Virus record (IMG/VR): IMGVR_UViG_2585427708_000005
Length of the DNA stretch: 64,000 nt
Reading direction: 5' to 3' (one strand)
Origin: a virus
Lineage: Duplodnaviria > Heunggongvirae > Uroviricota > Caudoviricetes
In this document: piece by piece, positions 1 through 64,000 of the stretch
Numbering within the stretch: the first letter of the stretch is position 1
How the letters are laid out: the number at the start of each line of letters is the position of its first letter
Program-made: the position numbers and the translations under genes
The notes under the pieces: generated by a model
Told to the model about the DNA's origin: nothing
The model's database searches: none
Seen by the model: the letters and a program-made list of their open reading frames with translations, nothing else

Positions 1-1
1 C

Positions 2-1106
<1,105 letters not shown>

Positions 1107-1135
1107 GAAAAGCCCGGCGATCGGGCTTTTCTTTT
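1107..1135. terminator. rho-independent terminator between convergent genes
   Basis: hairpin aaaagcccg-gcgat-cgggctttt followed by T-run. Confidence 0.7.
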
Positions 1136-1151
1136 ATAATGGGTTCAATTT

Positions 1152-2150
1152 TTATCCGTTACCGCACGACGGTTTCTGCGTGATAAACGTCTCAAGCATC
1201 TTTTCCGCAATTGCCGACCAGGTGTGACACTGGACCTTTTCAGCATTTTTCACGCGATCAACGCGAGCAATAACCTCATCCCAATCAATCCGCGACTTGA
1301 TAACCATATGGTTCACCAAAGCCAGGCGATCTGGCGGAAGGCAATCGGGAGGCGTTAATACCAACGCCCCGCACATTGCCGCCTCAAGAACAGTTAATCC
1401 AAGGCTTTCGGGATGCGTAACGATAAAAACGTCACTCTTACGCAATTCAGCTGCAAATTCGGTTGCTGGCACCGGCGTCCGTCTGTATGGAGTTACCGAA
1501 ATATTCCCCGGATCAATGGTAACCAATCCATCATCAGTCAACGTTCTGGCCTCATACGGAACGGTCAGACGCTGAAGGTTCATAAGGATACTTAAGGAGT
1601 GATCAAAACCACTAACATCAAATGCAGCGTGGTCTACAAAAATACGCAGAACATCGTCTGTTTTGGTTTCCAGATGGAACAGATCCTGATTCGCTGCCCA
1701 TCCAACATGTTTGTTAAAGCGATTATGACGCTCTAACCTGCCGGGATTATCCAGGTACCGCCAGGTATCATCGCGGACAGTAAAAGTAATATCGACTGGT
1801 GCCGAATCCAGCATAGAACCGTCGTATACCTGGGCTACCCATCCAGTGAATCGACGACGCAGTTGCACTCCTATTTCCCTGGGCACCGTAGTAAAATACC
1901 GCAATCCTGGCGCTAAAATGGCTTTCGCAGAACACGAGGTCGCAGCGGTCAACACAGCTTCAACATAATCCTCCTGGCTTTCGACGCTGGGGGAATATGG
2001 ACGATGGTATTGCAATGTTACCCCTGCCTCACTAAAGGCGCAGGCCAGGTTATAAGCCCACATTTCCGTATATGTTTTCACATCACTGATAGCTTCAAAT
2101 TTTCGCCCAATGATCAGGATGTTCATCGGCTTTTCCTCATTCCATTGCAT
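1152..2150 (-). CDS. GT-B fold glycosyltransferase-like protein (332 aa), translationally coupled downstream of ban
   Basis: E-x7-E motif (ESLGLTVLEAAMCGALVL) typical of retaining GT4-type glycosyltransferases; start codon overlaps ban stop by 1 nt. Confidence 0.5.
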   Translation of the reverse strand: MQWNEEKPMNILIIGRKFEAISDVKTYTEMWAYNLACAFSEAGVTLQYHRPYSPSVESQEDYVEAVLTAATSCSAKAILAPGLRYFTTVPREIGVQLRRRFTGWVAQVYDGSMLDSAPVDITFTVRDDTWRYLDNPGRLERHNRFNKHVGWAANQDLFHLETKTDDVLRIFVDHAAFDVSGFDHSLSILMNLQRLTVPYEARTLTDDGLVTIDPGNISVTPYRRTPVPATEFAAELRKSDVFIVTHPESLGLTVLEAAMCGALVLTPPDCLPPDRLALVNHMVIKSRIDWDEVIARVDRVKNAEKVQCHTWSAIAEKMLETFITQKPSCGNG

Positions 2151-3520
2151 TAATAATCCTCTTGCCAGTCAGCACCGGCATAGTTATCAAACCGTGAGTA
2201 TTGGCCGTTAAAAGCCAATCTCACCGTGCCAATTGGGCCATTTCGTTGCTTACCGATAATCACCTCGGCAATGCCCTTCATTTCGCTATCCGGGTGATAA
2301 ACTTCGTCGCGATACAGAAACATGATCAGGTCTGCGTCCTGCTCAATTGCTCCTGATTCACGTAAATCTGAATTTACCGGTCGTTTGTCCGCACGCTGTT
2401 CAAGCGATCGATTAAGTTGTGACAATGCCACCACCGGTACTTGTAATTCCTTCGCCAAAGCCTTCAGTGAGCGAGAAATCTCGGCAATTTCCAGCGTTCG
2501 GTTATCTTGCAGCTCGGGGACGCGCATAAGTTGCAGGTAGTCGATCATAATCATGCTCAAACCACCATTTTCTTTATAAACACGACGAGCGCGGGAACGA
2601 AGCTCTGTAGGTGTCAGGGCGCTTGAGTCATCAATAAAAATATTCTGCTTGTCCAACAGAATCCCCATTGCGCCAGAAACCCGCGCCCAATCCTCGTCGT
2701 TAAGTTGCCCTGTTCGAATACGAGTCTGATCAACGCGTGCAAGAGAAGCCAGTGAGCGCATCATCAGTTGGTGGCTCGGCATCTCAAGGCTAAAAACCAA
2801 TACGGGCTTATCGTTACGGACTGCGGCATTTTCGACGAGATTCATCGCAAACGTAGTCTTCCCCATCGATGGGCGGGCGGCGACAATAATGAGATCGGAC
2901 GCCTGAAGTCCTGCCGTCTTCTTATTGAGATCGGTAAATCCGGTATCAAGCCCCGTTACACCATCATGCGGTCGCTGAAACAACTCTTCTATGCGAGATA
3001 CCGTTGCATCGAGAATGCTGGCGATATCTTTTGGACCACTACCGCTCTTTTGTCGTTTTTCAGCTATTTCAAAAACGCGGCGCTCGGCCATATCCAGCAA
3101 TTCATTGCTGCCCCTGCCATCCTGCGCATATCCAGCTTCAGCTATTTCATTTGCGACGGAAATCATTTCACGAACAACCGCGCGTTCACGAACGATATCC
3201 GCATAAGCACAAATATTTGCCGCGCTGGGCGTGTTCTTTGACATCTCCGCAAGGTACGCAAAACCACCGGCGCGTTCTAATTTACCGTTCTGTTCAAGTG
3301 CTTCAGCAAGTGTTATCAAATCAATCGGTTTGCCATGACTTAATAACCTCTCCATCTCACTGAAAATTTCACGATGAGCACTGGTATAAAAATCATCAGC
3401 AACTATACGATCTGCAACTTCATCCCAGCGGCAGTTATCAAGCATTAAGCCACCAAGTACAGCTTGTTCTGCACTAAGGGAATTTGGCATGGATTCAAGA
3501 GGGGATGCAGACATTAGCAC
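2150..3520 (-). CDS. ban: DnaB-family replicative helicase (Ban-like)
   Basis: 456 aa; N-terminal DnaB domain (AEQAVLGGLMLD), Walker A GKT (AARPSMGKTTFAMN), Walker B/arginine finger regions, C-terminal typical of DnaB; position after tRNA cluster as in P1. Confidence 0.9.
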   Translation of the reverse strand: MLMSASPLESMPNSLSAEQAVLGGLMLDNCRWDEVADRIVADDFYTSAHREIFSEMERLLSHGKPIDLITLAEALEQNGKLERAGGFAYLAEMSKNTPSAANICAYADIVRERAVVREMISVANEIAEAGYAQDGRGSNELLDMAERRVFEIAEKRQKSGSGPKDIASILDATVSRIEELFQRPHDGVTGLDTGFTDLNKKTAGLQASDLIIVAARPSMGKTTFAMNLVENAAVRNDKPVLVFSLEMPSHQLMMRSLASLARVDQTRIRTGQLNDEDWARVSGAMGILLDKQNIFIDDSSALTPTELRSRARRVYKENGGLSMIMIDYLQLMRVPELQDNRTLEIAEISRSLKALAKELQVPVVALSQLNRSLEQRADKRPVNSDLRESGAIEQDADLIMFLYRDEVYHPDSEMKGIAEVIIGKQRNGPIGTVRLAFNGQYSRFDNYAGADWQEDY

Positions 3521-3794
3521 TCCACCCAGGCGTGCTGAATGTCAGATATAATCGGCATACTCAAATCACTCCTAACGATATGAGTCATCACCAGAAAATC
3601 AGGATTAATGCGCCGGACTCTTCCCGGCTGTCACACCGAATCGCCAGGATGGTGAATCCGCAGTCCGACGCTATGAACGGGGCTTGCACATTCCGGCTAC
3701 CTGGTTTGTTGCCTGAGCTAGGGGAAAGGTTACCCCTTTAACGTCACCAGACCGCTAACGACGCATGTGCCAGACGCCGTGTTACAACCAAATA

Positions 3795-3870
3795 TGGTGG
3801 CCCCTACCGGACTTGAACCGGTGACCGTGCGATTATGAGTCGCCAGCTCTAACCACTGAGCTAAAGGGCC
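3795..3870 (-). tRNA. tRNA-Ile2-like (anticodon CAU, lysidine type; Met cannot be excluded)
   Basis: 76 nt, perfect 7-bp acceptor stem with one G-U, D-arm GCTCAGTGGTTAGAGC, anticodon loop CTCATAA, T-loop GGTTCAAGTCC, encoded CCA; near-identical in arms to E. coli ileX as remembered. Confidence 0.75.
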
Positions 3871-3897
3871 GGATTACTGCCAATTTTGCTTACGCTT

Positions 3898-4725
3898 TTA
3901 TTTCACCGGAACAAACGGAACAGCGGTATTACTGGTCATATACTGCGGTAATGTACCGTTCCATTTGTTGATCGCTTCCAAGTCCATAACACCGGGGTTC
4001 TGGCGCAGAGCTTCACCACGTAAACGAATGGCATCAGCTTCGGCCTGGGCTTTTGTGCGAATAGCATCAGCCTGTCCGGCAGCTTCCGCGCGCAGCATGT
4101 TGGCCTCTGCTTCACGTTGTTTGACCTCTTGCTCGCGTTGCAGGGTTTTTTGGTTTGCCGTGACTTTGGCGTTAATACTGTCAATAACTGTTGGCGGGTA
4201 TTCTGGCTTACCTACATAAGAGAGGCTCATCACCTGAATGCCGATTGGCGTCATTTCTTCCTGAATGTCTTTAAGGGCTGCATCAAGCAATTCAGATTTG
4301 CCACCGTCGATAAATTTGTCGGTGGTCATTTTGCTGGCTAATCGGTTCAGAGCATCTGCAACCTTCTGGCGTAGATCGGTATCAGTAATATCATCTACAC
4401 CTTTGCGATAGGTCTGAAATACCGTTGTGACTTTTGCTGGATCAACCTTGTAGGCTACGCCGATGTGGTAACCAATGGTTGTTCCGTCGCTCATCTGGAA
4501 GCTGAACGGCTCATCGTATGTCTTCATTTGCTTAAAGGTCGGGAAGATATAAACTTCAGTATTCAAGCCTGTCCAGTAGCGACCAACGCCAACTACTTCA
4601 CCGATACCTTTATCATCCCCCAGCTTATTTACTTTGATCCCTACGTTACCTGGCTCTACCCGATCGCATCCGGTCAGACATAAAGAACCCAAAATAATCG
4701 CTGCACTAATCAACGTTTTTTTCAT
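3898..4725 (-). CDS. SPFH/band-7 domain lipoprotein (275 aa)
   Basis: signal peptide with lipobox LCLTGC; SPFH-like core followed by Ala/Glu/Arg-rich coiled coil (QREQEVKQREAEANMLRAEAAGQADAIRTKAQAEADAIR). Confidence 0.65.
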   Translation of the reverse strand: MKKTLISAAIILGSLCLTGCDRVEPGNVGIKVNKLGDDKGIGEVVGVGRYWTGLNTEVYIFPTFKQMKTYDEPFSFQMSDGTTIGYHIGVAYKVDPAKVTTVFQTYRKGVDDITDTDLRQKVADALNRLASKMTTDKFIDGGKSELLDAALKDIQEEMTPIGIQVMSLSYVGKPEYPPTVIDSINAKVTANQKTLQREQEVKQREAEANMLRAEAAGQADAIRTKAQAEADAIRLRGEALRQNPGVMDLEAINKWNGTLPQYMTSNTAVPFVPVK

Positions 4726-4942
4726 TAATTAATTTCCTGGTTTTTTCACGAAAAAAGACTACTGCGAAAGCCGGGTAAATGAGCGCGAGAAGGACTCCCA
4801 ACAATACAAGTATTGTGCTGTTAGATGAGATCATATTTGGCAAAAGCCAAACATACAGAACCAGTGACACAATCAAACAGAGGACGGCATAAATATATAA
4901 CCGCACCCATAGCGTTCGACATTTGTTCGGATTGTTCTGCAT
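4706..4942 (-). CDS. small inner-membrane protein (78 aa, two predicted TM helices), overlapping start of SPFH gene
   Basis: hydrophobic segments YIYAVLCLIVSLVLYVWLL and ILVLLGVLLALIYPAFAVVFF; 20-nt overlap with downstream SPFH gene suggests coupling. Confidence 0.4.
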   Translation of the reverse strand: MQNNPNKCRTLWVRLYIYAVLCLIVSLVLYVWLLPNMISSNSTILVLLGVLLALIYPAFAVVFFREKTRKLINEKNVD

Positions 4943-5815
4943 CCTCTCACTCCATTATTTAACGAATAAAAAAGCTGCGGTGCCGGGTTCCTCCCGGTGT
5001 CCTTTGGCTGGTTATCCACCGTGGACGTGGAAACAAGGAGAAATAATGGACAGATATAACCATTTCCCCGCGTGCGCTTAGCCGCATTCACCGCAACGGA
5101 AAGAGCATTCTTGGTGGACCTGTAGATTGGGATATGAACCCGTTACAGGAGAATGCTCTTACCTGTTACGTGCTCCGTTTCGTGGAGCTAACGGCGGGTG
5201 ATCAGACCGCACCAGACTGGACTTATTTCAGCGTTATGCTCATGCCAGAGAATCAAACTGTGATGGTCGGTGCTGAACTCCGACACAGGGTTGTAGCAAG
5301 CCCCGCAAAGCGCGCACTACTGTAGTTGCGGCACATCAGCCTGTGCATTCACCACAATGTTGAGAACACTGGTTGTCACGCGGCAACGCAACATTTATTC
5401 GTAGATTGGGATATGACCCCGTTACGCCAGTGTTCTCAACGTTGTAGTTGTTATGCGTATTCTCTTACTAACCGCACACCAATACATTTCCCATCACGTT
5501 CATTTGTCTCGAAACGTGAATACTTAAGTTCGCCGTTAATAATCGCTGTTACAACCCGTATCCCGTTAAACGCCCACATATTTCGCTCCATTTACACACA
5601 TTACCAGTCGCCGGTTACGGTTCCGGCCAGGCCTCTTCCTCAACGGGGTGTTCTCCATACGGACTACCGTTTATTGGTCGTTCCTGCGGTTTATGTTGTG
5701 AAGCCAGATGCTTATCTTCTGGTTGCTTCTAAGATCTGCACTTCATCACAACGGTAAGAGCACTCGATGCATTTAAGCCAGGCCCCATAAGGGAGAATGC
5801 TCTTACCTGTTATGT

Positions 5816-5891
5816 TGGTGCCGATTAACGGGATCGAACCGCTGACCATTCGCTTACAAAGCGACTGCTCTACCAACTGAGCTAAATCGGC
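5816..5891 (-). tRNA. tRNA-Thr (anticodon UGU)
   Basis: 76 nt; acceptor GCCGATT/AATCGGC, D-arm GCTCAGTTGGTAGAGC, anticodon loop TTTGTAA, T-loop GGTTCGATCC, encoded CCA. Confidence 0.75.
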
Positions 5892-5895
5892 AATG

Positions 5896-5982
5896 TGGTG
5901 GGGAGTGATGGAGTCGAACCACCCGAGTCGCAATGACAGTAGATTTACAGTCTACCCCGCTACCCCTACGGACTAACTCCCC
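5896..5982 (-). tRNA. type II tRNA-like gene, tRNA-Tyr (GUA)-like, D-arm atypical
   Basis: 87 nt; perfect acceptor GGGGAGT/ACTCCCC, anticodon stem-loop GTAGA-CTGTAAA-TCTAC, long variable arm resembling E. coli tRNA-Tyr, T-arm GGTGG-TTCGACT-CCATC, encoded CCA. Confidence 0.5.
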
Positions 5983-5987
5983 TAAAG

Positions 5988-6062
5988 TGGCGATGGTGGG
6001 TGGATTCGAACTACCGACCAGTTGGTTAACAGCCAACTGCTCTACCGCTGAGCTACACCATC
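5988..6062 (-). tRNA. tRNA-Asn (anticodon GUU)
   Basis: 75 nt; acceptor GATGGTG/CACCATC, D-arm GCTCAGCGGTAGAGC, anticodon loop CTGTTAA, T-loop TTCGAAT, encoded CCA; one A-C mismatch in T-stem. Confidence 0.7.
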
Positions 6063-6727
6063 ACTTGCCGGGTACGTCTCCGGCGAGGGCTTCCACCTCC
6101 GTATGCTTTTCGGCGCACCGCGCCCTGGCTGCAATTCGGTAACAGGGGATGCATAACCCTGGCTTCCAGCGTGATTAGCGCCTTCAGCATGACGGGATAT
6201 ACCCGTAAATTCGTGGAACTGTACCCAAAGTGCTGTTAAGCACCGCTGTTACGCTGAAAAGAAAACGCAACAGGAAAGGACGCTGACCAACAGATGGCCC
6301 CTTCTCGTTCATCTGGTTAATCACACCAGCGCCCTTACCTGTTGTGCCTCCCCGTTCCCTAATACACAGACGGGGACACTCTGCGGTCGATTTTTTGACG
6401 GGGGACGACTCATACCCCATGGCATCTGGCTTCTTAGGCCGCTACCATCATCAGATCATCGTTTGCATTTACTTTAATGGTCAGTTTCTAAACCGCCGCA
6501 AAGTCGCTAACCATGACGAAAACCCTGAAAAAAACGCCCACCCGAAGATGGGCAAACTGGACGCTCGTAACGCACTTCGGCGTTGCCACTTAGGCGCATG
6601 GTCAACCTGGCAACTCGGTGGTTTGTCTGGGAGGACTAGGCCCAGCCATGCTTACCGCCGCGCCTGTCGCGGCTAACAGCTAAATCGCTCTATAAATCAC
6701 GATTCATTGAGGTGATATTACACTAAT

Positions 6728-6744
6728 AAATTTATTAGAGCAAT
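6728..6744. promoter_or_regulatory. C1 repressor operator-like site (AAATTTATTAGAGCAAT), upstream of tRNA-ban operon
   Basis: 17/17 match to reverse complement of P1 C1 operator consensus ATTGCTCTAATAAATTT. Confidence 0.6.
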
Positions 6745-9700
6745 ATACCCAAAACGTCATGAGCTACACCTCGAGTGTCCCCCTTACAAGACACAGAACG
6801 TCTGGCAAAAAGAGGTTCCACTCTGAAGCCACTGTCATGATAAAGCTCTCTGATGTTTGGCGCGCCACTGTTAGTAATGAGAACCTTTGCACCTCGACGA
6901 TGAGCATCCGTCAACAGAGACACCAGGCGTTTTTGCTCTTCAAACTTAAAGTCATGACCGGAATAGTTCGTGAATCCCTCTGTATTTGGAAGCGGTTCAT
7001 ACGGCGGATCGCAAAAGATGACATCTCCTTCTCCGGCAGCTTCAATCACCGCTGCAAAATCACCGCATACAAACTCAGACCGCCCTTCCGCACCGAGGAA
7101 GGCTTCCATCTCCTGTAATGGGAAATACGGAGTTTTATACTTCCCATAACCGACATTGAACTCACCGGCCTGGTTGTAACGCGTCAATCCGTTAAAACAA
7201 TGTCGGTTCAGGAACAAAAACGCCGCTGCGCGATGTAAATCATCATAGACTTGTTTGTTAAACGCATTCCGTACTGCCAGGTATCCTTCCTGTGTGTTGT
7301 AGTCCTGGAAGAAACGATGTGCCAGAGTGATAAGTGAATGCGCCTCGCGTTGCAGAGTCTTGTAAAAGTTAATCAGGTCAGCATTCACATCATTTAGCAG
7401 ATTTTCCTGGTATCCGGCATTCATGAAGACAGCTCCGCCACCAACGAAAGGTTCAATCAGGCGCTTCCCTTCTGGCAAATAGCGAAAGATTTGTTCCAGA
7501 ACACCAAATTTTCCACCAGCCCATTTGAATATGGACCGTTCGAATTCTGCCGCTGGTTTAACTTTTCGCTCTTTTGTTTCACTTCCTTCTTTCTGCCGAC
7601 ATACGGCCTTAGTAATCCGATCGCCAATCCAGCGCATTACTGGTATTGCCATACTATTGCCGATCGCTTTGTAACGCGGTCCGTCAGCTGCAAGCATCGC
7701 GGCCTCTTCTTCGCTTAAATCTGGATAGTGATTGCGAAGGTATGCCAGTTCATCTGAAGAAACTTTTTTACGCTTTTCCGTCGGGATCAACGTATGCCCC
7801 TCAGGAAAACCTTGCAGCCTTTCACATTCGACAGGGGTAAGACGGCGGACAGCTACTTCTGCGTTTCTTACTTCATAGCAAACAGCTGTTGGATTTTTAG
7901 CCATTAGAGATGGTGAAGTATTCTTAGTTGCAGCATGTTGTGTACCGCTCATACGCTCAGGAAAAGCCAATGTAACAAGATGCTCATGGCTTTCTTGCTC
8001 ACGTGCCCGCAATGTACCATGCCCTTCTGACCAAAAACCTGCTCCTGTGCTGCTAAAAACGGCAAGGTCAGTGGCATCTTTAAAATCTCTTGCCTTTACT
8101 GTCGATGCGGTTTCATCGTCAATATATTCCCCAAATGCTGCCATCCTGAAAGCGTTTACGGCTTTCGTCGATTTCATACCGGGTGGCATGTCAGCGTGTA
8201 GGCATGGATTTAGGCTTTCGCCACTGATTGCAGCGCCATTTGCAATAATGGCGGAAGCGATTTCCTTCTTTTTTCGGCTCGGCGCAATATTCCGGCGCAC
8301 GCCTTCGAACTCAAAAAGTACCGTTGCGGGATCGAGATCTGTTCGAGCACTTGCGACAACAAACACGCGTCGGCGTCGTTGTGCCACTCCGAAGTATTGG
8401 GCATCAAGGATTCTCCAGGCCACTTTTCGCTGCGGTCCATAAATACAACCACACTGCGGCCACTTTGGAACATGGCAACCGGTTTTGCCATCCCACCGCC
8501 AGAACGCGTTGCTTTTTCCTGATTCAGGTCGATCACCTGGTTCAAATGGCACATCTTCTCCAGCCAATCCGGCAAGGAAACATCCGAAGGCGTTATCTGC
8601 CGATGACAAGACTCCTGGGACATTTTCCCAGACGATAACGGCTGGTTTGAGAAATGACTCAGCCCGTTTGTCGTCAATTGCATTTGCAAGCTCCACATAC
8701 TTTAAAGTTAGCGCGCCACGCTCATCATCAAGCCCACCACGTAATCCCGCGATACTGAATGCCTGACAGTTATGGACCACCGCACCATTGAGGATATAGG
8801 AATGATCACCTTCGACTTCTATGTTGTATACAGTATCTAGGCCTACCGATTTAAACTCTTTGACTGTTCGTAAAAGCATTCCATGAGCCAATCTTGATTT
8901 ACGTGACAATTTCTGCGGGCAGATTGTTACCTGATAATAATTCCGTTGATTTACCACGCGATCCTCGATCACTTTTTTGGGCTCAACTTCAATAAAGCTG
9001 ACCGAAGAAACATAACCACAAGTCTGTGACAACCCCGCAACGCCCCAAGCAAGCGCAGAACTAACACTATTAATTCTAAATCCCGCTTTACCACTTGGTG
9101 TCCCATCAGTATCAAGATAGCCTTGTAAAAACACATGACGCAATGGATGCGACATCACCCATGCAGGGATACGCTTAGCATGGCTTAACTCGCCAAAATG
9201 TTCATTAAGCCAATTGGCATAACACGTATCATTCAAGGTTACTTTGATGCTCCCTCGGATTTCGCTTGCCACGGAAAATATGTTTTCTGGTATGCGGCAA
9301 TGAAACTTTCTCAATTTCTGGCAATTTATGCCAAAAACAACCGCCTTCTTAGATTTACCTCTCCATCTCCTAATATATCCATCGCCAACATAAGCGCCCG
9401 CAAGATACATAGCCTGTTCTTCAGACAAGAACCGAGAACAAATATCTGGAAATGCAATATTGAAATTAGTTAGAGCGCACCATTGATATCCCGGCATATC
9501 ACATGCTGCTCGCCATTCCGGTTCAGACAACAACTCTCTCTTAAAATATGTGCCATTTTTCCGGGTGTTTTGGGCTTTCCACCGAACAGCCAGGAAGGGA
9601 TGGTCATTGGTTGTTCTTATACCTAAAGGCTGCCCAACGGCATTAAGTAACCCCGTATTAGCTATTTTTGAACCAACTCTTTTTACTTGTTGTAACCGCC

Positions 9701-10022
9701 CGAGATGACTGACTACGTAATCACCAGGGCAAACATTTTCTATTGGTTTATAGCCATTTTTACAAAGAACCATATGCCCCGCGGTAAAACATGGTGTTCC
9801 CCCGACGAGCACGTCAGGGGATTCGATTTCCCCAGCCAAGACTTTTTTGGCAAGTTTTTTCATGTCGCCAAGGTTGGCAACATGGGGCCAGCGGAGCGCA
9901 AGAACGGCCGATGGAAAAGGCTCGATTTCAGCAAACCACGCCGGACGCATACCCAACGGTTCCCAGGCAATACTCGCGGCTTCAATTCCACTGCAAACAG
10001 ATCCATAGCACAGCTCTTTCAC
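6735..10022 (-). CDS. dmt: bifunctional DNA methyltransferase (N-terminal C5-cytosine MTase, C-terminal Dam-like N6-adenine MTase) interrupted by an intein
   Basis: GTG start overlapping rdgC stop; C5 motifs ENV (VIVWENVPG), [10 protein letters not shown], split PC-Q motif; Dam motifs [10 protein letters not shown] and DPPY; 1095 aa = ~754 aa extein + 341 aa insert. Confidence 0.85.
8769..9791 (-). other. intein (341 aa) with LAGLIDADG homing-endonuclease domain inside dmt
   Basis: insert begins CFTAGHMVL (Cys1), contains TxxH block (TTNDHPF), two LAGLIDADG motifs ([13 protein letters not shown]; [13 protein letters not shown]), ends ...[20 protein letters not shown] followed by Cys+1; excision restores [12 protein letters not shown]. 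Confidence 0.75.
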
Positions 10023-10924
10023 TGCTTAGCCTCTCCGCCAAGGGCATTTACCAGAGCATCAACCAGGCACGAAATTTCACTGGTCAACAGGAAGAAATCT
10101 GCGTCCAGTCGCTGCGCAACATCTTCACTATCAATATCAGAGTTCTGCTCAAGCAATTCATCCGCAAATTTGACGCTGGTAAGGCTGAAGTTATGGTCCA
10201 GTGTAAATTTAATGCGGTTCTGCCAGTCGAGTGCCAACTTAGTGACGAGCTTGCCAGCTTCCAGGTGTGTGGAAATTTCATCGCTTCCCAAATCCTGCTT
10301 TTTCACTCGGGCAATACCGCCATCCTCAAGCACTGCCTTAAGTTCTGCCGCATCCCCCATTTGAAATCCCTGTGGAGCACTACCATCACGTACCCAGTCG
10401 GTCAGCGTTAATTCAATGGGATTTTCAACACTCAGGGGAACAGCAGGAAGAGAACCCAGAGACTTACGCATAAGCGCGAGCATATCCTCTGCCTGCCGCG
10501 CGCTGGCATTGATATAGATACGTTTAGTTGAACCGTCGTAGATCGCCTGGATAACAGAAAACTTTGAAAAAGCCCGTGGCAGAAGAGAATGCAGAACTTC
10601 GTCTTTCAGGGAGTCCTTCTCTGTTTTCTTCAGTTTACGCGCTTGTTCTTGCTCAAGTTTTTCAATTTTTTCTTGAATAGCTCGCTGGATAACCGGCGGG
10701 GGAAGAATTTTTGTTTCGCGCTTTGCTTCAACAAGGATAAAACCATTTCCATGCATAGCGATAACTTCAGAATTATCACCAAATGGCGATACAAAACCGA
10801 ACTTGGCCATATCCTGACTACCGCATGGCGTGAAAAGGAGCATTTTCTTTTTATCTTCTAAGTCGGTCAGATCCGCCTCACGAGAAAGTTTATAAATAGT
10901 AATGTTTTTCCAGTGCTTAAACAT
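10019..10924 (-). CDS. rdgC: RdgC-like recombination-associated protein
   Basis: ~301 aa from internal Met ([13 protein letters not shown]...), length and N-terminus typical of RdgC; the ORF-track 5' extension from TTG is probably not translated; coordinates near 10920-10981 uncertain by 1 nt. Confidence 0.75.
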
Positions 10925-11273
10925 GTTGTAACCCTTGAATATCAACCACAGAAAGCTCGTCTTTGTAGAAAAAGGCCAGGTTGTGGCACCCCCTCGTTTG
11001 AGCGTATGAGCTGGGACCAATTTCGTTCTTCCAGACAAATGGCTTCAAATCCGTACGGCGAAGCATAAAAACGCGATTTATTCCGCTCTGATTCCCAATG
11101 AGGCAAAAGCCTTCTTTCACCTTGATAGCCTGCAAGTTGTCGAGTTCACCGCTGGTTACACGGCTATCGAACTCTTTGCGGCTTATTAGCTCCATCTGCA
11201 TCTGACGACTCCAAACAAATGCCCATTGAAGGGCGATGGCTGAATGGTACCGAAAATACGACATAAAAAACAA
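10917..11273 (-). CDS. hypothetical protein upstream of rdgC (118 aa)
   Basis: ORF overlapping rdgC start by a few nt; start region coincides with C1 operator-like site; no motif. Confidence 0.35.
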
Positions 11274-11289
11274 TATTTATTAGAGCAAT
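11273..11289. promoter_or_regulatory. C1 operator-like site in divergent promoter region
   Basis: ATATTTATTAGAGCAAT, 16/17 to consensus. Confidence 0.55.
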
Positions 11290-11370
11290 TTTGCGATAAG
11301 TAAACGCCATACAGACCACAAATAACCTAAGTTAAAATAACGAAAATCAGAGCAAATAATTGGTGATGGC

Positions 11371-20181: not shown

Positions 20182-21771
20182 ATGTCTCAATATTCAATTC
20201 AACAGTCATTAGGTAATGCATCCGGCGTCGCGGTTAGCCCGATCAATGCCGATGCGACGTTATCTACCGGTGTTGCATTAAATAGCAGCTTGTGGGCTGG
20301 TATTGGCGTATTTGCGCGTGGCAAGCCGTTTACTGTTCTTGCGGTTACTGAGTCCAATTACAAAGATGTTCTCGGCGAACCGCTGAAGCCGTCTTCCGGC
20401 TCACAGTTCGAACCAATTCGCCATGTATACGAAGCTATTCAGCAAACGTCAGGTTATGTTGTTCGTGCTGTTCCGGATGATGCGAAGTTCCCGATTATTA
20501 TGTTCGATGAATCAGGCGAACCGGCTTACAGTGCGTTGCCATACGGTTCTGAAATTGAACTTGATAGTGGCGAAGCCTTTGCTATCTACGTTGATGATGG
20601 TGATCCGTGTATTTCACCTACCCGTGAGTTAACCATCGAAACGGCAACAGCGGACAGCGCGGGTAATGAACGCTTCCTCTTAAAACTGACCCAGACGACT
20701 TCGCTCGGCGTGGTAACGACCCTGGAGACACACACTGTGTCTTTGGCGGAAGAAGCGAAAGATGACATGGGCCGCTTGTGTTATCTGCCTACGGCTCTGG
20801 AAGCCCGTTCTAAATATCTGCGCGCGGTTGTTAATGAAGAGCTGATTTCGACGGCGAAAGTAACAAATAAAAAATCGCTGGCGTTCACTGGTGGTACCAA
20901 CGGTGATCAGTCGAAAATCTCAACCGCTGCGTACCTGCGTGCGGTTAAGGTGCTGAACAATGCGCCGTACATGTACACCGCTGTTCTCGGCCTGGGTTGC
21001 TATGACAATGCGGCGATCACCGCGTTAGGTAATATCTGTTCTGATCGCCTGATTGATGGCTTCTTTGATGTCAAACCGACATTGACGTATACGGAAGCGC
21101 TCTCTGCTGTTGAAGATACCGGTTTACTTGGTACCGATTATGTAAGCTGTGCTGTCTATCACTACCCGTTCTCCTGCAAAGACAAATGGACCCAATCCCG
21201 TGTGGTCTTTGGTCTGTCTGGCGTGGCGTATGCGGCGAAAGCTCGTGGCGTCAAGAAAAACTCTGATGTCGGCGGTTGGCATTACTCACCGGCTGGTGAA
21301 GAACGTGCCGTCATTGCTCGTGCGTCAATTCAACCGCTGTATCCGGAAGATACCCCGGACGAAGAAGCAATGGTCAAGGGCCGTCTCAATAAAGTATCTG
21401 TTGGCACCTCTGGCCAGATGATCATCGACGATGCTTTAACTTGCTGCACGCAGGATAACTATCTGCACTTCCAGCACGTCCCATCCCTGATGAATGCAAT
21501 CAGCCGTTTCTTTGTCCAGTTAGCCCGACAGATGAAGCATAGCCCGGACGGTATTACTGCGGCTGGCCTGACTAAAGGGATGACCAAACTTTTAGATCGC
21601 TTTGTCGCCTCCGGCGCTCTGGTGGCTCCTCGTGATCCTGATGCTGACGGTACAGAACCGTATGTGCTGAAAGTTACGCAGGCGGAATTCGATAAATGGG
21701 AAGTAGTCTGGGCCTGCTGCCCGACTGGCGTAGCCCGTCGTATCCAGGGCGTACCGCTGCTTATTAAGTAA
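20182..21771 (+). CDS. tail sheath protein candidate (gp22-like by position)
   Basis: 529 aa; size and position consistent with contractile sheath; no motif verified. Confidence 0.55.
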   Translation: MSQYSIQQSLGNASGVAVSPINADATLSTGVALNSSLWAGIGVFARGKPFTVLAVTESNYKDVLGEPLKPSSGSQFEPIRHVYEAIQQTSGYVVRAVPDDAKFPIIMFDESGEPAYSALPYGSEIELDSGEAFAIYVDDGDPCISPTRELTIETATADSAGNERFLLKLTQTTSLGVVTTLETHTVSLAEEAKDDMGRLCYLPTALEARSKYLRAVVNEELISTAKVTNKKSLAFTGGTNGDQSKISTAAYLRAVKVLNNAPYMYTAVLGLGCYDNAAITALGNICSDRLIDGFFDVKPTLTYTEALSAVEDTGLLGTDYVSCAVYHYPFSCKDKWTQSRVVFGLSGVAYAAKARGVKKNSDVGGWHYSPAGEERAVIARASIQPLYPEDTPDEEAMVKGRLNKVSVGTSGQMIIDDALTCCTQDNYLHFQHVPSLMNAISRFFVQLARQMKHSPDGITAAGLTKGMTKLLDRFVASGALVAPRDPDADGTEPYVLKVTQAEFDKWEVVWACCPTGVARRIQGVPLLIK

Positions 21772-21780
21772 GGGAATACA

Positions 21781-22596
21781 ATGAGCAAAAACTTTTTTCA
21801 ATCCGGGGCATTTTTGGGGAATGGACTGTCTCGTTTCGCTTTGAACTCTGATCCTGTGCAGCTGATGGAGTCTGCCCGAGCAAGCGCCGAACAGCCAACA
21901 GATCCGGTTATTAATAATAATCCGGAACCGGCGGCACAGACTAACGATAACGTTCCATCTGCCCCGGCTCCTGAGCAAATCCTGGAAGGGAAAGACGGTA
22001 AAGAATGGACCGTCGAACAGGCGCACCAGATGATTCTGGAAGCTGCAAATAGAAGTGCTATGCAGAATGCGTTGAGTGATGCGGCCGACGCCGTTTTCGC
22101 CTGGGCTGATAGCGGTGATCTGACTTTCGACTCCCTTGATGGTTTCGTTCAGGCTATCGCTGGTATCTCTGATGACGACGACTCCGAAGTTACAGAAGAA
22201 CAGGACGATGCCTATAACGAAGCATGGGCAAATGTTGCTGACTTCCTCGCAGCATGCGGTGTAGATGATGACCTGATCGAAGCACTGGCTGACGATGAAG
22301 ACGACGACGCAGCTGCTGATGTTGGTGCCTCTATCGCTGGTTTAGATAGCGACGACCGTGACGAACTGGAAGCGGCGTTTGTTGTTGCTGGCACTTCTGA
22401 TGAAATGCTGACTGAAGCATTTAAGAAGGTTGTTCGTAACGGTGAGATCAAACTCATCCGTAAACGCCTGCGTAAAAAACGTCTGACTGCGGCTCAAAAA
22501 TCGGCGCTGAAAAAAGCGCGTCGAAAAGCCCAGACGGGTGCGGCAAAACTTGCCCGCAAAAAGTCAATGAAACTGCGCCGTAAGCGCCTTGGCTAA
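21781..22596 (+). CDS. virion-associated protein with acidic N-terminal region and Lys/Arg-rich C-terminal tail (271 aa)
   Basis: D/E-rich middle, C-terminus KRLRKKRLTAAQKSALKKARRKAQTGAAKLARKKSMKLRRKRLG. Confidence 0.5.
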   Translation: MSKNFFQSGAFLGNGLSRFALNSDPVQLMESARASAEQPTDPVINNNPEPAAQTNDNVPSAPAPEQILEGKDGKEWTVEQAHQMILEAANRSAMQNALSDAADAVFAWADSGDLTFDSLDGFVQAIAGISDDDDSEVTEEQDDAYNEAWANVADFLAACGVDDDLIEALADDEDDDAAADVGASIAGLDSDDRDELEAAFVVAGTSDEMLTEAFKKVVRNGEIKLIRKRLRKKRLTAAQKSALKKARRKAQTGAAKLARKKSMKLRRKRLG

Positions 22597-22631
22597 AGGA
22601 GGAGGCCGGAGAACTCCGGCCTTTAACTTGA

Positions 22632-23213
22632 ATGGCACCTATACCTTATGGGGTTTACAGCCAGGCTGACGGTGTATCGCCATTTCTGAAAGTTACTTTA
22701 ACGAACTCTCAGTACCAGGTTACCGGATATATCAGCCAGGGGGCAGCAATGAACATGGCCCAGAATTGGGAAGCGCCGTTTACCGGTATGTCCATGGGGT
22801 CTGTTGCTGGTGCCTTCAGTGGTTTTGCGCAGGTTGGTACTGAAACAACGTCGGTGGCCCGTTGGAACAGCTTAATGGTTTGGGAGGGGGGAACACCGCC
22901 AACTTTCACGCTGCCAGTAACTTTCATCGCTTTGTTTGATCCATTCACGGAGGTTTCAGGAGCTATCGCCGCATTGTCAGCGATGATTAGCCCGGAACTT
23001 AAAGATGCCAGTATTGGTGGTCGAATCCCGGAGCGTGTGACGCTAAACATTGGTCGCCAGATCAACATCATTGATGTCGCTATCCAGGACATAAGTTTCG
23101 ATCTCGATGCGCCCAGGGACAGCAATGGGCATTTCCTGAAAAACACCGTCAACCTCCAGTTGACCGGTTCTTCGATATATAACAGCTCCGATATTGTTCG
23201 GGCGTTCCAGTAA
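22632..23213 (+). CDS. hypothetical tail protein (193 aa)
   Basis: ORF in structural operon; no motif. Confidence 0.5.
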   Translation: MAPIPYGVYSQADGVSPFLKVTLTNSQYQVTGYISQGAAMNMAQNWEAPFTGMSMGSVAGAFSGFAQVGTETTSVARWNSLMVWEGGTPPTFTLPVTFIALFDPFTEVSGAIAALSAMISPELKDASIGGRIPERVTLNIGRQINIIDVAIQDISFDLDAPRDSNGHFLKNTVNLQLTGSSIYNSSDIVRAFQ

Positions 23214-23224
23214 AAGGATTTTAT

Positions 23225-23734
23225 ATGGGGCACAATAACACTAACGGAAACCGTAAATTTATTAAGGGCCGCTATACTGCCAACGCGGCCAAAGGCGAAC
23301 GACTGGTATCTTCTGAATTCCAGCTCACTGTTGCAGGCCATGAAGATATCAGCGTACTGGTTCGCACGTCGCAAATTCCTGAAATGACCCGCGAGGATGT
23401 GGAGGACTATGGTCCGAATGGTGTGAAGTTCAACCAGCACGGTCCAATTCGAAACTCTGGGGAAATCCAGGTCCAGTGCGTGGAGACTATCGAAGGCGAT
23501 ATTCTTCAGTTCATTAAAGATCGCATTGCGGCGAAGGACTATGTTGATATCACGATGGCTGCTACCCCTGAATCCAAATCTTCCGGGGTTAACGCTGTGA
23601 CAAAAGCTGCTACAACAATTGAAATGTTGGACTGCAAAATCTACAGTGATGCAATCGACTTTAGTACCGAAGATGTGACTGCCGCTGTGCGCCCGTCACT
23701 TCGTATCGTTTACAACTGGATTGAGTGGGATTAA
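23225..23734 (+). CDS. hypothetical tail protein (169 aa)
   Basis: ORF in structural operon followed by terminator. Confidence 0.5.
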   Translation: MGHNNTNGNRKFIKGRYTANAAKGERLVSSEFQLTVAGHEDISVLVRTSQIPEMTREDVEDYGPNGVKFNQHGPIRNSGEIQVQCVETIEGDILQFIKDRIAAKDYVDITMAATPESKSSGVNAVTKAATTIEMLDCKIYSDAIDFSTEDVTAAVRPSLRIVYNWIEWD

Positions 23735-23753
23735 GAGTCATCCCTTGTATTTT

Positions 23754-23778
23754 AAAGCTCCTGCGGGAGCTTTTTTTG
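23754..23778 (+). terminator. rho-independent terminator
   Basis: agctcc-tgc-gggagct hairpin followed by TTTTTTTG. Confidence 0.8.
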
Positions 23779-23818
23779 TGCTTAAATTATGCTGGTATAG
23801 CGAAATTTTGAGCATATT

Positions 23819-24115
23819 ATGGAAATTGATTTTTCATACTCTCCTGAAACGATAGAACGAAGATTCGAAATAATTGGATGCAAAACTATTTCAGAGGAGC
23901 ATTATTGGATTCTCTATGATGCCAATACATGGTTATGTGCCTTAGCAGAATGTCGGTCATCGTTATGTGCAGGGGAGGGAGGACTTCGACATAAGGTGCT
24001 GGCTACACTTGAAGTGAACACGTTACGATATTGGTGTGTCGAAATACTTAGGAATAACAAAGAATTACATTTATTATTGCTGAATAAATGTGCACCTCTG
24101 CGCAGAAAAGCATAA
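23819..24115 (+). CDS. hypothetical protein (98 aa, Cys-rich)
   Basis: ORF with several Cys; no motif. Confidence 0.4.
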   Translation: MEIDFSYSPETIERRFEIIGCKTISEEHYWILYDANTWLCALAECRSSLCAGEGGLRHKVLATLEVNTLRYWCVEILRNNKELHLLLLNKCAPLRRKA

Positions 24116-24242
24116 GAAAACCCAACAGCCATACTGGAATTATCAGAAGAATATGTGCGGAAAGTTATAGCTAGCTATTGAAAAGCTAAAGTAGATCGGT
24201 TAGATTTGCCTTACTCATCTACCATGTGTAGAAAGAGCGATC

Positions 24243-24283
24243 GAACCCGATACATAGCAATATGTGTCGGGTTCAGCTTTTTT
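24243..24283. terminator. terminator-like imperfect hairpin with T-run between convergent genes
   Basis: gaacccgatacata ... tatgtgtcgggttc followed by TTTTTT. Confidence 0.5.
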
Positions 24284-24746
24284 ATGTCCCAAGCGCTCTT
24301 TTTCTGCTTTGTTTGAGTGTTCTGATTTTACTGTTATAGGTTACAACATAGGCTGTTTTAAGAAGCCAATAGTCTCTACGTGCGGATAGCACAACAACGT
24401 AGTTTTCACACTCGTTCCAGATTACCCATTCTTCAGTTGGTCCTCGTCTTTCAGACCAACATGATATATCGGAATGGTTATAATTCCTTATCATATGCGC
24501 GATCCAGCGGATCCGCTTACACCGTTCAAGATCAGGTATTCGTTCTTCTTCTATTTTTCCCTCTGATACTAAATGCCAAAATCCGAACTCTTTCCCATCA
24601 TATTCCGGTGAATAACGTAACCGAACAGGGAGACCCTTAAACGTTATATTAGAGATTAAAATGTCTTCTCTGACAACATAATATACATCGTCTATATACT
24701 CTTGCCAACTTCCATTGAAGTACAATAAATCTGGCATTTGAAGCAT
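24282..24746 (-). CDS. hypothetical protein (154 aa), second gene of AT-rich two-gene operon
   Basis: ATG overlaps upstream stop (TGATG) with GGGAGG RBS inside upstream gene; no recognised motif. Confidence 0.5.
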   Translation of the reverse strand: MLQMPDLLYFNGSWQEYIDDVYYVVREDILISNITFKGLPVRLRYSPEYDGKEFGFWHLVSEGKIEEERIPDLERCKRIRWIAHMIRNYNHSDISCWSERRGPTEEWVIWNECENYVVVLSARRDYWLLKTAYVVTYNSKIRTLKQSRKRALGT

Positions 24747-25450
24747 CAGCGAGCCTCCCACACGAAAATATTAAATTTACTTTCTGTTGGAAGAGTGCTT
24801 TTTAGTAAATCCCTGTTTGTATGTGATTTTATCCTGTTTATGACTTGGATTTTTCCCGCGTTGCTATTCATTCCTCGATGAACGTAGCCTAACGCACCAA
24901 TGAAAAGATCCGTTAGCTGCAATTGTTGCACTTCATGAGATCGTATATGTTGAATTCTGTTTATCGACTCATGATTGTAATCATAGCGATCATTGTGAAG
25001 AACTCCTCTTAATTTCTCAATTTTTTCAATGCCTAAAGTATCTTTTATATCTAGGTAGATATTGTATGTGTTGTTACTTTCTATTATGTTTTTTAAGACA
25101 TAAAAAAACATCTTATAATAGAAAGTATTATGATCTTGATGGAATCGAGCATGGTCCAGTTGCTCTTTATCAGGAACAACAACACCTCTAAAGCGCAATG
25201 CTGGGTTGCTGAAGAAGTAATCTACGACATCTAAGTAAAATTCAACCTTGGACGCAGATACTTTAGTCCACTTGATTTCGAAATCAGGTTTTAGATTGTG
25301 TTTTAATTTTAATTCCTTGATGTCTCTAGCAATTTTTTTTGTGATAGTGCCAGGGCACCAAAGCGCACCCAATACCATGACTTTATTATGATCATTTAGT
25401 AGGTGACAGGATTCATCGCAGAATACATTAAATGTTCTTCGGTTCAACAT
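24746..25450 (-). CDS. hypothetical protein, tentatively DUF3800-like (234 aa)
   Basis: N-terminus FNVFCDESCHL resembles the (Y/F)xDESG start of DUF3800 proteins; strongly AT-rich gene. Confidence 0.45.
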   Translation of the reverse strand: MLNRRTFNVFCDESCHLLNDHNKVMVLGALWCPGTITKKIARDIKELKLKHNLKPDFEIKWTKVSASKVEFYLDVVDYFFSNPALRFRGVVVPDKEQLDHARFHQDHNTFYYKMFFYVLKNIIESNNTYNIYLDIKDTLGIEKIEKLRGVLHNDRYDYNHESINRIQHIRSHEVQQLQLTDLFIGALGYVHRGMNSNAGKIQVINRIKSHTNRDLLKSTLPTESKFNIFVWEAR

Positions 25451-25618
25451 GTTAACTCCACTTATTGTTAGGTAGAATTGTCCGTTAGTTGTTTATTAAT
25501 TGCAATAATGGGACGTCCAGTTTTGGCAACAGTGCCCTCTTACCAGGACGCCTATGAGTTTGCCTCATGGCAAACTAGAGGCGTTGAAAGTATGCATGGT
25601 TATAATTAGAACAATTCA

Positions 25619-26464
25619 TTACCCTCTGAATCCCGCCGGTATACCCCATTGTTCGTTATCTTTATTTTTGGCTAAAACCGCATTAAGAGCTTCGTTTACC
25701 GTCATGCAATGCGGTAGGTTATCGAAGTTTGATATCCCGCCAATATCAGGCGAACGCTTGTTCTTCAGGTAAGCATATTTCCGCGCAGCCGCCTCTACTT
25801 TCTGCTTGAACTCATGTTTTTGAGTGCGTTTTTTGGATAACCGCAGATTGTCAGCCTTTGCTTTTGCCTCAGCGATCCATGAAGTCAATTTTTTGAGTCT
25901 GGTCGTTCCGGCACCGCCGGAAACTGATCTTTTTGTTTTTTTAACTTGTGACTTCTTATTCTTTATTGCCACGTCATCCTGACAGGGGGAGGGGGTATCA
26001 TTTTGATATGGGGGTGTGGTTAAAAAATCAAATAAAGCCAATGTCTTAGCGAGAACAGCTTTAACCTTGGTTGCGGCTGAAGAGATCTTTAATTTGCTTT
26101 CAGTCAGCGCGTTTTTAGCTTGTTGTGCGAAGGCCAAAAAGGATGGTGTAAACCGGTACAGGTTAGCGCGACGTTCACGGTGATCGCCGATAACAATCTC
26201 TACAGACAGAATTCCTTTGTTTACAGCTTCACGGAATGCACGAACGACGGTTGATTGGCTATAACCAGTTTCTGCCGCGATCAGGCGGTGAGGCTTGTGA
26301 ATGAAGTATTCACTGGTTGTTGCCGCGAGATTTGCACATTGCGACAGGATATGCCCGGCGCTACGGGATAGACCGGAGTGTGTTACAAAGCAGGCCAATT
26401 CATAGCCAGAAAAAGTAAAATCGCTCATCGTTATACAGCTCAGGAAAGTGACTTTAGCCAGCAT
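25619..26464 (-). CDS. repL: lytic replication initiator RepL
   Basis: 281 aa; position downstream of kilA; HTH-like segment STVVRAFREAVNKGIL; size matches P1 RepL. Confidence 0.75.
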   Translation of the reverse strand: MLAKVTFLSCITMSDFTFSGYELACFVTHSGLSRSAGHILSQCANLAATTSEYFIHKPHRLIAAETGYSQSTVVRAFREAVNKGILSVEIVIGDHRERRANLYRFTPSFLAFAQQAKNALTESKLKISSAATKVKAVLAKTLALFDFLTTPPYQNDTPSPCQDDVAIKNKKSQVKKTKRSVSGGAGTTRLKKLTSWIAEAKAKADNLRLSKKRTQKHEFKQKVEAAARKYAYLKNKRSPDIGGISNFDNLPHCMTVNEALNAVLAKNKDNEQWGIPAGFRG

Positions 26465-26493
26465 TACAATGCTGGTGGTTCTTACTACGTCTG

Positions 26494-27294
26494 TTAGCGC
26501 GTTGCCGCGACAGGTACCAGCACACCAGCATCAAGCAATCGCTTCATCAGCCACTGCTGACCTTTGCCGGTTATACGAGTCGTGAAAGAAATCCTGCTTC
26601 CATTGCTTGTATCGATCACGGTTTCTTTAAGGGTGAAATACCCACGGGATATGTATTCTTGTTTGGGGACGTTCCTGCGTTCACCGGTTGCGATCAGAAT
26701 TCCGTTATCACGCAACCAGGTGAAGAGATAGTTTTGGCCCAGGCCGAGCACTTTGGCATAGTTGCCGATTAGAACCCCGCTGGCGGTAGCAACGCGTTCG
26801 GCGAATTCGACTTTAGGTGCATCCATCAGCATTTTTTGCTCCAGCCGTTGCTTTTGCTCTGCCAGGTCAGCAGCCAAACGGAGAGCTTCTGGGAGGCTCT
26901 TCGGAATAGCAGGTTGTAATCTTCCGGCTCGATAGTCGATAAATGTCTGGTTTACCTTCAGCCGAAACGCGGGAGAAATCCAGCCTGCGTACTCCACTGC
27001 GAGCAATTCATGGGCAAAAGTGCCGCCGCCACGGCCTTCGAACGAAACTATGCAATTCTGCATAGTTTCTTTTTCAAGCTCTTCGATGAGCTGTTTGGCT
27101 GACAGCGTTCTTAGCCATTGAGCTGGCGCTTTATGGGCACCGAGTCCGCTCGCTCTGTGTAGAGCATTAAGGTTGTAACGGCCAGCGCGGTCGGTCGTAA
27201 TTTCAACACCACAAATAACAGGCAGAGTGGTTGAAGGATCGACATTTTGATGAAGGTTTGATATATTCATATCCGCATTGAATGTTTGTTGCAT
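26494..27294 (-). CDS. kilA: KilA (KilA-N DNA-binding domain plus KilAC/Ant-C domain)
   Basis: 266 aa; C-terminal 135 aa ~65% identical to C-terminus of adjacent Ant; preceded by C1 operator. Confidence 0.75.
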   Translation of the reverse strand: MQQTFNADMNISNLHQNVDPSTTLPVICGVEITTDRAGRYNLNALHRASGLGAHKAPAQWLRTLSAKQLIEELEKETMQNCIVSFEGRGGGTFAHELLAVEYAGWISPAFRLKVNQTFIDYRAGRLQPAIPKSLPEALRLAADLAEQKQRLEQKMLMDAPKVEFAERVATASGVLIGNYAKVLGLGQNYLFTWLRDNGILIATGERRNVPKQEYISRGYFTLKETVIDTSNGSRISFTTRITGKGQQWLMKRLLDAGVLVPVAATR

Positions 27295-27363
27295 TTTTTC
27301 TCCAAATTTGCATCAACCTTCAATCACCAGCTCGAAATGGTGATTCTTTGCACTTAGAAAACG

Positions 27364-27380
27364 AAATTTATTAGAGCAAA
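27364..27380. promoter_or_regulatory. C1 operator-like site upstream of kilA-repL (Op53-like)
   Basis: AAATTTATTAGAGCAAA, 16/17. Confidence 0.6.
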
Positions 27381-27458
27381 TTTTTCTAACTCGATCCAGA
27401 TCGGGTTGGACGATCTGCTCAGAAACCTGCCAGTTTGCTGGCAGGTTTTTTTCTTTTG

Positions 27459-28502
27459 TTAACCTATTGCTACTGGTTTTAACAAACCAGCATCAAGTAG
27501 CTTGCGAGTTAACCACTGCTGGCCTTTACCCGTTAATTGGGGCGTCAGCCGTATCTGGTAGCCATTTTCATCATCCAGCACCACTTCTTTCACCGTGAAA
27601 TACCCGGCGTTGATGTACTGTTGGCGCGGTACGTTTTTGCGCGCTCCAAAAGCCATGAGAATGCCATTCTGGCGCAACCATGAGAAAAGGGCGTTTTGCT
27701 TAAGTCCAACGACCTTTGCAAAGTTCCCGATCAGGATTCCATTAGCCACTGATACCCGGTCGGCAAAATCGACTTTAGGGGCAGCGGCCACCAGCTGTTG
27801 TTCCAGCTGCATTTTCTGTTCTGCTAACTCGGCAGCCAGGCGTAGAGCTTCTGGTAATGTTTGGGGGATCGATGGGGCAGGGGAGTTTGCCTGCTGCAAT
27901 TCTTCCAGTTTGTCGATCAGCGAACGGCGGACCGCTTTTGACTCGCGCGCGGCGACTCGCAAGGCTTGTTTGTAGGTCATGGTGATGACCTCAAAAGAGC
28001 GCCCAGCCCTTGTGCCATGGGATTTTGCACTTTTTGTGTAAAATTCACCTTCAAGTTCATCGAGTATTTTTTCGATGAATTTATTGTTTCTAACCTCTGG
28101 TTCTCCACATAACTTGCGTGCCTCATTGACCATCTTCAACAATGTTTGGCTGTCGATTGTGTCTCCGGTGTTGGGGATGACATTCACGGCTGGTGTTGGC
28201 GTAGCTGACGTAACAGGTGCTGGTTTCTCAACATTCAAATTTTTACCGGTCACTCTATGTGCCTCCTTTCTCATTTCTGCTGCCACCGTTGCGTAACGTA
28301 GACGTCCTTGTTCAATCAAATAATCCCTGATCTCGGCTATCAGTAGCCTGTTGATCACTGCCTTATCTGTTCGGGTATAAAAACGCCTGGTTATCATGAA
28401 ATAGTTGGCAATTGCGCCGGGGATCTCCCGCGTCGGCATACAGGCAGTATGCAGGGCGATTGCTTCGGCTATGTCATTACGGGTGACGAGAGGTTTTTTC
28501 AT
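27459..28502 (-). CDS. ant: antirepressor Ant (AntA N-domain plus KilAC C-domain)
   Basis: 347 aa; start codon overlaps icd stop (translational coupling); C-terminal KilAC domain. Confidence 0.8.
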   Translation of the reverse strand: MKKPLVTRNDIAEAIALHTACMPTREIPGAIANYFMITRRFYTRTDKAVINRLLIAEIRDYLIEQGRLRYATVAAEMRKEAHRVTGKNLNVEKPAPVTSATPTPAVNVIPNTGDTIDSQTLLKMVNEARKLCGEPEVRNNKFIEKILDELEGEFYTKSAKSHGTRAGRSFEVITMTYKQALRVAARESKAVRRSLIDKLEELQQANSPAPSIPQTLPEALRLAAELAEQKMQLEQQLVAAAPKVDFADRVSVANGILIGNFAKVVGLKQNALFSWLRQNGILMAFGARKNVPRQQYINAGYFTVKEVVLDDENGYQIRLTPQLTGKGQQWLTRKLLDAGLLKPVAIG

Positions 28503-28720
28503 AAAACCCCCTGAACGTCGGCAGAGAAGGGGAGGTTCCAGTAACTAAGTGAATTGCGCGAGTTAGTTGAAAAACGGGCAGTAAAAATGCAGGGGCCATC
28601 AGGCAATTGAGAGCGTGCTTCGTCTTCAGTTGCTGCGATAACGAAGTGATAGTGGTGTTTTTTACAGGAATAGAAACGCCAGATGAATTCTGGGCGTGTG
28701 CAAGGATTGGCATTAACCAT
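28499..28720 (-). CDS. icd: Icd-like small protein (73 aa) upstream of ant
   Basis: 73 aa, coupled to ant; paralogue at 63667-63888; SD embedded in c4 target box. Confidence 0.6.
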   Translation of the reverse strand: MVNANPCTRPEFIWRFYSCKKHHYHFVIAATEDEARSQLPDGPCIFTARFSTNSRNSLSYWNLPFSADVQGVL

Positions 28721-28769
28721 AGTTACGGCCTCACTAACAGGTTTAACAACCTGCTACCCGCTGTCAAAC

Positions 28770-28850
28770 AGGTGGCAGGACGTGACAGGGTTGACAGACT
28801 GGCGTTAGTGAAACCAGCAGGCCGAAGCCTCCCCATCACGCCCCACCATA
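28770..28850 (-). ncRNA. c4: c4-like antisense RNA region of immI module 1 (boundaries approximate)
   Basis: contains boxes CACTAA and CTGTCA complementary to TTAGTG/TGACAG targets found upstream and at the icd RBS; conserved with module 2 except in these boxes. Confidence 0.35.
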
Positions 28851-29033
28851 ATTCGGGCGTAACGCGGTTTACGGACACAAAAATACCGCAATATCGGAAA
28901 TCTGCGGTTGTCCGCACTAACATTCAGGCTGTCAAACCCGGTCGCAGAATTTGCTACGACGGCGGAACTATAAGCCTGAACGATTAAAAGGTCAATATGA
29001 TGCGAAAAGATAGCATTCGTGACTTAAAAATAC

Positions 29034-29050
29034 AAATTTATTAGAGCATT
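29034..29050. promoter_or_regulatory. C1 operator-like site upstream of c4-icd-ant (Op51-like)
   Basis: AAATTTATTAGAGCATT, 16/17. Confidence 0.6.
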
Positions 29051-29146
29051 GTTTGTTTAATAAATGCACAATTGGATCTAATAACCTCTTTTTTTTAAAG
29101 GCGAAAATATGTACCCTAAATGAGTTATAAGGCAGGTGAGGTTATA

Positions 29147-29794
29147 ATGAGAAAACTATTACTACCGTTATTATTTATGGCTGGGACTGTTAATGCAGCA
29201 TCAAGCGTAAAGGAGATTTGTACCGATTATACGAAATACCTTGGGCACGTTTACGGCTTTGCTGTCAGTGAAGACGAATCCATGCGCAAGAAGTTACTGT
29301 CAGATATGAAGCGCCTTAAACTTTCTGAAGCGATGGTGCAGCAGGAACTGTATAAAGTCTCAACCAACGCAAATGCTAAATACCAATATTCTCGCCTATT
29401 AAACCCCGATGCAAATGAGATCAATCGAAGCACTTTCGATTATATGGTAAAGGCATGCGAAACCGCTCCTGATTTTGCTATCCCTAGCTGGGGTGTGCTG
29501 GTGGCGAGCAATGCCGTTAATAAAGAAGATGTTGGAAGAAATGGCATTGACTCAATCAGAAATGCCCCAGGAATGCGCCATCAAAACGTGCAGGGTACGC
29601 TTGAAGAGCGGGCCAGGGGGCCGGGTACAAACTCCCCAATGGGAAACCTCTCACCAGAGGAATTGCAAGAGTATAACCAACGGATGGAGCAGTATGAGAA
29701 AGCGGCACGCGAACAAATGGAACAACAAAAGAACGGCTCACTTAATACCTTCCAGCAAGGTTTAAAAGCGCTTAATTTACCCTATGAATGGTAA
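29147..29794 (+). CDS. secreted periplasmic protein, Sim-like by position (215 aa)
   Basis: signal peptide MRKLLLPLLFMAGTVNAAS; shares GMRxxxVQGTLEERARGxGT motif with Sit. Confidence 0.5.
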   Translation: MRKLLLPLLFMAGTVNAASSVKEICTDYTKYLGHVYGFAVSEDESMRKKLLSDMKRLKLSEAMVQQELYKVSTNANAKYQYSRLLNPDANEINRSTFDYMVKACETAPDFAIPSWGVLVASNAVNKEDVGRNGIDSIRNAPGMRHQNVQGTLEERARGPGTNSPMGNLSPEELQEYNQRMEQYEKAAREQMEQQKNGSLNTFQQGLKALNLPYEW

Positions 29795-29855
29795 ATATAT
29801 TATGGATAACCAATTAAAATATTGATAATCGTTAATATCCAAAGGAGATAAATTA

Positions 29856-30332
29856 ATGCGCATCAAACGATTTTTTCTAATTCTTGCTTTGCTTACTCCA
29901 TTTTCATCAATGGCAAATGTAAGCAAATGGTCAACCGGCGAGACTCATGGTGTTCGTTCTTATGCTGTTTCCAGCAAAGATAATTATACGCTTACATTTG
30001 AGTGCGATGTTGGATTTAATAATACGGATCCCAATCAAGTAGGAACACGACTACTCACTCTCATGAAAACAGAACCTGGCGGTGAGTCATTTGATGCTAA
30101 AAAAGAACAAATAACGCTGAAAGTTGGTGATGATGAATATCCTATCAGTTCTATCGGTTCCTCTGTTGGTGATAGTTACTGGTATGGTTTTTGGTCAGAT
30201 ACCCCTGATATGGAAGTTAAAACATTCGATGCATACGTAGACGGAAAAAAAATCGCAACATTTACGCTACGTAAGGCCGCAGAGCTTTTCAACGCGGCAC
30301 CTGAAGATGGCTGCCTGAAGCGCGCAAAATGA
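29856..30332 (+). CDS. secreted protein (158 aa)
   Basis: signal peptide MRIKRFFLILALLTPFSSMANV. Confidence 0.5.
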   Translation: MRIKRFFLILALLTPFSSMANVSKWSTGETHGVRSYAVSSKDNYTLTFECDVGFNNTDPNQVGTRLLTLMKTEPGGESFDAKKEQITLKVGDDEYPISSIGSSVGDSYWYGFWSDTPDMEVKTFDAYVDGKKIATFTLRKAAELFNAAPEDGCLKRAK

Positions 30333-30366
30333 CCTGTCACAAATGACTACTCGTAGAATCGGTTAA

Positions 30367-30957
<591 letters not shown>

Positions 30958-30967
30958 GGGGGCTGAT

Positions 30968-31579
30968 ATGGGGCTTAATGTTGCTTCAGTAAAGTCTTAT
31001 GTATCTTCGGCATTAACGACGACATTATTTGGCTCCGGCGTTGGTGAGCGGGAAGTTGGTAAGCTGACGTCAATCATCATGAACAAAATGCTGTTCGCGC
31101 AAGGATGGCAGTTCTCTGTCGAAGTTGATGGTCTGGAGGGGGCAGACTTCTTTGCCAAAGACATTACCTACCACGATTACAGCATCGAATATGAAACGAT
31201 TAAAATAGGCGGAGGGAATATCCTTCAGCCAACGGTGCGTTCGCCTGGGCAGATAACAATGATGGTCAGGGATACCGTTGATGGCCTCGTTTTGGACTGG
31301 TTTAAGACGGCAAAAGGTCGGGTGATCAATCCGGACGGTACCGGGAATATACCGTCTAAATATTTGCTCAATGTGCGTATTTATCGGTTGCTGTCCTCCG
31401 GTTTAACCAAACTGGAAAATGAGATGACGGTATTCCCGGTCACTACCGGCGATGTCACCTATGCGCGGGATCAGGTTACGGAATTTAAGTCATTCCCAAT
31501 GACCTTCGCATTGCACAGCACGTTTAACCAATCCTCAAGTTCTTTAGCTTCCCTTCTGGGCTTTAGTTTTTCTCTTTGA
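30968..31579 (+). CDS. tail tube protein candidate (203 aa)
   Basis: size and position immediately upstream of chaperone-like gene and tape measure. Confidence 0.45.
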   Translation: MGLNVASVKSYVSSALTTTLFGSGVGEREVGKLTSIIMNKMLFAQGWQFSVEVDGLEGADFFAKDITYHDYSIEYETIKIGGGNILQPTVRSPGQITMMVRDTVDGLVLDWFKTAKGRVINPDGTGNIPSKYLLNVRIYRLLSSGLTKLENEMTVFPVTTGDVTYARDQVTEFKSFPMTFALHSTFNQSSSSLASLLGFSFSL

Positions 31580-31593
31580 ATTAAGGAGCAAGG

Positions 31594-32475
31594 ATGCTTT
31601 TACCTCTTTTCCCGCTACCATCGCGGCCAACTGAATTGATCCAGTTCCGTCAGCCAAATATTGCTGATGCGATGCGTTTCAACTCGATAACACCGGAGGA
31701 ACAAGAACAACAGACAACGGCGTATTTAAAAGCCTTGCTGGCTGAACCCGCGAAACATGATCCCCTGACATGGACGGCGCAGGATCGGATTACCGCGTTA
31801 TGGTGGATATTTACCGGCTCCCGTGAAACACCGGTCGAGACATTCACCTACACCTGTAAACATTGCGGTAAAGAGCATTATTACGATTGCGATATGAATG
31901 CTCTGGCTGAAGATATCCAGGTCCTGGAAGTGGAACCGTTCATTGACGATATTGAGGTGTCTGTAGAGGGAGTGCCTTATCAATGGCGTATCGTGCCGCT
32001 TGATGGCTGGGCAATGGAAATGCTGGAGATGCGCCGTGCTGCATTGCCACCTGAAGACGACGCGGAATTCAAAGAAGCGATCGTTGATTTGCGTTTTTGG
32101 GAATTCGCTTATCAGTGTGAGCTTTATAACGATGTTAGCGGTACTCGTGAAGATCAGGCTGAGCGTCGTTATGAAACGATTAAACGGATGGCCATTGATA
32201 CTGAATTTATGAAGCTGGCGGCACACATCCGACTGGCTCATGAAAAGCTCGAACATGGTTTACCGTGCTACATCGATAAAGGTGAAATGCGTCTTCGTCT
32301 CCCGCCGCATAAATGCCCAAATCAGGATAAAAAGGAGTCCACAGAGGGTGCATATACCCGTCTGTGGGTGCCCTTTCGGGCTACCGACTTCATTCCACAG
32401 GTGGGGATTGAAAAGCTATCAGACCTTAGTGTCCAACCTGGTTTTGTATGGGGGTATACCGATTCAGGACGCTGA
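31594..32475 (+). CDS. hypothetical protein upstream of tape measure (tail assembly chaperone position), has CxxC pair
   Basis: 293 aa; CKHCG ... C ... C; 3' end overlapped by a +1-frame ORF reaching 32545. Confidence 0.5.
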   Translation: MLLPLFPLPSRPTELIQFRQPNIADAMRFNSITPEEQEQQTTAYLKALLAEPAKHDPLTWTAQDRITALWWIFTGSRETPVETFTYTCKHCGKEHYYDCDMNALAEDIQVLEVEPFIDDIEVSVEGVPYQWRIVPLDGWAMEMLEMRRAALPPEDDAEFKEAIVDLRFWEFAYQCELYNDVSGTREDQAERRYETIKRMAIDTEFMKLAAHIRLAHEKLEHGLPCYIDKGEMRLRLPPHKCPNQDKKESTEGAYTRLWVPFRATDFIPQVGIEKLSDLSVQPGFVWGYTDSGR

Positions 32476-32556
32476 AAGGCTTACTGAATCCTATGCGTTT
32501 TTCCTGTTGGAGAAACTGGAAGAAAAACTTAAACCGAAACGGTAGGCGATAAGATC

Positions 32557-35500
32557 ATGGAAAGAAAAAACGCCAACATTGACGATGTTATAAGGACAGT
32601 TGAAACCGCCAGCGCAAAAGAGCTGGAAGAGCTTGCAGGTATCCGGGAAGCTGTTGAAGATTTGAAAGGGGGACGCGTTGCAACTGTTGATCCTGTCTCT
32701 CGCAGTGTGTCGGCATTAAATCGCACAATCGAAAATTCCCGGCCAGACTTTGTGGCCAATGCGCCATCAGTGGACCCTATTGTTGAGGCAATGAAACGGC
32801 TTAATTTAGGGGACGTTCCTCGTGTAGTTCAGGAGGATGTTGCTCTACAGGAACCGCAGGCCAAATCAACTACGCGAAAGGGTAAAAAACGAGGCAGGAA
32901 GGCTATAACAGAAGATGTAAAGGCGCAACGGACCGAAGCAGCCGAACACGCCCGCGAAATGTTCGGTCAAAAAGGCGGTACGCAAAAAAGCCAAAACCAA
33001 CGCGATGCGCGTGGTCGTTTTATTGGAAAGTCAGGGAGTAAGGCCGCAGCGGAAGATGCCCGTGCTGAACGCGCTGAAAAGACCAGGCGCAAAGAGGATG
33101 ATGAGCGTCTAAATGCTGAATCAGGTTTATTAAAAAAACTGTCAAAAGTAGCTGAAGGTATAGGTAACCCTTCAGAGACTCGTGCCGTCGATGCTTTAGG
33201 TTATGCCGTTGCTGGCCCATTGTGGGCAGCGGGAAAAGAGCTTGGCGGGATATCAAAAGAAGTTGGCGGATCGCTTAATGGTGCCAGAAAGTCTATTGCC
33301 GATGTGATTCGTGGCAATGACGATAACAGCCGTAAAAAAGGTTTTTTTAGGCGTAAATCGCAAAGTAGTGCCGATGTCGTTCAGGTTAACACCCAAAAAC
33401 GGACGGTTCAGGAACTTCAGGATCAGACCAGCGAAATTAAAGAGGGCAATGACAAGATTCTCAGCGCCCTTGATCAGATAGCCAAAAACACCGGGAAAAA
33501 GAAGGGCGGCTTGCTGTCCAAATTATTTAGCCTGTTAGGGAAGGGGGCCGGTGGTATTGCCTCCCTTATTTTTGGCCGTGGGGCACTAAAGAAAGTTGGC
33601 TCGATGGCACTCGGCGCTTTAGGTATTAAGGGGGTAGGGAAACTAGGGATTAAGGCGGTCGCAAAAGGCGCTTTACGTGCAATTCCGCTAGTCGGCACGG
33701 TGGCTGGAGGTATCTATGATGCGGTAACCGGTTGGAATGATATAGAAGCGCAACGCCGAGCGTTTGGGCTTAAATCAGGACAAGATCCATCATTCCAGCA
33801 AAAAGCCGCTTATACGTTAGCTAATGTTCTTGATATGGGGGGACTGGTATCTGGTATTAGCAGCGCCATTGGTGAGGTTCTCAAATCACTTGGATTTGAG
33901 GATATCGGCAATATGTTGCAATCATTTTCGACGGAAAGTATTGCCCAGGCCATTGATAGCGGGGTTACCAACTTAGAAACATATATTTCTAATCTTGGCG
34001 ACACCATTTCTACCAAGTTCGATGATTATACAGCAAAGATTGGTGATGCTATTTCTGCATGGTTCAGTGACACCACAAAGAATCTGAACGAAAAATTAGA
34101 CGCCATCAAAAACTTCTTTACTGTCGATAACCTGAAACAGGTTTTCAGTGATGCAATTGATAGTGCAATTGATTTCATTAAGAATCCTGGGAAATACATT
34201 AAAGAGGCTGGCAGTAATCTATGGAGTGCCGCAAAAGAGCTTTCAGGTGAGGTTGCAGATGCCGCTGTTCAGAGCACCCCTGTGGCCTGGGTTGCATCAA
34301 AGCTAGTCAACAAAGCGGATGCGAAAGAGGTTACACCTGAATTAAAAACACCAGCTAAAGAAAGTCAGGAGGACAATGCTCCTAAGACTGAATATACCCC
34401 TAAAAAGGCTAATATTGTCACTCGTGTTGTAAATGCATCCCTAGATACGGCGAAAGATAGCAATAAAACAGTTAAAGAAACTGCCAATCAGATTATCAAT
34501 GCAAATGCCGTAGAAACGGGCAATCGCGCGTTGCAGAAAATTGATAATGCTATTGGTCAAAATAGCTCATCATCATCGTCGCTTAATACTACTGGCACCA
34601 GGAATGACATTCAGAAAGCTGCGGATACCTACAACAATGGCAACTTAGATGTAAAAGTCGGAAGCCTTGGCGCTGAAGGTAAGGCAAATCTCGATAAGTT
34701 GGCTCCGTATTTTGCTGAACTAGAGAATAAATATGGCCTTCCTGAAGGTACTCTTTACGCGATCGCTGCAACTGAATCTGGTGGTGATCCTAACGCAAAA
34801 TCTACGCTTACAAGATCACCAAATGGAAAGCTAAGTGGTGGCGCTCTCGGAATGTTCCAGTTTACGAGCGTTGCTCGTGAGGAAACTGGATTATCCCGGG
34901 AAGATTCTTTTAATCCGGAAAAATCGGCAGAAGCTGCGGCTCTTCTCATGAGCAAGTATCTGAAGCAAGCCAATGGAGACTTAAACGAGGCCATCACTGC
35001 ATATAACGCTGGGTTTGGCACTATCAATAAGTGGAAAAAAGGCACAGGTGACTTATCGAAAGAAAACCGTGAGTACGCGATCAAGGTCAATACTCATCGT
35101 GCTCGCTATTTGGGTGGTGAAATCTATACACCTGGAGCAGGAGCACAGGGTGGGGCGCAATATGGAGTGAGGGGACCACTGCCTGATAACGCCGTTATCG
35201 ATCAGTCTACTGGCCTGGCGTTTACCCCTGGTGATAGCCCGTTTGAGAAAGGCGGTCTGGTAGACAAAATCGGCAATGCTGTTGGCGTTAACGATCTGGT
35301 CAACAAATTCATGAATGGCCGGGGGATGCGTCGGGAAGTCGTTCAGGGAACCCTCGAAGAACGTGCACGAGGAAGGGGAACCGCAACGGCAGCTGGCAAT
35401 GTGTATGTTGATACACCTATGCCAGTTGAAGAGGCACGTCCGGTAGCAAACAACTCAAGTTACTTTGACCAACTCGGTGCACAAATGGGGATTGATGGGC

Positions 35501-35889
35501 TGTATGACAAACTCATTAATGCCCGGGGAATGCGCTCAAATAATTCTCCTCAACCAGCCTCCACGTCCCAGGTGACGACTGCCGCCAACGATTTGCAGCA
35601 ACCAACCGGTCGTATGCAGATAGACGGACAGGTTATTAGTGACCTTGGCGGCTCCGGTGCCAAGCCGACAATGCAGTTGGCTGATAATACCGTTTCACTT
35701 GATGGTGAAACGAAGCGGCTGTTTGCGCAGATGACCTCATTGCTTGCCAGGATTGAAGAGCACACTAAAGACTCGGCGAAAGGCCAGGGAACTGTCGTAA
35801 AGGTCAGCACGCCTCAACCGGGCGTTATGCGCACGGTGCCACTGTCAATTGATGATCCGTTGATGAATGACTACGCGAGAGTTGATTGA
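32557..35889 (+). CDS. sit: Sit-like tape measure protein with lytic transglycosylase domain
   Basis: 1110 aa; Gly/Ala-rich TM-like segment (residues ~330-390); SLT motif block (ESGGDPNAKS...GALGMFQF); size matches P1 Sit. Confidence 0.85.
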   Translation: MERKNANIDDVIRTVETASAKELEELAGIREAVEDLKGGRVATVDPVSRSVSALNRTIENSRPDFVANAPSVDPIVEAMKRLNLGDVPRVVQEDVALQEPQAKSTTRKGKKRGRKAITEDVKAQRTEAAEHAREMFGQKGGTQKSQNQRDARGRFIGKSGSKAAAEDARAERAEKTRRKEDDERLNAESGLLKKLSKVAEGIGNPSETRAVDALGYAVAGPLWAAGKELGGISKEVGGSLNGARKSIADVIRGNDDNSRKKGFFRRKSQSSADVVQVNTQKRTVQELQDQTSEIKEGNDKILSALDQIAKNTGKKKGGLLSKLFSLLGKGAGGIASLIFGRGALKKVGSMALGALGIKGVGKLGIKAVAKGALRAIPLVGTVAGGIYDAVTGWNDIEAQRRAFGLKSGQDPSFQQKAAYTLANVLDMGGLVSGISSAIGEVLKSLGFEDIGNMLQSFSTESIAQAIDSGVTNLETYISNLGDTISTKFDDYTAKIGDAISAWFSDTTKNLNEKLDAIKNFFTVDNLKQVFSDAIDSAIDFIKNPGKYIKEAGSNLWSAAKELSGEVADAAVQSTPVAWVASKLVNKADAKEVTPELKTPAKESQEDNAPKTEYTPKKANIVTRVVNASLDTAKDSNKTVKETANQIINANAVETGNRALQKIDNAIGQNSSSSSSLNTTGTRNDIQKAADTYNNGNLDVKVGSLGAEGKANLDKLAPYFAELENKYGLPEGTLYAIAATESGGDPNAKSTLTRSPNGKLSGGALGMFQFTSVAREETGLSREDSFNPEKSAEAAALLMSKYLKQANGDLNEAITAYNAGFGTINKWKKGTGDLSKENREYAIKVNTHRARYLGGEIYTPGAGAQGGAQYGVRGPLPDNAVIDQSTGLAFTPGDSPFEKGGLVDKIGNAVGVNDLVNKFMNGRGMRREVVQGTLEERARGRGTATAAGNVYVDTPMPVEEARPVANNSSYFDQLGAQMGIDGLYDKLINARGMRSNNSPQPASTSQVTTAANDLQQPTGRMQIDGQVISDLGGSGAKPTMQLADNTVSLDGETKRLFAQMTSLLARIEEHTKDSAKGQGTVVKVSTPQPGVMRTVPLSIDDPLMNDYARVD

Positions 35890-36245
35890 TGGCCAACAAT
35901 AACGAAATTGATCCTTTACTGACGCTGGAGTTATCCGGCGTAAAAACGTATGAGTCCCAGGAGGAGGCCTGGGGCGCTCGTTTATATGAGTGGCTGAACA
36001 CTTATCAGGGTGAGGTATACGGAGATCCGTCATGGGGCAATGTTTTACCGCAGTTTAAACACGAACCGACCAACTTGTCGCATGTTCAAATTGCGGTTGA
36101 GGCAATGCTGTTGCAAAAACTGACGGTAGATTTACCTGACATACCGATTTCTGGCTTGTCAGTAGCCGAGGGAGATGCTTTTGATAAGTTGAAAATATCC
36201 ATTCGTATCAGGGATATAACTATCACACAGGACGTGGTGCTATGA
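35886..36245 (+). CDS. hypothetical baseplate protein (119 aa), coupled to sit (ATGA overlap)
   Basis: overlapping start/stop; no motif. Confidence 0.5.
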   Translation: MMANNNEIDPLLTLELSGVKTYESQEEAWGARLYEWLNTYQGEVYGDPSWGNVLPQFKHEPTNLSHVQIAVEAMLLQKLTVDLPDIPISGLSVAEGDAFDKLKISIRIRDITITQDVVL

Positions 36246-37675
36246 GTAAAACAACACCGACTAAAGACAGTATTCGTGCAGAGTTTGAAGAGCTTGTCGA
36301 GAAAGATTCATTCTGGTCGAAGTTTGTCGGCTCTCAATTTGTCTCGATGCTGACATTGTTTATTACCCAGATTGTCTACAGGTGCTTTCAGTATGCCGAT
36401 GCGGCGCTGGCTGAAGGCTTTATATCGACCGCGACGCGGCGTTCCTCTATCCTGGCAGCGGCAGAAACGAATAGTTACGTTGGTACCAAGCCAACACCGT
36501 CATCGGGGATGATTGAGATCACCGCCACAAGTGAAGATGCCCCAGCGGTAATCCCCAAAAACATGCCTTTAATATCTGACGACCAGTACCCTTACATGAC
36601 TATGGATGTATGCAGGTTGGTTGACGGCACCGGTACGGTAGAAGTGGCACAGTTGGAAATCCAGGAGGTGACATATACCGTTACGGCAGCCAAAGAATTT
36701 CTGGAAGTCGTGTTATCAAAGGCTCTCACTGCTGTCTGCTATAAGCTGGAAGTATTCGTGACGACCGATGGTAAGACCACGCAGTGGTCTTCCAGCACTA
36801 TGTTCCGGTTAGCCGGTAGTAAAAGCCAGGTCTACGTTGAGTTTTATAAACCATCCGAGCAGTTGGGGGTTCGATTCGGCGATGGGCTAATTGGGCAAAT
36901 ACCGCCAGAAGGCTCGACCATTACGCTTAAGGTATGGTGCACCAACGGCGATATAACCCTGGTTGCTGGCCAAAACCTGACGCCTGTCGATTCTGCGGCT
37001 AATTTAGCTAATTTGATTTCAGTTAAGACAACGACACCTATAACCGCAGGTACCGATGCCGAAACAACGGAGATCACACGTAACCGTGCACAATATTACC
37101 TTGCCTATGATGATCAGGTCGTATGGGGCGGGGACTATACGTATTTTCTGGTGCGTAACATCCCGGGACTGTCATGGGTAAAGGCATGGGGCGAAGGCCA
37201 GCAAGAGAAATTAGATGGTGCTTATAATGTTCGGAATATCAATAAGATATTTATTTCAGGGTGGCATCCAAATAAAAGCCAGTCAGAGCTTGAAGAAATG
37301 ATCCTGGCTGCCTTTAAGAAGGTGCCGAATGAGTTGAACAAGAAATTCTCGTATAAAGAGGTCAGAAAACTCCCCTTTAAGATCACCATCACTGGGCGGA
37401 TATCGGCAAGCCTGACCATTGAGAATGTGACCGATGAGCTGAAGTCGGCACTGGAAACAAAATTTGGGCGCGACTCAACTTTCTTTGATCCGAACCGCGT
37501 CGGGAAGTACATCCTGATTAAGAAAAAAGACGTTTGGGCGTTTATCGAAACGCTGGGTTATTTCCGCGACTTTTATCTGGAATTTGTCGAGTGGAATGAG
37601 TCCAACGGCTTTTACGATTTCGTTTATCTGGATACAGAAAACTCCACCTTTAATATTTCGTATGAGGAGGAGTGA
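36242..37675 (+). CDS. baseplate protein candidate (477 aa)
   Basis: position and coupling (overlapping stops/starts) in baseplate operon. Confidence 0.5.
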   Translation: MSKTTPTKDSIRAEFEELVEKDSFWSKFVGSQFVSMLTLFITQIVYRCFQYADAALAEGFISTATRRSSILAAAETNSYVGTKPTPSSGMIEITATSEDAPAVIPKNMPLISDDQYPYMTMDVCRLVDGTGTVEVAQLEIQEVTYTVTAAKEFLEVVLSKALTAVCYKLEVFVTTDGKTTQWSSSTMFRLAGSKSQVYVEFYKPSEQLGVRFGDGLIGQIPPEGSTITLKVWCTNGDITLVAGQNLTPVDSAANLANLISVKTTTPITAGTDAETTEITRNRAQYYLAYDDQVVWGGDYTYFLVRNIPGLSWVKAWGEGQQEKLDGAYNVRNINKIFISGWHPNKSQSELEEMILAAFKKVPNELNKKFSYKEVRKLPFKITITGRISASLTIENVTDELKSALETKFGRDSTFFDPNRVGKYILIKKKDVWAFIETLGYFRDFYLEFVEWNESNGFYDFVYLDTENSTFNISYEEE

Positions 37676-38511
37676 TGCAGCGTTCCTGGTTTAATAACCG
37701 GCTTACATCAGCTAAGCAAAAGTCATTGCTCTATAAATCATTGGCTGATTTGGTTCAGTCAATGATGGACACCTTTGTTGACCCATGGTTGGAGCGAATT
37801 ACCAACCGGAAGTCTATTTTCTCCATGAGCAAGGAGGATCTGGAGACCAGGACAAATGAACTTGGCCAGTTCTTTACTATCAGAACCTCGGACTCATCTT
37901 CCGTTCCGATGTTGTTACAACAGCGGCTTGATGAGATCCACTTTAAGGGAACTGAACGTCCTATAAACCAGACAATTTACCGCGAATTTAACGGTATTTC
38001 TGTTTTATGGGATCCGATATATGCACCGGTGGACCTTGAGCGTCATCCCTATGGCACAGTTCTAATACCAGAAAGCACATTGGAGACTACCGGCGGCACA
38101 TTCGGCGAGATGTTTCTGACTTCCAGAGGGATGATCAGTATTCCCATAAACGACCTGGCCCGGACAATGGGTATTACTGGCACGATAGATCAGTCCGCAA
38201 TTACAGAAGAAATTCTCAGAAAGTTTAATCAGTTCGTAAAGCCTCTACTGCCACTGCATATAGTGTTTGATGGGCTTACGCTCTATTTGTCGGTTGTTGT
38301 AAATGAACAGGCCGACATGATCACTTTGAACGAGATTTCTGATACCGAAAAAGCATTCTGCTGGTTTGAAACTTCGGATACAACTTCGCTTACTGGAGTT
38401 ACGTCGATTAGCGCCCCGATCACCGCAACGCCTGGTGGCACTATTGTGAAAGCGACACCTACGTTTGATCGCACCCGCGCAGATGATTTGTTGCTGGATA
38501 GCGACGCCTGA
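37672..38511 (+). CDS. baseplate/tail protein candidate (279 aa)
   Basis: coupled to upstream gene; followed by strong hairpin 38515-38539. Confidence 0.5.
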   Translation: MMQRSWFNNRLTSAKQKSLLYKSLADLVQSMMDTFVDPWLERITNRKSIFSMSKEDLETRTNELGQFFTIRTSDSSSVPMLLQQRLDEIHFKGTERPINQTIYREFNGISVLWDPIYAPVDLERHPYGTVLIPESTLETTGGTFGEMFLTSRGMISIPINDLARTMGITGTIDQSAITEEILRKFNQFVKPLLPLHIVFDGLTLYLSVVVNEQADMITLNEISDTEKAFCWFETSDTTSLTGVTSISAPITATPGGTIVKATPTFDRTRADDLLLDSDA

Positions 38512-38589
38512 CAATCACCCCGTCCGCAGGGCGGGGTGACAAGTTACTTCTCTTACAATGAGGCTTCACAACAGTGATTAGGGAAAATC

Positions 38590-39024
38590 ATGTCTGACGT
38601 CTCAACAAACCTCTATAAGAGTCAGTTGTTGGACTATTACTATCAGCGGCGCGCTGAATCGTCCATTAACAAAGGCTCTCGATTTTTAATCAGCAAGGCC
38701 GTTTTCGGTACCAGTTCTCTGGTTACTAAGAAAGGAGATGGCACTTATGAGATTGGAGAACTGCCAAAGGCTTTCGATCTGGCAGAACTGACCAGCCAAT
38801 TTTGTACCATCAACCTCGTGCCAACCTACTCAGGTGGGATAATTACTGTCCGAATGGACCTTGATCAAAGCCAGTTGCAGGAAGGGAAAAACTACCCATT
38901 CAACACTCTGGTTGTTCTGGATAACGAGAACAAGCCAATCGCCATTATTTGTGTCCAGGAAGACTCGCTGTATGTGGGCAAAACATATACCGCAGTTATG
39001 GCCATAAACACGACTACAGCATAA
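38590..39024 (+). CDS. tail fibre-associated protein (R-like by position), 144 aa
   Basis: immediately upstream of tail fibre gene. Confidence 0.45.
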
Positions 39025-39035
39025 GGATATGCTTG

Positions 39036-41885
39036 ATGAATGACGTTACAGTTGTTACATCGGTTACTTACCCATCACCCGAGTCGTTGGCTCTGGTTGC
39101 TGATGTGCAATACCACGAACCATATCTGTCAGCCGCGCTAAACCGAAAATTCAGGGGGATTGTTGACCCGGGATTTTATGCCGGTTTCTTACCTAAGCCT
39201 GGCGGTGGGATGAACCTGTTAATCACCTCAGTGGATGGAGATAAAACCGCAGGCGCGGCGTCGGTGGATATTGGTGAATTCTACCAGGTAACTATTCAGC
39301 AACGTACGGATATTCCTCTTGCACTTAGTGCAGGCAAGAAATATGCAATTGTGCTGAAGGGAAGATACCTCCTTGGAGAGGATACCTATCAGGTTAATAC
39401 CGCGTCACATATTCATGCGGCTGAATTTGTTACCAGAACCTATACCGATTCATATCAGTTAGGAGATGGGGAGCTGCTTGTTTGTACGGTGAATATCCCT
39501 GCTGGAGTATCAGCCATTACCCAGGAGATGATTGATACATCCGAGCGTATTAACCGCACGATCGGCATTGATATCTCAGACTCTGTAACCAGTAGCAGAA
39601 GTGATGTTGCTGCAAGTTCGCTGGCAGTTAAAAAAGCCTACGATCTGGCGAACAGTAAGTATACGGCGCAGGATGCAAGCACAACGCAAAAGGGATTAGT
39701 TCAGCTCAGTAGCGAAACTAACAGCGACAGCGAAACAATGGCGGCTACCCCTAAAGCCGTTAAGTCTGTAAAAGATCTTGCTGATACCAAAGCGCCAATA
39801 GAAAGCCCGAGTCTGACAGGAACGCCAACCGCGCCGACGGCAGCGCAAGGTACAAATAGCACGCAGATCGCAAATACAGCCTTTGTTAAGGCAGCTATAA
39901 CGGCACTTATCAACGGTGCACCTGGCACACTGGATACGCTTAAAGAAATAGCTGCTGCGATCAATAACGACCCGAATTTCAGCACAACTATCAACAATGC
40001 TCTGGCTCTTAAAGCTCCTTTAGCAAGTCCTGCATTAACGGGAATACCTACTGCGCCTACCGCTGCACAGGGTACGAATAACACGCAGATTGCTACGACC
40101 GCTTATGTAAGAGCTGCCATATCCGCATTGGTTGGTTCATCACCAGAAGCTCTTGATACCCTGAATGAGCTTGCCGCAGCACTTGGTAATGACCCGAACT
40201 TTGCGACAACAATGACAAATGCGCTGGCAGGCAAACAGCCTCTGGATGCAACTTTAACCGCGCTTGCTGGTCTTGCTACAGGCGCAAATAAATTGCCGTA
40301 CTTTACCGGTACAGACACTATTTCTCAGACTGACTTAACGTCAGTCGGTCGCGATATTCTGGCCAAAACAAGCGTCCTTGCTGTTATCCAATACCTTGAT
40401 TTAAGAGAACTTGGCACAAGCGGTGAAAAGATCCCCCTGTTGAGCACGGCTAACAAATGGGGTGCACGCCAGACTTTCAACGGTGGGATCACCGGGGCGC
40501 TGACAGGGAACGCCGACACCGCGACGAAATTAAAAACAGCCATAAACATTAATGGCGTCAGATTCGATGGTTCGGCTGACATTAATATCAATACTCTGGT
40601 ATCTCGCGGTCGCGTAACGGCCCTAGAGGCGAATGCACAGGGAACATCCGGGATTCAGCTGTATGAGGCATACAACAATGGCTACCCTTCCCCCTATGGC
40701 AATGTGCTTCACCTTAAAGGTGCCACCGCTGCTGGCGAAGGTGAGTTATTCATTGGCTGGAGTGGCACGAGCGGTGACCATGCGCCCGTACATATCCGTT
40801 CGCGGCGTGATACTGATTCTGCCAACTGGTCTGAATGGGCGCAGGTCTATACGTCAAAAGATTCAATTCCCGGCGTCAATGCCAAAGGGGATCAGGACAC
40901 CTCTGGTAATGCGGCTACAGCGACCAAGTTGCAGACAGCATGTACTATCAATGGCGTCTCGTTTGATGGTTCTACTGATATCACTTTAACCGCTGCGCAT
41001 GTTGCTGCTTTTGCCAGAAGAGCAACGGATACGTATGCCGATGCGGATGGGGGCGTTCCCTGGAATGCCGAATCAGGCGCTTACAATGTCATTCGCTCTG
41101 CCGACAGCTATATTCTGGTTAACTTCTATACCGGAGTCGGAAGTTGCCCGACCTTGCAGATGAAGGCGCATTACAGAAATGGTGGTCTGTTCTACCGTTC
41201 TTCAAGAGACGGTTATGGTTTTGAGGAAGACTGGGCAGAAGTTTATACCTCGAAAAATCTTCCACCAGAAAGCTACCCAGTCGGCGCACCAATCCCGTGG
41301 CCATCAGATACCGTTCCGTCTGGTTATGCCCTGATGCAGGGGCAGACTTTTGACAAATCTGCATACCCGAAACTTGCAGCGGCTTATCCGTCAGGCGTTA
41401 TTCCTGATATGCGTGGCTGGACGATTAAGGGCAAGCCCGGCAGTGGTCGTGCCGTATTGTCTCAGGAACAGGACGGCATTAAATCGCACACCCACAGCGC
41501 CAGCGCATCCAGTACGGATTTGGGGACGAAAACCACATCGTCGTTTGATTACGGTACTAAAACGACCAGTTCATTTGATTACGGCACAAAAACTACGAAT
41601 AGCGCTGGAAATCATTCACACAATATACCTGTTGGTCACACTGGCGCGGGGAATGGTGTATCAGCCGGTTTTAACGCTGCGTTAGGTACTGGTACCACGT
41701 CGAGCGCAGGCGAGCATGCTCACAATGTATATATCGGTGCCCATAACCACACTATCGGCATTGGTGCTCATGCCCATTCTGTCATTATTGGTCCCCACGG
41801 ACACACCATCACCGTTAACGCTACGGGTAACGAAGAAAACACCGTAAAAAACATCGCATTTAACTATATTGTGAGGCTTGCATAA
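39036..41885 (+). CDS. tail fibre protein (S-like), 949 aa
   Basis: ATG 39036 with RBS; tandem ~60-aa repeats ([28 protein letters not shown] / [28 protein letters not shown]); C-terminal [10 protein letters not shown] repeats and His-x-His motifs as in T-even fibre tips. Confidence 0.85.
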
Positions 41886-42463
41886 TGACATTCAGAATGA
41901 GTGAACAATCACGGACCATAAAAATTTATAATCTACTGGCTGGAACCAATGAGTTTATTGGTGAAGGTGATGCATACATTCCACCTCATACAGGTCTGCC
42001 TGCAAACAGTACCGATATTGCCCCGCCAGATATTCCGGCTGGCTTCGTGGCCGTTTTCAACAGTGATGAGGCATCGTGGAATCTCGTTGAAGACCATCGG
42101 GGAAAAACCGTCTATGACGTGGCTTCCGGCGACGCGTTATTTATTTCTGAACTTGGCCCATTACCGGAAAATGTCACCTGGTTATCCCCGGAAGGGGAGT
42201 TTCAGAAGTGGAACGGCACAGCCTGGGTGAAAGATGCAGAAGCAGAAAAACTGTTCCGGATCCGGAAGGCGGAAGAAACAAAAAACAGCCTGATGCAGAT
42301 GGCCAGTGAGCATATTGCGCCACTTCAGGATGCCGTAGATTTGGATATTGCGACGGAGGAAGAGGCATCGTTACTGACTGCATGGAAGACATATCGGGTA
42401 TTGTTGAATCGTGTTGATACAACAGTAGCATCGGATGTTGAGTGGCCAGTCGCCCCGCAATAA
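41885..42463 (+). CDS. tail fibre assembly protein (Tfa/U-like)
   Basis: 192 aa; coupled to S (ATGA overlap); N-terminal pattern typical of Tfa chaperones. Confidence 0.8.
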
Positions 42464-42506
42464 AAGGATAAAGCCATCGATAGAAATATTGATGGCTTCA
42501 TGTACT

Positions 42507-43079
42507 CTATTTATACAATACAACACCGCTCTTTTTTGTTATATATGTGCAGTTCGATGGTATATCTTTATTTATAAAAGACATTGCACCTATTTTTACA
42601 TTATCCCCAATTTTACGTGATAATCCAATGATGCAACAATTAGCTCCGATATCAACGTTATTACCAATTTTTACTCTTGAACCAGGCATGTCACCATCTA
42701 CCTGTCCAATGGTAGTATTCTGTCGCAAAACCAGATTTTCACCAGCATCAACAGCAAAATGAACAACAATTCCAGTATGATGGGGAATTGTTAAACCTTT
42801 TCCAATATTTGCGCCCAATCCAATTTCGCAACCAAATCTGTTAATTATATTATTGTTTAACTTTCTGGCTGCTTTCTTATGTAATTTATTGCCATTAATA
42901 TACATTTCATTAGCCAGTCTCCACCAGAAAAGGAAATTCCGATTGCGCTGCTTCTTCTCTCTTAATAGTCGCCAAACATCCATTTTTTCACGCCTGATGA
43001 TTTCAGCCATCCAGTAGCTCAATAGAGCTTTTGAATTCCCGAAGATGACAAAGTGAATAGCTATTAAGTAACATAACAT
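42507..43079 (-). CDS. hexapeptide-repeat acetyltransferase (left-handed beta-helix family)
   Basis: repeated [LIV]G-x-x-x-x-I hexapeptides (IGLGANIGKGLTI, VKIGNNVDIGANCCIIG, IGDNVKIGAMSFI); AT-rich; convergent with tail fibre operon. Confidence 0.7.
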   Translation of the reverse strand: MLCYLIAIHFVIFGNSKALLSYWMAEIIRREKMDVWRLLREKKQRNRNFLFWWRLANEMYINGNKLHKKAARKLNNNIINRFGCEIGLGANIGKGLTIPHHTGIVVHFAVDAGENLVLRQNTTIGQVDGDMPGSRVKIGNNVDIGANCCIIGLSRKIGDNVKIGAMSFINKDIPSNCTYITKKSGVVLYK

Positions 43080-43834
43080 ATTGCAACTGCCTATATTTTT
43101 TGGTTTCTATGTTTATATATTGACATTATAATTAAAACAATAATCATCAGTGTGTTACTGCGTTCCTGCTAAACTAAATCAACGCACAATGTAAACACAA
43201 ATGTTAATTTTAAACTGAGCGCTAAAGGGATGTCAATATTGTATTGATAATGAGTTGCAAGATTGCCAACACTTTCTATATTTTTGGATGTAATAATTTA
43301 TATTTTATCTATTTAGTGTTTCTTTAGACTTATTAAGGATGTCATTATTAATTTATGGCTTGCCATTTCTATACATATCTGTTAAAAATTTTGACTTGTT
43401 TGTTGAAAATAGATTTAATTGATTGGTTTATTTTTTACATGACGCTCTTTAATATAGCTTCAGGTATATATAAGCACAATGCATTATTTCCAGAGGAAAT
43501 TAACAAAATTGTTAGCTCTTATTTGTTGAGCTTATAGATATTAATTAAGGCCCGATTCCGGGCCTTTCCTCATTCCGGCTTTTCGGGAAACGTTACTGGA
43601 AGGATGGAGGTATCCGTGGATTCGACTTTCTGCGCATAGAGAATCCACTCGGTTAATTTTTGTTTACCCTGAACGGAAATAATGCCTAGCCGTAACTGTG
43701 AGTCCCAGAGCTGAGTTTTATCCCTGACGAGCTGTAGCAGGCTTTGCTTTTCTTTTTCCGCTTGTTGTCTTTGCATGACCGGTTGAGAAGTTACTTTGCA
43801 TACCATTACCTCCTGACAACGTAGGAGGGAACTT

Positions 43835-44164
43835 GTGCTTGACACACAGGAATTAGCTCCAGTTGCTATTGCGCTCCTGCTTTCAGTAATTGGTGGGATA
43901 GGCACGTTCCTGATGGATGTCCGAGACGGTCGCCAGTCTGGCAATTTGTTGGGATTGGTTACGGAGATCTTTGTTGCAGTGACAGCTGGCGCGGTGGCGT
44001 ACCTATTGGGGCAACACGAGGGCTGGGAGTTATCAATTACGTACTTAATGGTAACGATAGCCAGCAATAACGGTCATGAGGTGATTTCAGGGATGAAACG
44101 AGTGAATATCGATAGCATTCTGAATGTTCTTACAAGTTTGGTGAAAAAGGGAGGTGGGAAATGA
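43835..44164 (+). CDS. lydA: holin (LydA-like)
   Basis: GTG start after GGAGGG; 109 aa with TM segments (VAIALLLSVIGGIGTFLM; IFVAVTAGAVAYLLG); upstream of 147-aa LydB-like gene. Confidence 0.6.
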   Translation: MLDTQELAPVAIALLLSVIGGIGTFLMDVRDGRQSGNLLGLVTEIFVAVTAGAVAYLLGQHEGWELSITYLMVTIASNNGHEVISGMKRVNIDSILNVLTSLVKKGGGK

Positions 44165-44604
44165 TTGGCTGGGGTGTATGCGCTCTTGCGTTAGCCTTAG
44201 CCGATCGCTATTTGCTAAAACGCAAGGACATCACGCATTTAGAACTTGGTGATGTGGAAATTAAACCGGGTTTCATCCGGGTGCCGTTCAAATACCGGTC
44301 TAAATTCCCGTTTTTGCGCGGCGCAACGGTCAGATATTGGATCCGCGATGTTCAGAAGCCAACGACAGTGATTGAAGGCGAACAACGTTGTCTGACGTCG
44401 GCTGAACAGGGCGAAAACAGTGAATGGTTGTACATACCCACTGAATATATGGGTAAAGGAGAACGGCTGTGGCATTTCAACGTCATGGTTACGCATGGCG
44501 ACTCGTTCATTAACCCGTTGTATCGGATTTTCCCTGTTACTCAGCAAATCCGCAGAAGTTACGTAATAAATCTCGCACAGGATGTGTCAGATGACGAAAA
44601 ATAA
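44161..44604 (+). CDS. lydB: antiholin candidate (LydB-like)
   Basis: 147 aa, coupled to lydA by overlap; size and position match P1 LydB. Confidence 0.5.
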   Translation: MIGWGVCALALALADRYLLKRKDITHLELGDVEIKPGFIRVPFKYRSKFPFLRGATVRYWIRDVQKPTTVIEGEQRCLTSAEQGENSEWLYIPTEYMGKGERLWHFNVMVTHGDSFINPLYRIFPVTQQIRRSYVINLAQDVSDDEK

Positions 44605-45193
44605 GTATGCAACGGTCGATTTTGACCAGGTTAATGAAAAGGGGCTGAAATCCCTTATCGCGGCGATCAATAAAACCGGTGTTACGGTAATTGAGGTTGA
44701 CTCCAGCAACCGCGCAACAACGAAAGATGGTGTTAAAGTTAAAACCGCAAAGCTGGTTCTTAACGACGGACAAATTCTTGCCATACAGGTAAACGATACT
44801 GGCGATATATCGTCTGTGAGGCTGAATGGAAAAGCTATTCCTAACGCTCAGTCGCCGGATATCAAGACGCTTGGTACCGTCATGGGGCAAGCGGCCCGCA
44901 AAAACTCCGCAAAATTCCAGAAATCACTGATCGCCAAAGCGAAACGTGTTGCCAATCCGGTAGACAAGAAACCGGCAGTAAAATCCAACTTTCAGCGCCT
45001 GCAAGAGGCAAAACAGCGGAATGCTCAGGTGGTTGCCGCTTATAAATCAGCGCAGAACTCGGTGTCTTTCAATCAACAGCAGATCACTGATTTGCGGGCG
45101 AAGCTGGATAAGGAGACAGGCCGACTCAATAACGAAAAGGCCCGAAATGGCGAACTCAAACGCCGTCTTAAGCAACTGAAAGCAGGAAATTAA
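44591..45193 (+). CDS. Hdf-like protein (first gene of Dar operon by position), 200 aa
   Basis: overlaps lydB end; Lys-rich; shares with the DarA-like protein the segment L-A-x-K-N-S-A-K-F-Q-[KR]-[SA]-x-x-x-K-[AK]. Confidence 0.5.
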   Translation: MTKNKYATVDFDQVNEKGLKSLIAAINKTGVTVIEVDSSNRATTKDGVKVKTAKLVLNDGQILAIQVNDTGDISSVRLNGKAIPNAQSPDIKTLGTVMGQAARKNSAKFQKSLIAKAKRVANPVDKKPAVKSNFQRLQEAKQRNAQVVAAYKSAQNSVSFNQQQITDLRAKLDKETGRLNNEKARNGELKRRLKQLKAGN

Positions 45194-45194
45194 C

Positions 45195-47114
45195 ATGGAA
45201 CAGTTCAATATCAATAAAGGGGTGGCGATCAAGCCTGGGCTTGACGTGCTTCCCCCGCCAGTGACTGATGATGAATATCGCGCATTAATGGCCGGTGAGG
45301 ACCGCTATCTGATGACGGAATCCAACACCCTGGAGGAAATCGAGGCTACGTTCTTCTATGACACGCCGATCCACTGGTGTGCTACGGATTTACTGGAGGC
45401 GATTAGTTCTACTCGTTTGCAGCTACACCGGACCATGCAGGCATTTGTCCGGGCATTGAACCAGAAGCTGAATGGTACCGGAATCTCTGCGGGGAGTGAT
45501 AAAACGGGGGACGTGGCCCAGAACGGTGCACGCGCGATCGGCGGGGCTGAAATTGGCCGGGCGCGTAACGTTAACGGGCTGCCGGTTCTGCCAGCCATTA
45601 TTCCGCTCAGTGATGGTCAGACTATCAGCATTCTGTTTCATAGCCCGACAGCGGAAAACCGGATCACCAATAGCGATACGCTGATTGCTTTCCAGTTCTT
45701 ACTGAATAAAAAAGACGTTACTCATACCGTTGCTCCGATGAGTGGACGTGATATGACGCTGGCGCAGGTCACCATGAAACTTGCCAACCTTGCAGAGAAA
45801 AACTCGGCAAAATTCCAGCGTGCGCAGAAGAAGAAAAAAGCCCTGGTTGATGAAATAACCCAACTACAGGCTGACAGTGACCAGAAAGAGGATGCCATGA
45901 GCGACCTCGCGGATCAGGTGGCAGCGGTAGAAGGCCAGAAGGCAGATCTGGAGCAGAAAATTAACGTGGTTGCTTCGGAAGCGGATTCTCTTTATCAAGA
46001 AAATGAGCGTTTGCAGGCGGAGATTGATCAGCTCAATCGCACTGGTGGGCGCGATACCATTGCTCCTGCGGGGATGACTGGTGGGCACTCTCGCGTGCTG
46101 ACGGATCGCCTTGCCAGTATCAAAAATCGTATGCATATGGACGGGGAAGCGACGCTCAGTAATGGTGCATCAATGAAGCAATTCATTGGGGATGGCGAAG
46201 GGTATATCCAGTTAACCGATCCGGATGGCAGCGTATACATGATCAAGGCTAAATCCATACAGGGTGTGGACATGGCAGATGCGATCGGCAAGCTGTTTAA
46301 AGCCTATAAAGCGGGTAATGTATCGGAATACCTGGTCCAACCAGAAGAACATAAACCGGAAAACGTCGAACCTGAACCAGCGGAGGATACCGGTAGCTCT
46401 TCGCCTGAACCAGAAGTCTCTGTAGGTGCATATCGATATGCCCTGCAAATGCGTCCGGCGGCCCCTGGCGCAATACCTGAAGGTAACAAAGCAATTCTGC
46501 CGCGCCCTGATGAAGGTGACCCGTATTATGAATATGCACGCTACGGCATTGCTACTTACGATACCCCGCTTTCTGATCAGCAAATGAGTGAGTACGACCT
46601 GAAGTTATTGCCTCGCGAGGATTCTTTCGACTTCCTGGCGAAGACACTTACTAATGGTCCGTTTGGCAAATATGCACAAAAAGCTCTGGAGCTGGCCACC
46701 AGCTCACCAGACGAGTTCCGCGTAATGCTGAAGACTCAGTTTCAAAAAACTTTCCCCAATATTGCGTTTCCGGGGGGCGCTGGCACCGAGAAAATGGTGC
46801 AGAGCATGATCAATGCATTGCAGGCCGAAGTCGGTGAGATTACTCAGCCAGAACCGGCCCCGGCACAGCCTGATGAAACGGTTAGCGAAGCAGATGCAGA
46901 GGCTAATAAAGCCATTGAATATCTCAATAACGTGATGGATATGCAAAGCACTGACATGGCGGAGATCCGTAACGCCCGGGGCAATGTCCGGGAAGCGATT
47001 GCAGCCCTTCAGGCTGCCGGACGTTTTGAGGAAAACGAAGAGCTGGTTAATGGCGCTGCTCGCCACCTGGCTGATCTGCTGGTAGCAATCCAGAAAGCGG
47101 GGGTAGCGGCATGA
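45195..47114 (+). CDS. darA: DarA-like antirestriction/internal head protein precursor
   Basis: 639 aa, identical in length to P1 DarA as remembered; position after lydAB-hdf. Confidence 0.6.
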   Translation: MEQFNINKGVAIKPGLDVLPPPVTDDEYRALMAGEDRYLMTESNTLEEIEATFFYDTPIHWCATDLLEAISSTRLQLHRTMQAFVRALNQKLNGTGISAGSDKTGDVAQNGARAIGGAEIGRARNVNGLPVLPAIIPLSDGQTISILFHSPTAENRITNSDTLIAFQFLLNKKDVTHTVAPMSGRDMTLAQVTMKLANLAEKNSAKFQRAQKKKKALVDEITQLQADSDQKEDAMSDLADQVAAVEGQKADLEQKINVVASEADSLYQENERLQAEIDQLNRTGGRDTIAPAGMTGGHSRVLTDRLASIKNRMHMDGEATLSNGASMKQFIGDGEGYIQLTDPDGSVYMIKAKSIQGVDMADAIGKLFKAYKAGNVSEYLVQPEEHKPENVEPEPAEDTGSSSPEPEVSVGAYRYALQMRPAAPGAIPEGNKAILPRPDEGDPYYEYARYGIATYDTPLSDQQMSEYDLKLLPREDSFDFLAKTLTNGPFGKYAQKALELATSSPDEFRVMLKTQFQKTFPNIAFPGGAGTEKMVQSMINALQAEVGEITQPEPAPAQPDETVSEADAEANKAIEYLNNVMDMQSTDMAEIRNARGNVREAIAALQAAGRFEENEELVNGAARHLADLLVAIQKAGVAA

Positions 47115-47476
47115 CACTATCAGCTATTGAGTTAATGGATCTCAGCGATAAGTTGGATGCTCTGATGTCCAAAGCGGCTACCGCGAGTGGCATGGAGTTG
47201 CTGGATATCAGCGATGAAATTGACCAGATCATGCAACAGATGGGGTACGGCGCGTCCGGCGGCAGTAGTGGCGAGGAAAAACAACCTTCGGTACATGATG
47301 GTGTGCCAAAACTGGTTGCTGATTTCCTGGCTGATAAATTCGTCGATCAGAGCACAGATGCATTTATCGGTACCTTGCAGGACTTGAGTCAATATGTTGG
47401 CACATACATCGACCTGGACCAGGTTAAACAGCACACGGCGGCATGGATAGCCGCCAACATTAAAGAGGCAGCATAA
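47111..47476 (+). CDS. DdrA-like small protein (121 aa)
   Basis: coupled to darA (overlap); acidic. Confidence 0.5.
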   Translation: MTLSAIELMDLSDKLDALMSKAATASGMELLDISDEIDQIMQQMGYGASGGSSGEEKQPSVHDGVPKLVADFLADKFVDQSTDAFIGTLQDLSQYVGTYIDLDQVKQHTAAWIAANIKEAA

Positions 47477-47488
47477 GGCGTAACAGGG

Positions 47489-50476
47489 ATGAGCTTAAGC
47501 GATCAGGTGGTAATGGCCACCAGCATAGAAACGCTGATCGAGCTGCTAAAGAACCTGCCCGATTATGGGCGGGTTTCGTATGTGGTGACAGCGAAGGGAG
47601 ACGAGGTAAAAACAGCGTTTGATATCGTCGATGCCTCAGTTCTTTTGGTATCCAATACTCTGGATGGGAAAATTAATCCAGACTATCCCCAGGAACTTCA
47701 GCCGCGCGACCGGACCCGCGCATCCAGCCTTCTTCAGGTTAACCAGATATCCAAAGATTTGCGGCCTGCTCAGCTTACCGATTCCGGTTTATCCAGCCAT
47801 GGCGCGCCGATAATTGGTGAGGACAATGCCGTTGAGTCAGGTAATGGACGGACCATGGGGATCATCAAAGCCTATCAGGACGGCAATGCGGATCGGTATC
47901 GTGAGTACCTGATTGATCATGCGACCGAATTCGGCATACGACCTGAAAAGGTTGAATCAATGACGGCTCCGGTACTGGTGCGCCGCCGGTTAACTAAGGT
48001 TGACCGCGTTCAGTTTGCCAAGGACTCAAATATTTCTGATCTTCAGGAAATGGCAGCCAGTGAAAAGGCTTTTGTTGATGCCGACAGCATAACACCGGCG
48101 ATGATGGCGCTTTTTAACCCGTCAGAAAGCGGAGATCTGCTTAGCCGCAGTAATGACGCGTTTATTCGCGGATTTATGACGCAAGTTGGTGCCACACAGG
48201 CGGCTGGCCTTGTAACTGAAGATGGGCGACCAACACGGCAACTTGTTGACCGTATACAAAACGCGATCTTTGCCAAGGCATATAAGGATGCGCGCCTGGT
48301 AAGGATGGTTGCAGAAGAACCTGATCCGGATATGCGTAATGTTCTGACGGCGCTTAATGCGGCAGCCAATGATTTTGTCCAGATGCAGGCTTTATCAGGA
48401 GAAGCGCACAAGCAGGCTGTGACAACTATTGTTGATGGCATTGAGACATCGGATAGCCTCGATAAAAAGGCGCTGGCGGCATTGAAAGATGCGGTAGACC
48501 TGGTAAGGCAATCGAAGGAGTCAGGCCAGCATATTACCGATGTTATTGCTCAGGGGGATATGTTCAGCGAAACGGCCCCGGAAGTGAAAGCACTCGCGTT
48601 GTTCATCGTCGCGAATAACCGTAGCGCGAAGCGTATGGCCACCGCCTTTAAGTTGATGGCGCAACGTATCAATGATGAGTTACAGCACCAGGGCCAGGCG
48701 CTCGGGGATATGTTTGGCGGCGGCGATGTGTCGTTACAGGATATCCTTCGCCAGGTATCTCAGGAACTGGAAAACGAAGGTATGCAAGGGATATCTGGCG
48801 GTCTTTTCGAGTCAGCTTCTGGCGGTAGTTACAACGGTGTTGCTCCATATACCAGCTTGCTATTACATCGGGCATCCGGCATCAAAGACATTATTCATCT
48901 GATCAGGCTGCTTTCCCGTACAGATCCCCAGGATGAACAGCTTGTTCAAGTGCTTGCGCATTTTGTTCGAATGCCTGTTGCCGACGTGAAAAAATGGTGC
49001 CGATTATTCGGTATCAGCAATTCGTTACTTCGCGGCTTGTTAAATCACGCATCCTCCCTTGGGCGCGATGGCTTTGACGAGATAGCGCAGGCGATAAAAA
49101 ACGGAGATATGCCACCAGCTATTGACTGGTTTTCCATTCGCCCAACCAGGGTGAAAGCATTCCTTAGCGCGGCGCATTCGGCATCACCATTGGCAGAAAT
49201 GGTTCAGAGGTTATCGCTCATATTCACAGACCATACCGCGTTGGGTGATCTGACTCTGGACGAGATGAAGGAAGCCTCCATTCAGTGGGCCGATCAACAA
49301 AATGAGGTTAACTCAGACTTCTTGCCAGCATTCAGGAAGGCCGTTAGTAAAGCGGATGATGCCCGTGGAATTCTGAAGGCATTTAAGGCATTGCAAAGTC
49401 GTGTTAATAAACATGTCGGTGATATCGATGGGGTAACGGCGGAAGGCCGGGATATCCTTAAAGAGCACGGCATAACGCCAGAGTTTATTGATGAGATCAG
49501 GACTGATATGCAGCGTGAGGTCGTATCGTCCCTGCAAATCGTAGCCAGAGCGTTGGCGGATGCTAATCCGAAGAGTGCGGCCATTGTTAACCGGGTTATT
49601 GGTGATATTGAAGCATCGGAGGGCATGGGGGCGCTGAAACTCTTCCTTTCGCGAGCGTTTAATCCTAACGGCAATATTCTCCCTGGCATTATTGGTGAGG
49701 CTAAAAAGTATGTCAGTGAAGAAGAACTTGAGCAGCTTGACCAACTACTTAAGCGATTCTCATATAACCCGCAGACACGCTGGCAAATGAATCAGCGAAG
49801 TATGGGTTCGGTCCACGAGAAAGTGTTATCTGCCATGAACAGTGCGATCGCAAACTCATCCGTATCTGAAGAAAAAGCTCTTGAGTGGGCCGACTCTTTT
49901 ATCACAGAAGAAGTGGAAGAAGTCCGCGCTGGACAGAATGGTGGGATAGACCTGCGCAAGGAACTTGCTGATATTTATCGCCTGACCGGCGGGAAAATAT
50001 CGACCTTATCAAAGGTAGTTCACCACCAGGGAAGGGCATATGCAAATCTAAATGGTGTTGTTGCTGTCAATTTGAACGATAAAAATGCAAGTGCACTGTG
50101 GCACGAGCTGGGTCATCATCTTGAGTACAGTAACCCTGGTTTGTTAGAGAAAGCCCGGTCATTCCTGAAGGCCAATGTTGAAGGGGATAAGCCATCATTC
50201 GTCAATATCGGTGGGCGTGGCAAGCCTGAATGGTGCTTCAGATCTCGATTGAGTAATATTTATATGGCGAAAGTATACCCGCCAGCCTCAGTAAGTAATT
50301 CCGGGAAAATTCGGCAGAAATCACCGACTATTTCCAAAACGTCAGCAACGGAAGTATTCTCTATGGCTCTTCAGTTGTATCATGACAAAGAGGCCGCTGC
50401 CGCATCACTGATGAATGGTGACGGATTGCTGGAACTGTTATTAGGTGTGGCAAAGGAGCTAAATAATGCAGATTAA
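47489..50476 (+). CDS. DdrB-like large protein (995 aa)
   Basis: position in Dar operon; no catalytic motif recognised. Confidence 0.5.
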   Translation: MSLSDQVVMATSIETLIELLKNLPDYGRVSYVVTAKGDEVKTAFDIVDASVLLVSNTLDGKINPDYPQELQPRDRTRASSLLQVNQISKDLRPAQLTDSGLSSHGAPIIGEDNAVESGNGRTMGIIKAYQDGNADRYREYLIDHATEFGIRPEKVESMTAPVLVRRRLTKVDRVQFAKDSNISDLQEMAASEKAFVDADSITPAMMALFNPSESGDLLSRSNDAFIRGFMTQVGATQAAGLVTEDGRPTRQLVDRIQNAIFAKAYKDARLVRMVAEEPDPDMRNVLTALNAAANDFVQMQALSGEAHKQAVTTIVDGIETSDSLDKKALAALKDAVDLVRQSKESGQHITDVIAQGDMFSETAPEVKALALFIVANNRSAKRMATAFKLMAQRINDELQHQGQALGDMFGGGDVSLQDILRQVSQELENEGMQGISGGLFESASGGSYNGVAPYTSLLLHRASGIKDIIHLIRLLSRTDPQDEQLVQVLAHFVRMPVADVKKWCRLFGISNSLLRGLLNHASSLGRDGFDEIAQAIKNGDMPPAIDWFSIRPTRVKAFLSAAHSASPLAEMVQRLSLIFTDHTALGDLTLDEMKEASIQWADQQNEVNSDFLPAFRKAVSKADDARGILKAFKALQSRVNKHVGDIDGVTAEGRDILKEHGITPEFIDEIRTDMQREVVSSLQIVARALADANPKSAAIVNRVIGDIEASEGMGALKLFLSRAFNPNGNILPGIIGEAKKYVSEEELEQLDQLLKRFSYNPQTRWQMNQRSMGSVHEKVLSAMNSAIANSSVSEEKALEWADSFITEEVEEVRAGQNGGIDLRKELADIYRLTGGKISTLSKVVHHQGRAYANLNGVVAVNLNDKNASALWHELGHHLEYSNPGLLEKARSFLKANVEGDKPSFVNIGGRGKPEWCFRSRLSNIYMAKVYPPASVSNSGKIRQKSPTISKTSATEVFSMALQLYHDKEAAAASLMNGDGLLELLLGVAKELNNAD

Positions 50477-50786
50477 AATCGCAGCGCCATTAGGCGGAGA
50501 TGCCATTATCGAATTTGATGATAATGAAGAAGTTTCCGGGCGTTTGAGCATTATCTCCGGTGACATTACCGAGGACATGATCGCTGAAGCCATAGCTGGG
50601 GCAAATCCCAATAGCTATATGGGATTCGTTAACACCCTTGATGCTCCCGCAAGTGATGTTCTCCGAACGCTGCATCTTTACGCTGGCTGGTTTGTTGATT
50701 GGCCAGCAGTAGATGGTGGCGATGAGGATGATGATGACGATGAAGAGGTTTTTAGTGATGAAACAGTAAACCAACTCTTGTATTGA
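50466..50786 (+). CDS. small highly acidic protein (106 aa)
   Basis: start overlaps ddrB end; C-terminal DGGDEDDDDDEE run. Confidence 0.45.
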   Translation: MQIKIAAPLGGDAIIEFDDNEEVSGRLSIISGDITEDMIAEAIAGANPNSYMGFVNTLDAPASDVLRTLHLYAGWFVDWPAVDGGDEDDDDDEEVFSDETVNQLLY

Positions 50787-50915
50787 CAGGAATTGGCATA
50801 GAATTGATTGTTCAAATTTCATCCATCACATAGACGACTTCATGTTATTTGCTTGATAATTATGGCCTTAATAACCCATGTATATCTTTTGGGTTATATT
50901 CTTATCTTTAACAAG

Positions 50916-50961
50916 GTTATAAGAGCGACAATGATAAATTTATCACTATCGCTCTTATAAC
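50916..50961. terminator. bidirectional terminator-like perfect inverted repeat (13-bp arms)
   Basis: gttataagagcga ... tcgctcttataac between convergent genes. Confidence 0.6.
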
Positions 50962-50989
50962 TCTTTGTTAGCTATAGCTTTAAACAAAT

Positions 50990-51277
50990 TTAGTTTTGAG
51001 GCAATGCAACAAAAGTCAGCTCTTGATCTTTGATTAATGCTTTTGTTTGTTTGGATGTAATTCCCACTTTAGTTTTTACATCATTGTGGAGCTTCTTATA
51101 CGCTTTTATTTCATCTGCTGTATATCGGAAGCCATTTGCACTGTTACTGGACAGTTGAAGTGCGATTACGTCATCACTGACACCCGCATCGCTTAGCTTA
51201 GCTATGCGGGTAATAGTGTGGCCTGCGCGAGTGTTTGGGGTGGATATTTTGTCTAAGAAATTGTTCAGTTTTTCCAT
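50990..51277 (-). CDS. hypothetical protein (95 aa)
   Basis: ORF with upstream RBS; no motif. Confidence 0.45.
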   Translation of the reverse strand: MEKLNNFLDKISTPNTRAGHTITRIAKLSDAGVSDDVIALQLSSNSANGFRYTADEIKAYKKLHNDVKTKVGITSKQTKALIKDQELTFVALPQN

Positions 51278-51498
51278 TGTTTACAACCTCTTACTTGAGT
51301 TTATTGCCAGTAGAATTGCCACTATTCTTTTGCCTCAACGAATCACAATGTACTGGAATAAGAAACTATGAGCAATACTTACGCTTTGCGAATACAGAAG
51401 ATGAATAATCAACTTATTACTAAAATGTTAATAATATTATTCTGTTACATAGTGTTCGCTATAACAATCGGGAGTTGAATGCTAATTCAATAAATAAA

Positions 51499-51522
51499 GA
51501 ACCCGCCAATTGGCGGGTTCTT
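51499..51522 (-). terminator. rho-independent terminator
   Basis: gaacccgcc-aat-tggcgggttc hairpin adjacent to stop of gene 51524-52312, T-rich on both sides. Confidence 0.75.
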
Positions 51523-51523
51523 T

Positions 51524-52312
51524 TTAATCACTTTCCACTTCTCCCGTGGTGTTTTCTTGCAGTTCTGTTAATGCAGCACGACATAGGTTCCGGGCATTGG
51601 CTATAGCCACACTTTTGACTTCATCCGTCATCGTGCAGGTAATGTACTGATCGAGTTCTTCATCGCGGATGATGCTTTTGCCAATCAGAAACTGTATTTG
51701 CCAGAGCAGATCGGCATCCATAATCAGAATTTCTGCCGGGCCTTCAGGGCCAGCCGGGAAGGAAACATAAGACTGTTTGCCCAGGCCGACAACTCGACAA
51801 CTTGCTTCAAGAATTGCGCGCTTGAGGTCTGACTTTATAACGGAAACAGGTTGATTTTCACCAGTGATTACGCCGTTGACATGGAAAGGCATGTAGCTTG
51901 AAATTCGCTCTACTTTCCATACGCCAGCAAGCGATCCTTCATGCAGCACAATGGGGGTAACCGCGAGTTTCATCTCACCATATAACTGCTGGCAGATAGC
52001 TGGATTGCTGAATACATCCAAAGGTTCACACTCAAACAGCGGCGCAATCTGCATGAGGTCCATCATGGTCATCCCTGGGGTACGAGCAGTAATGAATCTG
52101 CGCATACCAGTATCCATTGCGCTCCAGATTGCTACACCATGCTTTTTGCTCACTTCTTCAGTAAAGCCAAGGTGGCACATGATGGTTTTTTCGATAGCCA
52201 GATCAGAGATAGAAACCTTTTCGCCTGGCACTCCATCATTATTGACGGTCACTTCGACACTCTGGCCATTACGTAGGCGGTATTGAATGGTTTTAGTATT
52301 TTGTGCTGTCAT
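51524..52312 (-). CDS. hypothetical protein (262 aa)
   Basis: ORF downstream of ssb on same strand; no motif. Confidence 0.5.
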   Translation of the reverse strand: MTAQNTKTIQYRLRNGQSVEVTVNNDGVPGEKVSISDLAIEKTIMCHLGFTEEVSKKHGVAIWSAMDTGMRRFITARTPGMTMMDLMQIAPLFECEPLDVFSNPAICQQLYGEMKLAVTPIVLHEGSLAGVWKVERISSYMPFHVNGVITGENQPVSVIKSDLKRAILEASCRVVGLGKQSYVSFPAGPEGPAEILIMDADLLWQIQFLIGKSIIRDEELDQYITCTMTDEVKSVAIANARNLCRAALTELQENTTGEVESD

Positions 52313-52509
52313 AGTCTTTTCTCTGCTTAAAAACTGATGTATTGCGCCTTCAGGTTGGTTAGGAATGTTTTCCCACCAGCGAAAGCAATATCTCGGGGTG
52401 TTCTATTCGTTAAAAGCGCGTGCCATTGCCAACTTTGGCGTTTTTGAGCGAGTTCGTGCTTTTGTCGGCGTCTGGACCACCGCTTTTTTTTCAGTCGTTT
52501 TTTACACAT

Positions 52510-52998
52510 TCAAAACGGAATATCGTCGTCAAAGTCCATTGGAGGTTCGTTATTAGCGTTGCTCTGAGGTTTACCGCCACCACTGTATTGCTGGTGGTTT
52601 TGAGGTTGGTTTGATTGCCCCCAGCCATTTGTGGACTGTGAATCGTCGCGACGAGCGCCGATCATTTGCATGGTGCCGCCCTGGCTGACGATAATTTCCG
52701 TCGTGTAACGTTCTACACCGGCGTCATCTGTCCACTTACGGGTTTTAAGTTTCCCTTCGATGTAGACCTGAGAACCTTTTCGTAAATACTCACTCGCAAT
52801 TTCAGCAAGTTTTCCGAACAAAACGACTTTATGCCATTCTGTTTGCTCTTTCTGTTGGCCCGTTTGCTTGTCGCGCCATGATTCATTCGTTGCGATGCTG
52901 AGTCTTCCGACCGCTCCGCCATTTGGTATATACCTGATCTCCGGGTCTTGCCCCAGGGTACCAATCAGGATGACTTTGTTTACACCGCGTTGTGCCAC
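52510..52998 (-). CDS. ssb: single-stranded DNA-binding protein
   Basis: OB-fold N-terminus ([15 protein letters not shown]), Gly/Gln-rich linker, acidic tip DFDDDIPF. Confidence 0.9.
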
Positions 52999-53017
52999 TT
53001 ATCTTACCTAATAAAAT

Positions 53018-53034
53018 AAATTAATTAGAGCAAT
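53018..53034. promoter_or_regulatory. C1 operator-like site upstream of ssb
   Basis: AAATTAATTAGAGCAAT, 16/17. Confidence 0.55.
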
Positions 53035-53167
53035 AATGTATATCTTTGAAACGTAGCTAACAAGTGATTTGCATTATCCTGTGCCTTCTAAAGGGATCGA
53101 GTCAGTCGGTATTGGCTGTGAATGGGTGTTTGTCCTGGAGCGTAAAAAATTCGCTTATGAGGTCTTT

Positions 53168-53725
53168 ATGAAGGGAAAAACAGCCGCAGGAGGCGGTGCA
53201 ATTTGCGCTATCGCGATGATGATTACCATCGTGATGGATAATGGCAATGTGCGAACCAACCAGGCGGGGCTTGAGCTTATCGGAAACGCTGAAGGTTGCC
53301 GACGTGATCCATACAAGTGCCCGGCGGGTGTATGGACCGACGGGATCGGTAATACACACGGGGTAACGCCTGGCGTGCGAAAAACCGACCAGCAAATCGC
53401 CGCTGATTGGGAAAAGAATATCCTGATCGCTGAACGCTGTATTAACCAGCACTTCCGGGGCAAAGACATGCCCGATAATGCCTTCAGCGCAATGACAAGC
53501 GCGGCATTCAATATGGGATGCAATAGTTTACGGACCTACTACAGCAAAGCGCGAGGCATGCGAGTCGAAACGTCCATCCACAAGTGGGCGCAGAAAGGGG
53601 AATGGGTGAATATGTGTAACCATCTCCCTGATTTTGTGAACAGTAACGGCGTCCCCCTGCCCGGGTTAAAGATTCGCCGTGAAGAAGAACGCCAGCTTTG
53701 CCTGACGGGGCTTGTCAATGAATAA
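53168..53725 (+). CDS. lyz: SAR endolysin (T4-lysozyme family)
   Basis: 185 aa from ATG 53168 (GAGG RBS); N-terminal weakly hydrophobic Gly/Ala-rich SAR segment (AAGGGAICAIAMMITIV); lysozyme core NAEGCRRDPY...GVWTDGIGNTHG. Confidence 0.85.
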   Translation: MKGKTAAGGGAICAIAMMITIVMDNGNVRTNQAGLELIGNAEGCRRDPYKCPAGVWTDGIGNTHGVTPGVRKTDQQIAADWEKNILIAERCINQHFRGKDMPDNAFSAMTSAAFNMGCNSLRTYYSKARGMRVETSIHKWAQKGEWVNMCNHLPDFVNSNGVPLPGLKIRREEERQLCLTGLVNE

Positions 53726-53972
53726 ACTCCGGCAGCTCCGCCGACTTTCGACAATGAAGTTATCGCTGGCGGCGATAGTTTTTGACTCGATTTTCATGGC
53801 GGTATATGTGCTCAATGAGACGTGGCCACTGGAACCACTATTATATGCCGGGCTTCGGCTGTGCCTGACATTTTTGAGCATGGCTGCAAGATTGATGCAG
53901 CAGAAAGAAACCGCTTCAGATTGCCCACGTCGCGCGGTGCGCAAATATATGGCACGCAGACGAAGGCGATAA
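53712..53972 (+). CDS. small membrane protein with basic C-terminus (holin-like candidate)
   Basis: 86 aa; two hydrophobic segments; C-terminus RKYMARRRRR; overlaps lyz end; followed by terminator. Confidence 0.4.
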   Translation: MSMNKLRQLRRLSTMKLSLAAIVFDSIFMAVYVLNETWPLEPLLYAGLRLCLTFLSMAARLMQQKETASDCPRRAVRKYMARRRRR

Positions 53973-53983
53973 TAGTTAAAGAT

Positions 53984-54011
53984 AACCCCGGCAGCCGCCG
54001 GGGTTATTTTT
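53984..54011. terminator. bidirectional rho-independent terminator
   Basis: aaccccggc-agcc-gccggggtt hairpin followed by ATTTTTGG. Confidence 0.8.
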
Positions 54012-54016
54012 GGTGG

Positions 54017-56747
<2,731 letters not shown>

Positions 56748-56867
56748 TTAATTAGAATAATTCGCATCGTGTTTGAACGGAATTTAACACTAGTCACTTG
56801 TTAATGATTACCAATGAACAAGCTATCTATGTGGGTGTTTCGCTGTTCAAGTGTCAGCGAAATATTG

Positions 56868-56884
56868 AAATATATTAGTGCAAT
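56868..56884. promoter_or_regulatory. degenerate C1 operator-like site in prt/lxc intergenic region
   Basis: AAATATATTAGTGCAAT, 15/17. Confidence 0.3.
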
Positions 56885-57050
56885 AACATTTCATCGGGCG
56901 CCGATTAGATACGGCGTGGAAAAGGTGGAAGGCAAAAGCTATGACCGACTACGCCGGACGTGAAATAATATGTCCACACTATCTGATACAATAAAACCGA
57001 ATAGGACATAACTTCGACGTCAAAGCCTTGGCACAGGCTGGAGAGAAAAC

Positions 57051-57299
57051 TTGAAAAAGCGATACTACACAGTAAAGCATGGGACGCTACGAGCATTACA
57101 AGAGTTTGCTGACAAGCATAACGTTGAGGTGCGCAGGGAAGGGGGAAGTAAAGCTCTGCGCATGTACCGTCCGGACGGGAAATGGCGTACGGTCGTCGAT
57201 TTCAAAACTAACAGTGTTCCCCAGGGGGTCCGCGATCGGGCATTCGAAGAATGGGAGCAGATCATTATAGATAATGCATTGCTTCTCAATGCGGATTAA
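57051..57299 (+). CDS. lxc: Lxc/Bof-like small protein (82 aa)
   Basis: 82 aa basic protein immediately upstream of mod, as P1 lxc. Confidence 0.5.
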   Translation: MKKRYYTVKHGTLRALQEFADKHNVEVRREGGSKALRMYRPDGKWRTVVDFKTNSVPQGVRDRAFEEWEQIIIDNALLLNAD

Positions 57300-57443
57300 A
57301 CTTCCCCAAATTATGGCTGTATGCTCGCCGAGCATCGCTCAAAGAAACACGATTATTCAAACATATAGATAGTGATAGTGCCCTCGCATAAGTGTGACAA
57401 CTTCTGGCTCTAGCGGGCTGGGGAGGCGGCGCTTTGTTGCTAA

Positions 57444-59429
57444 ATGATCTGGTTTAAAATGGATATGAAAAAAGAAACGATTTTTTCCGAAGTAGAAACG
57501 GCTAACAGCAAGCAACTGGCTGTGTTGAAAGCTAATTTCCCACAGTGTTTTGATAAAAACGGAGCCTTCATTCAAGAAAAATTGCTTGAGATTATTAGGG
57601 CATCGGAAGTTGAACTCTCTAAAGAATCATACAGCTTAAACTGGCTGGGTAAATCTTATGCCCGTTTGTTGGCCAATCTACCACCGAAAACGTTGTTGGC
57701 TGAAGATAAAACCCATAACCAACAAGAAGAAAACAAGAACAGTCAAAACCTGTTAATCAAAGGGGATAACCTCGAAGTATTGAAGCATATGGTTAATGCT
57801 TACGCTGAAAAGGTGAAGATGATTTACATTGATCCACCATACAATACAGGTAAGGATGGGTTCGTTTATAATGATGATCGCAAATTTACACCTGAGCAGC
57901 TTTCGGAACTGGCAGGTATCGATCTTGATGAAGCTACACGTATTCTCGATTTTACTGTAAAAGGCTCAAGTAGCCATAGTGCATGGCTGACATTCATGTA
58001 TCCTCGTTTATATGTAGCTCGTGAGCTCTTAAAAGATGATGGAATAATATGTATTTCTATCGATGAGAATGAACACTCAAACTTAAAAATACTGTGTAAT
58101 GAAGTATTTGGTGAGTTTAACTTTGCTGGCGAAATAGTATGGAAAAATAGCAGCAAAAACGACCAGGCCTATATTTCAATTCAGCATGAATACTTGTTAT
58201 TTTATGTTAAAAGTAAAGAGCATAATTCCGGTCAATGGAGTGAGAAAAAAGATGGATTAGATGAAATCTATAAGGCATTTGATGGCTTTAGAAAAAAGCA
58301 TGGTGACAATTGGGCTGCTATACATAAAGACGCTTTAGAATGGTTCAATCAATTCCCTGCTTCTAACCCAATAACAAATAGCAAACATTATAATTGGATG
58401 GATGAAAGAGGCATTTACTTCCCTGATAATATTTCTAAACCAGCTAATGGTTATTACTATGATATTGAACACCCTATAACCAAAAAACCTTGCAAAAAGC
58501 CTGCTGGGGGCTGGCGTTTTATTGAGGAAACAATGAAACATAAAATCAGTGAGAATAGAATACATTTTGGCAAAGATCACACTGTAGTTCCTAACAATAA
58601 AACCTATCTTAAGGATACTGAGTATCAGAGCCTGACCAGTATAAAATTTAAAGATGGACGCGTAGCATCAAATATGTTAAAAGAAATATTTGGTCAGAAA
58701 GACATATTTACAAACCCAAAGGATGTAGGGTTATTGTCTGAAATATTTAAGGCTTTAAATATTGAACATCGAGATATTGTGCTCGATTTCTTTGCTGGTT
58801 CGGCATCTACTGCCCATGCAATCTATAATATGAATTGCAATGAAGAGAAGGAACTAAAATTTATTTGCATCCAACTTCCAGAAGAGACTAAAGAAAAGTC
58901 AGAAGCCTATAAAGCTGGGTATAAAAATATCTTTGAAATTACAAAAGCAAGATTGCTCAAATCTTCTGAGAAAATTAAAAATGAAAACCCTGATTACAGG
59001 GGAGACCTAGGTTTTAAAATATTCGAAACAGTCAATGATTTTCGTACACAAGATGTGTCAGAACTTACGCTGTCTAATCATACATTCTTTGATGATGTGG
59101 TCTTGACGCCTGAACAATATGACACTCTATTAACTACATGGTGCCTGTATGATGGTAGTTTGCTAACAACACCTATCGAAGATGTTGATCTTAGTGGCTA
59201 CAAAGCACATTTGTGCGATGGTCGTCTGTATTTGATTGCACCTAATTTTACTAGCGAAGCATTGAAAGCGTTACTTCAAAAGCTGGATTCAGACAAAGAC
59301 TTTGCTCCAAACAAAGTCGTTTTTTATGGCAGTAACTTTGAAAGTGCAAGGCAAATGGAACTCAATGAAGCACTAAAAAGTTATGCTAATAAAAAATCTA
59401 TTGAGTTAGATTTGGTGGTGAGGAACTAA
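57444..59429 (+). CDS. mod: type III R-M methyltransferase subunit Mod (N6-adenine)
   Basis: DPPY motif (YIDPPYNTG), AdoMet motif; start may be at internal Met (MKKETIF, 57465); AT-rich. Confidence 0.9.
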   Translation: MIWFKMDMKKETIFSEVETANSKQLAVLKANFPQCFDKNGAFIQEKLLEIIRASEVELSKESYSLNWLGKSYARLLANLPPKTLLAEDKTHNQQEENKNSQNLLIKGDNLEVLKHMVNAYAEKVKMIYIDPPYNTGKDGFVYNDDRKFTPEQLSELAGIDLDEATRILDFTVKGSSSHSAWLTFMYPRLYVARELLKDDGIICISIDENEHSNLKILCNEVFGEFNFAGEIVWKNSSKNDQAYISIQHEYLLFYVKSKEHNSGQWSEKKDGLDEIYKAFDGFRKKHGDNWAAIHKDALEWFNQFPASNPITNSKHYNWMDERGIYFPDNISKPANGYYYDIEHPITKKPCKKPAGGWRFIEETMKHKISENRIHFGKDHTVVPNNKTYLKDTEYQSLTSIKFKDGRVASNMLKEIFGQKDIFTNPKDVGLLSEIFKALNIEHRDIVLDFFAGSASTAHAIYNMNCNEEKELKFICIQLPEETKEKSEAYKAGYKNIFEITKARLLKSSEKIKNENPDYRGDLGFKIFETVNDFRTQDVSELTLSNHTFFDDVVLTPEQYDTLLTTWCLYDGSLLTTPIEDVDLSGYKAHLCDGRLYLIAPNFTSEALKALLQKLDSDKDFAPNKVVFYGSNFESARQMELNEALKSYANKKSIELDLVVRN

Positions 59430-59431
59430 TC

Positions 59432-62356
59432 ATGTCAAAAGGGCTCACTCTCGAAAAGAACTTGCCGCATCAGAAAGCCGGAGTCGATGCGGTGATGAAT
59501 GTTTTTGTTTCCGCAATACCTCTCCTGACGGATAATGTTGCTATTCGCCTATTAGCTAATCCAGAACTGGAACTGTCTGAACAACAATACTATAACAATA
59601 TAAAAAAAGTTCAGGAGTTTAATGGTATTGAGCACTTAAAAGATAATTACGATGCTAAAAGCAACATCATTGATGTTTCTATGGAGACAGGTACAGGTAA
59701 AACGTATACCTATACCAAAACTATTTTTGACCTGAATAAATCATTTGGCATTAACAAGTTTATCATCATTGTTCCCACTCTATCGATCAAGGCTGGAACA
59801 GTTAATTTTTTAAAAAGTGATGCTTTAAAAGAGCATTTTCGAGATGATTACGAGCGTGAGCTGAGGACTTACGTTGTTGAAAGTCAGAAAAACGCAGGAA
59901 AAAATACAAAATCGTATATGCCACAGGCTATACATGATTTTGTTGAAGCAAGTAATTTCAATAAGAAATATATACACGTTCTTGTGATCAATTCAGGAAT
60001 GATCAATTCTAAGTCTTTAACTGACAGTTATGATGTTGGCTTGCTTGATAATCAGTTTGACACCCCATTCTCAGCTCTCAGAGCGGTAAGGCCATTCATT
60101 ATTATTGATGAACCACATAAATTCCCCACTGGCAAAAAGACATGGGAAAATATAGAGAAATTAAATGCTCAATATATTATCCGCTATGGCGCAACCTTTA
60201 GTGAAGGCTATAAGAATTTAGTTTATCGACTAACAGCCGTGGACGCATTTAACGAAGATCTCGTTAAAGGTATTGATGCATATATTGAGGATATAGTCGG
60301 CGATGGTAACGCAAACCTCAAATTCGTCAAATCTGACGGAAAAGAAGCTACATTTGAACTGAATGAAAATAGCAATAAAAAAACGTTCAAGTTAGCTAAA
60401 GGTGAATCACTATCTAAGACACATGGTGCTATCCATGATTTAACTCTTGAGGCTTTAAACAAAAATACAGCACTGTTGAGTAATGGTATTGAGCTAAAGA
60501 TTGGTAGCTCGATAAACCCCTATTCTTACGATCAGACTCTTGCTGATAACATGATGCGTAAAGCGGTCAAAGAACACTTTAAGTTAGAAAAGGAGTATCT
60601 GACACAAAGGCCACGCATAAAGCCTCTTACTCTTTTCTTTATTGACGATATTGAAGGCTATCGTGACGGTAATGATATTGCCGGAAGCCTGAAAACCAAA
60701 TTCGAAGAATACGTTCTGGCAGAAGCTAATGAACTGTTAAAAACAGAGCAAGATGCGTTTTATAAAAACTATCTTGAAAAAACAGTCAAAGATATATCTT
60801 CCGTTCATGGTGGTTATTTCTCAAAAGATAACAGTGATAAGGATGATAAAATCGAGCAGGAAATCAACGAAATCCTTCATGACAAAGAGCTTTTGCTGTC
60901 TTTAGATAATCCCCGTCGGTTTATTTTCTCAAAATGGACGTTGCGTGAGGGGTGGGATAATCCTAATGTCTTTCAGATCTGTAAGCTCCGTTCGAGCGGT
61001 AGTACCACATCTAAGCTTCAAGAGGTAGGGCGCGGTTTGCGTCTTCCTGTGAATGAATACATGTGTCGAGTGAAAGACCGCAATTTCACTCTCAACTATT
61101 ATGTTGATTTTACAGAAAAAGATTTTGTTGACTCACTTGTTAAAGAGGTCAACGAGAGTTCTTTCAAAGAAAGGGTTCCAAGTAAGTTTACTCAAGAGCT
61201 TAAGGAACAAATCAGGGCTCAGTATCCTGAGCTTTCATCCAGAGCACTAATGAATGAACTTTTCAATGATGAAATCATTGATGACAATGATAATTTCAAA
61301 GATTCAGATGCATATAGCCGCTTAAAATCAAAATATCCAGCAGCATTCCCTATAGGAGTGAAACCAGGTAAAATCAAAAAGGCTACTGATGGAAAAAGAC
61401 GCACTAAAATGCGTGTTGGTAAGTTCAGTGAGCTGAAAGAACTATGGGATTTGATCAATCAAAAAGCGGTGATTGAGTACAAAATAAACAGTGAAAGTGA
61501 ATTTTTATCCATTTTCAAGTCATTCATGCTCGAAGAAACAGAACGATTTACCAAATCAGGCGTTCATACTCGCATTGATAAAATTTACATCCGCAATGAT
61601 ATGGCAATGTCGAAAAGCATTGTTAGTGATGACGATGACTTTGCTAAGCTAAACACAATGAGCTATCGAGAGTTTCTCGATAACTTATCACAAACTATTT
61701 TTGTTAAACACGATACTTTACATAAAGTTTTTTGTGATATAAAAGACACTATTAATATCACTGAATACCTGAATATTCAAACAATCAGAAAAATTAAATC
61801 TGGTTTTAGTAAGTATTTGTTGAACAATTCGTTTAACAAATTCAGCCTCGGATATAATTTGATTTCGGGTTCAATTCATCCCACAAAGTTCACAAATGCT
61901 GATGGTAAGCCTCTAGACGAGGTATTATCAAGTGATCTTGGTGTATTGCAGGATAATTCAAAAGCACCATTAGATACTTATCTTTTTGAAGAAGTTTTTT
62001 ATGATTCAGAGCTTGAAAGGCGTAATATAACAGATAGAGAGATCCAGTCTGTTGTTGTTTCTGTTGTTGTTTTTTCAAAGATACCGAAGAATTCTATTAA
62101 GATCCCGGTAGCTGGTGGATACACTTACTCACCCGATTTTGCTTATGTTGTAAAAACAGCAGAAGGTGATTATCTTAACTTTATCATTGAAACAAAAAAC
62201 GTAGATAGTAAGGATAGTTTACGGCTTGAAGAAAAAAAGAAAATTGAACATGCCCAGGCGCTTTTCAATCAAATAAGTCAGTCTGTTAAAGTTGAATTCA
62301 AAACGCAGTTTGCTAATGATGATATTTATCAGTTAATCAAGAGCGCATTACCATAA
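59432..62356 (+). CDS. res: type III R-M restriction subunit Res (helicase-nuclease)
   Basis: 974 aa; Walker A TGTGKT, DEPH box (IIIDEPHKF), helicase motifs; follows mod with 2-nt gap. Confidence 0.9.
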   Translation: MSKGLTLEKNLPHQKAGVDAVMNVFVSAIPLLTDNVAIRLLANPELELSEQQYYNNIKKVQEFNGIEHLKDNYDAKSNIIDVSMETGTGKTYTYTKTIFDLNKSFGINKFIIIVPTLSIKAGTVNFLKSDALKEHFRDDYERELRTYVVESQKNAGKNTKSYMPQAIHDFVEASNFNKKYIHVLVINSGMINSKSLTDSYDVGLLDNQFDTPFSALRAVRPFIIIDEPHKFPTGKKTWENIEKLNAQYIIRYGATFSEGYKNLVYRLTAVDAFNEDLVKGIDAYIEDIVGDGNANLKFVKSDGKEATFELNENSNKKTFKLAKGESLSKTHGAIHDLTLEALNKNTALLSNGIELKIGSSINPYSYDQTLADNMMRKAVKEHFKLEKEYLTQRPRIKPLTLFFIDDIEGYRDGNDIAGSLKTKFEEYVLAEANELLKTEQDAFYKNYLEKTVKDISSVHGGYFSKDNSDKDDKIEQEINEILHDKELLLSLDNPRRFIFSKWTLREGWDNPNVFQICKLRSSGSTTSKLQEVGRGLRLPVNEYMCRVKDRNFTLNYYVDFTEKDFVDSLVKEVNESSFKERVPSKFTQELKEQIRAQYPELSSRALMNELFNDEIIDDNDNFKDSDAYSRLKSKYPAAFPIGVKPGKIKKATDGKRRTKMRVGKFSELKELWDLINQKAVIEYKINSESEFLSIFKSFMLEETERFTKSGVHTRIDKIYIRNDMAMSKSIVSDDDDFAKLNTMSYREFLDNLSQTIFVKHDTLHKVFCDIKDTINITEYLNIQTIRKIKSGFSKYLLNNSFNKFSLGYNLISGSIHPTKFTNADGKPLDEVLSSDLGVLQDNSKAPLDTYLFEEVFYDSELERRNITDREIQSVVVSVVVFSKIPKNSIKIPVAGGYTYSPDFAYVVKTAEGDYLNFIIETKNVDSKDSLRLEEKKKIEHAQALFNQISQSVKVEFKTQFANDDIYQLIKSALP

Positions 62357-62366
62357 TTCCAGTTTA

Positions 62367-62391
62367 AAAGGAGGTGAAAACCTCCTTTTTA
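62367..62391 (+). terminator. rho-independent terminator after res
   Basis: aaaggaggt-gaaa-acctccttt hairpin followed by T-run. Confidence 0.8.
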
Positions 62392-62431
62392 TGACATCCA
62401 ACACGACCTGAAAGACGTAGCGCTCAGGTCG

Positions 62432-63073
62432 TTAAAAATAGTTTCCCTTTCCAGTTAAGATTCCATGTGGAACGCTTTTTTCCGCAAGTCTCTGTGTTCC
62501 GCGAATTATGTTAATCAGTGGACTTAGTAACGATGGTTCCTGGCGTGCCTCAACTTCTCCAGCCATTGCCCTGATGTAGTCGGCGCTGGCAACGTTGTTG
62601 TATTCCGTCGCAAAGCAACATAGTAACGTCAGAACATGCTCTGTCGTTATTTCACTCCAGTTGATGTTGAAAAATTCATCGCCTTTTTTGTCGTGTTCGG
62701 AATCGAAGATGCTTTGGTGGAGGATGTATTTGCCGGATTCCTTGCGCGGTAACTTGATTGCTTTCTGGCGTTCCAGCTCCTTATAAATCTGCATTGCCTC
62801 AATTAGTACCGGCCTGCCGTTCATGAAGGGATCGCGCAACCTTACACGCTGGCCAACTCGACCGGTAATAAAGCTGTTTTCCTCTTCCACCAGCACGATA
62901 AACCCCTTTTCCTCTTTTTCTCGCAATTCGCGCAGCAGCTGGAGTTCCATATCGCGGCGGCGTTCAGGGTAGCTGGTCCGCTCAGCCATTATCAGCTCGT
63001 TATTGATCCATGCAGCAGTCATTGACGCCGGTTTGCCGACGCTCATCGAAACAACGCATATTTTCTTATCCAT
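62432..63073 (-). CDS. hypothetical protein (213 aa from MDKKICVV)
   Basis: ORF convergent with res; no motif. Confidence 0.45.
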   Translation of the reverse strand: MDKKICVVSMSVGKPASMTAAWINNELIMAERTSYPERRRDMELQLLRELREKEEKGFIVLVEEENSFITGRVGQRVRLRDPFMNGRPVLIEAMQIYKELERQKAIKLPRKESGKYILHQSIFDSEHDKKGDEFFNINWSEITTEHVLTLLCCFATEYNNVASADYIRAMAGEVEARQEPSLLSPLINIIRGTQRLAEKSVPHGILTGKGNYF

Positions 63074-63332
63074 AGCGCCCCTACAAAAAAGAAAAGCCAC
63101 CAGCGGCGGCTTAGCAATACAACTGAAGGTATCGCCCGGTACTCAGACTGTGCCGTCCATGGAATATTTGAAAAGGGATCCATCCGTACCGGGCGTGTGA
63201 TGATTCTGACTGAAGTCACTTGTCAGTTGTCAATCATTTATCATTAAAAATAATATATTTATTAGTGCATACAAATAAGACACTAAGTGTGCACATTGCA
63301 ACCTCAGAGAGGAAACATTCAACCAGATTGTT

Positions 63333-63349
63333 ATTGCTCTAATAAATTT
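63333..63349. promoter_or_regulatory. C1 operator, exact consensus ATTGCTCTAATAAATTT, upstream of second c4-icd-ant module
   Basis: 17/17 match; weaker second site at ~63255-63270. Confidence 0.65.
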
Positions 63350-63539
63350 GATTTATTGAAACAAATAAACTACTATTGGACGCCAGACTATTGATCTTCC
63401 TGTTGTTCAGGCTTATAGTTCCTACGTCGTAGCAAATTCTGCGACCGGGTTTAGCAGCCTGAATGTACATGCGGACAACCGCAGATTTCCGATATTGCGG
63501 TATTTTTATGTCCGTAAAACCGCGTTACGCCCGAATTAT

Positions 63540-63615
63540 GGTGGGGCGTGATGGGGAGGCTTCGGCCTGCTGGTTTCATGTACGCCAGTCTGCTAACCCC
63601 GTCACGTCCTGCCAC
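63540..63615 (+). ncRNA. c4-like antisense RNA region of second immI module (boundaries approximate)
   Basis: boxes CATGTA (63576-63581) and CTGCTA (63589-63594) complementary to TACATG/TAGCAG targets at 63452-63471 and 63620-63654. Confidence 0.35.
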
Positions 63616-63666
63616 CCGTTTAGCAGCGGGTAGCAGGTTGTTAAACCTGTACATGAGGCCGTAACT

Positions 63667-63888
63667 ATGGTTAATGCCAATCCTTGCGCACGCCCTGAAT
63701 TTATCTGGCGCTTTTACTCCTGCCAAAAACGTCACTATCACTTCGTTATCGCACCAACAGAAGATGAGGCACGTTCTCAGCTTCCGGATGCTCCCTGTAT
63801 TTTCTCTGCCCGCTTTTCTACCGATTTGCGCAATTCTCTCAGTTACTGGTGCCTCCCTGTTAACGCTTCTGCTCAGGAGGGGCTATGA
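63667..63888 (+). CDS. Icd-like small protein (73 aa), paralogue of 28499-28720
   Basis: 73 aa, ~80% identical to module-1 Icd; stop overlaps ant-like start (ATGA). Confidence 0.6.
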   Translation: MVNANPCARPEFIWRFYSCQKRHYHFVIAPTEDEARSQLPDAPCIFSARFSTDLRNSLSYWCLPVNASAQEGL

Positions 63889-64000
63889 GAACGTCATTAG
63901 TCACCCGTGAAGAGATGATCGAGGCAATTGAACAGCACACTGCCTGTATCAGTACCAGGGATATACCAGGCGTTATTGCCAACTACTTCATGATCACCAA
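63885..64000 (+). CDS. antirepressor Ant-like protein, N-terminal fragment (continues beyond window)
   Basis: MRTSLVTREEMIEAIEQHTACISTRDIPGVIANYFMIT aligns with N-terminus of Ant at 27459-28502. Confidence 0.6.
   Translation, partial: MRTSLVTREEMIEAIEQHTACISTRDIPGVIANYFMIT

Follow-up and report, generated by a model that had tools for sequence, protein, structure and literature searches.

In a 64,000-nucleotide stretch of viral DNA (the window; Caudoviricetes, IMG/VR record IMGVR_UViG_2585427708_000005), two overlapping genes on the minus strand lie within a ban operon homologous to that of phage P1. One encodes a 275-residue SPFH/Band-7 lipoprotein (3898-4725; assigned from the ORF, Pfam, phrog_200 and an AF2 model); the other, upstream of it, encodes a 78-residue partner predicted to form a two-TM hairpin (4706-4942; assigned from the ORF and phrog_1130). 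The partner gene overlaps the SPFH gene by 20 nt, start codon included, an arrangement in which translation of the two is probably coupled. Only 27 nt separate the SPFH stop codon from a downstream tRNA gene with anticodon CAT (3795-3870, minus strand), a homologue of P1 trnI (tRNA-Ile2) according to ARAGORN, Rfam and the P1 annotation, and the ORF of ban, encoding the DnaB-like replicative helicase, occupies 2150-3520 on the same strand in a block with 97.7% identity to P1. About 870 nt upstream of the pair is a minus-strand Asn-Tyr-Thr tRNA cluster (5816-6062; ARAGORN, Rfam and comparison with P1), whose tRNA-Tyr gene is extra relative to P1. A previous annotation made from the nucleotide letters and their translations (the sequence-only reading) had described both ORFs as a coupled pair flanked by tRNA genes within the ban operon; this description holds at each of these positions.

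A perfect C1 operator, ATTGCTCTAATAAATTT, lies inside a palindrome at 6715-6746 (no strand assigned) and corresponds, by its exact site, its palindrome and its position, to the bivalent P1 operator Oban/Op72 with the Pban region. We predict that transcription of the operon holding the pair starts in this Pban region. A terminator scan of the minus strand from 6535 to 2150 found none that was convincing; the only structures it returned were a hairpin after a dicF-like region (6535-6554) and, in the overlap of the coding regions, a weak stem of 5 bp. A consensus promoter scan of 3400-6900 yielded no site and missed even the known Pban, so that it carries no information on internal promoters. The shared strand, the lack of a convincing terminator in the scanned interval and the homology to the annotated P1 ban operon suggest a common transcript for the tRNAs, the pair and ban.

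Pairwise blastn against P1 delimited a cassette of 1,088 bp (1.09 kb) on the minus strand, at 3880-4967, that takes the place of P1 tciC-tciB-tciA (716 bp) base-for-base: the flanks keep 97.5-97.7% identity to P1 as far as 3879 and 4968, P1 has no sequence that aligns to the SPFH pair, and tciA and tciB are absent from the whole window. Because just 25 nt of cassette sequence, RBS included, precede the partner ATG, the cassette lacks a promoter of its own. The comparison with P1 proposed in the sequence-only reading thus identifies the slot as that of tciABC, which is listed as variable and is missing from about half of the P1-like plasmids (PMC9603915); in PLSDB, the pair occurs in 189 plasmids, nearly all P1-like in size, and tciABC in 191. 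To call the pair unexplained inside a replication operon was therefore an overstatement, since this hypervariable slot is known and many phages, N4 included, commonly have the module among their early or replication genes. Like the pair, P1 tciABC sits in this slot and on this strand of the ban operon and encodes one larger protein along with a small membrane protein: tciA encodes a TerB-domain protein, tciB a small two-TM protein (DUF3927) and tciC a 35-aa peptide, and homology-based annotation assigns the set to tellurite/colicin resistance or phage inhibition (PMC9603915). The two cassettes nevertheless share neither sequence nor fold kinship, and TciA is cytoplasmic whereas the SPFH lipoprotein is predicted to be periplasmic. 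A separate candidate, the P1 genes plp/upl, was rejected as the counterpart of the pair; these genes lie on the opposite strand, with ORFs at 5134-5757 of the window (alignment 4968-5921).

The 275-aa product matched PF01145 (Band_7/SPFH) over residues 22-208 in a Pfam profile search (E=9.7e-31; 107.6 bits, cutoff 23.6 bits) and the lipoprotein family phrog_200 (PHROG 200) at E=1e-112, and its SPFH/Band-7 identity, first recognised from the translation, is thereby borne out by profile homology. Its N-terminus carries a canonical lipoprotein signal, MKKTLISAAIILGSLCLTGC followed by DR. With a lipobox taken as a signal peptide ending in [LVI][ASTVI][GAS]C, signal peptide and lipobox span residues 1-20 (MKK-TLISAAIILGSLC-LTGC), so that the lipobox of the sequence-only reading is L-T-G-C and ends at Cys20, whose codon is 4666-4668; a lipobox is also present in 114 of 150 representatives of the protein's family. 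Cys20 is followed by Asp21 and Arg22, placing Asp at +2, and Cys-Asp-Arg recurs in every one of the 95 enterobacterial homologues, out of 120, that display the lipobox-VEPG pattern. In E. coli, Asp at +2 after the lipidated cysteine leads to inner-membrane retention through Lol avoidance. From the lipobox we predict acylation by Lgt/LspA at Cys20, and from Asp+2, retention of the lipoprotein in the inner membrane.

An AF2 model of the SPFH protein (pLDDT 93) comprises a core (~22-175) and an unbroken 65-residue helix at 178-242, which matches the C-terminal coiled coil of the sequence-only reading; a conserved C-terminal K-W-x-G-x-L-P motif comes after the helix. The best Foldseek matches of this model were HflK/C, prohibitin (PHB1/2), erlin1/2 and stomatin (E ~1e-13, probability 1.00); flotillin was also matched with probability 1.00, and QmcA-YbbJ appeared at rank 37. 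As modelled, the protein resembles cage-forming (dome) SPFH proteins. When its 65-residue helix is put into a published regression of SPFH subunit number on helix length (y=0.1782x+10.22; PMC12624060), a ring of ~22 subunits is extrapolated.

The 78-aa partner has two hydrophobic segments, at residues ~12-34 and ~43-64, and basic residues at both ends, in keeping with the two TMs ascribed to it earlier, and it matches phrog_1130 (PHROG 1130, membrane protein, moron) at E=6.4e-16. Its conserved turn, LLPNMISSNST, is predicted to be periplasmic and is an instance of a loop motif, P-x-[LM]-[IV]-S-x-x-[STD], whose alignment holds in Enterobacterales, Dyella, Sutterella, Leptospira and Saprospirales. 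A motif-bearing partner ORF stands directly upstream of the SPFH gene in 136/157 loci, and across the loci compared the start-stop overlaps of the two genes range from 4 to 20 nt. Pfam holds no family for this protein or for the partners from N4, P88 and Stx phages. By these comparisons, the 78-aa protein is a member of a separate, conserved two-TM family that almost always lies directly 5' of an SPFH gene. In ~19 of 150 representative clusters, partner and SPFH protein are fused in frame, with two TMs followed by a third hydrophobic segment and then SPFH, and the AF2 model of one such natural fusion contains three N-terminal helices plus SPFH. Since two TMs and a third hydrophobic segment precede SPFH in these fusions, the SPFH domain is predicted to lie outside the cytoplasm.

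The pair extends well beyond this phage: the module is found in hundreds of phages, with 432 of 50,697 phage records containing it (the model phage N4 among them), as well as in 460 of 5,426 complete E. coli genomes. It occurs in temperate phages of P2-like, Stx/lambdoid and SSU5-like types and in virulent phages, namely N4 (gp19-gp20), N4-like and rV5-like phages. N4, itself virulent and unrelated to P1, has the same two-gene module, made up of a 68-aa membrane protein (gp19) with the same loop motif (LLPSMVSALDS) and a 278-aa lipoprotein (gp20) with 61.6% identity to the window SPFH protein, encoded by overlapping genes in an early/middle gene block. In N4 gp20 the lipid-modified cysteine is followed by Tyr (+2) and then Asp (+3), as opposed to Asp at +2 in the window protein; inner-membrane retention is therefore not uniformly predictable within the family. 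No function for gp19/gp20 was found in the literature searched, which mentions phage SPFH lipoproteins at the level of annotation and calls their role unclear (PMC13239085). The pair is also chromosomal in Dyella and Leptospira, with conserved synteny and only unrelated housekeeping genes, which give no functional clue, in its neighbourhood; this conserved housekeeping synteny counts in favour of a putative cellular origin of the module. That chromosomal copies are conserved speaks for a membrane function of a general kind and against a phage-specific one.

Together, these data lead us to favour a reading to which, for its two parts jointly, we assign a probability of about 0.5: the pair would be a membrane module complete in itself but with no promoter, which a P1-like phage-plasmid carries as exchangeable cargo in its hypervariable tci slot, and early in lytic growth the products of the pair would build, 1:1 with the TM hairpin, an SPFH dome that sits on the inner membrane and faces the periplasm. 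The proposed timing is suggested by the C1 operator upstream, by the location of the pair in an early or middle operon in P88 and beside xis/int in Stx phages, and by its presence in virulent N4 and in N4-like and rV5-like phages. On C1 derepression, one transcript would carry the pair together with the tRNAs and ban, and translation of the two genes would be coupled; the SPFH protein would be exported, lipidated at Cys20 and kept by Asp+2 in the outer leaflet of the inner membrane, where, by extrapolation, it could oligomerise into a dome of ~20-24 subunits on the periplasmic face. The hairpin, oriented N-in/C-in, might then (again by extrapolation) join the dome at ~1:1 via its conserved periplasmic turn, and could line or fence the patch of membrane within the dome, a part played for QmcA by the TM portion of NfeD. 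The QmcA-YbbJ complex (SPFH-NfeD, PDB 8z5g), which likewise derives from an operon of a small membrane protein and an SPFH protein, was solved with 26 heterodimers (PMC13086221), and its 1:1 ratio parallels the 1:1 implied by the natural partner-SPFH fusions. YbbJ, however, has the NfeD OB-fold and the QmcA cage faces the cytoplasm, whereas the 78-aa partner has no soluble domain and the SPFH domain of the window is predicted to be periplasmic.

In the most speculative step of this mechanism, the dome would alter the inner membrane early in lytic growth such that the envelope of the infected cell is protected or insulated, possible targets being the DNA entry of superinfecting phage, pore-forming colicins or premature membrane collapse. 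In this role the pair would occupy the ecological niche of the TerB-type tciABC cassette that it replaces. We infer a role in envelope protection or exclusion by analogy, because the slot is shared with TerB genes, N4 gp19-gp20 adjoin the sie-like gp18, and early timing is typical of exclusion genes. The defence models of PADLOC-DB v2 gave no match for the SPFH protein, an observation that speaks against exclusion, and a match at chance level only (E=0.023) for the 78-aa partner. A wider version of the same idea is doubtful: the pair would represent a widespread class of phage inner-membrane 'shield', in which a hairpin-fenced periplasmic SPFH dome walls off membrane patches early in infection. 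Such a shield, equally doubtful in its details, could block competing-phage DNA entry and colicin pores or counter membrane-targeting abortive-infection effectors, would be interchangeable with TerB-type tciABC in P1-like plasmids, and would be common to temperate and virulent phages, from N4 to Stx.

It is unlikely that the phage SPFH dome instead mimics HflK/C, capturing or competing for the periplasmic domain of host FtsH so that degradation of phage or host substrates is retuned and the lysis-lysogeny choice or membrane-protein quality control is biased. Lambda CII/CIII retunes degradation in this way with Hfl. HflK is the closest solved relative of the SPFH protein by sequence (E=2e-4), HflK/HflC also lead its fold matches, and the module has in common with E. 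coli HflK/HflC-FtsH the SPFH fold, the long wall helix and the inner-membrane periplasmic orientation (predicted here); a similar idea was raised for the SPFH protein of a Pseudomonas satellite prophage (PMC4936722). However, prohibitin, erlin and stomatin match almost equally well, and against the NCBIfam HflK and HflC families the protein scored far below threshold (TIGR01933, 23.2 bits with a cutoff of 159.4; TIGR01932, 24.7 bits with a cutoff of 134.4). HflK/C is a heteropair of SPFH paralogues that has N-terminal TM anchors and encloses FtsH, whereas the module has a single SPFH gene, a predicted lipid anchor and, as its conserved partner, a TM hairpin and not FtsH; it is found, moreover, in N4 and other virulent phages, for which no choice between lysis and lysogeny arises.

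Control of lysis timing or of a pore is quite unlikely. Here the two-TM protein would be a holin- or channel-like pore, and the SPFH dome would sequester or gate it in a stomatin-like manner, thereby fixing the time of lysis or averting premature depolarisation. The size and topology of the 78-aa protein are like those of class II holins and T4 Imm, and there are known SPFH cages with channels or proteases inside (PDB 9zd2 and 7wi3, both Foldseek matches), but its similarity to the holin family phrog_565 is not significant (E=0.099), its neighbours are tRNAs and a helicase with no lysis cassette, and the pair is found in early operons, far from such cassettes. The natural 1:1 fusions suit a structural subunit better than a caged client, and conserved chromosomal copies exist in non-phage contexts.

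Less probable still is a role in lysogenic conversion or virulence, in which the lysogen would make a lipoprotein, exposed on its surface or on vesicles, that acts on the animal host. A precedent exists in Pasteurella multocida PM0222, a prophage-encoded, HflK/C-like member of the SPFH superfamily, likened to the window protein by description only, which is reported to activate host TLR1/2 through vesicles (PMC9872710), and pathogenic E. coli and Stx phages often carry the SPFH gene. The role reported for PM0222 lies in the interaction of lysogen and animal, as against the phage lytic growth proposed for the pair, which is placed behind a C1 operator with 25 nt of cassette-specific upstream sequence and so without a promoter of its own; Asp+2 predicts inner-membrane retention, and virulent phages and environmental bacteria such as Dyella have the module too. 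Finally, the NfeD-like partner of the sequence-only reading, which would make the pair a classical cellular SPFH-NfeD module with the 78-aa protein as a short NfeD homologue, is scarcely credible despite a gene order and coupling like those of ybbJ-qmcA and yqiJ-yqiK (small membrane protein 5' of SPFH) and the structural match to QmcA-YbbJ, for NfeD is defined by its OB-fold domain, the partner (78 aa, two TMs and short tails) has no room for one, PF01957 gave no match to it at E<=1 or to three homologues at E<=0.01, and the SPFH domain of QmcA faces the cytoplasm, whereas that of the window is predicted to be periplasmic.

SPFH proteins are universal membrane organisers whose bacterial roles are poorly defined, and phage-encoded members have, to our knowledge, been noted as a puzzle for twenty years without a tested function. 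What is new here is that the pair is defined as a two-component system for which a topology is predicted, whose partner has a conserved motif and which occurs in natural fusions; tciABC offers it a natural allelic alternative, and P1-like phages and N4 serve as tractable models. Were the pair indeed an exclusion or anti-defence device, it would represent a new structural principle in phage-host conflict, and would provide a minimal bacterial SPFH cage for mechanistic study.

The sequence-only reading had described two minus-strand ORFs here, and both are exactly as stated: a 275-aa SPFH/Band-7 lipoprotein gene (3898-4725) and, overlapping it by 20 nt, a gene for a 78-aa two-TM protein (4706-4942). 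Between positions 3500 and 6200 the window shares 99.5% identity with the P1-like phage vB_EcoM-Ro157c2YLVW and 98% with RCS47, and it reproduces the gene order of the P1 ban region (baseplate gene 5, dbn, ban, tRNA(CAT), ..., tRNA cluster, dmt). A perfect C1 operator (ATTGCTCTAATAAATTT, 6715-6746, within a 17+17 palindrome) occupies the position of P1 Oban/Pban at the 3' end of dmt. That the pair should sit inside the ban operon had been called unexplained, but pairwise alignment with P1 accounts for it: identity is 97.5-97.7% up to window 3879 and 4968, and P1 tciC-tciB-tciA (716 bp) is replaced by 1,088 bp holding the partner and SPFH genes. The window contains no tciA or tciB homologues; across PLSDB, 189 plasmids hold the SPFH pair, almost all of them P1-like in size, and 191 hold tciABC. 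In a published survey of P1-like phage-plasmids, tciABC is among the eight regions described as hypervariable and is absent from about half (PMC9603915). The swap and this hypervariability thus explain the position as a cargo slot. The pair is not P1 upl/plp, a candidate we rejected; these are encoded on the other strand, and their match in the window is 4968-5921.

Ahead of the partner start codon the cassette has just 25 nt, including the ribosome-binding site, and the gap between SPFH stop and tRNA is just 27 nt. With so little flanking sequence it brings neither promoter nor terminator, which suggests that it must be read from upstream. In support, a terminator scan of the minus strand gave no convincing site from 6535 down to 2150. 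Further upstream, after a dicF-like region, a hairpin of strong terminator-like character (8 pairs and a T7 run; 6535-6554, minus strand) falls inside the presumed ban operon leader, so ban transcription must read through or be processed there.

The surrounding DNA has features of its own. An additional tRNA-Tyr(GTA) gene (5896-5982, minus strand) lies between tRNA-Asn and tRNA-Thr and is extra relative to P1 and RCS47, and a 161-bp insertion (5449-5609) in the upl/plp region is likewise relative to both. Three mutually related long stem-loops with a T-arm-like GGTTCATATCC lie on the ban-sense minus strand, at 5078-5176 (MFE -35.9 kcal/mol, z = -3.7), 5340-5452 (-46.3 kcal/mol, z = -5.6) and 5735-5818 (-33.9 kcal/mol, z = -5.0), antisense within the annotated upl/plp ORFs of P1. 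Those ORFs have no Pfam matches, and may be spurious ORFs over structured RNA or over processing elements of the ban transcript. Directly upstream of the cassette boundary, in sequence common to P1 and the window, 4976-5095 (minus strand) gives a sub-threshold Rfam match to the sRNA STnc100 (38 bits, gathering score 47, E=5.6e-6). Finally, dmt (6735-10022, minus strand) encodes a methyltransferase of 1,095 aa as against 754 aa in P1, because a 341-aa intein (8769-9791, minus strand; Pfam Hint_2 and LAGLIDADG_3) interrupts C5-methyltransferase motif IV (P1 GTPCQAFS, window GTP/CFTAGH...VVHN/CQAFS), which makes the catalytic Cys the +1 extein residue; the RCS47 dmt has the same length.

Profile and structure searches bore out the features proposed for the larger protein: firstly, it matches Pfam Band_7 (E=9.7e-31) and phrog_200 'lipoprotein' (E=1e-112); secondly, its N-terminal segment closes with the lipobox LTGC, and Asp comes next; thirdly, the C-terminal coiled coil appears in a confident AlphaFold2 model (pLDDT 93, pTM 0.74; 92-sequence alignment) as one 65-residue helix (178-242) alongside a beta/alpha SPFH core, with a tail of lower confidence. 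Asp after the lipobox Cys leads to inner-membrane retention under the E. coli Lol-avoidance rule, and Cys-Asp-Arg occurs in 95/95 enterobacterial homologues in which the lipobox pattern was found; thus, from primary sequence, we predict that the protein is retained in the inner membrane. About three quarters of the family carry a lipobox and the remainder an uncleaved N-terminal TM. The family comprises 215 clusters at E<1e-30 and 935 at E<1e-10 in a library of 1.84 billion representative proteins. In a Foldseek search of the PDB, the top matches were all dome-forming SPFH proteins of full length: HflK/HflC (E about 1e-13), prohibitin, erlin, stomatin, flotillin, vault protein and QmcA-YbbJ. 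Sequence comparison puts HflK closest among solved chains, though weakly (E=2e-4), and the protein falls far under the NCBIfam HflK and HflC cutoffs.

The partner had been suggested to be NfeD-like. This does not hold, as the 78-aa protein has no PF01957 match and is too small for an OB-fold; it consists of two hydrophobic helices with basic termini, matches no Pfam family, and hits phrog_1130 ('membrane protein', moron category; E=6e-16). A search of 80 genomic and 80 viral loci for an ORF on the plus strand that stops at the SPFH start and has a hydrophobic segment on each side of the turn P-x-[LIVMFAW]-[LIVMFA]-[SN] revealed a partner in 136 of 157 assessable loci. Of the loci without one, several are threshold artefacts, and others come from a distant Bacteroidota/Kapaibacterium branch (<=36% identity) in which another gene lies upstream. 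The turn recurs in aligned cores from very different taxa (window, LLPNMISSNST; N4, LLPSMVSALDS; Stx phages, LVPFLISMKDT; Dyella, IGPELISAAST; Leptospira, QLPSLISSDED), and the partner constitutes a separate, conserved family. Among the best 150 SPFH clusters, ~19 are in-frame fusions of 330-390 aa that run from two-TM domain through signal/lipobox segment to SPFH domain; the genomic and viral loci hold two more, and one fusion, modelled with AF2, is predicted to have three N-terminal helices before the SPFH fold (pLDDT 89). Such fusions indicate a functional link, a topology with the hairpin N-in/C-in and SPFH outside, and an implied 1:1 stoichiometry. Separately, distant SPFH-lipoprotein homologues of Cytophagales and other Bacteroidota (about 32% identity), which have no hairpin partner, are preceded by a conserved ~100-aa ORF with a signal peptide and a C-terminal ...LRI motif, which may be a different partner family. 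In the P1-like UViG_2529293038_000017 (IMG/VR), ~2 kb inserted between partner ORF and SPFH gene (about 4001-6001) may be an IS element uncoupling the pair.

The pair is widespread. The SPFH gene is in 460/5,426 complete E. coli genomes (310 sites on chromosomes and 201 on plasmids), at least 587 IMG/VR contigs encode a relative (32 of the best 80 being P1-like with identical arrangement), and a protein-level search found homologues in 432/50,697 phage records, virulent phages included. In the P2-like phage P88 the SPFH gene lies in the early operon (86-87% nucleotide identity) behind a 67-aa membrane protein (4-nt overlap); in many Stx-converting phages it lies beside xis/int, with a 62-aa two-TM ORF, also overlapping by 4 nt, present yet unannotated. 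Homologues occur in N4 (gp20, 61.6% identity), N4-like Klebsiella and Erwinia phages, rV5-like and related large phages (about 48%) and a jumbo phage (73%), and at lower identity in Bruynogheviruses, Burkholderia phages, crAss-like phages, phiCbK and haloarchaeal viruses. The N4 pair, gp19 (68 aa) and gp20, stands behind the RNAPII genes, a gene for capsid decoration and a 'superinfection exclusion' gene resembling P22 gp17, with replication-type genes after it; in Yersinia and Kluyvera phage-plasmids, gp32-like SSB, 5'-3' exonuclease and RecA genes precede the pair. A place in an early or replication-associated block is thus the rule for this pair rather than an anomaly, and its occurrence in virulent phages argues for action during lytic growth. 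In ~25 Dyella/Rhodanobacteraceae genomes it occupies a conserved housekeeping neighbourhood (ribonucleotide reductase large and small subunits, BlaR1/BlaI-type genes, hemerythrin), and in five Leptospira genomes another; these neighbourhoods gave no functional clue, but their conservation indicates that the module is an old cellular two-gene unit, captured repeatedly by phages.

As far as is known, all full-length SPFH proteins with solved structures assemble into closed or nautilus-like domes on membranes. SPFH domes delimit a microdomain and often enclose a client. The PDB matches of our model illustrate this architecture, as does PMC12624060, whose regression of subunit number on wall-helix length (y=0.1782x+10.22) gives about 22 subunits at 65 residues, a rough extrapolation, as the monomer model may merge CC1 and CC2. 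The lipoprotein would form a dome on the periplasmic face of the inner membrane, tethered via about 20-24 lipid anchors, and the TM hairpins would join it 1:1, their conserved periplasmic turn contacting the SPFH base. Such an assembly would resemble the 26 heterodimers of QmcA-YbbJ (PMC13086221), but would lack an NfeD domain and face the opposite side of the membrane.

Several roles for such a dome were weighed. Lysogenic conversion, reported for Pasteurella PM0222 (PMC9872710), is one rival, set against the pair's presence in virulent phages; others are that the pair modulates FtsH, or that the SPFH protein controls a pore-forming partner or lysis timing. We favour envelope protection or exclusion during lytic growth, because the pair is an early gene unit, occurs in virulent phages, is interchangeable with a TerB-type cassette (a family linked to phage inhibition and colicin resistance) and adjoins a sie-like gene in N4.

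Many records already carry a label for the SPFH gene ('SPFH domain-containing protein', 'lipoprotein'), and several GenBank phage records mislabel its product 'serine protease'; RefSeq and PLSDB matches spanning both genes list only 'SPFH domain-containing protein', the 78-aa partner being generally unannotated. The presence of such genes in phages has been called unexplained (PMC13239085, 2026). The observation holds and is in part unremarkable: the cargo gene is common, and its slot is known to be variable. The pair also represents a variant of the SPFH-plus-partner theme that is distinct and uncharacterised and lends itself well to experiment.

What the first reader, a model, noticed from the sequence alone, without database searches (positions are those of the whole stretch)
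8769..9791. LAGLIDADG intein inserted exactly at the catalytic cysteine of the C5 half of a Dmt-type bifunctional methyltransferase
The 1095-aa minus-strand ORF is a C5-cytosine MTase (ENV, QRRRR motifs) fused to a Dam-like N6-adenine MTase (FxGGG, DPPY). The C5 motif IV is split: ...LVGGTP | CFTAGHMVL...(341 aa)...NGAVVHN | [12 protein letters not shown]. Deleting the 341 residues restores a canonical GxPCQxFSxAG motif. The insert begins with Cys, ends with His-Asn followed by Cys, and carries a TxxH block and two LAGLIDADG motifs, i.e. a class 1 intein with a homing endonuclease. The remaining ~754 aa matches the size I remember for intein-free P1 Dmt. An intein gating the catalytic residue of a phage methyltransferase means methylation activity depends on protein splicing.
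Basis: partly seen in the sequence, partly recalled or inferred. Interest (0 to 1): 0.8.

Follow-up and report, generated by a model that had tools for sequence, protein, structure and literature searches.

The report
Intein in phage P1-type methyltransferase
A self-splicing protein element carrying its own homing nuclease sits exactly at the catalytic cysteine of the cytosine-methylase half of the Dmt enzyme of a P1-like E. coli phage; it is a textbook intein, common in natural P1-like phages, labelled as an intein in no public record I saw, and I found no paper describing it.

Summary
The minus-strand ORF 6735..10022 (1095 aa) is the dmt gene of a P1-like phage and is 100% identical to Escherichia phage vB_EcoM-Ro157c2YLVW. 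Window 8769..9791 is a precise in-frame 341-aa insertion relative to the 754-aa P1 Dmt, between Pro77 and the motif IV cysteine.

The insert has every sequence hallmark of a class 1 intein: Cys1, TxxH, His-Asn, +1 Cys and two LAGLIDADG motifs with their aspartates. Its AlphaFold model (pLDDT 91) matches PI-SceI and other endonuclease-bearing inteins (Foldseek E 3e-17). In-silico splicing restores a contiguous C5-methylase motif IV that aligns with M.HhaI GFPCQAFS.

About 31% of dmt alleles in complete E. coli genomes carry it (152 of 492 genomes), as do 129 plasmids and one laboratory P1vir stock. It is 3-9 times less diverse at synonymous sites than its flanks and sits on polyphyletic dmt backgrounds. 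Its splicing domain is under purifying selection; its endonuclease domain looks nearly neutral.

Inteins occupy the same site in C5 methylases of at least eight other bacterial groups. No record seen labels it an intein, and no paper I could search describes it.

Verdict: real, a new member of a known kind, moderately interesting. Splicing and homing are inferred, not shown.

The parts
6735..10022 (-). dmt precursor ORF: 1095 aa plus stop, GTG start, 121.7 kDa
   Evidence: It is 100% identical to dmt of phage vB_EcoM-Ro157c2YLVW. The exact protein is seen on 723 contigs and is named only 'Dam family ... methyltransferase'.
9792..10022 (-). N-extein, ORF aa 1-77: C5-MTase motif I (GSVCSGIEA) up to ...LVGGTP of motif IV
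8769..9791 (-). Intein, ORF aa 78-418 (341 aa, 38.3 kDa, pI 9.4)
9753..9791 (-). Intein block A with the Cys1 nucleophile ([13 protein letters not shown])
   Evidence: (C1, F2, G5 nearly invariant in relatives)
9594..9617 (-). Intein block B, TxxH (T61-N-D-H64)
   Evidence: (T61, H64, P65 nearly invariant)
8907..9461 (-). Nested LAGLIDADG homing-endonuclease domain, approximately intein aa 111-295
   Evidence: Pfam LAGLIDADG_3; helix-strand pattern of the AF2 model; Foldseek matches to I-SceI, I-DmoI and PI-SceI; pN/pS 0.76
9378..9407 (-). LAGLIDADG motif 1 ([10 protein letters not shown], catalytic Asp137)
   Evidence: invariant in 30 P1-like copies
9102..9131 (-). LAGLIDADG motif 2 ([10 protein letters not shown], Asp229)
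   Evidence: invariant in 30 P1-like copies
8769..8837 (-). Intein blocks F and G ([13 protein letters not shown] ... NGAVVHN) with the terminal His340-Asn341
   Evidence: TIGR01443 above its cut-off; aligns with the Spl DnaX mini-intein C-terminus; no nucleotide change among 22 haplotypes in aa 296-341
8766..8768 (-). The +1 Cys codon (ORF aa 419): the splice-junction nucleophile and the motif IV (PCQ) catalytic cysteine of the C5 MTase
   Evidence: The spliced sequence aligns across the junction with M.HhaI GFPCQAFS and M.HaeIII GGPPCQSWS. That this Cys is the methylase nucleophile is established knowledge for M.HhaI.
6735..8768 (-). C-extein, ORF aa 419-1095: rest of the C5 MTase (motifs IV-X) and the Dam domain
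7848..8276 (-). Variable target-recognition region of the C5 MTase, between motifs VIII and IX. The window carries cassette A, the P1-reference type.
   Evidence: three cassettes occur among P1-like alleles, and the intein is found on all three
6825..7523 (-). Dam-type (D12 class) N6-adenine MTase domain with FVGGG and DPPY
   Evidence: PF02086 2e-56; TIGR00571 7e-74, above its cut-off
11244..11289 (-). C1 operator Odmt and promoter Pdmt of the uhr-hrdC-dmt operon
   Evidence: 45 of 46 bases identical to the annotated P1 operator/promoter

Best explanation
Window 8769..9791 (-) encodes a canonical class 1 intein with a nested double-motif LAGLIDADG homing endonuclease. It is inserted in the dmt gene of a P1-like phage-plasmid, between Pro77 and the motif IV catalytic cysteine of the C5-cytosine methyltransferase domain.

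Proposed mechanism (inferred):
- The operon is C1-repressed, so the 121.7-kDa precursor is made on lytic induction.
- Cys1 performs the N-S acyl shift. The +1 Cys, which is also the methylase nucleophile, attacks the thioester. Asn341 cyclises with help from His340. The exteins are joined into the 83.4-kDa, 754-aa Dmt with an intact GGTPCQAFS motif, and a 38.3-kDa free intein is released.
- The C5 half cannot be active before splicing, because motifs I-IV(N) and IV(C)-X are 341 residues apart. The Dam half lies entirely in the C-extein and probably does not need splicing.
- At the DNA level the element entered P1-like dmt once. It has spread over diverged dmt alleles by recombination, most likely started by its endonuclease cutting the intein-less site ...GGTACGCCT|TGTCAGGCATTC....

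Shown here: anatomy, fold, precise presence/absence polymorphism, population pattern. Inferred: splicing, cleavage, homing.
For: Anatomy and fold:
- Precise 341-aa in-frame insertion relative to P1 Dmt.
- All class 1 residues are present and conserved in relatives: C1, T61/H64, H340-N341, +1 C.
- Pfam/NCBIfam Hint, Intein_splicing, intein_Cterm and LAGLIDADG_3 hits.
- AF2 model pLDDT 91.4, pTM 0.88. Best PDB matches are PI-SceI, TliVMA, PhoVMA, PI-PfuI and PI-PkoII, E 3e-17 to 2e-9.
- The spliced sequence gives a contiguous PF00145 match (126 bits, against 102 bits in three pieces) and aligns with M.HhaI/M.HaeIII across the junction.
- No intron-like RNA family in the region.

Distribution:
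- Polymorphic: 152 intein-bearing against 339 uninterrupted among 492 E. coli genomes with dmt. Also 129 plasmids.

Population pattern:
- Synonymous diversity among 22 intein-bearing haplotypes is 0.013 in the intein, 0.121 in the N-extein and 0.039 in the C-extein.
- Intein-bearing alleles are polyphyletic in the extein tree.
- They occur on all three TRD cassettes.
- The flanking Pro codon is CCA in 30/30 intein-bearing alleles and CCT in 68/68 intein-less alleles.
- pN/pS is 0.08 in the N-terminal splicing region, and there are no changes in the C-terminal one.
- Insert GC is 0.41-0.44, against 0.49-0.53 in the dmt sequence on either side.

Same site elsewhere and expression context:
- The same insertion point (PF00145 profile position 71) is occupied by related inteins in C5 MTases of many other bacteria.
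- Pdmt/Odmt is conserved upstream.
Against: - No experiment: neither splicing nor DNA cleavage is shown.
- The endonuclease domain has pN/pS 0.76, based on few substitutions. It may therefore be decaying.
- The open reading frame through the intein would be kept by selection for the downstream Dam domain alone. The absence of stops in 30 copies is therefore not evidence for splicing.
- Low intein diversity and polyphyly could arise from ordinary homologous recombination between P1-like elements, without endonuclease-driven homing.
- C5 methylation by Dmt is only 'perhaps' in the P1 annotation. The reference P1 allele carries a singleton G74W next to the PC motif.
- Hint_2 and Intein_splicing scores fall just below Pfam's curated cut-offs.
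Confidence: 0.88

Rival explanations
1. The intein still splices, but its endonuclease is inactive or decaying (late stage of the homing cycle). Its present distribution over dmt alleles reflects ordinary homologous recombination and vertical descent in P1-like phage-plasmids, not current homing.
For: - pN/pS is 0.76 in the endonuclease domain, against 0.08 in the splicing domain.
- P1-like dmt is visibly mosaic, with three TRD cassettes and divergent N-exteins, so recombination alone can shuffle flanks.
- The intein sits at an intermediate frequency of about 31% rather than near fixation.
Against: - Both LAGLIDADG aspartates and the motifs are invariant in 30 copies.
- Essentially all copies are full length, with no mini-intein derivatives: 126 of 129 plasmids and 153 of 153 E. 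coli records cover at least 80%.
- The pN/pS estimate rests on about a dozen substitutions.
- The perfect CCA/CCT association at the junction is what co-conversion during homing predicts.
Confidence: 0.35
2. The insert is a dead, non-splicing remnant that has knocked out the C5 half. Only the Dam domain, which P1 needs for pac cleavage in dam-deficient hosts, is used, as part of a 122-kDa fusion protein.
For: - C5 activity of Dmt is not established (annotation note).
- The Dam function is the one described as essential (PMC12707154).
- Selection for the downstream Dam domain would keep the frame open.
- One intein-bearing allele (L013) has a nonsense codon in the N-extein.
Against: - Strong purifying selection acts specifically on the splicing regions: pN/pS 0.08, and zero changes in aa 296-341. 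A mere spacer would not show this.
- All catalytic splicing residues are intact.
- The extein C5 motifs remain intact and under purifying selection in intein-bearing alleles: pN/pS 0.14-0.20.
- TRD cassette diversity suggests the C5 specificity matters.
Confidence: 0.05
3. The intein has been co-opted as a conditional switch (for example redox-sensitive through Cys1/Cys+1 and nearby cysteines). It would delay or gate C5 methylation relative to Dam methylation during lytic growth.
For: - The two activities are physically separable: Dam lies wholly in the C-extein and C5 is split.
- Both junction nucleophiles are Cys, and Cys10 and Cys21 lie nearby.
- Conditional splicing of Cys-dependent inteins is documented for mycobacterial DnaB inteins (titles and abstracts of PMC6195587 and PMC7360933, listed).
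- The intein persists at intermediate frequency.
Against: - No direct evidence.
- Most dmt alleles do without it, so it is dispensable.
- The pattern fits a selfish element as well or better.
Confidence: 0.08

Closest known systems
PI-SceI (S. cerevisiae VMA1 intein) and archaeal VMA/Pol inteins (TliVMA, PhoVMA, PI-PfuI, PI-PkoII)
   Same: Same two-part architecture: a HINT splicing domain interrupted by a double-motif LAGLIDADG endonuclease. Cys1, TxxH, His-Asn and +1 Cys are shared. These are the best structural matches (Foldseek E 3e-17 to 2e-9, TM about 0.55-0.62).
   Different: Only 10-17% sequence identity. The host proteins (V-ATPase, DNA polymerase) and host organisms differ. At 341 aa, the intein here is more compact than PI-SceI (crystallised chains of 394-448 residues).
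Inteins in actinophage/mycobacteriophage DNA methylases (DNMT-1/2 of Kelley et al. 2016, PMC5050341; Dorothy_75 family of Gosselin et al. 2023, PMC9957025)
   Same: LAGLIDADG-bearing inteins inside phage orphan DNA methyltransferases. They are patchily distributed, and the intein history is incongruent with the host gene.
   Different: Kelley et al. class DNMT-1/2 as N6_N4_Mtase-type enzymes. They occur in phages of Actinobacteria and are not reported to sit at a catalytic cysteine. The case here is a PF00145 C5-cytosine MTase of an enterobacterial phage-plasmid, interrupted at the PC motif.
Unannotated same-site inteins in C5 MTases of other bacteria
   Same: Inserted at the identical point...G-x-P|C ... 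HN|C(Q/T)..S.AG, which is PF00145 profile position 71. They begin CF.(A/P)G and end VHN, and most carry LAGLIDADG domains. Identity to the P1-type intein is 26-52%. Examples: Mannheimia haemolytica P0010, Metarhizobium L034, Chloroflexota, Flavobacteriales, Clostridia, Neisseria, Campylobacterota, Mesorhizobium, Arthrobacter.
   Different: Different host MTase subfamilies and taxa. Some lack the penultimate His (P0009, P0018) or the endonuclease (mini-intein P0019). None is fused to a Dam domain in the sequences examined.
Reference P1 Dmt (AAQ14041, AF234172)
   Same: Same gene, operon and regulation. The exteins are 96-97% identical in DNA, and the spliced product has the same 754-aa length.
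   Different: No intein. The junction Pro codon is CCT rather than CCA. It carries a singleton G74W.

Membership tests
Class 1 intein (HINT-fold protein-splicing element) | Cys/Ser/Thr as first residue | tested here: met
   Cys at ORF aa 78. Nearly invariant in relatives.
Class 1 intein (HINT-fold protein-splicing element) | Block B TxxH | tested here: met
   T61-N-D-H64. T61 and H64 are conserved in at least 90% of aligned relatives.
Class 1 intein (HINT-fold protein-splicing element) | C-terminal (His)-Asn followed by a Cys/Ser/Thr +1 residue | tested here: met
   ...VVH340-N341 | C. N341 is invariant. TIGR01443 scores 25.9-28.8 bits against a cut-off of 15.6.
Class 1 intein (HINT-fold protein-splicing element) | HINT fold | tested here: met
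   AF2 pLDDT 91.4. Foldseek top hits are all inteins. Pfam Hint_2 scores 28.1 bits against a cut-off of 28.4, marginally below.
Class 1 intein (HINT-fold protein-splicing element) | Precise in-frame insertion at a conserved site of a host protein, absent from close orthologues | tested here: met
Class 1 intein (HINT-fold protein-splicing element) | Actual excision and extein ligation | not testable with these tools
   Needs protein expression. Indirect support only: pN/pS 0.08 in the splicing region.
LAGLIDADG homing endonuclease (double-motif, intein-nested) | Two LAGLIDADG motifs, each with the catalytic acidic residue | tested here: met
   YLAGAYVGD137G and FLQGYLDTD229G. Pfam LAGLIDADG_3 scores 34.2 bits against a cut-off of 22.5. 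Invariant in 30 copies.
LAGLIDADG homing endonuclease (double-motif, intein-nested) | LAGLIDADG alpha-beta-beta-alpha-beta-beta-alpha fold | tested here: met
   Foldseek matches to I-SceI, I-DmoI and I-OnuI over the central domain, E 3e-5 to 4e-3. Secondary structure.
LAGLIDADG homing endonuclease (double-motif, intein-nested) | Site-specific cleavage of the intein-less allele, and homing | tested here: inconclusive
   Cleavage is not testable here. The population pattern (low intein diversity, polyphyly, the CCA/CCT junction marker) is compatible with homing, but also with general recombination. Endonuclease-domain pN/pS is 0.76.
C5-cytosine DNA methyltransferase (PF00145) | Motifs I, IV (PCQ), VI (ENV), VIII (QxRxR), IX and X in order | tested here: met
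   After in-silico splicing: [48 protein letters not shown]. PF00145 scores 126 bits. Aligns with M.HhaI and M.HaeIII.
C5-cytosine DNA methyltransferase (PF00145) | m5C-forming activity and its target sequence | not testable with these tools
   The P1 annotation says only 'perhaps at C5 cytosine'.
Dam family (D12 class) N6-adenine methyltransferase | Family profile above the curated cut-off, with FxGxG and DPPY motifs | tested here: met
   TIGR00571 scores 248.8 bits against a cut-off of 114.85. PF02086 scores 191.9 bits. Motifs.
Bacterial intein-like (BIL) domain (considered) | HINT domain in a variable, non-conserved position of the host protein, lacking the canonical +1 nucleophile/His-Asn arrangement and lacking an endonuclease | tested here: not met
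   The insert is in the most conserved motif of the enzyme, has His-Asn|Cys and carries an endonuclease. The PDB BIL domain 2lwy is only a weak hit (E 0.18).
Group I/II intron carrying a homing-endonuclease ORF (considered) | Structured RNA with the ORF not necessarily in frame with the exons | tested here: not met
   The reading frame is continuous through both junctions. No intron family was found in Rfam at E<=1 over 6000-11000. HINT domains flank the endonuclease.

The most novel reading that the evidence does not exclude
The most novel reading has two parts.

1. The PC-motif cysteine of C5 DNA methyltransferases is a widespread intein insertion point across bacterial phyla that appears not to have been described. 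The P1-like copy would be its experimentally most tractable member.

2. In P1-like phages the intein is more than a parasite. Because the Dam half can work in the precursor while the C5 half needs splicing, the element would act as a post-translational timer or conditional (for example redox-sensitive) switch. It would separate GATC methylation, needed for pac cleavage, from anti-restriction cytosine methylation.
Probability: 0.1. Interest if true: 0.7.

Novelty: new member of a known kind. Interest (0 to 1): 0.42.

Why it matters
Phage P1 is a workhorse of E. coli genetics, and its reference genome lacks this element. Yet about a third of natural dmt alleles in complete E. coli genomes carry a complete, apparently functional intein, as does at least one laboratory P1vir stock (OP279344). 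Databases label the protein simply as a Dam-family methyltransferase.

What this offers:
- A native intein plus homing endonuclease in the most tractable bacterial host. Intein-bearing and intein-less partners occur naturally, so homing, co-conversion and splicing kinetics can be measured directly with P1 crosses.
- A correction for annotators: the 1095-aa and 1013-aa 'Dam' proteins are precursors.
- A case where the catalytic nucleophile of an enzyme is also the +1 nucleophile of its intein.
- A pointer to the PC motif of C5 methyltransferases as a recurrent intein site in many bacterial groups. I found no paper describing this.

Mechanistically it is a standard intein, so the conceptual surprise is limited.

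Tried and rejected
Literature:
- Nine usable full-text searches found no paper on this intein or on any intein in a C5 MTase. They combined intein with dmt, P1, P1-like, cytosine methyltransferase, cytosine-5 and phage-plasmid.
- Hits that looked promising were unrelated: the BASEL collection, Thermus phages, the plasmid-mobility review, a B. thuringiensis phage and a glacier virome.
- Novikova et al. 2016 (PMC4760082) does not mention methylases in its main text.
- Two searches were badly specified and wasted.
- The RCS47 paper and the P1 genome paper are not held. I therefore could not check whether they remark on the longer dmt.

Sequence search against PDB: only weak hits. The fold search was needed.

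Rejected readings:
- An intron: continuous frame and no Rfam hit.
- A BIL domain.
- A fixed extra domain: most alleles lack it.

Argument dropped: 'no stop codons in 30 inteins' is not evidence for splicing, because the downstream Dam domain enforces an open frame anyway.

Caveat: the allele sample used for population statistics came from two separate retrievals, so its +/- proportions are not frequencies. Frequencies are taken only.
Full report
**1. The observation**

The window has a minus-strand ORF at 6735..10022 of 1095 aa. It is preceded by ...DVLVGGTP and followed by [12 protein letters not shown]. Deleting it leaves 754 aa.

The other cited motifs are all present: ENVPG, QRRRR, FVGGGAV and DPPY, the TxxH block at intein T61-H64, and two LAGLIDADG motifs at intein residues 129-138 and 221-230. 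GC content is 0.41-0.44 inside the segment, against 0.49-0.53 in the dmt sequence on either side.

**2. What the host gene is**

The ORF is 100% identical in DNA to dmt of Escherichia phage vB_EcoM-Ro157c2YLVW (genus Punavirus). It is 99.1% identical to dmt of phage RCS47. Outside the insert it is 96-98% identical to dmt/dam of P1, P7, SJ46 and others.

In all of these the gene follows uhr and hrdC/rdgC and precedes a tRNA cluster. The C1 operator/promoter Odmt-Pdmt of P1 is conserved at window 11244..11289 (45 of 46 bases). The Oban operator overlaps the dmt stop codon. The gene is therefore in the usual C1-repressed operon.

Pfam and NCBIfam find a C5-cytosine methylase domain (PF00145) and a Dam domain (PF02086; TIGR00571 far above its cut-off). 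The P1 record describes Dmt as bifunctional, methylating GATC adenines 'and perhaps' C5 of cytosine.

**3. The insert is a precise presence/absence polymorphism**

Aligned with reference P1 Dmt (754 aa), the window protein differs in length by a single clean 341-residue gap between ...GTP and CQAFS....

- In complete E. coli genomes, 492 of 5426 have the 5' part of dmt.
- In 339 of them it is uninterrupted.
- 152 carry the 1023-nt insert, all at full length, and 148 of the 153 copies are on plasmids. About 31% of dmt alleles are therefore interrupted.
- PLSDB holds 129 plasmids with the insert, from E. coli, Salmonella and Shigella.
- A laboratory P1vir stock sequenced for an Argonaute study (OP279344) also has it.

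No record I saw labels it an intein. The exact 1095-aa protein, seen on 723 contigs, is called 'Dam family site-specific DNA-(adenine-N6)-methyltransferase'. Only fragments are auto-named 'LAGLIDADG family homing endonuclease' or 'Hint domain-containing protein'.

**4. The insert is an intein with a homing endonuclease**

Sequence:
- The residues are Cys1, T61xxH64, H340-N341 and +1 Cys.
- Pfam gives LAGLIDADG_3 (34 bits, above its cut-off), Hint_2 (28.1 bits against a cut-off of 28.4) and Intein_splicing.
- NCBIfam gives intein_Cterm above its cut-off, plus weak matches to the intein parts of intein-containing RNR, GyrA, RFC, RtcB and DnaB models.
- Against PDB sequences the C-terminal 42 residues align with the Spl DnaX mini-intein, and the centre aligns with PI-PkoII.

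Structure:
- An AlphaFold2 model built on ten relatives has mean pLDDT 91.4 and pTM 0.88.
- Its best Foldseek matches in the PDB are all endonuclease-bearing inteins: PI-SceI (E 2.7e-17), TliVMA, PhoVMA, PI-PfuI and PI-PkoII.
- Free-standing LAGLIDADG enzymes (I-SceI, I-DmoI, I-OnuI) follow, matching the central domain.

Exclusions: no structured-RNA (intron) family matches the region, and the reading frame is continuous.

**5. The insertion point is the catalytic cysteine**

The in-silico spliced C5 domain gives a contiguous PF00145 match of 126 bits over profile positions 5-119. The precursor gives 102 bits in three pieces. The spliced sequence aligns across the junction with M.HhaI (...LCAGFPCQAFSISGKQKGFEDSRGTL...) and M.HaeIII (...IIGGPPCQSWSEGG...).

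It is established knowledge that the Cys of this PCQ motif is the nucleophile that attacks C6 of cytosine. So the +1 residue needed for transesterification in splicing is the same residue the methylase needs for catalysis.

**6. Related inteins at the same site elsewhere**

A protein search with the intein returned, besides the P1-like copies, several classes of relative:
- Inteins of 47-52% identity in other C5 methylases. Examples are Mannheimia haemolytica, a Rodentibacter fragment, and metagenomic proteins whose exteins resemble Dmt.
- More distant inteins at 29-32% identity.
- A mini-intein.

All of these are inserted at ...P|C...N|C.

A scan of one genome per species found further copies flanked by G-x-P|C and HN|C(Q/T)..S.AG. 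The hosts include Metarhizobium, Mesorhizobium, Chloroflexota, Flavobacteriales, Clostridia, Actinomycetota, Neisseria and Campylobacterota. More distant hits were the familiar SufB and ribonucleotide-reductase inteins.

For eight of nine loci from other phyla that I tested, Pfam found PF00145. In five the match is split at profile position 71 by the intein. A sixth resumes at position 79, and in the other two the best stretch ends at 71 or lies further downstream. The set includes variants with SPD|C or SPE|C. The ninth locus (L054) had no PF00145 hit. The P1-type intein therefore belongs to a broad family of inteins that share this insertion point.

**7. Population evidence in P1-like elements**

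I compared 30 intein-bearing and 68 intein-less alleles from GenBank and IMG/VR loci.

- (a) The Pro codon next to the insertion is CCA in all 30 intein-bearing alleles and CCT in all 68 intein-less alleles. This fits a single origin with tight co-transfer of the immediate flank.
- (b) Among 22 distinct intein-bearing haplotypes, synonymous diversity is 0.013 in the intein, 0.121 in the 231-nt N-extein and 0.039 in the first 495 nt of the C-extein. The intein is much younger than the alleles it sits in.
- (c) In a neighbour-joining tree of the exteins, intein-bearing alleles fall in several places among intein-less ones. Some have C-exteins identical to intein-less alleles.
- (d) The region between methylase motifs VIII and IX, where C5 methylases carry their target-recognition domain, comes in three unrelated cassettes giving spliced lengths of 754, 672 and 862 aa. 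The intein occurs on all three.
- (e) pN/pS is 0.08 in intein residues 1-110 and 0.76 in the endonuclease region. Residues 296-341 have no changes at all. The LAGLIDADG motifs are invariant.

Together these results indicate one recent entry followed by spread across diverged dmt alleles, with selection keeping the splicing function.

They do not prove that the endonuclease drives the spread. Ordinary recombination among P1-like elements could give the same picture, and the endonuclease domain looks close to neutral, although that estimate rests on few substitutions. The absence of stop codons in the intein is uninformative, because the downstream Dam domain needs the frame open in any case.

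**8. Mechanism proposed**

On lytic induction the 121.7-kDa precursor is made (mass). Standard class 1 splicing then yields the 83.4-kDa, 754-aa Dmt and a basic 38.3-kDa intein. The steps are an N-S shift at Cys1, transesterification to the +1 Cys, Asn341 cyclisation and an S-N shift.

The C5 half is necessarily inactive until ligation. The Dam half, entirely in the C-extein, probably is not.

The free intein is expected to recognise the uninterrupted dmt site and promote its own copying into it during mixed infections or when two P1-like elements meet. These steps are inferred from the anatomy and from established intein chemistry. None was tested.

**9. Comparison with what is known, and novelty**

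Inteins with LAGLIDADG endonucleases are long known, and insertion at catalytic residues is typical of them. Inteins in phage DNA methylases have been described. Kelley et al. class the mycobacteriophage ones as N6/N4-type enzymes, and a related intein-bearing methylase family occurs in other actinophages (PMC5050341; PMC9957025).

I found no paper describing an intein in P1-family dmt or in any C5 methylase. The large intein survey PMC4760082 does not mention methylases in its main text. My literature access was partial, however: the P1 genome and RCS47 papers are not held.

I rate it a new member of a known kind. It is a solid, verifiable annotation gap in a classic model phage family and a convenient natural system. 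It is not a new mechanism.

**10. Verdict**

- Confidence that this is a genuine splicing-competent intein: about 0.88.
- That its endonuclease is currently active is roughly even odds.
- Interest: 0.42.

Noticed in passing
window 7848..8276 (-); compare L003 (OP279344), L150, L153, L159: The region of dmt between C5-MTase motifs VIII (QRRRR) and IX ([15 protein letters not shown]) is the expected target-recognition domain. Among P1-like elements it exists as three unrelated cassettes, giving spliced protein lengths of 754, 672 and 862 aa. This suggests that P1-like phages swap C5 methylation specificity. The window has the P1-reference cassette.
   Followed up: partly
L004 (AF234172, reference P1) dmt codon 74; corresponds to window 9801..9803 (-): Reference P1 Dmt has Trp instead of Gly at residue 74 (LVWGTPC against LVGGTPC), four residues before the catalytic Cys. 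It is unique among the 98 alleles compared. It may be a laboratory-strain mutation that impairs the C5 activity of the reference phage.
   Followed up: partly
window 9792..9794 (-), the Pro77 codon at the junction: There is a fixed synonymous difference at the base next to the insertion site: CCA in 30 of 30 intein-bearing alleles and CCT in 68 of 68 intein-less alleles.
   Followed up: yes
window 5816..6062 (-): The tRNA cluster downstream of dmt holds Asn(gtt), an 87-nt Tyr(gta) and Thr(tgt). Reference P1, RCS47 and OP279344 have only Asn and Thr here. The Tyr tRNA is therefore an extra gene in this phage lineage.
   Followed up: no
L013 (IMGVR_UViG_2721755710_000007), dmt codon 62: One intein-bearing allele has a nonsense codon in the N-extein (…LAKKV*AGEIE…). 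Its dmt is probably a pseudogene, although the intein itself is intact.
   Followed up: no
P0010 (Mannheimia haemolytica, seen on 578 contigs): This related same-site intein (47% identity) is followed by a truncated, unrecognisable C-extein (…VVHN|CQSDKGGTVKASGGGFEWRE, then stop). In this species the host methylase looks decayed while the intein ORF is conserved.
   Followed up: no
L046, L048, L050, L057 (Chloroflexota, Accumulibacter, Polyangiaceae, Arthrobacter): In these loci, inteins interrupt large proteins at a variant motif, SPD|C or SPE|C … HN|C(T/K)(H/N)(H/F)S. L046 (1127 aa) and L057 (947 aa) were tested and score as PF00145. This looks like the same catalytic-Cys site in a divergent C5-MTase subfamily.
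   Followed up: partly
window 6434..6539 (-): There is a weak sub-threshold Rfam match (tmRNA_permuted, 24 bits against a gathering score of 47) in the spacer between dmt and the tRNAs. The annotated dicF-like region of P1 lies nearby, roughly 115-215 nt downstream of the dmt stop, about window 6520-6620. The match is probably chance.
   Followed up: no

Follow-up and report, generated by a model that had tools for sequence, protein, structure and literature searches.

The two-gene operon at positions 24282–25450 of the window (the whole stretch of viral DNA analysed, 64,000 nucleotides) is, judged from its sequence, phage P1 rlfA-rlfB carried by a P1-like phage-plasmid. In P1, rlfAB is optional accessory cargo that lies just 3′ of the C1-controlled kilA-repL early unit, and the RlfAB family belongs with conflict systems rather than with housekeeping or replication genes. 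We see about an even chance that rlfAB would act as a nuclease-based conflict module, that is, as an abortive-infection or exclusion system. A match to the PADLOC candidate system PDC-M04, the strict pairing of the two genes, their linkage to type I restriction-modification (R-M) operons and their location in an optional cassette all argue for accessory conflict cargo and not for a replication function. The relevant features are:

23754–23773: bplB terminator, predicted from sequence.
23777–25604, no strand assigned: variable low-GC cassette (pmgF, rlfB, rlfA and the rlfA leader), 1,828 bp, 37.5% GC, delimited by breakpoints relative to other P1-like genomes.
23819–24115, plus strand: pmgF, 98 aa, third cassette gene, convergent with rlfB.
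24243–24274, no strand assigned: hairpin between the convergent pmgF and rlfB, with a 14-bp palindromic stem that abuts the rlfB stop (from sequence).
24282–24746, minus strand: rlfB, 154 aa from ATG (ORF list and raw sequence).
24744–24759, minus strand: translational-coupling junction of rlfA and rlfB, TGATG plus a GGGAGG Shine-Dalgarno sequence (from sequence).
24746–25450, minus strand: rlfA, 234 aa, start MLNRRTFNVFCDESCHL (ORF list and raw sequence).
25477–25505, minus strand: PrlfA, weak predicted sigma-70 promoter (TTGCAA-17-GACAAT), transferred from the P1 annotation.
25556–25575: hairpin between repL and rlfA, without a T-run.
25599–25615, minus strand: Orlf, C1 repressor operator (formerly Op55), just 3′ of the repL stop (P1 annotation and alignment).

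The rlfA TGA (24746–24748) overlaps the rlfB ATG (24744–24746) to form TGATG, and GGGAGG lies at 24754–24759, 7 nt 5′ of that ATG. The original prediction had described two coupled genes of 234 and 154 aa with precisely this overlap and ribosome-binding site, and had set the AT-rich pair apart from its flanks. Both points hold: the gene coordinates are right, with the pair on the minus strand, and the operon has 36.7% GC (GC3 ∼34%) compared with 46.4% for the whole window, 45.6% for repL, 50.2% for kilA and 50.9% for a 529-aa virion-gene ORF (20182–21771). A GTG start for rlfB, giving a 159-aa extended form, is also possible. Since RlfA has 5,460 relatives in a large protein database and a profile of RlfB matches 1,791 clusters at 50% identity, nearly all of them free-standing proteins of 150–180 aa, conservation indicates that rlfA and rlfB are real genes and excludes chance ORFs.

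Comparison of positions 23700–26500 with phage records by megablast gave a full-length collinear match, with 97.1% identity to P1 (NC_005856, 50690–53488), 96.9% to P7 and 97.6% to JL22. The gene order bplB-pmgF-rlfB-rlfA-repL-kilA is common to the window and P1, as are the position and orientation of the pair, and the proteins are identical to those of P1 at 233 of 234 (99%, RlfA) and 150 of 154 residues (97%, RlfB). The P7 record names the same genes rapA and rapB. An E. coli plasmid, NZ_CP027590.1, which is a 92-kb P1-like phage-plasmid, is 100% identical over the rlfAB stretch. The contrast with P1 rlfA/rlfB that had been implied for this operon thus fails: at 97% DNA identity over 2.8 kb, these are rlfA and rlfB themselves, and the window differs from P1 by a few substitutions, one of them within the core of Orlf. 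Clear orthology to conserved P1 genes of ordinary base composition had been named as the outcome that would speak against variable cargo. Orthology is indeed clear, but the P1 copy is no less rich in AT, and the genes lack conservation across P1-like elements.

The limits of the variable segment could be placed at 23776/23777, just past the bplB terminator, and at 25604/25605, inside Orlf, so that the core half of this operator remains with the repL backbone. The variability and low GC content of the slot have been published, as 'region 5' among eight variable regions (PMC9603915), and substitutions of rlfA-rlfB-pmgF have been described (PMC6906374). Between bplB and repL, other P1-like elements carry hok/gef plus a small membrane protein; Ail/Lom plus a 210-aa PmgF-like protein; an N-acetyltransferase together with a DNA-binding protein; or TnpB. 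The pmgF product resembles the N-terminal third of the 210-aa protein at the equivalent slot of phage SJ46. hok/gef is the commonest cargo of this slot in P1-like plasmids, and the full segment seen here is present in 98 of the 680 PLSDB records that match the flanks. Among complete E. coli genomes, P1-type repL occurs in 517, of which 121 (23%) carry rlfAB and 396 do not. The proposed variable, low-GC cargo slot is therefore borne out by the replacement of the cassette elsewhere, and both the identity of the replacements hok/gef and Ail/Lom and the presence of rlfAB in so few repL-positive genomes favor the conflict reading.

These data bear directly on the 'replication-linked function' given in the P1 annotation. 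In this reading, an RNase H-like RlfA would act on the oriL transcript or R-loop within repL and so boost lytic replication, and RlfB would assist as a cofactor. The pair does lie directly 3′ of repL, on the same strand and behind a C1 operator; it is co-induced with repL early in P1vir infection, an RNase H-type fold is compatible with primer or R-loop processing, and the PHROG label of RlfB (PHROG 16230) is 'replication protein'. However, 77% of the repL-bearing E. coli elements lack rlfAB. According to the P1 annotation, the replicon segments used in PAC and pSCANS vectors stop 4 nt short of rlfA, and the classic replicon fragment X15639 holds only the first ∼80 nt of the gene. Genome-wide CRISPRi scored both rlfA and rlfB as non-essential (PMC10695390), the family occurs mostly in places without RepL, among them R-M operons and chromosomal islands in many phyla, and the 'replication' labels derive from position alone. 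On the evidence from distribution, vector segments and CRISPRi, a role in lytic replication was set aside as improbable.

The signals that flank the operon were only partly as predicted. The pair had been described as bounded by terminators, and on one side this stands: the hairpin at 24243–24274 has a T-run on the plus strand and is predicted to be a strong terminator in the plus direction, and the bplB terminator lies beyond it. The stem of this hairpin can also form on the minus strand, where the T-tract is weak. On the repL side, the only hairpin is that at 25556–25575, which lacks a T-run. In the P1 annotation, Orlf and the predicted PrlfA both lie between repL and rlfA. The PrlfA sequence is conserved in the window by alignment to P1, and our own promoter scan of the window, in which it scored under the threshold, did not recover it. 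Orlf was missed by a search with the C1 operator consensus allowing up to three mismatches and was located only by alignment to the P1 annotation. In the window it reads ATTGTTCTAATTATAAC, with a single core substitution relative to P1 and P7; the core change in this variant, ATTGTTCTAAT, is C to T. As the annotated operator is ∼95 nt upstream of the weak PrlfA, it would probably serve as a roadblock against read-through from repL and not as the repressor of a promoter.

The P1vir transcriptome groups rlfAB with early lytic genes, co-induced with repL, which speaks against defence. Since the pair also sits behind a C1 operator and a C1-repressed early unit, lysogens may not express it; for a defence system carried by a prophage, such silence would be unusual. 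This context would suit a weapon of the lytic phase, expressed once C1 repression is lifted and serving counter-defence or host takeover by degrading retron msDNA, the R-loops of RNA-guided systems, or host tRNA or mRNA; DUF3800 proteins, the family to which RlfA belongs, co-occur with retrons and with Cas12a2/a3, whose intermediates are RNA:DNA hybrids (PMC7736814, PMC10910872). Most family members, however, are chromosomal and co-transcribed with host type I R-M genes, which puts them on the opposite side of the conflict, and RlfB relatives were found on just 32 of 2.9 million IMG/VR viral contigs, 14 of which are P1-like. We therefore regard a lytic-phase weapon as a long shot.

RlfA had been thought reminiscent of DUF3800 proteins, and the resemblance proved real: it matches Pfam DUF3800 (PF12686) with 54.1 bits against a gathering cutoff of 21, over profile positions 1–148 of 149. 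Conserved residues are D12, E13, D134, D137, Q178 and D181. D12-E13 and Q178-x-x-D181 do not vary among 28 homologues and persist in 96% or more of a set of 79; they correspond to the N-terminal DE and C-terminal QxxD motifs described for DUF3800 (PMC7736814). A confident AlphaFold2 model (pLDDT 88) has an RNase H2-like fold. No DNA-binding domain was found in RlfA, Pfam searches revealed no ATPase domain in RlfA or RlfB, and neither protein matched NCBIfam. Our literature search found no published nuclease assay for any DUF3800 protein.

RlfB is less readily classified. Its invariant residues are F56, H58, R69, D72, R75, C76, R78 and W81, and its AlphaFold2 model is confident (pLDDT 92). The best fold matches of the model are toxin-antitoxin (TA) and colicin RNase toxins; this resemblance to BECR/RelE-type RNases is weak and not significant by Foldseek, and we assign the fold only weakly. 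RlfB itself has no Pfam match, and a Pfam search with 75 diverse family members returned a single weak match, to DUF4258 (E 0.04). Profile searches of the PDB with two RlfB alignments were negative, as was hhalign against E. coli RelE and YafQ. The source names of 120 distant relatives are all 'hypothetical'. NCBI names RlfB homologues 'oxidoreductase'; neither this name nor the PHROG label is supported by any search run here. In comparison with the BECR-fold RNase toxins (RelE/ParE, YafQ, HigB, MqsR, colicin D and CdiA-CT), RlfB has no detectable sequence relation and has ∼70 extra N-terminal residues. Furthermore, in place of the DNA-binding antitoxin of RelE/ParE-type type II pairs, the gene 5′ of rlfB encodes a 234-aa RNase H2-like enzyme.

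The weak fold resemblance to RNase toxins is one point in favor of addiction or stabilisation, in which RlfB would be a growth-arresting RNase restrained by RlfA, so that loss of the pair, of a linked R-M operon or of the plasmid prophage is lethal, with no dedicated anti-phage role. A translationally coupled pair with the smaller protein downstream would fit such an arrangement, as would the occurrence of RlfAB on plasmids, on islands and in R-M operons, which are themselves addictive. The same P1 slot, moreover, most often holds hok/gef, a classic post-segregational killer. hok/mok/sok is likewise a small conflict or addiction module and occupies the bplB-repL slot of most P1-like plasmids; it is nevertheless unrelated to rlfAB in sequence and mechanism, its product being a membrane toxin under antisense RNA control. 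RlfA does not look like an antitoxin, being a sizeable enzyme with a conserved catalytic site and no DNA-binding domain; no sequence tie to any TA family was detected, and P1 already carries phd-doc. Addiction thus appears unlikely, if less so than the two preceding alternatives. A TA role would also be compatible with one in abortive infection.

One genome per species was scanned for RlfB relatives, which were present in 477 species of Proteobacteria, Nitrospirota, Planctomycetota, Verrucomicrobiota, Chloroflexota, Acidobacteriota, Bacteroidota, Cyanobacteria, Actinobacteria and Saccharibacteria/Patescibacteria. From these, a set of 80 loci in other species was kept for study. A DUF3800 gene lies directly upstream of the rlfB homologue on the same strand at 75 of these loci, and the remaining five comprise four over-extended ORF artefacts and one contig edge. 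The two genes overlap or abut, the commonest junctions across phyla being overlaps of 4 nt or 1 nt. Since the order A to B is kept in every testable locus of the 80, we conclude that the pair is an obligate, translationally coupled unit.

The neighbours of the pair are dominated by type I R-M genes. Type I specificity subunits account for 21 (by Pfam) to 23 (by PADLOC) of 71 nearest upstream neighbours, and type I restriction subunits for 17–18 of 72 nearest downstream neighbours. With HMMs built from a Methylomonas locus, in which the order is hsdM-hsdS-A-B-hsdR, a same-strand type I R-M gene was detected within 3 kb at 39 of the 80 loci, and the complete embedding hsdS-A-B-hsdR at 11. At R-M-linked loci, the stop codon of hsdS often overlaps the beginning of A. 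Among the other neighbours are SIR2, TIR, GmrSD, AbiLi, PbeA, Csy1, SymE and AbiEii-type ATPases. The closest non-P1 enterobacterial copies adjoin integrases (two loci): that of Enterobacter ludwigii lies at the end of a lambdoid prophage, beside the integrase, and that of E. coli at the edge of a guaA-linked mobilisable island that also holds a large NACHT NTPase. Together, these surroundings place the family among conflict systems, although the R-M linkage could instead reflect addiction or co-regulation.

Both proteins match the PADLOC models of PDC-M04, RlfA as component A (E 1.2e-95) and RlfB as component B (E 2.5e-51), and the genes are adjacent on one strand. The PDC set (Payne et al., bioRxiv 10.1101/2024.01.29.577857) consists of 145 candidate systems picked by 'guilt-by-embedding' within BREX, DISARM and type I R-M loci, and other authors leave PDC systems out as unvalidated. 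Our survey reproduces the R-M embedding that defined the candidate, for type I only; the pair in the window differs in that it is free-standing on a phage-plasmid and not within an R-M system. We found no mention of PDC-M04 in the literature searched, and no link between it and P1 rlfAB in the papers searched. With both components matched and relatives embedded in type I R-M operons, 'candidate defence cargo', as the operon had first been labelled, is fair as a candidate label.

The embedded loci resemble that of PrrC. This RNase, an anticodon nuclease, is encoded in the EcoprrI type I R-M operon and backs up restriction under phage inhibition. It is likewise a same-strand nuclease module between hsdS and hsdR, the arrangement found exactly (S-A-B-R) at the 11 fully embedded RlfAB loci. 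RlfAB differs from PrrC in having two proteins instead of one, with no ABC-ATPase domain and no sequence relation, and half of the RlfAB loci, including that of P1, are without an R-M partner, the neighbours in the window being repL and pmgF. The PADLOC authors have drawn the parallel between embedded systems and PrrC in general terms.

DUF3800 nucleases are known as partners of other immune systems, namely type VII retrons (PMC7736814) and Cas12a2/Cas12a3 (TPR-DUF3800; PMC10910872, PMC12669027), in which they serve as accessory or effector nucleases. RlfA shares with them the Pfam family, the RNase H2-like fold and the DE/QxxD site. In contrast, neither the window nor 20 homologous loci contain a reverse transcriptase (RT), a CRISPR array, a TPR domain or one of the Rfam DUF3800 RNA motifs, and the obligate partner of RlfA is a protein, RlfB. 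A retron-type or CRISPR-accessory reading was set aside, as no RT, array or TPR domain is present. An Rfam search of positions 23000–27500 with E values up to 5 revealed no structured RNA, neither a retron RNA nor a motif associated with DUF3800, and no family, including the DUF3800 RNA motifs of PMC5737381, reached the gathering threshold at 20 homologous loci. A non-coding RNA partner is therefore unlikely for the RlfAB subfamily.

The pair rlfAB is a self-contained, horizontally mobile two-gene unit of the PDC-M04 family and lies outside the lytic replicon. Taken as a conflict module, it would comprise RlfA as a metal-dependent nuclease of the RNase H2-like type, whose DE...D...QxxD site is intact, and RlfB as its small partner, in which a constellation of His and Arg residues is invariant, on a possible RelE/colicin-D-like (BECR) fold. 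Translational coupling fixes the order in which the two are made and probably also their ratio. We propose that the cue for RlfA, which it would either recognise or process, is a nucleic acid of an invading or replicating element, for example an RNA:DNA hybrid or a structured molecule, and that RlfB may next cleave cellular RNA (tRNA or mRNA), by which the growth of the competitor would be stopped. In the bacterial occurrences coupled to type I R-M, about half of the total, the pair may work as PrrC does with EcoprrI. A bolder version, which we hold more tentatively than the general conflict reading, is that rlfAB constitutes a mechanistically new two-nuclease immune system with an RNase H2-like sensor/nuclease and a BECR-like RNase effector, which would serve as a PrrC-like backup that fires upon disabled restriction when embedded in R-M loci, and would exclude competing phages and plasmids when borne by P1. 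The enzymatic activities of the two proteins, the trigger and the defence phenotype are putative throughout.

Existing records already cover both genes, the variability and low GC content of their slot, the DUF3800/RNase H2 assignment and the status of the pair as candidate defence. Three links are added here. The 'replication-linked' genes rlfA and rlfB of P1 correspond to the PADLOC candidate PDC-M04; their 'replication' label, based on position and contradicted by distribution, appears unfounded; and roughly half of all RlfAB occurrences, from many phyla, are linked to type I R-M operons. P1 is genetically tractable, so a role in defence, exclusion or addiction can be tested directly. If defence were demonstrated, rlfAB would represent a new two-nuclease system and provide the first function for free-standing DUF3800 nucleases, and the misleading public names 'replication protein' and 'oxidoreductase' would be corrected. 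If the proposed mechanism is true, two classic P1 genes that have lacked a function since the 2004 genome annotation would gain one, and standalone DUF3800 nucleases their first biochemical role.

The variable cassette that carries pmgF, rlfB and rlfA ends inside a known C1 repressor operator just downstream of repL, which was located by alignment to the P1 annotation:

25599-25615, minus strand: C1 operator Orlf (formerly Op55)

In the alignment, Orlf reads ATTGTTCTAATTATAAC in the window and ATTGCTCTAAT... in P1 and P7, the conserved core differing from that of P1/P7 by one substitution. Since the cassette breakpoint (25604/25605) lies within Orlf, the same half-operator is found directly ahead of every alternative cargo. 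A motif scan with the P1 C1 operator consensus (ATTGCTCTAATAAATTT), allowing at most 2 mismatches, gave eight matches in the window, compared with a chance expectation of 0.47:

6717, 6728, 11273, 27364, 29034, 53018, 56868, 63333: C1 operator consensus matches

These sequence matches fit a complete P1-type immunity network.

The following features of the cassette and of the same slot in other P1-like genomes (L003-L005) were compared:

23819-24115, plus strand: pmgF, P1-type, 98 aa
L005 1671-2303: 210-aa protein of Salmonella phage SJ46
L003 1560-2300, L004 2463-2681, L005 2483-2746: small predicted membrane protein of the alternative cargos

Over 65 aa, pmgF shares 42% identity with the SJ46 protein's N-terminal third; judging from this alignment, what is called a 'morphogenetic' gene may instead be a truncated remnant. 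The small membrane protein (...WPLGIMFAATFLLMWIFTLPGDFYR...), common to the alternative cargos, adjoins hok/gef or Ail/Lom and matched no Pfam family. In published CRISPRi data, values in the second efficiency-of-plating column fall to 0.06 for rlfA, 0.03 for rlfB and 0.01 for pmgF, although all three genes are scored as non-essential (PMC10695390); these drops may reflect a polar or roadblock effect close to the essential bplB.

Relatives of RlfB are publicly named 'oxidoreductase' (NCBI) or 'replication protein' (PHROG 16230). Because domain, fold and context searches lent neither name support, both look like annotation artefacts. Among surveyed loci with RlfAB pairs in other species, two GC-rich ones place the DUF3800 domain within very long naive ORFs:

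L083 4440-9956: 1,838 aa
L048 8409-9986: 525 aa

In L083 the ORF overlaps a type I methylase match. Over-extension of the ORFs is the probable explanation, while it is conceivable that DUF3800 is here part of a fusion protein. A further RlfAB pair, 67% identical, lies on a mobilisable E. coli island:

L009/L010 19969-20702: locus on the guaA-linked island

This island also carries the gene for a ∼1,920-aa NACHT/AAA_16 NTPase, a few kb from the pair, and possibly represents a small defence island.

Follow-up and report, generated by a model that had tools for sequence, protein, structure and literature searches.

The minus strand of positions 27459-29050 in the window (the whole stretch of DNA analysed, 64,000 nucleotides) almost certainly carries immI, the immunity operon of a plasmid prophage of the P1 type, and this operon is expected to function as it does in phage P1. 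In a megablast comparison, the interval 27400-29150 was 98.3% identical to phage P1 over all 1751 nt, with P7, RCS47, SJ46 and others coming next at 92-97% identity. Between 28690 and 29060 only four substitutions separate the window from P1 (at 29051, 29020, 28963 and 28937), and none of them touches a functional element; the operator, a1/b1, C4 and a2/b2 agree with P1 at every base, and the a and b boxes are those of P1 specificity. Features were placed by alignment to the P1 annotation in AF234172, in which immI (Op51-P51a/b-a1b1-c4-a2b2-icd-ant1/2) occupies positions 48140-49731; order, spacing and sequence are shared with the operon described here, which we call module 1. As in P1, kilA and repL lie downstream, and module 1 is syntenic with these genes and with the Op53 operator (27364-27380). 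The upstream divergent gene differs from that of P1, being not sim beyond simA but a 224-aa ORF (29120-29794). At the level of the replicon, the window is 99.97% identical to the Escherichia coli 2014C-3011 plasmid NZ_CP027590.1, and the region is present in approximately 575 PLSDB plasmids. We found no evidence that contradicts the immI reading. The preliminary description of this DNA had also interpreted the region as an immI module, an interpretation supported by the identity with P1, the Rfam matches, the fold and the complementarity set out below, and the order and coordinates it gave for the elements agree with both the sequence and the annotated P1 record. Because module 1 displays every sequence-testable defining feature of a P1/P7-type immI operon, the finding is one already known, and its virtual identity with phage P1 makes it real but ordinary: a correct re-identification that serves mainly as an annotation anchor for a P1-type plasmid prophage window. 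The elements of the operon are as follows.

29034..29050, minus strand: C1 repressor operator Op51 (Oc4), AATGCTCTAATAAATTT, the identical 17-mer being found at P1 protein_bind 48140-48156
29007..29036, minus strand: putative C1-controlled promoter P51a (P2c4), carried over from the P1 annotation by alignment; -35 at 29036..29030, overlapping the operator, and -10 TATCTT at 29012..29007
28967..28995, minus strand: constitutive promoter P51b (P1c4), TTGACC, 17-nt spacer, TATAGT, from a promoter scan and the P1 annotation
28935..28929, minus strand: box a1, TTGACAG, equal to the P1 a1 misc_binding feature
28921..28915, minus strand: box b1, GTTAGTG, equal to the P1 b1 misc_binding feature
28771..28847, minus strand: mature C4 RNA, 77 nt (RF01695), identical to P1 misc_RNA 48343-48419
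28810..28804, minus strand: b', CACUAAC, a hairpin loop of C4
28797..28791, minus strand: a', CUGUCAA, an unpaired stretch of C4 adjoining the b' hairpin
28767..28761, minus strand: box a2, TTGACAG, equal to the P1 a2 feature
28738..28731, minus strand: box b2, GTTAGTGA, equal to the P1 b2 feature and running into the icd Shine-Dalgarno sequence
28732..28729, minus strand: icd Shine-Dalgarno sequence GAGG, overlapped by b2, 8 nt before the icd ATG
28499..28720, minus strand: icd, 73 aa, encoding a cell-division inhibitor and serving as the leader ORF of ant; annotated as Icd-like in the source plasmid
27459..28502, minus strand: ant1, 347 aa, its ATG overlapping the icd stop codon (ATGA)
28253, minus strand: start of ant2, in frame with ant1, mapped from the P1 annotation

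The 17-bp asymmetric operator Op51 carries one mismatch to the C1 operator consensus and overlaps the putative upstream promoter P51a. It is among eight C1-operator-like sites in the 64-kb window, where 0.47 would be expected, and the C1 operator that the preliminary description had claimed at 29034-29050 has exactly the sequence of P1 Oc4/Op51. The second promoter, P51b, scored 10 of 12 matches in the promoter scan and lies where the P1 annotation has P1c4.

C4 was among the earliest trans-acting antisense RNA systems to be described. In the window it matches the Rfam C4 family RF01695 with 68.8 bits (gathering score, 45; E = 2.8e-11) over 28768-28853, and a direct comparison with P1 c4, as the preliminary description had advised, showed the 77-nt RNA to be 100% identical. 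The region had been called c4-like; a C4 RNA is indeed there, but on the evidence of the family match and the identity with P1 it is c4 proper. The minimum free energy fold of C4 is the three-way structure of the family, with a' and b' unpaired, and at -42.5 kcal/mol it is far more stable than shuffled sequences (-27.8 +/- 3.2 kcal/mol; z = -4.66). The complementary boxes reported at 28792-28810 are likewise present, except that a' reaches 28791 and not 28792. When six diverse C4 copies were folded to a consensus, 27 pairs were obtained, 9 of them with compensatory changes. The 5' end would be generated by an RNase P cut between 28848 and 28847; this processing, and repression of ant in vivo, are predicted, since C4 and the sequence flanking it are 100% identical to P1.

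C4 is exactly complementary to the a2/b2 pair over 7 nt at the a box and 8-10 nt at the b box. Duplexes between loops and cognate boxes have energies of -8.4 kcal/mol (a) and -8.7 to -11.7 kcal/mol (b), compared with 0 to -6 kcal/mol for boxes of other modules; these values come from loop-only probes, as probes that included stem nucleotides were uninformative (non-cognate energies of up to -23 kcal/mol). The strongest of these, b2:b' at -11.7 kcal/mol, extends to 10 bp and covers the entire Shine-Dalgarno GAGG. A stable fold and complementarity, on which the preliminary description had staked its reading, are thus both found. The arrangement TTGACAG-N5-30-GTTAGTG occurs three times in the 64-kb window, where 0.01 would be expected, and all three occurrences lie in this region: the two target pairs on the minus strand, and the C4 complement on the plus strand. 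The target boxes described at 28915-28934, upstream of c4, correspond to a1/b1 at 28935..28915, as in P1, and the second target pair, with one box at the icd Shine-Dalgarno sequence, is a2/b2, in which b2 overlaps GAGG.

Natural variants of the boxes prove, through unusually clean co-variation, that RNA-RNA recognition follows a two-site code. We compared 124 copies of C4, all with the same 21-nt core, taken from P1, P7, the window and IMG/VR loci collected by a 25-mer core search, and these fell into 13 a'/b' combinations. Within the P1 group there are two a alleles (TTGACAG and TTAGCAG) and six b alleles (GTTAGTG, GATTGTG, GTACATG, ACTTACG, ACGAATG and ACTTGTG), and 11 of the 12 possible a x b combinations were seen. 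Boxes were the exact reverse complement of a' or b' in 120 of 121 copies at a1, 120 of 121 at b1, 122 of 123 at a2 and 121 of 123 at b2; the two copies that failed were L064, which has a different architecture, at all four sites, and L044, at b2 only, where the contig ends. P1, P7 and a second module in the window (see below) are nearly identical over the leader and C4 except in the boxes, and the three copies of each box change together. Computationally, natural variation of this kind confirms the antisense mechanism as well as sequence alone permits.

The two protein-coding genes are equally close to those of P1, with 72 of 73 residues identical in Icd and 340 of 347 in Ant1. Ant1 matches the Pfam family ANT/KilAC (PF03374, 1.2e-30), and Pfam holds no family for Icd or RepL. 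The 73-aa icd gene had been described as translationally coupled to ant, and the icd TGA does overlap the ant ATG in ATGA. In the one difference at a start codon, ant2 begins with GTG in module 1 and with ATG in P1, which could lower the yield of Ant2.

The primary literature on C4 and immI is reportedly that of Citron and Schuster 1990/1992, Biere et al. 1992, Riedel et al. 1993 and Hartmann et al. 1995. On the strength of P1 genetics and biochemistry, we expect RNA processing, translational repression, polarity and the binding of Ant to C1 to operate in module 1 as in P1, by the immI mechanism summarised in PMC8198154, PMC8546580 and PMC12197685. In a lysogen, the C1 repressor on Op51 would shut P51a, and P51b, which lies downstream and is constitutive, would go on transcribing the leader and c4. 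The precursor would be processed to the 77-nt C4 RNA, its 5' end being cut by RNase P in P1, and b' in its hairpin loop and a' in its single strand would pair with b2 and a2 on the mRNA of their own operon. The b2 duplex would occlude the icd ribosome-binding site, so that icd would remain untranslated. Translation of ant1 would depend on that of icd through the ATGA overlap; the anti-repressor Ant1/Ant2 would therefore not be made, and C1 would stay active. The specificity of immunity would be set by the sequence of the a and b boxes, here of the P1 type.

Module 1 has company. The source plasmid contains three C4 genes and three icd-ant pairs, the other two modules lying as follows.

63333-64000, plus strand: module 2, adjoining mat, where P1 has ref
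outside the window, between pacB and c1 of the source plasmid: module 3

With two further c4-icd-ant modules in the same plasmid, module 1 is not necessarily the sole or the dominant module. Modules 2 and 3 encode Ant proteins of 370 aa with an ORF6N domain, which share 94% identity with each other and 56% with Ant1. The boxes of modules 1-3 differ, and non-cognate duplexes are weak. Module 2 shares its a box with P7 but has a third b box, GTACATG. Stacking is carried further in the Escherichia albertii plasmid p06-3542, which has five C4 modules, every one with a different b box. Across nine multi-module contigs or plasmids no b allele is shared between P1-group modules (P ~0.008 for a random draw), an avoidance that is suggestive only, since modules at different loci may be separate lineages. 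Extra icd/ant copies in such plasmids were noted by Venturini et al. 2019, without discussion of their C4 specificities.

These data bear on two other accounts of module 1. The immunity factor could be a small protein encoded by the 66-aa minus-strand ORF 28923..28723, which was the original reading of c4: the ORF exists, and it equals CDS 120-320 of X15639, deposited as "c4 CDS" (CAA33658). We regard this as exceedingly improbable. The deposition preceded the demonstration that C4 is an RNA, and the annotation is obsolete. Among 108 homologous copies the ORF is intact in only 19; 35 have no start codon, 53 are truncated or frameshifted, and one is a read-through. A 1-nt insertion in P7 and module 2 (GTAAAACCG against GTAAACCG) splits it into 56 aa and 38 aa and cuts the ORF on the other strand from 126 to 96 aa, yet all of the RNA elements are kept. 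Most of the variation falls in the boxes, where changes compensate one another at the level of RNA, and C4 was established as an RNA by Citron and Schuster 1990 and 1992 (as cited in PMC8546580 and PMC8198154). The protein reading is therefore rejected: there is no conserved intact ORF, and Pfam returned no match for either this ORF or its opposite-strand neighbour. The ORF list does contain both of the frames (28607-28987 and 28723-28923) that the preliminary description had called spurious but conserved with module 2. They are spurious, being frame-broken or devoid of a start codon in most homologues; their frames are not conserved, as the 1-nt indel breaks them in module 2.

The other account makes module 1 a redundant, decaying copy, with immunity run by the remaining two c4-icd-ant modules. 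The presence of three modules in one plasmid and the change of the ant2 start from ATG to GTG are in keeping with such decay, but its regulatory elements are all identical to those of functional P1, icd and ant1 are intact, and the module sits in the canonical place upstream of kilA-repL. Moreover, the box specificities of the three modules do not overlap, so that no module can replace the C4 of another. We consider decay very unlikely, and with elements identical to P1 and intact genes, the reading of module 1 as a pseudogene is rejected. An immI operon of the P1 type is the preferred reading, and a further proposal, which concerns the leader upstream of C4, extends this explanation and does not replace it. 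The a1/b1 boxes, whose role is labelled only "putative" in the P1 annotation (AF234172), may be part of an IsrK-type leader RNA, short and terminated, which acts as an anti-antisense RNA, or sponge, against a'/b' of C4. The relevant leader elements are these.

28915..28960, minus strand: leader RNA with a1/b1, Rfam c4-a1b1 (RF03163)
28960..28941, minus strand: leader hairpin GUCGUAG/CUGCGAC
minus strand, in the leader: hairpin CGGG-UUUGACAG-CCUG with a1 in its loop, b1 being single-stranded
28879..28908, minus strand: terminator-like hairpin ACCGCAG..GCGGU followed by AUUUUU, placed by alignment to the isrK model and presumed to act as a terminator
28914..28909 and 28877..28872, minus strand: outer stem CGGACA/UGUCCG around the terminator-like hairpin

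The leader scores 56.8 bits against c4-a1b1 (gathering score, 46.7). Positions 28960..28879 also align to the isrK model RF01394, terminator-like hairpin included; module 1 reaches 44.5 bits, short of the 50-bit gathering score, whereas module 3 scores 60.8 bits and Gifsy-1 79.3 bits. The hairpin and U-run recur in distant modules (module 3, L106, L064 and Gifsy-1), where the stem sequences differ. In module 1 the hairpin fails a simple terminator scan, and termination in this leader may be weak owing to the 12-nt loop and the short U-run. A minimum free energy fold of the whole 261-nt leader, in which the a1 hairpin pairs with a hairpin in the a2-b2 spacer (16/16 pairs), was rejected: it has an ensemble frequency of 0.008, and D6-type and Gifsy-1 modules lack the spacer hairpin.

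The case for the sponge comes largely from Gifsy-1, where a 69-bit C4 match follows directly after isrK, at transcript positions 103-186 inside orf45, and a b2-like box (TCACCGGAGG) lies on the anrP Shine-Dalgarno sequence. The compensatory pairs G28-C162 and G31-C159 of Hershko-Shalev et al. (PMC4825925) are exactly a1:a', and supplying IsrK in trans increased the translation of anrP by more than 100-fold (PMC4825925, Table 1). In double mutants the low basal expression was not restored (224 and 327 vs 4; PMC4825925), an outcome that the C4 reading predicts, since the wild-type a2 had been retained. The a1 mutation G28A in cis, on the other hand, raised expression (93 vs 4; PMC4825925), which a pure sponge model leaves unexplained, and the subthreshold isrK score of module 1, with its possibly weak termination, also tells against the proposal. 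On balance the evidence suggests that a1/b1 belong to an anti-antisense leader RNA, although we hold the full sponge reading somewhat more doubtful than not. Our literature search found no paper linking IsrK with C4; the correspondence could unify two literatures and give a1/b1 a function.

Together with the stacking of modules, these observations point to a broader scheme. The stacked modules may form a combinatorial C4 code (two a alleles x at least six b alleles, plus divergent types) of orthogonal locks, with the IsrK data reflecting a1:a' pairing that counteracts C4; we put this scheme only just short of an even chance. Since no two co-resident modules have the same b box, a single prophage would carry several antisense locks that are orthogonal to one another. 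If this is true, such locks probably widen the range of relatives to which the prophage is immune, and stacked orthogonal modules suggest how plasmid prophages broaden superinfection immunity. Unlike the textbook module 1, multi-module stacking and the link between IsrK and C4 may be new.

Apart from P1 itself, the closest known systems are those of P7, D6, Gifsy-1 and P22. The immI operon of P7, which is heteroimmune to P1, has the same architecture at ~93% identity but different boxes (a, TTAGCAG; b, GATTGTG, with matching a'/b'), module 1 having those of P1. In phage D6, the C4 core is identical and the a box is of the P1 type, whereas the b box is ACTTACG and the anti-repressor is an unrelated, Roi-like protein of 235 aa. 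The IsrK/orf45/AnrP system of Gifsy-1 in Salmonella resembles module 1 in its two-hairpin leader with a1 in the second loop, its terminator, its C4-family RNA, its a2/b2 boxes with b2 on the Shine-Dalgarno sequence, and an anti-repressor reached through an ATGA overlap; it differs in having neither icd nor a C1 operator, and in its published model (PMC4825925) the C4 region is a coding ORF and the leader an activating small RNA. Like C4, the sar RNA of P22 is a small antisense RNA that blocks anti-repressor translation (PMC12197685). It is made from the strand opposite its target as a cis-antisense RNA, whereas C4 is co-transcribed with its target on the same strand and recognises it through two short loop-target contacts.

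Directly beside mat, where P1 carries ref, the window has a second, complete immI module (module 2), and a third (module 3) lies outside the window, between pacB and c1 of the source plasmid (NZ_CP027590.1, whose coordinates are given as L124 and L125).

63333-64000 (+), continuing in L125 25575-27159 (-): module 2, complete immI
63333-63349 (+): module 2 C1 operator, perfect match to the consensus
63534-63619 (+): module 2 C4 RNA, 71.7 bits
63667-63888 (+): module 2 icd
L125 20237-21903 (NZ_CP027590.1 70237-71903): module 3, immI

Module 2 also includes an a1b1 leader, and its Ant protein (370 amino acids) contains an ORF6N domain. Its a box, TTAGCAG, is of the P7 type, and its b box, GTACATG, is of a third type; the module 2 C4 fully compensates for both changes. 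The boxes of module 2 and those of module 1, the operon of the window with P1-identical boxes, are predicted not to cross-react. The C4 of module 3 is divergent (75.9 bits), with AAGGCCAA as a' and ACCUUGGAC as b', and the icd genes of modules 2 and 3 are identical in DNA sequence from codon 10 on.

Such stacking reaches five C4-icd-ant modules in the P1-type Escherichia albertii plasmid NZ_CP034163.1 (95.7 kb; L128/L129), and all five differ from one another in the b box. In none of the nine multi-module contigs or plasmids examined did co-resident P1-group modules share a b allele, a pattern with P ~0.008 under random draw, with the caveat that the modules may represent separate lineages. 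Comparison of window 28731-28935 with IMG/VR loci L004-L123 showed that C4 specificities form a combinatorial set of two a alleles and six b alleles, 11 of the 12 combinations being seen, and that the C4 backbone outside the boxes is identical across those 11. At one contig end (L044), b' CATTCGT occurs together with b2 GTTAGTG, a possible natural mismatch.

The a1/b1 leader (28879-28960, -) appears to be homologous to the IsrK sRNA; the Gifsy-1 locus used for the comparison is L126 34076-34316 (-). The module 3 leader scores 60.8 bits with Rfam isrK, above the gathering score. A C4-family RNA (69 bits) lies within the published Gifsy-1 "orf45". The IsrK-orf45 base pairs G28-C162 and G31-C159 published for Gifsy-1 (PMC4825925) correspond to a1:a'. 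No paper linking IsrK to C4 was found in the searchable literature.

Among other RNA matches, the tRNA cluster at 3798-6062 (-) gave four, one of them weak (41.9 bits); P1 has been described with three tRNAs. A full-length Rfam "IS009" match (192 bits; 42228-42426, +) corresponds to L124 4176-4374, within a tail fiber assembly protein coding sequence of the source plasmid. NZ_CP027590.1, otherwise 99.97% identical, lacks a counterpart of 46602-48125 (~1.5 kb), probably an assembly gap, since the missing segment falls at the ends of the linearised record.

Further differences from P1 lie in and beside module 1. The internal ant2 start codon (28251-28253, -) is GTG, whereas that of P1 is ATG; the upstream Shine-Dalgarno sequence AGGAGG is retained. 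Where simA-simB-simC diverge from immI in P1, the window instead has two other ORFs (29120-30332, +), both with hydrophobic N termini: one of 158 amino acids, for which no Pfam family was found, and one of 224 amino acids, with a possible signal peptide and a weak, subthreshold PTPlike_phytase match.

What the first reader, a model, noticed from the sequence alone, without database searches (positions are those of the whole stretch)
29570..29629. Secreted Sim-like protein shares a 17-residue motif with the Sit tape-measure/transglycosylase
The periplasmic protein encoded next to the c4 locus contains GMRHQNVQGTLEERARGPGT, and Sit (35320-35380) contains GMRREVVQGTLEERARGRGT; the DNA has diverged (synonymous changes) while the peptide is conserved, arguing for selection on the peptide. 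If this protein is a superinfection-exclusion factor like P1 Sim, the shared motif could be a processing or docking site copied from the injection protein.
Basis: seen in the sequence. Interest (0 to 1): 0.55.

Follow-up and report, generated by a model that had tools for sequence, protein, structure and literature searches.

The report
Secreted prophage protein mimics tape-measure motif
A P1-like prophage encodes, at its superinfection-exclusion locus, an exported protein carrying a roughly 35-residue copy of a conserved stretch of the phage's own DNA-injection (tape-measure) protein, which suggests, still untested, that it blocks incoming related phages by molecular mimicry.

Summary
The ORF at 29147-29794 (215 aa, Sec-type signal peptide) and Sit (32557-35889) share one segment of about 35 residues (29546-29650 vs 35299-35403): 19/35 identical, with a core of 16/20. 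BLASTP gives E=5e-9 and profile-profile comparison gives E=3e-11.

Only 3 of 18 identical degenerate residues use the same codon, so the similarity is at the peptide level and not from recent gene conversion. A profile of the motif searched against 1.84 billion representative proteins hit only these two families.

In both families the motif is an island of conservation. AlphaFold2 predicts it to be disordered in both.

The protein is not a homologue of Sim (SimC). It is the full-length form of SimA. P1's 52-aa "SimA" is its 5' remnant, and one divergent phage keeps long simA, simB and simC together.

Motifs from the same genome resemble each other more than motifs from different genomes (15.0 vs 13.4 of 23; exact permutation 12/5040).

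Best reading, inferred and untested: a periplasmic decoy that shows Sit's linear motif to whatever Sit must engage during genome delivery, giving superinfection exclusion. The partner and the phenotype are unknown. I found no published description.

The parts
29034..29082 (+). C1 operator Oc4 (29034-29050) and predicted sigma-70 promoter PsimA (29056-29082), by transfer from the P1 annotation
   Evidence: P1 features at L001 2535-2551 and 2557-2583. The window and P1 are nearly identical here, with offset window = L001 + 26499. The promoter is a prediction in the P1 record and was not tested here. My own consensus scan did not list it.
29147..29794 (+). simA-long CDS (215 aa + stop). An upstream in-frame ATG at 29120 is the start used for P1 simA.
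   Evidence: ORF list and translation. RefSeq homologues start at MRKLLL. Belongs to phrog_3933, function unknown. Annotated as hypothetical protein in the 100% identical plasmid NZ_CP027590.1.
29147..29197 (+). Sec-type signal peptide MRKLLLPLLFMAGTVNA, predicted cleavage before ASS; no lipobox cysteine
   Evidence: Read from the sequence. N16, A17 and S19 are invariant across 27 homologues. No signal-peptide predictor was available.
29198..29536 (+). Folded all-helical N-terminal domain (residues 18-130) with two invariant cysteines (C25, C104) and an invariant IPSW
29546..29650 (+). Sit-like linear motif in SimA-long (residues 134-168: IDSIRNAPGMRHQNVQGTLEERARGPGTNSPMGNL); core NAPGMR...RGPGT at 29561-29629
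   Evidence: hhalign E=2.9e-11, BLASTP E=5e-9. Core conservation in the family is 0.68, against 0.61 for the N-domain and 0.13 after the motif. pLDDT is below 50 across most of residues 134-168 (134-150, 152-156, 158-168).
29654..29770 (+). Variable C-terminal helical tail (residues 170-208); replaced, truncated or exchanged for a Cys-containing module in other family members
   Evidence: Helices 170-197 and 201-208, pLDDT about 64-77. Alternative C-termini.
29856..30332 (+). Companion gene: 158-aa secreted protein; its homologues in related loci carry Pfam YfjT hits
   Evidence: Translation. phrog_3429, function unknown. PF27224:YfjT is recorded on the homologues at this position in related loci. 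It accompanies SimA-long in 53 fetched loci.
32557..35889 (+). sit: tape-measure protein / injection transglycosylase (1110 aa)
   Evidence: About 96% DNA identity to the P1 sit region. Pfam SLT E=1e-25 at residues 718-837. Role as P1 tape measure and essentiality from PMC9024508 and PMC10695390.
34708..35067 (+). SLT lytic transglycosylase domain of Sit (residues 718-837)
   Evidence: Pfam PF01464. AlphaFold2 is confident for Sit residues about 701-855.
35299..35403 (+). The motif in Sit (residues 915-949: VNKFMNGRGMRREVVQGTLEERARGRGTATAAGNV); core at 35314-35382
   Evidence: Present in every Sit recovered. Core conservation is 0.72 against flanks of 0.26 and 0.03-0.18. pLDDT is below 50.
35488..35535 (+). 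Second, partial copy in Sit (GIDGLYDKLINARGMR, residues 978-993): helix plus N-x-R-G-M-R, without the VQGTLEERARG half
   Evidence: It lies in a roughly 45-residue insertion found only in E. coli P1-type Sit.
28768..28853 (-). c4 antisense RNA (context: immI operon, divergent from simA-long)
   Evidence: Rfam RF01695, 68.8 bits.

Best explanation
SimA-long is a Sec-exported periplasmic protein encoded at the prophage's superimmunity (sim) locus. Between a folded helical domain and a variable tail it carries a disordered linker. That linker displays a copy of a short linear motif, consensus N-x-[PR]-G-M-R-x-[QE]-x-V-x-G-[TS]-[LM]-x-E-R-A-[RY]-G-x-G.

The same motif lies in the disordered region just after the SLT domain of Sit, the protein ejected first from the tail into the periplasm.

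Proposed mechanism: in a lysogen the periplasmic copy competes with the incoming Sit for whatever that motif must bind during genome delivery. The partner could be a host envelope protein, a tail-tip protein, or Sit itself. The result would be that infection by P1-like phages stalls after adsorption, which is superinfection exclusion by motif mimicry.

Shown here: the shared motif, selection on it at the peptide level, its restriction to these two families, its predicted disorder, the export signal (read from sequence), and the locus.

Inferred: expression in the lysogen, competition, and the exclusion phenotype.
For: 1. Significant shared segment limited to about 35 residues.
2. Synonymous sites are saturated in six lineages while the peptide is kept. 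Selection acts on the peptide in both proteins.
3. It is an island of conservation in both families: Sit core 0.72 against flanks 0.03-0.26; SimA core 0.68 against 0.13 downstream.
4. The motif profile finds only Sit and SimA-long among 1.84e9 representatives, apart from one repetitive artefact.
5. Both copies lie in low-pLDDT regions next to confidently folded domains, as expected for a linear binding motif.
6. Same-genome SimA/Sit motifs are more alike than cross-genome ones: 15.0 vs 13.4 of 23, exact permutation 12/5040. In the distant phage L090/L091 both copies changed G-T-L-E to G-S-M-A without sharing codons.
7. Signal peptide and invariant Cys pair.
8. The locus is P1's sim locus and shares its operator/promoter region. 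In L086 long simA sits in one operon with simB and simC homologues.
9. Export separates the decoy from cytoplasmic tail assembly, so it need not poison the prophage's own virions (inference).
10. Sit is essential and the sim genes are dispensable for P1 lytic growth (PMC10695390).
Against: - No phenotype is known for any long SimA.
- In P1 the Sim phenotype is attributed to simC (Maillou & Dreiseikelmann 1990, as cited in PMC2409434). P1 works with only a SimA stump.
- Type B family members keep N-x-P-G-M-R but lack the VxGTLxERARG half.
- L049/L005 carry a degraded copy.
- The same-genome excess in similarity is modest and rests on 7 lineages, two of which share identical sequences.
- The binding partner is unknown, and P1 host-factor screens report mainly LPS genes and dnaJ (PMC7553319).
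- The promoter is only predicted. My own consensus scan did not list it.
- Low pLDDT may reflect shallow alignments (17 and 9 sequences).
Confidence: 0.4

Rival explanations
1. Shared address tag rather than a competitor. The motif binds an envelope component (peptidoglycan or a periplasmic or membrane protein) and simply places both proteins at the same spot. The active part of SimA-long is its folded N-domain. That domain could, for example, inhibit Sit's transglycosylase as T4 Spackle inhibits gp5 lysozyme, or block channel formation.
For: The N-domain is as conserved as the motif (0.61 vs 0.68) and is confidently folded, so it is unlikely to be a mere carrier. Type B members keep the N-domain plus only N-x-P-G-M-R. 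The motif is adjacent to the SLT domain in Sit.
Against: The N-domain has no detectable relative, including among solved immunity or inhibitor proteins. Nothing shows that the motif binds the envelope. This reading explains same-genome covariation less directly, unless the bound component also varies.
Confidence: 0.25
2. Common processing site. Both proteins are cut at or near G-M-R by the same periplasmic or envelope protease. This could release the SLT domain from the rest of Sit after ejection and could mature SimA-long. SimA-long may or may not act as a competing substrate.
For: The most invariant element is the short N-x-x-G-M-R. It occurs twice in P1-type Sit. It lies in disordered linkers. 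A natural 163-aa variant ends 3 residues after the motif.
Against: A cleavage site rarely needs 20 or more conserved residues, including VQGTLEERARG. No protease with this specificity is known to me. The P1 virion proteomics text I read gives Sit's full-length mass (120.6 kDa) and does not mention Sit processing (PMC9024508).
Confidence: 0.1
3. The motif has a biochemical role shared by both proteins, but SimA-long is a lysogenic-conversion (moron) protein serving the host or the prophage in some way unrelated to phage exclusion.
For: The sim locus is a recognised hypervariable cargo region of P1-like phage-plasmids (PMC9603915). It holds unrelated secreted proteins and lipoproteins in other members. 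There are no PADLOC hits.
Against: The motif occurs nowhere else in 1.84e9 proteins except in the phage's own injection protein, and it tracks the cognate Sit. Long simA is linked to simB and simC in L086.
Confidence: 0.15
4. Inert relic. A fragment of sit was once recombined into simA and persists without function.
For: The sim locus is recombination-prone. Breakpoints lie inside simA and right after the motif.
Against: Synonymous sites are saturated while the peptide is conserved. The motif is retained in homologues that are only 45-60% identical overall and in a distant lineage, while everything downstream diverged to 0.13 identity.
Confidence: 0.05

Closest known systems
P1 SimA (P1_gp043, 'putative superimmunity accessory function')
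   Same: Same locus and the same upstream operator/promoter DNA. Over the first 48 residues of the mature-start protein (MRKLLL...), tblastn against P1 gives 85% identity.
   Different: P1 SimA is a 52-aa stump. Homology breaks inside the gene where the simB-simC cassette begins. It lacks the helical domain and the Sit-like motif. The window's gene is the complete form (215 aa).
P1 Sim / SimC superinfection-exclusion protein
   Same: Encoded at the same locus, with an N-terminal hydrophobic leader. Named as the superinfection exclusion gene in PMC2409434. From memory of Kliem & Dreiseikelmann 1989, it acts after adsorption and before the DNA becomes established. SimC co-occurs with long SimA in L086.
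   Different: No sequence similarity (E=28), no GMR/QGTLEERARG motif, and a different PHROG.
T4 Spackle (Sp), periplasmic inhibitor of the tail lysozyme gp5
   Same: A small exported phage protein aimed at the cell-wall-degrading component delivered by a contractile tail. Likely the same stage of action (from my own knowledge).
   Different: No sequence or fold match was found in the PDB searches. As far as I know, Spackle is not reported to share a peptide with its target. Inhibition of Sit by SimA-long is untested.
Exclusion proteins linked to the tape-measure protein: TP-J34 Ltp and HK97 gp15
   Same: Prophage-encoded envelope proteins that block DNA injection through the tape-measure protein (from my own knowledge; not tested here).
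   Different: Ltp is a lipoprotein and gp15 an inner-membrane protein. SimA-long has a signal peptidase I-type signal without a lipobox. Neither is known to mimic a segment of the tape-measure protein.
Linear 'boxes' in disordered translocation domains of colicins (TolB box, TonB box)
   Same: A short conserved peptide in a disordered region of a protein that crosses the envelope, used to engage a periplasmic partner. This is an analogy for what Sit's motif may do (from my own knowledge).
   Different: No sequence resemblance, and the partner of the Sit motif is unknown.

Membership tests
P1 SimC (Sim) exclusion protein family | Sequence homology to SimC | tested here: not met
   BLASTP best E=28. 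Different PHROGs: 3933 vs 14355.
P1 SimC (Sim) exclusion protein family | Encoded between c4 and pmgC, exported precursor | tested here: met
   Locus synteny with P1. Signal peptide read from the sequence.
P1 SimC (Sim) exclusion protein family | Confers exclusion of superinfecting P1 | not testable with these tools
   Needs plating, transduction or DNA-entry assays.
SimA family (phrog_3933; 'simA domain protein') | Homology to P1 SimA and to database 'simA domain' proteins | tested here: met
   85% identity to P1 SimA over the first 48 residues, by tblastn. 28 homologues, some named 'simA domain protein'. phrog_3933 E=5e-136.
SimA family (phrog_3933; 'simA domain protein') | Same promoter-proximal position, divergent from c4 | tested here: met
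   DNA is nearly identical to P1 up to the break inside simA. C4 RNA lies at 28768-28853.
Short linear motif (mimicry) in a disordered region | Short conserved island flanked by poorly conserved sequence | tested here: met
Short linear motif (mimicry) in a disordered region | Lies in an intrinsically disordered segment | tested here: inconclusive
   pLDDT below 50 in both models. The alignments are shallow and pLDDT is only a proxy for disorder.
Short linear motif (mimicry) in a disordered region | Similarity maintained by selection rather than recent copying | tested here: met
   3 of 18 identical residues share codons in the window, and 2-6 of 13-15 in the other lineages.
Short linear motif (mimicry) in a disordered region | Both copies bind the same partner | not testable with these tools
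   No complex prediction or binding assay was available.
Spackle-like periplasmic inhibitors of tail muralytic enzymes | Structural or sequence relation to Spackle, or demonstrated binding to the muralytic domain | tested here: not met
   No significant PDB or BFVD match. Binding was not testable.
Lipoprotein exclusion factors (Ltp, Llp, Cor type) | Lipobox with Cys at +1 | tested here: not met
   The cleavage region is VNA|ASS with no cysteine.
Pfam PF14566 PTP-like phytase (weak hit) | Score above the gathering threshold, C-x5-R catalytic loop, alpha/beta PTP fold | tested here: not met
   25.7 bits against a cutoff of 27. No C-x5-R in the sequence. The model is all-helical.

The most novel reading that the evidence does not exclude
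SimA-long would be the first superinfection-exclusion factor that works by mimicking a linear motif of the invader's tape-measure protein. The motif would be the docking peptide through which the ejected Sit engages a still unknown envelope partner needed for P1 genome delivery. The shared peptide would then serve directly as bait to identify that partner.
Probability: 0.3. Interest if true: 0.8.

Novelty: new variant of a known kind. Interest (0 to 1): 0.6.

Why it matters
Two questions about P1 remain open. The sim locus was defined in the 1980s, but I know of no worked-out mechanism for how it excludes phage. How P1 gets its DNA across the periplasm is also unknown: Sit is unresolved in the cryo-EM work (PMC12810830), and host screens give mainly LPS genes (PMC7553319).

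A 23-35 residue peptide under selection in both the injection protein and an exported prophage protein gives a concrete handle on both. It can be mutated in either protein and used as bait.

If the mimicry reading holds, it adds a new principle to phage-phage exclusion: decoy display of the invader's own linear motif, kept away from virion assembly by export.

It also corrects an annotation. P1 'simA' is a gene remnant. The complete gene is present in 114 complete E. coli genomes, against 463 that carry a P1-like sit (about one in four), and it is labelled 'hypothetical protein'.

Tried and rejected
- Homology to SimC: none.
- Pfam PTP-like phytase hit: below threshold, no catalytic loop, wrong fold class.
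- Recent gene conversion between sit and simA: rejected by codon comparison in six lineages. Only L080 has a short identical 5' stretch.
- Strict one-to-one covariation: not seen. SimA keeps ...ERARG where non-P1 Sit has ...ERAYG. Only a statistical same-genome excess exists.
- Whether other sim-locus cassette proteins (SimB, SimC, the two RCS47 cassette proteins (FDJ53_gp105/gp106), the 158-aa family, and others) also copy pieces of virion proteins: no matches in the window.
- Genomic context of the informative variants P0028 and P0047: contigs too short. Solved for the P0047 lineage through P0049/L091, which overlaps L090.
- PADLOC: no defence-system match.
- The P1 genome paper (PMC523184) is not held, so I could not check whether it comments on SimA or Sit similarity. 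Full-text searches found no mention.
- The genome-contig scan added only 4 loci.

Full report
**Context.** The window is a P1-like phage-plasmid (Punavirus), in reverse orientation relative to the P1 reference. The stretch 28000-36500 is 95-96% identical to P1 and relatives, except at the sim locus. The local gene order is kilA, ant1/2, icd, c4 RNA (Rfam C4 at 28768-28853, minus strand), then on the plus strand the ORF of interest, a 158-aa ORF, pmgC, tub, pmgB and sit. The SimA and Sit segments are 100% identical to plasmid NZ_CP027590.1 of E. coli 2014C-3011, where the ORF is annotated 'hypothetical protein'.

29570-29629 encodes GMRHQNVQGTLEERARGPGT. Sit encodes GMRREVVQGTLEERARGRGT at 35323-35382.
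- Pairwise BLASTP gives E=5e-9.
- tblastn against the whole window gives E=9e-8.
- A PHROG profile of Sit-like proteins matches the small protein at residues 127-171 with E=4e-8.
- Profile-profile comparison of the two families returns a single 35-column match, probability 97%, E=2.9e-11: SimA 134-168 (29546-29650) against Sit 915-949 (35299-35403), 19/35 identical.

Nothing outside this segment is detectably related.

**The similarity is at the peptide level.** The two DNA segments are 60/105 identical. Of 18 identical residues with degenerate codons, only 3 use the same codon, where 5.8 would be expected from independent draws on local codon usage. The same holds in five other phage lineages, with 2-6 shared codons out of 13-15. 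Recent gene conversion is therefore excluded, and the peptide is held by selection in both genes. No overlapping ORF or RNA constraint could give this pattern.

**What the small protein is.** It is not related to SimC, the P1 exclusion protein (E=28; SimC sequence). tblastn shows that its first 48 residues are 85% identical to P1 SimA. P1 SimA reads MSYKAGEVIMRKLLLPLLFMAGTVNAASSVKEICTDYTKYLGHVYAFAINDY*.

At the DNA level the window and P1 are nearly identical through the C1 operator Oc4, the predicted PsimA promoter and the start of the gene. They then diverge abruptly inside the gene, where P1's simB-simC cassette begins. So P1 'simA' is the 5' remnant of a longer gene, which I call simA-long.

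A divergent P1-like contig (L086) keeps a long simA (179 aa, with the motif) followed by simB (59% identity) and simC (44% identity) homologues. The long gene therefore belongs to an intact sim operon in at least one lineage.

The sim region is a recognised hypervariable region of P1-like phage-plasmids (PMC9603915). In other members it holds unrelated secreted proteins.

**Anatomy of SimA-long.**
- The likely start is ATG 29147, which gives a classical signal peptidase I signal (MRK, a hydrophobic core, VNA|ASS) with no lipobox. N16, A17 and S19 are invariant.
- AlphaFold2 with a 17-sequence alignment gives a confident all-helical domain (pLDDT 88-96 for residues 21-120). Most of residues 134-168, including the motif, have pLDDT below 50. 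A moderately confident C-terminal helix spans 170-208.
- Two cysteines (C25, C104) are invariant. This would fit a periplasmic disulfide, but that is an inference.
- A sub-threshold Pfam hit to PTP-like phytase is rejected: no C-x5-R loop and the wrong fold class.

**Family survey.** Homologues occur only on P1-like elements of Escherichia, Salmonella, Klebsiella and Cronobacter and on related metagenomic contigs. All full-length members keep N-[AS]-[PR]-G-M-R-[HQ]-Q after the helical domain. What follows then splits the family:
- Type A continues x-V-x-G-[TS]-L-x-x-R-A-R-G-x-G, as in Sit.
- Type B continues P-S-x-x-S-x-x-F-K-x-C.

Downstream of the motif the family is hypervariable. One finds a coiled-coil-like tail (this window), a stop 3 residues after the motif (the 163-aa variant in at least 16 loci), or a Cys-containing module.

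Mean pairwise identity among eight type A members is 0.61 in the N-domain, 0.68 in the motif core and 0.13 after it.

Among the fetched loci, which are enriched for SimA N-terminal homologues:
- 48 carry type A plus the 158-aa companion;
- 5 carry type B plus the companion;
- at least 21 carry the P1-type remnant with simB and simC;
- L086 carries type A with simB and simC, and L049 carries type A with simC.

In complete E. coli genomes, simA-long DNA is found in 114 of 5426, against 463 with a P1-like sit 3' end.

**The motif in Sit.** Every Sit recovered has it.
- E. coli P1-type: NGRGMRREVVQGTLEERARG[KR]GT.
- Salmonella, Klebsiella and D6-like types: N[SGA][RP]GMR[HQE][EQ]xVQGTLAERAYGxGT.
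- A distant metagenomic lineage: NAPGMRHQVATGSMADRAYGMGT.

Among ten diverse Sit proteins the motif core has mean pairwise identity 0.72. That compares with 0.53 overall, 0.26 just before it and 0.03-0.18 just after it, and is about as high as the SLT domain. It lies about 80 residues after the SLT domain (Pfam residues 718-837).

AlphaFold2 folds the SLT domain confidently and nearly all of what follows, including the motif, has pLDDT below 50.

P1-type Sit has a second, partial copy (GIDGLYDKLINARGMR, residues 978-993) inside a lineage-specific insertion. It shares the helix plus N-x-R-G-M-R half only.

Sit is the P1 tape measure, carries the tail's muralytic activity, and is essential (PMC9024508, PMC10695390). 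It was not resolved by cryo-EM (PMC12810830).

**Exclusivity.** A profile built from the two 41-residue window segments was searched against 1.84 billion representative proteins. It gave 10 hits at E<=1e-3. All are Sit or SimA-long family members or fragments, except one repetitive protein with MLEERTRGHG repeats that I regard as spurious. No solved structure contains the motif. No other sim-locus cassette protein matches any protein of the window.

**Covariation.** For seven lineages where both proteins come from the same phage, I compared the 23-residue cores. Same-genome pairs share 15.0 residues on average and cross-genome pairs 13.4. Only 12 of 5040 permutations reach the observed value.

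The clearest case is the distant phage represented by L090 (Sit) and L091 (SimA). These two contigs are 100% identical over 5.6 kb of overlap. There simA lies at a different genome position, not beside pmgC-sit. Both motifs read G-S-M-A where other lineages have G-T-L-[EA], and they use different codons.

The effect is modest. Two lineages share identical sequences. SimA keeps ERARG where most non-P1 Sit proteins have ERAYG. I therefore treat this as supportive, not decisive.

**Mechanism.**
- Shown: an exported protein at the superimmunity locus and the tail's first-ejected protein share a linear peptide. It is selected in both, predicted disordered in both, and found nowhere else.
- Inferred: the periplasmic copy competes with the incoming Sit for the motif's partner and thereby blocks genome delivery. 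Export keeps the decoy away from cytoplasmic tail assembly, so the prophage does not poison its own virions.

I give this 0.4. The main rival (0.25) is that the motif only co-localises SimA-long with Sit, and the helical domain does the work, for example inhibition of the SLT domain as Spackle does for T4 gp5. A shared protease site (0.1), a function unrelated to exclusion (0.15) and an inert relic (0.05) follow.

Against the favoured model:
- there is no phenotype for any long SimA;
- P1 manages with a stump, and its exclusion maps to simC (as cited in PMC2409434);
- type B members lack half the motif;
- the partner is unknown;
- expression in the lysogen rests on a predicted promoter that my own scan did not list.

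**Comparison with what is known.** It works most like the exclusion proteins that act at injection: T4 Spackle, TP-J34 Ltp, HK97 gp15 and P1 Sim. It is a member of none of them, because homology, lipobox and fold tests were not met. It is a member of the SimA family, as its complete form. Display of the invader's own tape-measure motif has, as far as I could find, not been described (searches; the P1 genome paper could not be read). One paper notes in passing that D6-like prophage variants differ both near simB and in sit (PMC6799933).

**Verdict.** This is a real, statistically solid and evolutionarily maintained shared motif. The docking or mimicry idea is plausible and now sharply testable, but it remains unproven.

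Noticed in passing
window 29120-29290 vs P1 (L001 2621-2779): P1's annotated 52-aa simA is the 5' remnant of the 215-aa gene. Homology to the window stops abruptly inside the gene, where the simB-simC cassette starts. L086 keeps long simA, simB and simC together.
   Followed up: yes
window 35488-35535 (Sit residues 978-993): Second, partial copy of the motif in Sit (GIDGLYDKLINARGMR). It lies inside a roughly 45-residue insertion present only in E. coli P1-type Sit. It has two allelic forms among loci (LINARGMRSNNSPQP and LRNSPGMRKNNAPEP).
   Followed up: partly
window 29856-30332: A 158-aa secreted protein (phrog_3429). Its homologues at this position in related loci carry Pfam YfjT (PF27224) hits. 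It accompanies SimA-long in 53 fetched loci, with homologues at 28-64% identity in other cassettes. Function unknown.
   Followed up: partly
L004, L007, L033-L045 (e.g. L004 1501-1992): A common 163-aa SimA variant ends 3 residues after the motif (…RGPGVAP*), followed by a different cassette that includes an SH3-domain protein. A recombination breakpoint sits exactly at the motif's end.
   Followed up: partly
window 32557-35889 vs P1 sit (L001 6281-9703); loci: The Sit-containing reading frame varies from about 1020 to 1271 residues among P1-like loci (these lengths may include a few residues upstream of the start codon). The window's Sit (1110 aa) is 30 residues shorter than P1's (1140 aa), and the two diverge in the glycine-rich hydrophobic segment near residues 340-400. 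For a tape measure this could mean different tail lengths or a variable channel-forming segment.
   Followed up: no
L090 / L091 (metagenomic scaffolds, same phage): A distant P1-like phage has simA-long at a different genome position: next to replication and methylase genes, about 10 kb from the tail genes and on the opposite strand. Its motif still matches its own Sit (GSMA in both).
   Followed up: yes
P0007, P0008, P0017, P0024: Several database 'proteins' of 194-205 aa are frameshifted readings of simA-long, mostly from read-level assemblies. They could be sequencing or assembly artefacts or real pseudogenes.
   Followed up: no
L080 10436-10456 vs 16735-16755: In one Salmonella lineage the first six or seven codons of the SimA and Sit cores (N-S-R-x-M-R-H) are almost identical at the DNA level, unlike the rest of the motif. 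This may be a short conversion tract or chance.
   Followed up: no
L003 2236-2748 (RCS47): The sim-locus gene annotated 'DNA methyltransferase' in RCS47 translates to a 170-aa lipoprotein-like sequence (…LLSGC…) with a glycine-rich repeat. The annotation looks wrong.
   Followed up: no

Follow-up and report, generated by a model that had tools for sequence, protein, structure and literature searches.

A probable decayed P1 tail-fibre switch with a CysE/WcaB-like acetyltransferase gene as passenger in a P1-like phage-plasmid sequence

The tail-fibre locus of the window, the 64,000-nucleotide stretch of viral DNA analysed here, is best read as a decayed P1 tail-fibre switch that arose in three steps, a reading to which we assign a probability of about 0.9. 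In the first step, a P1-like phage-plasmid ancestor would have received, in place of gene U and its own S-fibre tip, a cassette that circulates among E. coli prophages, in which the tip of a lambda-type Stf and tfa are followed by a hairpin and, in convergent orientation, the gene for a 190-aa acetyltransferase. In the second step, represented by P1-like elements that have a 463-bp spacer after the cassette, the insert would lie inside the C segment where U and U′ converge, and relatives that keep cin would still invert the segment with the acetyltransferase gene as an internal passenger. In the third step, an illegitimate deletion of approximately 2.9 kb in the window lineage would have ended a few bases upstream of the late promoter LPdar. 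The order of events, cassette first and deletion later, is the one that we infer by parsimony from a surviving remnant of U′. This history, combined with a function of the enzyme in acetylating an envelope glycan, is probably the best explanation of the locus as a whole. The finding is an ordinary one that is largely annotated already, and nothing in it is mechanistically surprising. The first-pass annotation of this DNA overlooked the U′ remnant, the surviving cix site, the surviving repeat copy and the lambda-type nature of Tfa.

Both sides of the locus match P1. The backbone, comprising R, Sc, cixR and the repeat, followed by LPdar, lydA, lydB, hdf and darA, is shared with P1 at 96–100% nucleotide identity. 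Positions 38503–40974 are 96% identical to P1 and include gene R of the tail-fibre operon (38590–39024, plus strand), which is colinear with P1 R at 96% nucleotide identity. The following fibre gene S (39036–41885, plus strand) is a chimera with an intact ORF, in which the P1 Sc part and the repeat extend up to 40974 and a lambda Stf-like tip begins at approximately 41283; R and S are both annotated in the isolated phage Ro157c2YLVW. The adjoining gene, tfa (41885–42463, plus strand; Pfam Caudo_TAP, E=8e-43), stands in place of P1 U. Identity to lambda stf/tfa is 84% at 41283–41622 and 90% at 41760–42447, and the Tfa protein is 88.5% identical to lambda Tfa but only 44% identical to P1 U, over 66 aa. 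The gene called U in the first-pass annotation is a lambda-type tfa in the position of P1 U. The Sv tip and U of P1 are therefore replaced in the window by a lambda-type Stf tip and Tfa, and, unlike the window, lambda has no acetyltransferase gene after tfa.

To the right of tfa, the 28-bp gap between U and U′ of P1 is replaced by an acetyltransferase-and-spacer insert of 1.1 kb. As described previously for this DNA, a hairpin with a 12-bp stem lies between the convergent genes (42471–42498; approximately −16 kcal/mol on either strand, z approximately −4.4), followed on the opposite strand by an intact hexapeptide acetyltransferase ORF of 190 aa (42507–43079, minus strand) and then by an AT-rich non-coding spacer of 463 bp (43080–43542, 26.6% GC), in which the only ORF longer than 27 aa is broken in relatives. 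P1 homology picks up again at 43543 with a GC-rich hairpin from the P1 U/U′ intergenic region (43547–43566; −14.6 to −16 kcal/mol) and a 3′ remnant of U′ covering approximately its last 67 codons (43570–43773, minus strand). This remnant matches the C-terminal part only of Caudo_TAP, together with PHROG 3792 and 136, is 86% identical at the nucleotide level to P1 U′ as far as 43774, and is labelled U′ in Ro157c2YLVW. In RefSeq, a 78-codon ORF overlying the remnant (43570–43806) is named ‘tail fiber assembly protein’. The deletion junction lies at 43774/43775, and just to its right is an intact LPdar (43788–43806, plus strand), within a stretch (43775–43900) that is 100% identical to the P1 stretch bearing the annotated promoter. 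The dar operon then starts with lydA (43835–44164; Pfam Phage_holin_3_3) and lydB (44161–44604; LydB, E=4.6e-103), which together span 43835–44604 on the plus strand.

P1 has the order cin, cixL, Sv′, U′, the 28-bp gap, U, Sv and cixR; missing from the window are Sv′, cixL, lydC and cin together with its enhancer, as well as the second copy of the repeat and the 5′ portion of U′. Neither P1 nor JL22 Cin detected a homologue by tblastn in the 64-kb window (best E=3.5), and Cin was likewise absent from the complete 97.9-kb sister plasmid pO111_2. The sole cix match in the window was a cixR-type crossover site inside S (40384–40409, minus strand), at the identical place in S as in P1, with one mismatch to P1 cixR, a C>T beside the core; no match was expected by chance. 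A cixL-type site was found in the window neither at up to 3 mismatches nor in a regex scan that allowed up to 6. Ro157c2YLVW and pO111_2 likewise have the mutated cixR-type site as their only cix. In P1, the C segment is flanked by inverted repeats of 0.6 kb; the window retains a single copy (40386–40974), which matches both P1 copies and both copies of the P1-like phage JL22, and no second copy was found in the window. A P1-type switch is thus represented in the window by no cin, no cix pair, no repeat pair and no Sv′.

Because cin is missing and a single cix site is left, so that no inverted pair exists, the fibre locus would be unable to invert, and the fibre appears to be locked as an S::lambda-Stf chimera with a lambda-type Tfa. 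These results bear out the first-pass statements that no recombinase ORF is present and that the fibre locus is fixed. For the P1-like phage-plasmid lineage that is common in Shiga-toxin E. coli (O111, O26, O103 and O157), this would mean a host range locked with a lambda-type tip, which bears on transduction and on the spread of the plasmid.

It had also been proposed that the acetyltransferase gene and the spacer sit where the C segment and cin would otherwise be. A single substitution of this kind, in which an acetyltransferase moron with AT-rich DNA replaced the entire C segment and cin, would fit the absence of Cin and the location of the insert between tfa and lydA, the interval that U′, Sv′ and cin fill in P1. 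However, JL22 and the plasmids NZ_CP041922, NZ_CP009051 and NZ_CP126933 contain this cassette alongside cin and complete U′ and Sv′ genes. The order in JL22 is S::Stf, tfa, acetyltransferase gene, spacer, full U′, Sv′, cin and lydC, with tfa, the acetyltransferase gene (94.7% aa identity) and the spacer (93.5% nucleotide identity) at the same position as in the window. In these cin-positive relatives, the cassette lies inside the invertible segment, at the convergence point of U and U′ between tfa and an intact U′, and the segment was found in both orientations among them; cin-positive plasmids that differ in its orientation have identical acetyltransferase and Cin proteins. The U′ fragment and the P1 U/U′ hairpin persist to the right of the spacer, and the junction left by the loss of Sv′, cin and lydC, a separate deletion, lies 230 bp beyond the spacer. 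Together, these observations contradict replacement in one step, which we regard as very improbable, and favour the three-step history. By contrast with the window, JL22 has retained cin and lydC, complete U′ and Sv′ genes and a pair of perfect cix sites, and is therefore predicted to be still switchable. Carriers of cin and the cassette other than JL22 include several IncY plasmids.

The window is colinear with JL22 apart from 2877 absent bp, with JL22 position 5972 joined to 8850; in P1 terms, 7115 is joined to 4244. This suggests that approximately 2.9 kb were deleted, with the loss of Sv′, cixL, cin, lydC, one repeat copy and the 5′ portion of U′. No obvious microhomology was seen at the junction. 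A deletion mediated by Cin was ruled out, as neither end lies at a cix site. The junction is common to 49 of 5426 complete E. coli genomes and to Ro157c2YLVW, for which no paper was found in the literature. Both Ro157c2YLVW (98.8% identity over 10 kb) and pO111_2 (NC_013370; approximately 99%, colinear) have the junction, the remnant of U′ and the single mutated cix in common with the window, from which they differ by alleles only.

We then consider the origin of the cassette. P2-like and other myovirus prophages match the window from 41242, 41277 or 41930 to 43071–43078 at 87–93% nucleotide identity, and the homology ends at the start codon of the acetyltransferase gene. Among E. coli genomes, 530 contain this gene, and in 528 of them it adjoins tfa in convergent orientation; since the same type of tfa is present in 4636 genomes, the pair occurs in approximately 11% of the E. 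coli genomes with that tfa. A convergent Tfa gene was located within 150 bp in 61 of 69 IMG/VR acetyltransferase loci, including pairs that have diverged to approximately 42% and 39% identity. The gene is also found as a single-gene island at unrelated chromosomal sites and beside integrases, and intact orphan copies occur in chromosomes lacking phage genes. In P1 and lambda it is absent. The enzyme gene thus appears to be an independent passenger, catalogued before, that moves together with lambda-type tfa genes, and the closeness of this linkage may reflect nothing more than hitch-hiking with an often-exchanged fibre-tip module.

The expression signals of the gene are likewise its own. A sigma-70 promoter-like site, TTGACA-18-TAAAAT (43207–43236, minus strand; 11 of 12 consensus matches), faces the gene from 128 nt upstream of its ATG; no other site in the region matched the promoter consensus as well, and both hexamers are conserved in Ro157c2YLVW and JL22. 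On the minus strand, the hairpin at 42471–42498 is followed by a U-tract and is therefore predicted to be the terminator of the acetyltransferase gene; the homologous hairpin in a P2-like prophage has been flagged as a terminator. P2-like contexts have their own promoter-like site and an AAGGAG ribosome-binding site. In the P1-like context, the Shine-Dalgarno sequence is weak, because the homology to the prophage copies ends at the start codon. The gene has 35.1% GC, and with the spacer it forms the lowest-GC 1079-bp stretch of the window (31% versus 46.4% overall).

The low GC content, the predicted promoter, the terminator hairpin and the opposite strand agree with the first-pass description of the gene as a moron, and we consider that it is probably cargo rather than a virion gene. 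The tight and ancient linkage to tfa genes might instead point to a virion or fibre-maturation component working with Tfa, and distant homologues (31% identity) at approximately 17 kb in the approximately 32-kb genomes of Streptococcus thermophilus phages would be in line with this. Such a component would not be expected on the opposite strand with its own signals and foreign GC; most tfa copies of that type, including that of lambda, have no acetyltransferase gene beside them, and intact orphans exist outside prophages. A virion function is accordingly judged extremely improbable.

The enzyme was assigned to a family by profile, sequence and structure comparison. PHROG 2154 matched residues 13–190 (E=1.9e-83), and Pfam Hexapep (E=1.9e-5) and Hexapep_2 (E=0.0026) both matched under the gathering score. 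The NCBIfam models for EpsC (77.5 bits versus a cut-off of 150), WcaB (56.5 versus 194.65) and CysE (TIGR01172, 65.6 versus 210.65; the full-length NF008349, 42.2 versus 397) all matched, each below its cut-off. In the AlphaFold2 model (pLDDT 92.9), five helices are followed by a left-handed beta-helix, with short regular strands at residues 110–180, and Foldseek gave a probability of 1.00 to beta-helix acetyltransferases. With WcaB, the colanic-acid O-acetyltransferase of E. coli, the enzyme shares 36% identity over 109 aa (E=1e-16; hhalign probability 99.5%), and the beta-helix core and an ‘HH’ active-site motif are common to both, but the N-terminal 80 residues cannot be aligned with WcaB and the window gene lies outside any wca cluster. 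With dN/dS of 0.07–0.21, the gene appears to be under purifying selection. The 158-aa gene starting at Met33 that is annotated in JL22 was rejected: the first 32 codons are conserved as protein in prophage copies that differ at the DNA level, PHROG 2154 covers residues 13–190, and the model folds residues 2–28 as confident helices.

In the published structures of serine acetyltransferases, the serine-contacting residues of E. coli CysE are D92, D157, R192 and H193. A genuine serine O-acetyltransferase, serving as an auxiliary metabolic gene that boosts cysteine synthesis, would agree with the name given to the gene in RefSeq and by the authors of JL22, and with the top PDB sequence matches and top fold matches, all of which are serine acetyltransferases. 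The CysE catalytic dyad D143/H158 also aligns with E85/H100, and H100 is kept in at least 90% of 44 homologues. However, the CysE scores fall far below the cut-offs, the protein has 190 aa versus 273 aa in CysE, of which only residues 132–235 align, and no SATase_N Pfam match was found in it. Two serine-contacting positions are missing: that of D157 is Pro99, which is variable in the family, and H193 has no counterpart; the residue at R192 is unconserved. In addition, WcaB is the closer relative. The CysE function is thus quite improbable, and the label ‘serine O-acetyltransferase’, with its cysteine-biosynthesis GO term, is probably wrong in the hundreds of E. coli, phage and plasmid records over which it has spread.

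Xenobiotic acetylation, suggested as a possibility in the first-pass annotation, fared no better. An antibiotic acetyltransferase of the CatB/Vat type giving resistance would belong to the same beta-helix superfamily, but the CatB, Vat and XAT families were absent from the 23 NCBIfam hits, the 34 PDB hits and the Foldseek list, which leaves this assignment barely credible. The nearest sugar acetyltransferases, LacA and Maa, were weak matches. From these comparisons, the enzyme appears to be CysE/WcaB-like and not CatB/Vat-like, with WcaB closer than CysE.

The most likely role of the enzyme is O-acetylation of a host envelope glycan, although we put this slightly short of even odds. The protein would be a soluble trimer acting as an acetyl-CoA-dependent O-acetyltransferase with a Glu85-His100 dyad, and its own sigma-70 promoter would drive its expression in the lysogen. 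The intact orphan copies in chromosomes without phage genes suggest that the substrate is a host molecule. Because the gene occurs in many serogroups, no particular O-antigen is likely to be the target; the carriers span O157, O111, O26, O103 and O78. The acetylated sugar may rather belong to a glycan that is conserved in host envelopes, for instance LPS or a different lipid-linked polysaccharide. Lysogenic conversion would then change the adsorption of phages with matching fibres.

A target other than an envelope glycan, which could be a toxin, a small molecule or some factor of the phage or the host, with the gene as defence, counter-defence or immunity cargo, is unlikely but by no means negligible. 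Its occurrence as a single-gene island at unrelated chromosomal sites and beside integrases would suit such cargo, as would its location just past the tail-fibre assembly gene in P2-like prophages; P2 carries the Z/fun cargo gene in that kind of slot. Nine homologue contexts were looked up by protein, and no O-antigen, capsule or other polysaccharide cluster was among them. Against this, the nearest characterised relatives, WcaB and EpsC, acetylate polysaccharide units, and glycosyltransferase-type neighbours were found in two lineages: homologues adjoin a family-25 glycosyltransferase in Xenorhabdus prophages and an HtrL/YibB protein in a PipA-carrying prophage. A known anti-phage defence system was rejected, as PADLOC (2023 library) gave no match at E ≤0.01.

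For envelope-glycan acetylation, NeuO, the polysialic-acid O-acetyltransferase of prophage CUS-3, provides a precedent. Phase variation of NeuO is attributed to a 5′ heptanucleotide repeat tract. Unlike this phase-variable enzyme, the window gene has no tandem repeats around it (42400–43900), and NeuO was not among the PDB sequence or fold-search matches, and a phase-variable enzyme of the NeuO type was therefore rejected. What makes NeuO a working model is that this beta-helix O-acetyltransferase is encoded by a prophage, acts on a glycan of the cell surface and influences susceptibility to phages (PMC3046976, PMC13001214). No experiment or paper assigning a substrate to the window enzyme was found. 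The literature found on its function consists of a listing under ‘fitness’ for a Citrobacter prophage homologue and a remark in the JL22 paper, in which the gene was noted and named serine acetyltransferase, the reason for its presence being unknown (PMC9603915).

The ancient pairing of the enzyme with tfa provides a lead to a possible receptor-modifying conversion function. In a more specific and doubtful proposal, PHROG 2154 enzymes would be cytoplasmic agents of fibre-matched receptor masking that have travelled with Tfa/fibre-tip cassettes since the level of approximately 40% identity. They would O-acetylate a conserved envelope glycan, for example the LPS core, with the effect that neither lysogens nor their debris would continue to adsorb phages bearing the linked fibre type, and inversion may couple expression of the enzyme to the fibre made. 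If so, inversion of the C segment in cin-positive elements would flip the gene to be convergent or co-directional with late fibre transcription.

Finally, we analysed the spacer. It has no conserved ORF, and a 60-aa ORF (43355–43537) was rejected as a small membrane protein because a 1-bp indel frameshifts it in Ro157c2YLVW and JL22. No credible Rfam family was found in the spacer; the sub-threshold chance hits included a cyanobacterial tmRNA model at 18 bits versus 70. An exact 24-mer scan of species-representative genomes revealed no origin for it. In the sensitive blastn mode, the spacer was detected in 65 E. coli genomes, in all cases on plasmids and never on a chromosome, and all of these were P1-like plasmids with the cassette. 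Among elements with the common junction, the acetyltransferase-and-spacer patch occurs in a form that is approximately 5% divergent, and that of Ro157c2YLVW is nearer to JL22 than to the window.

By sequence, the window was assigned to a P1-like phage-plasmid; it was colinear with vB_EcoM-Ro157c2YLVW (98.8 % identity over 10 kb) and with pO111_2, a plasmid of E. coli O111:H- 11128 (about 99 %). The region 38503-40974, comprising R, the constant part of S, cixR and one 0.6-kb repeat, was 96 % identical to P1, and the sequence from 43775 onward (LPdar promoter, lydA, lydB and beyond) was 99-100 % identical. The S tip (41283-41885) and the assembly gene together showed 84-90 % nucleotide identity to lambda stf/tfa. 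This assembly gene (tfa; 41885-42463, plus strand; Caudo_TAP, E=8e-43) encodes a protein with 88.5 % amino acid identity to lambda Tfa, and its match to P1 U was only 44 % over 66 residues. At 41283-42463, a lambda Stf/Tfa-type module has evidently taken the place of the S tip and U of P1. The genes that the first-pass annotation had named S and U are thus present, but are really a chimeric S::Stf and a lambda-type Tfa.

Convergent to tfa lies an intact acetyltransferase ORF of 190 codons (42507-43079, minus strand), which matched hexapeptide-repeat Pfam families, the NCBIfam models EpsC, CysE and WcaB and, over residues 13-190, the phage protein family PHROG 2154 (E=1.9e-83). The two genes are separated by a hairpin with a 12-bp stem (42471-42498; about -16 kcal/mol, z -4.4, on both strands), and the acetyltransferase is preceded on its 5' side by an AT-rich spacer (43080-43542; 26.6 % GC). 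With a gene of 35.1 % GC, gene and spacer form the lowest-GC 1079-bp stretch of the window (mean 46.4 %). Neither a tandem repeat nor a credible Rfam family was found in the spacer, and in two closely related elements a 1-bp indel disrupts its sole ORF of more than 27 codons. The opposite-strand acetyltransferase, the hairpin after the assembly gene and the AT-rich non-coding DNA were therefore all as first described. A promoter-like site for the acetyltransferase, TTGACA-18-TAAAAT (43236-43207, minus strand), was kept in relatives, and the copies in P2-like prophages carry a different promoter-like site and a strong ribosome-binding site. Such separate sites in different contexts would fit a moron, of the same kind as NeuO of CUS-3, a characterised prophage beta-helix acetyltransferase (PMC3046976, PMC13001214).

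In P1, the order is cin, cixL, Sv', U', a 28-bp gap, U, Sv and cixR. Alignment of the window with the cin+ P1-like phage JL22 extended to 43773 and resumed at 43775, the intervening 2877 bp being absent; measured on P1, the loss begins within U' and reaches a few bases beyond the stop codon of lydC. Still present are one copy of the 0.6-kb repeat, some 67 codons from the 3' end of U' (43570-43773) and the hairpin that P1 has between U and U' (43547-43566). No cixL-type site was found in the window, and the lone cixR-type site (40384-40409, within the S coding sequence) carries a C>T change beside the crossover core. This change is common to the window, Ro157c2YLVW and pO111_2, whereas the site of the cin-retaining JL22 is unmutated; it may represent neutral decay once the partner site was gone. 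Since neither end of the ~2.9-kb deletion lies at a cix site, its formation by Cin was ruled out, and with no clear microhomology at the ends we read it as probable illegitimate recombination. The putative holin gene lydC was lost along with cin (junction 43774/43775), and the deletion halts ~13 bp upstream of the late promoter LPdar (43788-43806), which is intact and identical to P1. No tblastn match to P1 or JL22 Cin was detected in the 64-kb window. Likewise, pO111_2, a complete sister replicon, contains no Cin homologue and its sole cix is the same mutated site, indicating that the switch is missing from the whole element, in agreement with the first-pass view that no recombinase is present and that the fibre locus is fixed.

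The same view held that the acetyltransferase and spacer replace the C segment and cin, and this did not survive comparison with cin+ relatives. JL22 shares with the window its chimeric S, tfa, acetyltransferase (94.7 % amino acid identity) and spacer (93.5 % nucleotide identity), but there full U', Sv', cin and lydC come next, which places acetyltransferase and spacer within the invertible segment, at the point of U/U' convergence. A one-step replacement of the C segment is very improbable given this coexistence. Four cin+ carriers were read. In JL22 and plasmid NZ_CP041922, Sc leads into the Stf tip and the acetyltransferase faces the fibre operon convergently; in plasmids NZ_CP009051 and NZ_CP126933 the arrangement is reversed, with Sc joined to Sv', cin adjoining the Stf tip, and the acetyltransferase downstream of U' and co-directional with it and with the late S'-U' operon. 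The acetyltransferase and Cin proteins of NZ_CP041922 and NZ_CP126933 are identical despite the difference in orientation. This shows that the segment with the cassette continues to invert in elements that retain cin, and that the acetyltransferase is a passenger in a working switch, not a replacement for it. The window is locked in the orientation expressing the lambda-type tip; inversion could alter the exposure of the acetyltransferase to late transcription. In the gene-plus-spacer patch (42464-43542), Ro157c2YLVW resembles cin+ JL22 more closely than it does the window, despite the common junction (about 95 % identity to the window, against 98-99 % in the flanks), which suggests that cassette alleles were later exchanged by recombination.

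The dN/dS of the acetyltransferase was 0.07-0.21 over its full length, indicating purifying selection and, by this measure, a functional gene. JL22 is annotated with a 158-aa version; the 190-aa reading was preferred because the N-terminal 32 residues are kept in prophage copies and selection extends over the full length. In an AlphaFold2 model built on 44 homologues (pLDDT 92.9), residues 2-82 form five helices, and a beta-helix makes up the part after them. Its best PDB fold matches were serine acetyltransferases (TM about 0.72). E. coli CysE aligns by sequence only over its residues 132-235 (34 % identity), and its D143/H158 dyad corresponds to E85/H100, of which H100 is near-invariant in the family. 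In published structures of serine acetyltransferases, D157, R192 and H193 of CysE contact serine. The D157 position is Pro99 here and variable across the family, the R192-aligned residue is not conserved, and H193 has no counterpart. Scores against the curated cut-offs also fell short by a wide margin (cysE, 65.6 vs 210.65; WcaB, 56.5 vs 194.65; EpsC, 77.5 vs 150). A genuine serine acetyltransferase is therefore improbable, and the label is probably a misnomer. The nearest characterised relative is E. coli WcaB (36 % identity over 109 residues, with an 'HH' motif in both), which acetylates colanic-acid units. As between WcaB/CysE-like and CatB/Vat-like enzymes, the protein falls on the former side; no CatB/Vat-type family appeared among NCBIfam, PDB sequence or PDB fold matches, leaving antibiotic acetylation scarcely credible.

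The genomic company of the family was also informative. In P2-like and other myovirus prophages of E. coli chromosomes, a contiguous block of fibre tip, tfa, hairpin and acetyltransferase is shared with the window at 87-93 % nucleotide identity, starting at 41242, 41277 or 41930 and ending at 43071-43078, at the acetyltransferase start codon. The acetyltransferase was found in 530 E. coli genomes and joined to this tfa in 528 (the tfa type overall, 4636 genomes). Among IMG/VR loci with enough flank, a convergent Tfa gene lay within 150 bp in 61 of 69, comprising 52/52 close relatives and 9/17 diverged ones, and identity in the diverged linked pairs fell as low as 42 % for the enzyme and 39 % for Tfa. 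Of the eight other loci, at least three (L089, L096 and L099) still adjoin fibre genes. Homologues of 52-63 % identity beside tail-fibre genes adjoin a family-25 glycosyltransferase in Xenorhabdus bovienii prophages (L014-L016) and an HtrL/YibB protein in a PipA-carrying prophage, probably of Salmonella (L089). Both neighbours look glycan-related (HtrL, from the E. coli waa region, is presumably linked to LPS), and the pairs are possible two-enzyme surface-modification modules. Intact orphan copies occur amid housekeeping genes in Orbus, Obesumbacterium and one metagenome contig, which argues that the substrate must be a host molecule rather than a phage protein; a role in the virion or in fibre maturation is accordingly most improbable.

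We propose, at a probability of roughly 45 %, that the enzyme would be made in the lysogen and would O-acetylate one of the sugars in a conserved glycan of the envelope, altering phage adsorption. A non-glycan substrate, with a role in defence or immunity, is unlikely, and PADLOC returned no match for the protein.

Homologues were also seen in other settings. In E. coli prophages that end next to copA (L007-L010), a 55 %-identical homologue lies at the prophage end directly after a hok-type toxin gene, with a tail-fibre and DUF4376 assembly-like gene pair a few kb upstream. On an N15-like linear phage-plasmid with TelK protelomerase (L094, IMG/VR, 36 kb), the homologue, 49 % identical, is flanked by a Bro-N gene and small ORFs and has no fibre gene next to it. 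Streptococcus thermophilus phages 9871-9874, CHPC577 and the SW series (H235-H254) encode proteins of 31 % identity whose annotation reads serine acetyltransferase or transferase; the genes lie at ~17 kb in ~32-kb genomes, a position assumed to be the tail region.

Of 5426 complete E. coli genomes, 65 contained the spacer, always on plasmids and never on a chromosome, even in a sensitive blastn mode. The exact deletion junction was present in 49, mostly O111, O26, O103 and O157 from cattle and patients. Ro157c2YLVW, deposited as an isolated phage of O157, has the same junction, so that infectious particles can presumably form with the locked arrangement. P1-like plasmids in which cin and the C segment are lost or damaged were reported earlier (PMC6906374). 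The 'sacF'/tfa replacement was pointed out in the 2022 paper on JL22, which described the acetyltransferase as having an unknown role (PMC9603915). Identical annotated sequences, the cassette and Cin-less P1-like plasmids are therefore already public; the exact deletion anatomy, the proof that relatives carry the cassette within a segment still able to invert and the strong, old linkage of the acetyltransferase family to tfa genes are new here, as is the evidence for the probable misnomer.

Two other low-GC regions of the window had no long counterpart in pO111_2. One (23777-25604) contains a 159-aa ORF without a Pfam match and a DUF3800 protein (24746-25450, minus strand). The other (57444-62356), which lacks any megablast match of at least 800 bp in pO111_2 and is thus a variable cargo region, encodes a type III restriction-modification pair, mod (661 aa) and res (974 aa).
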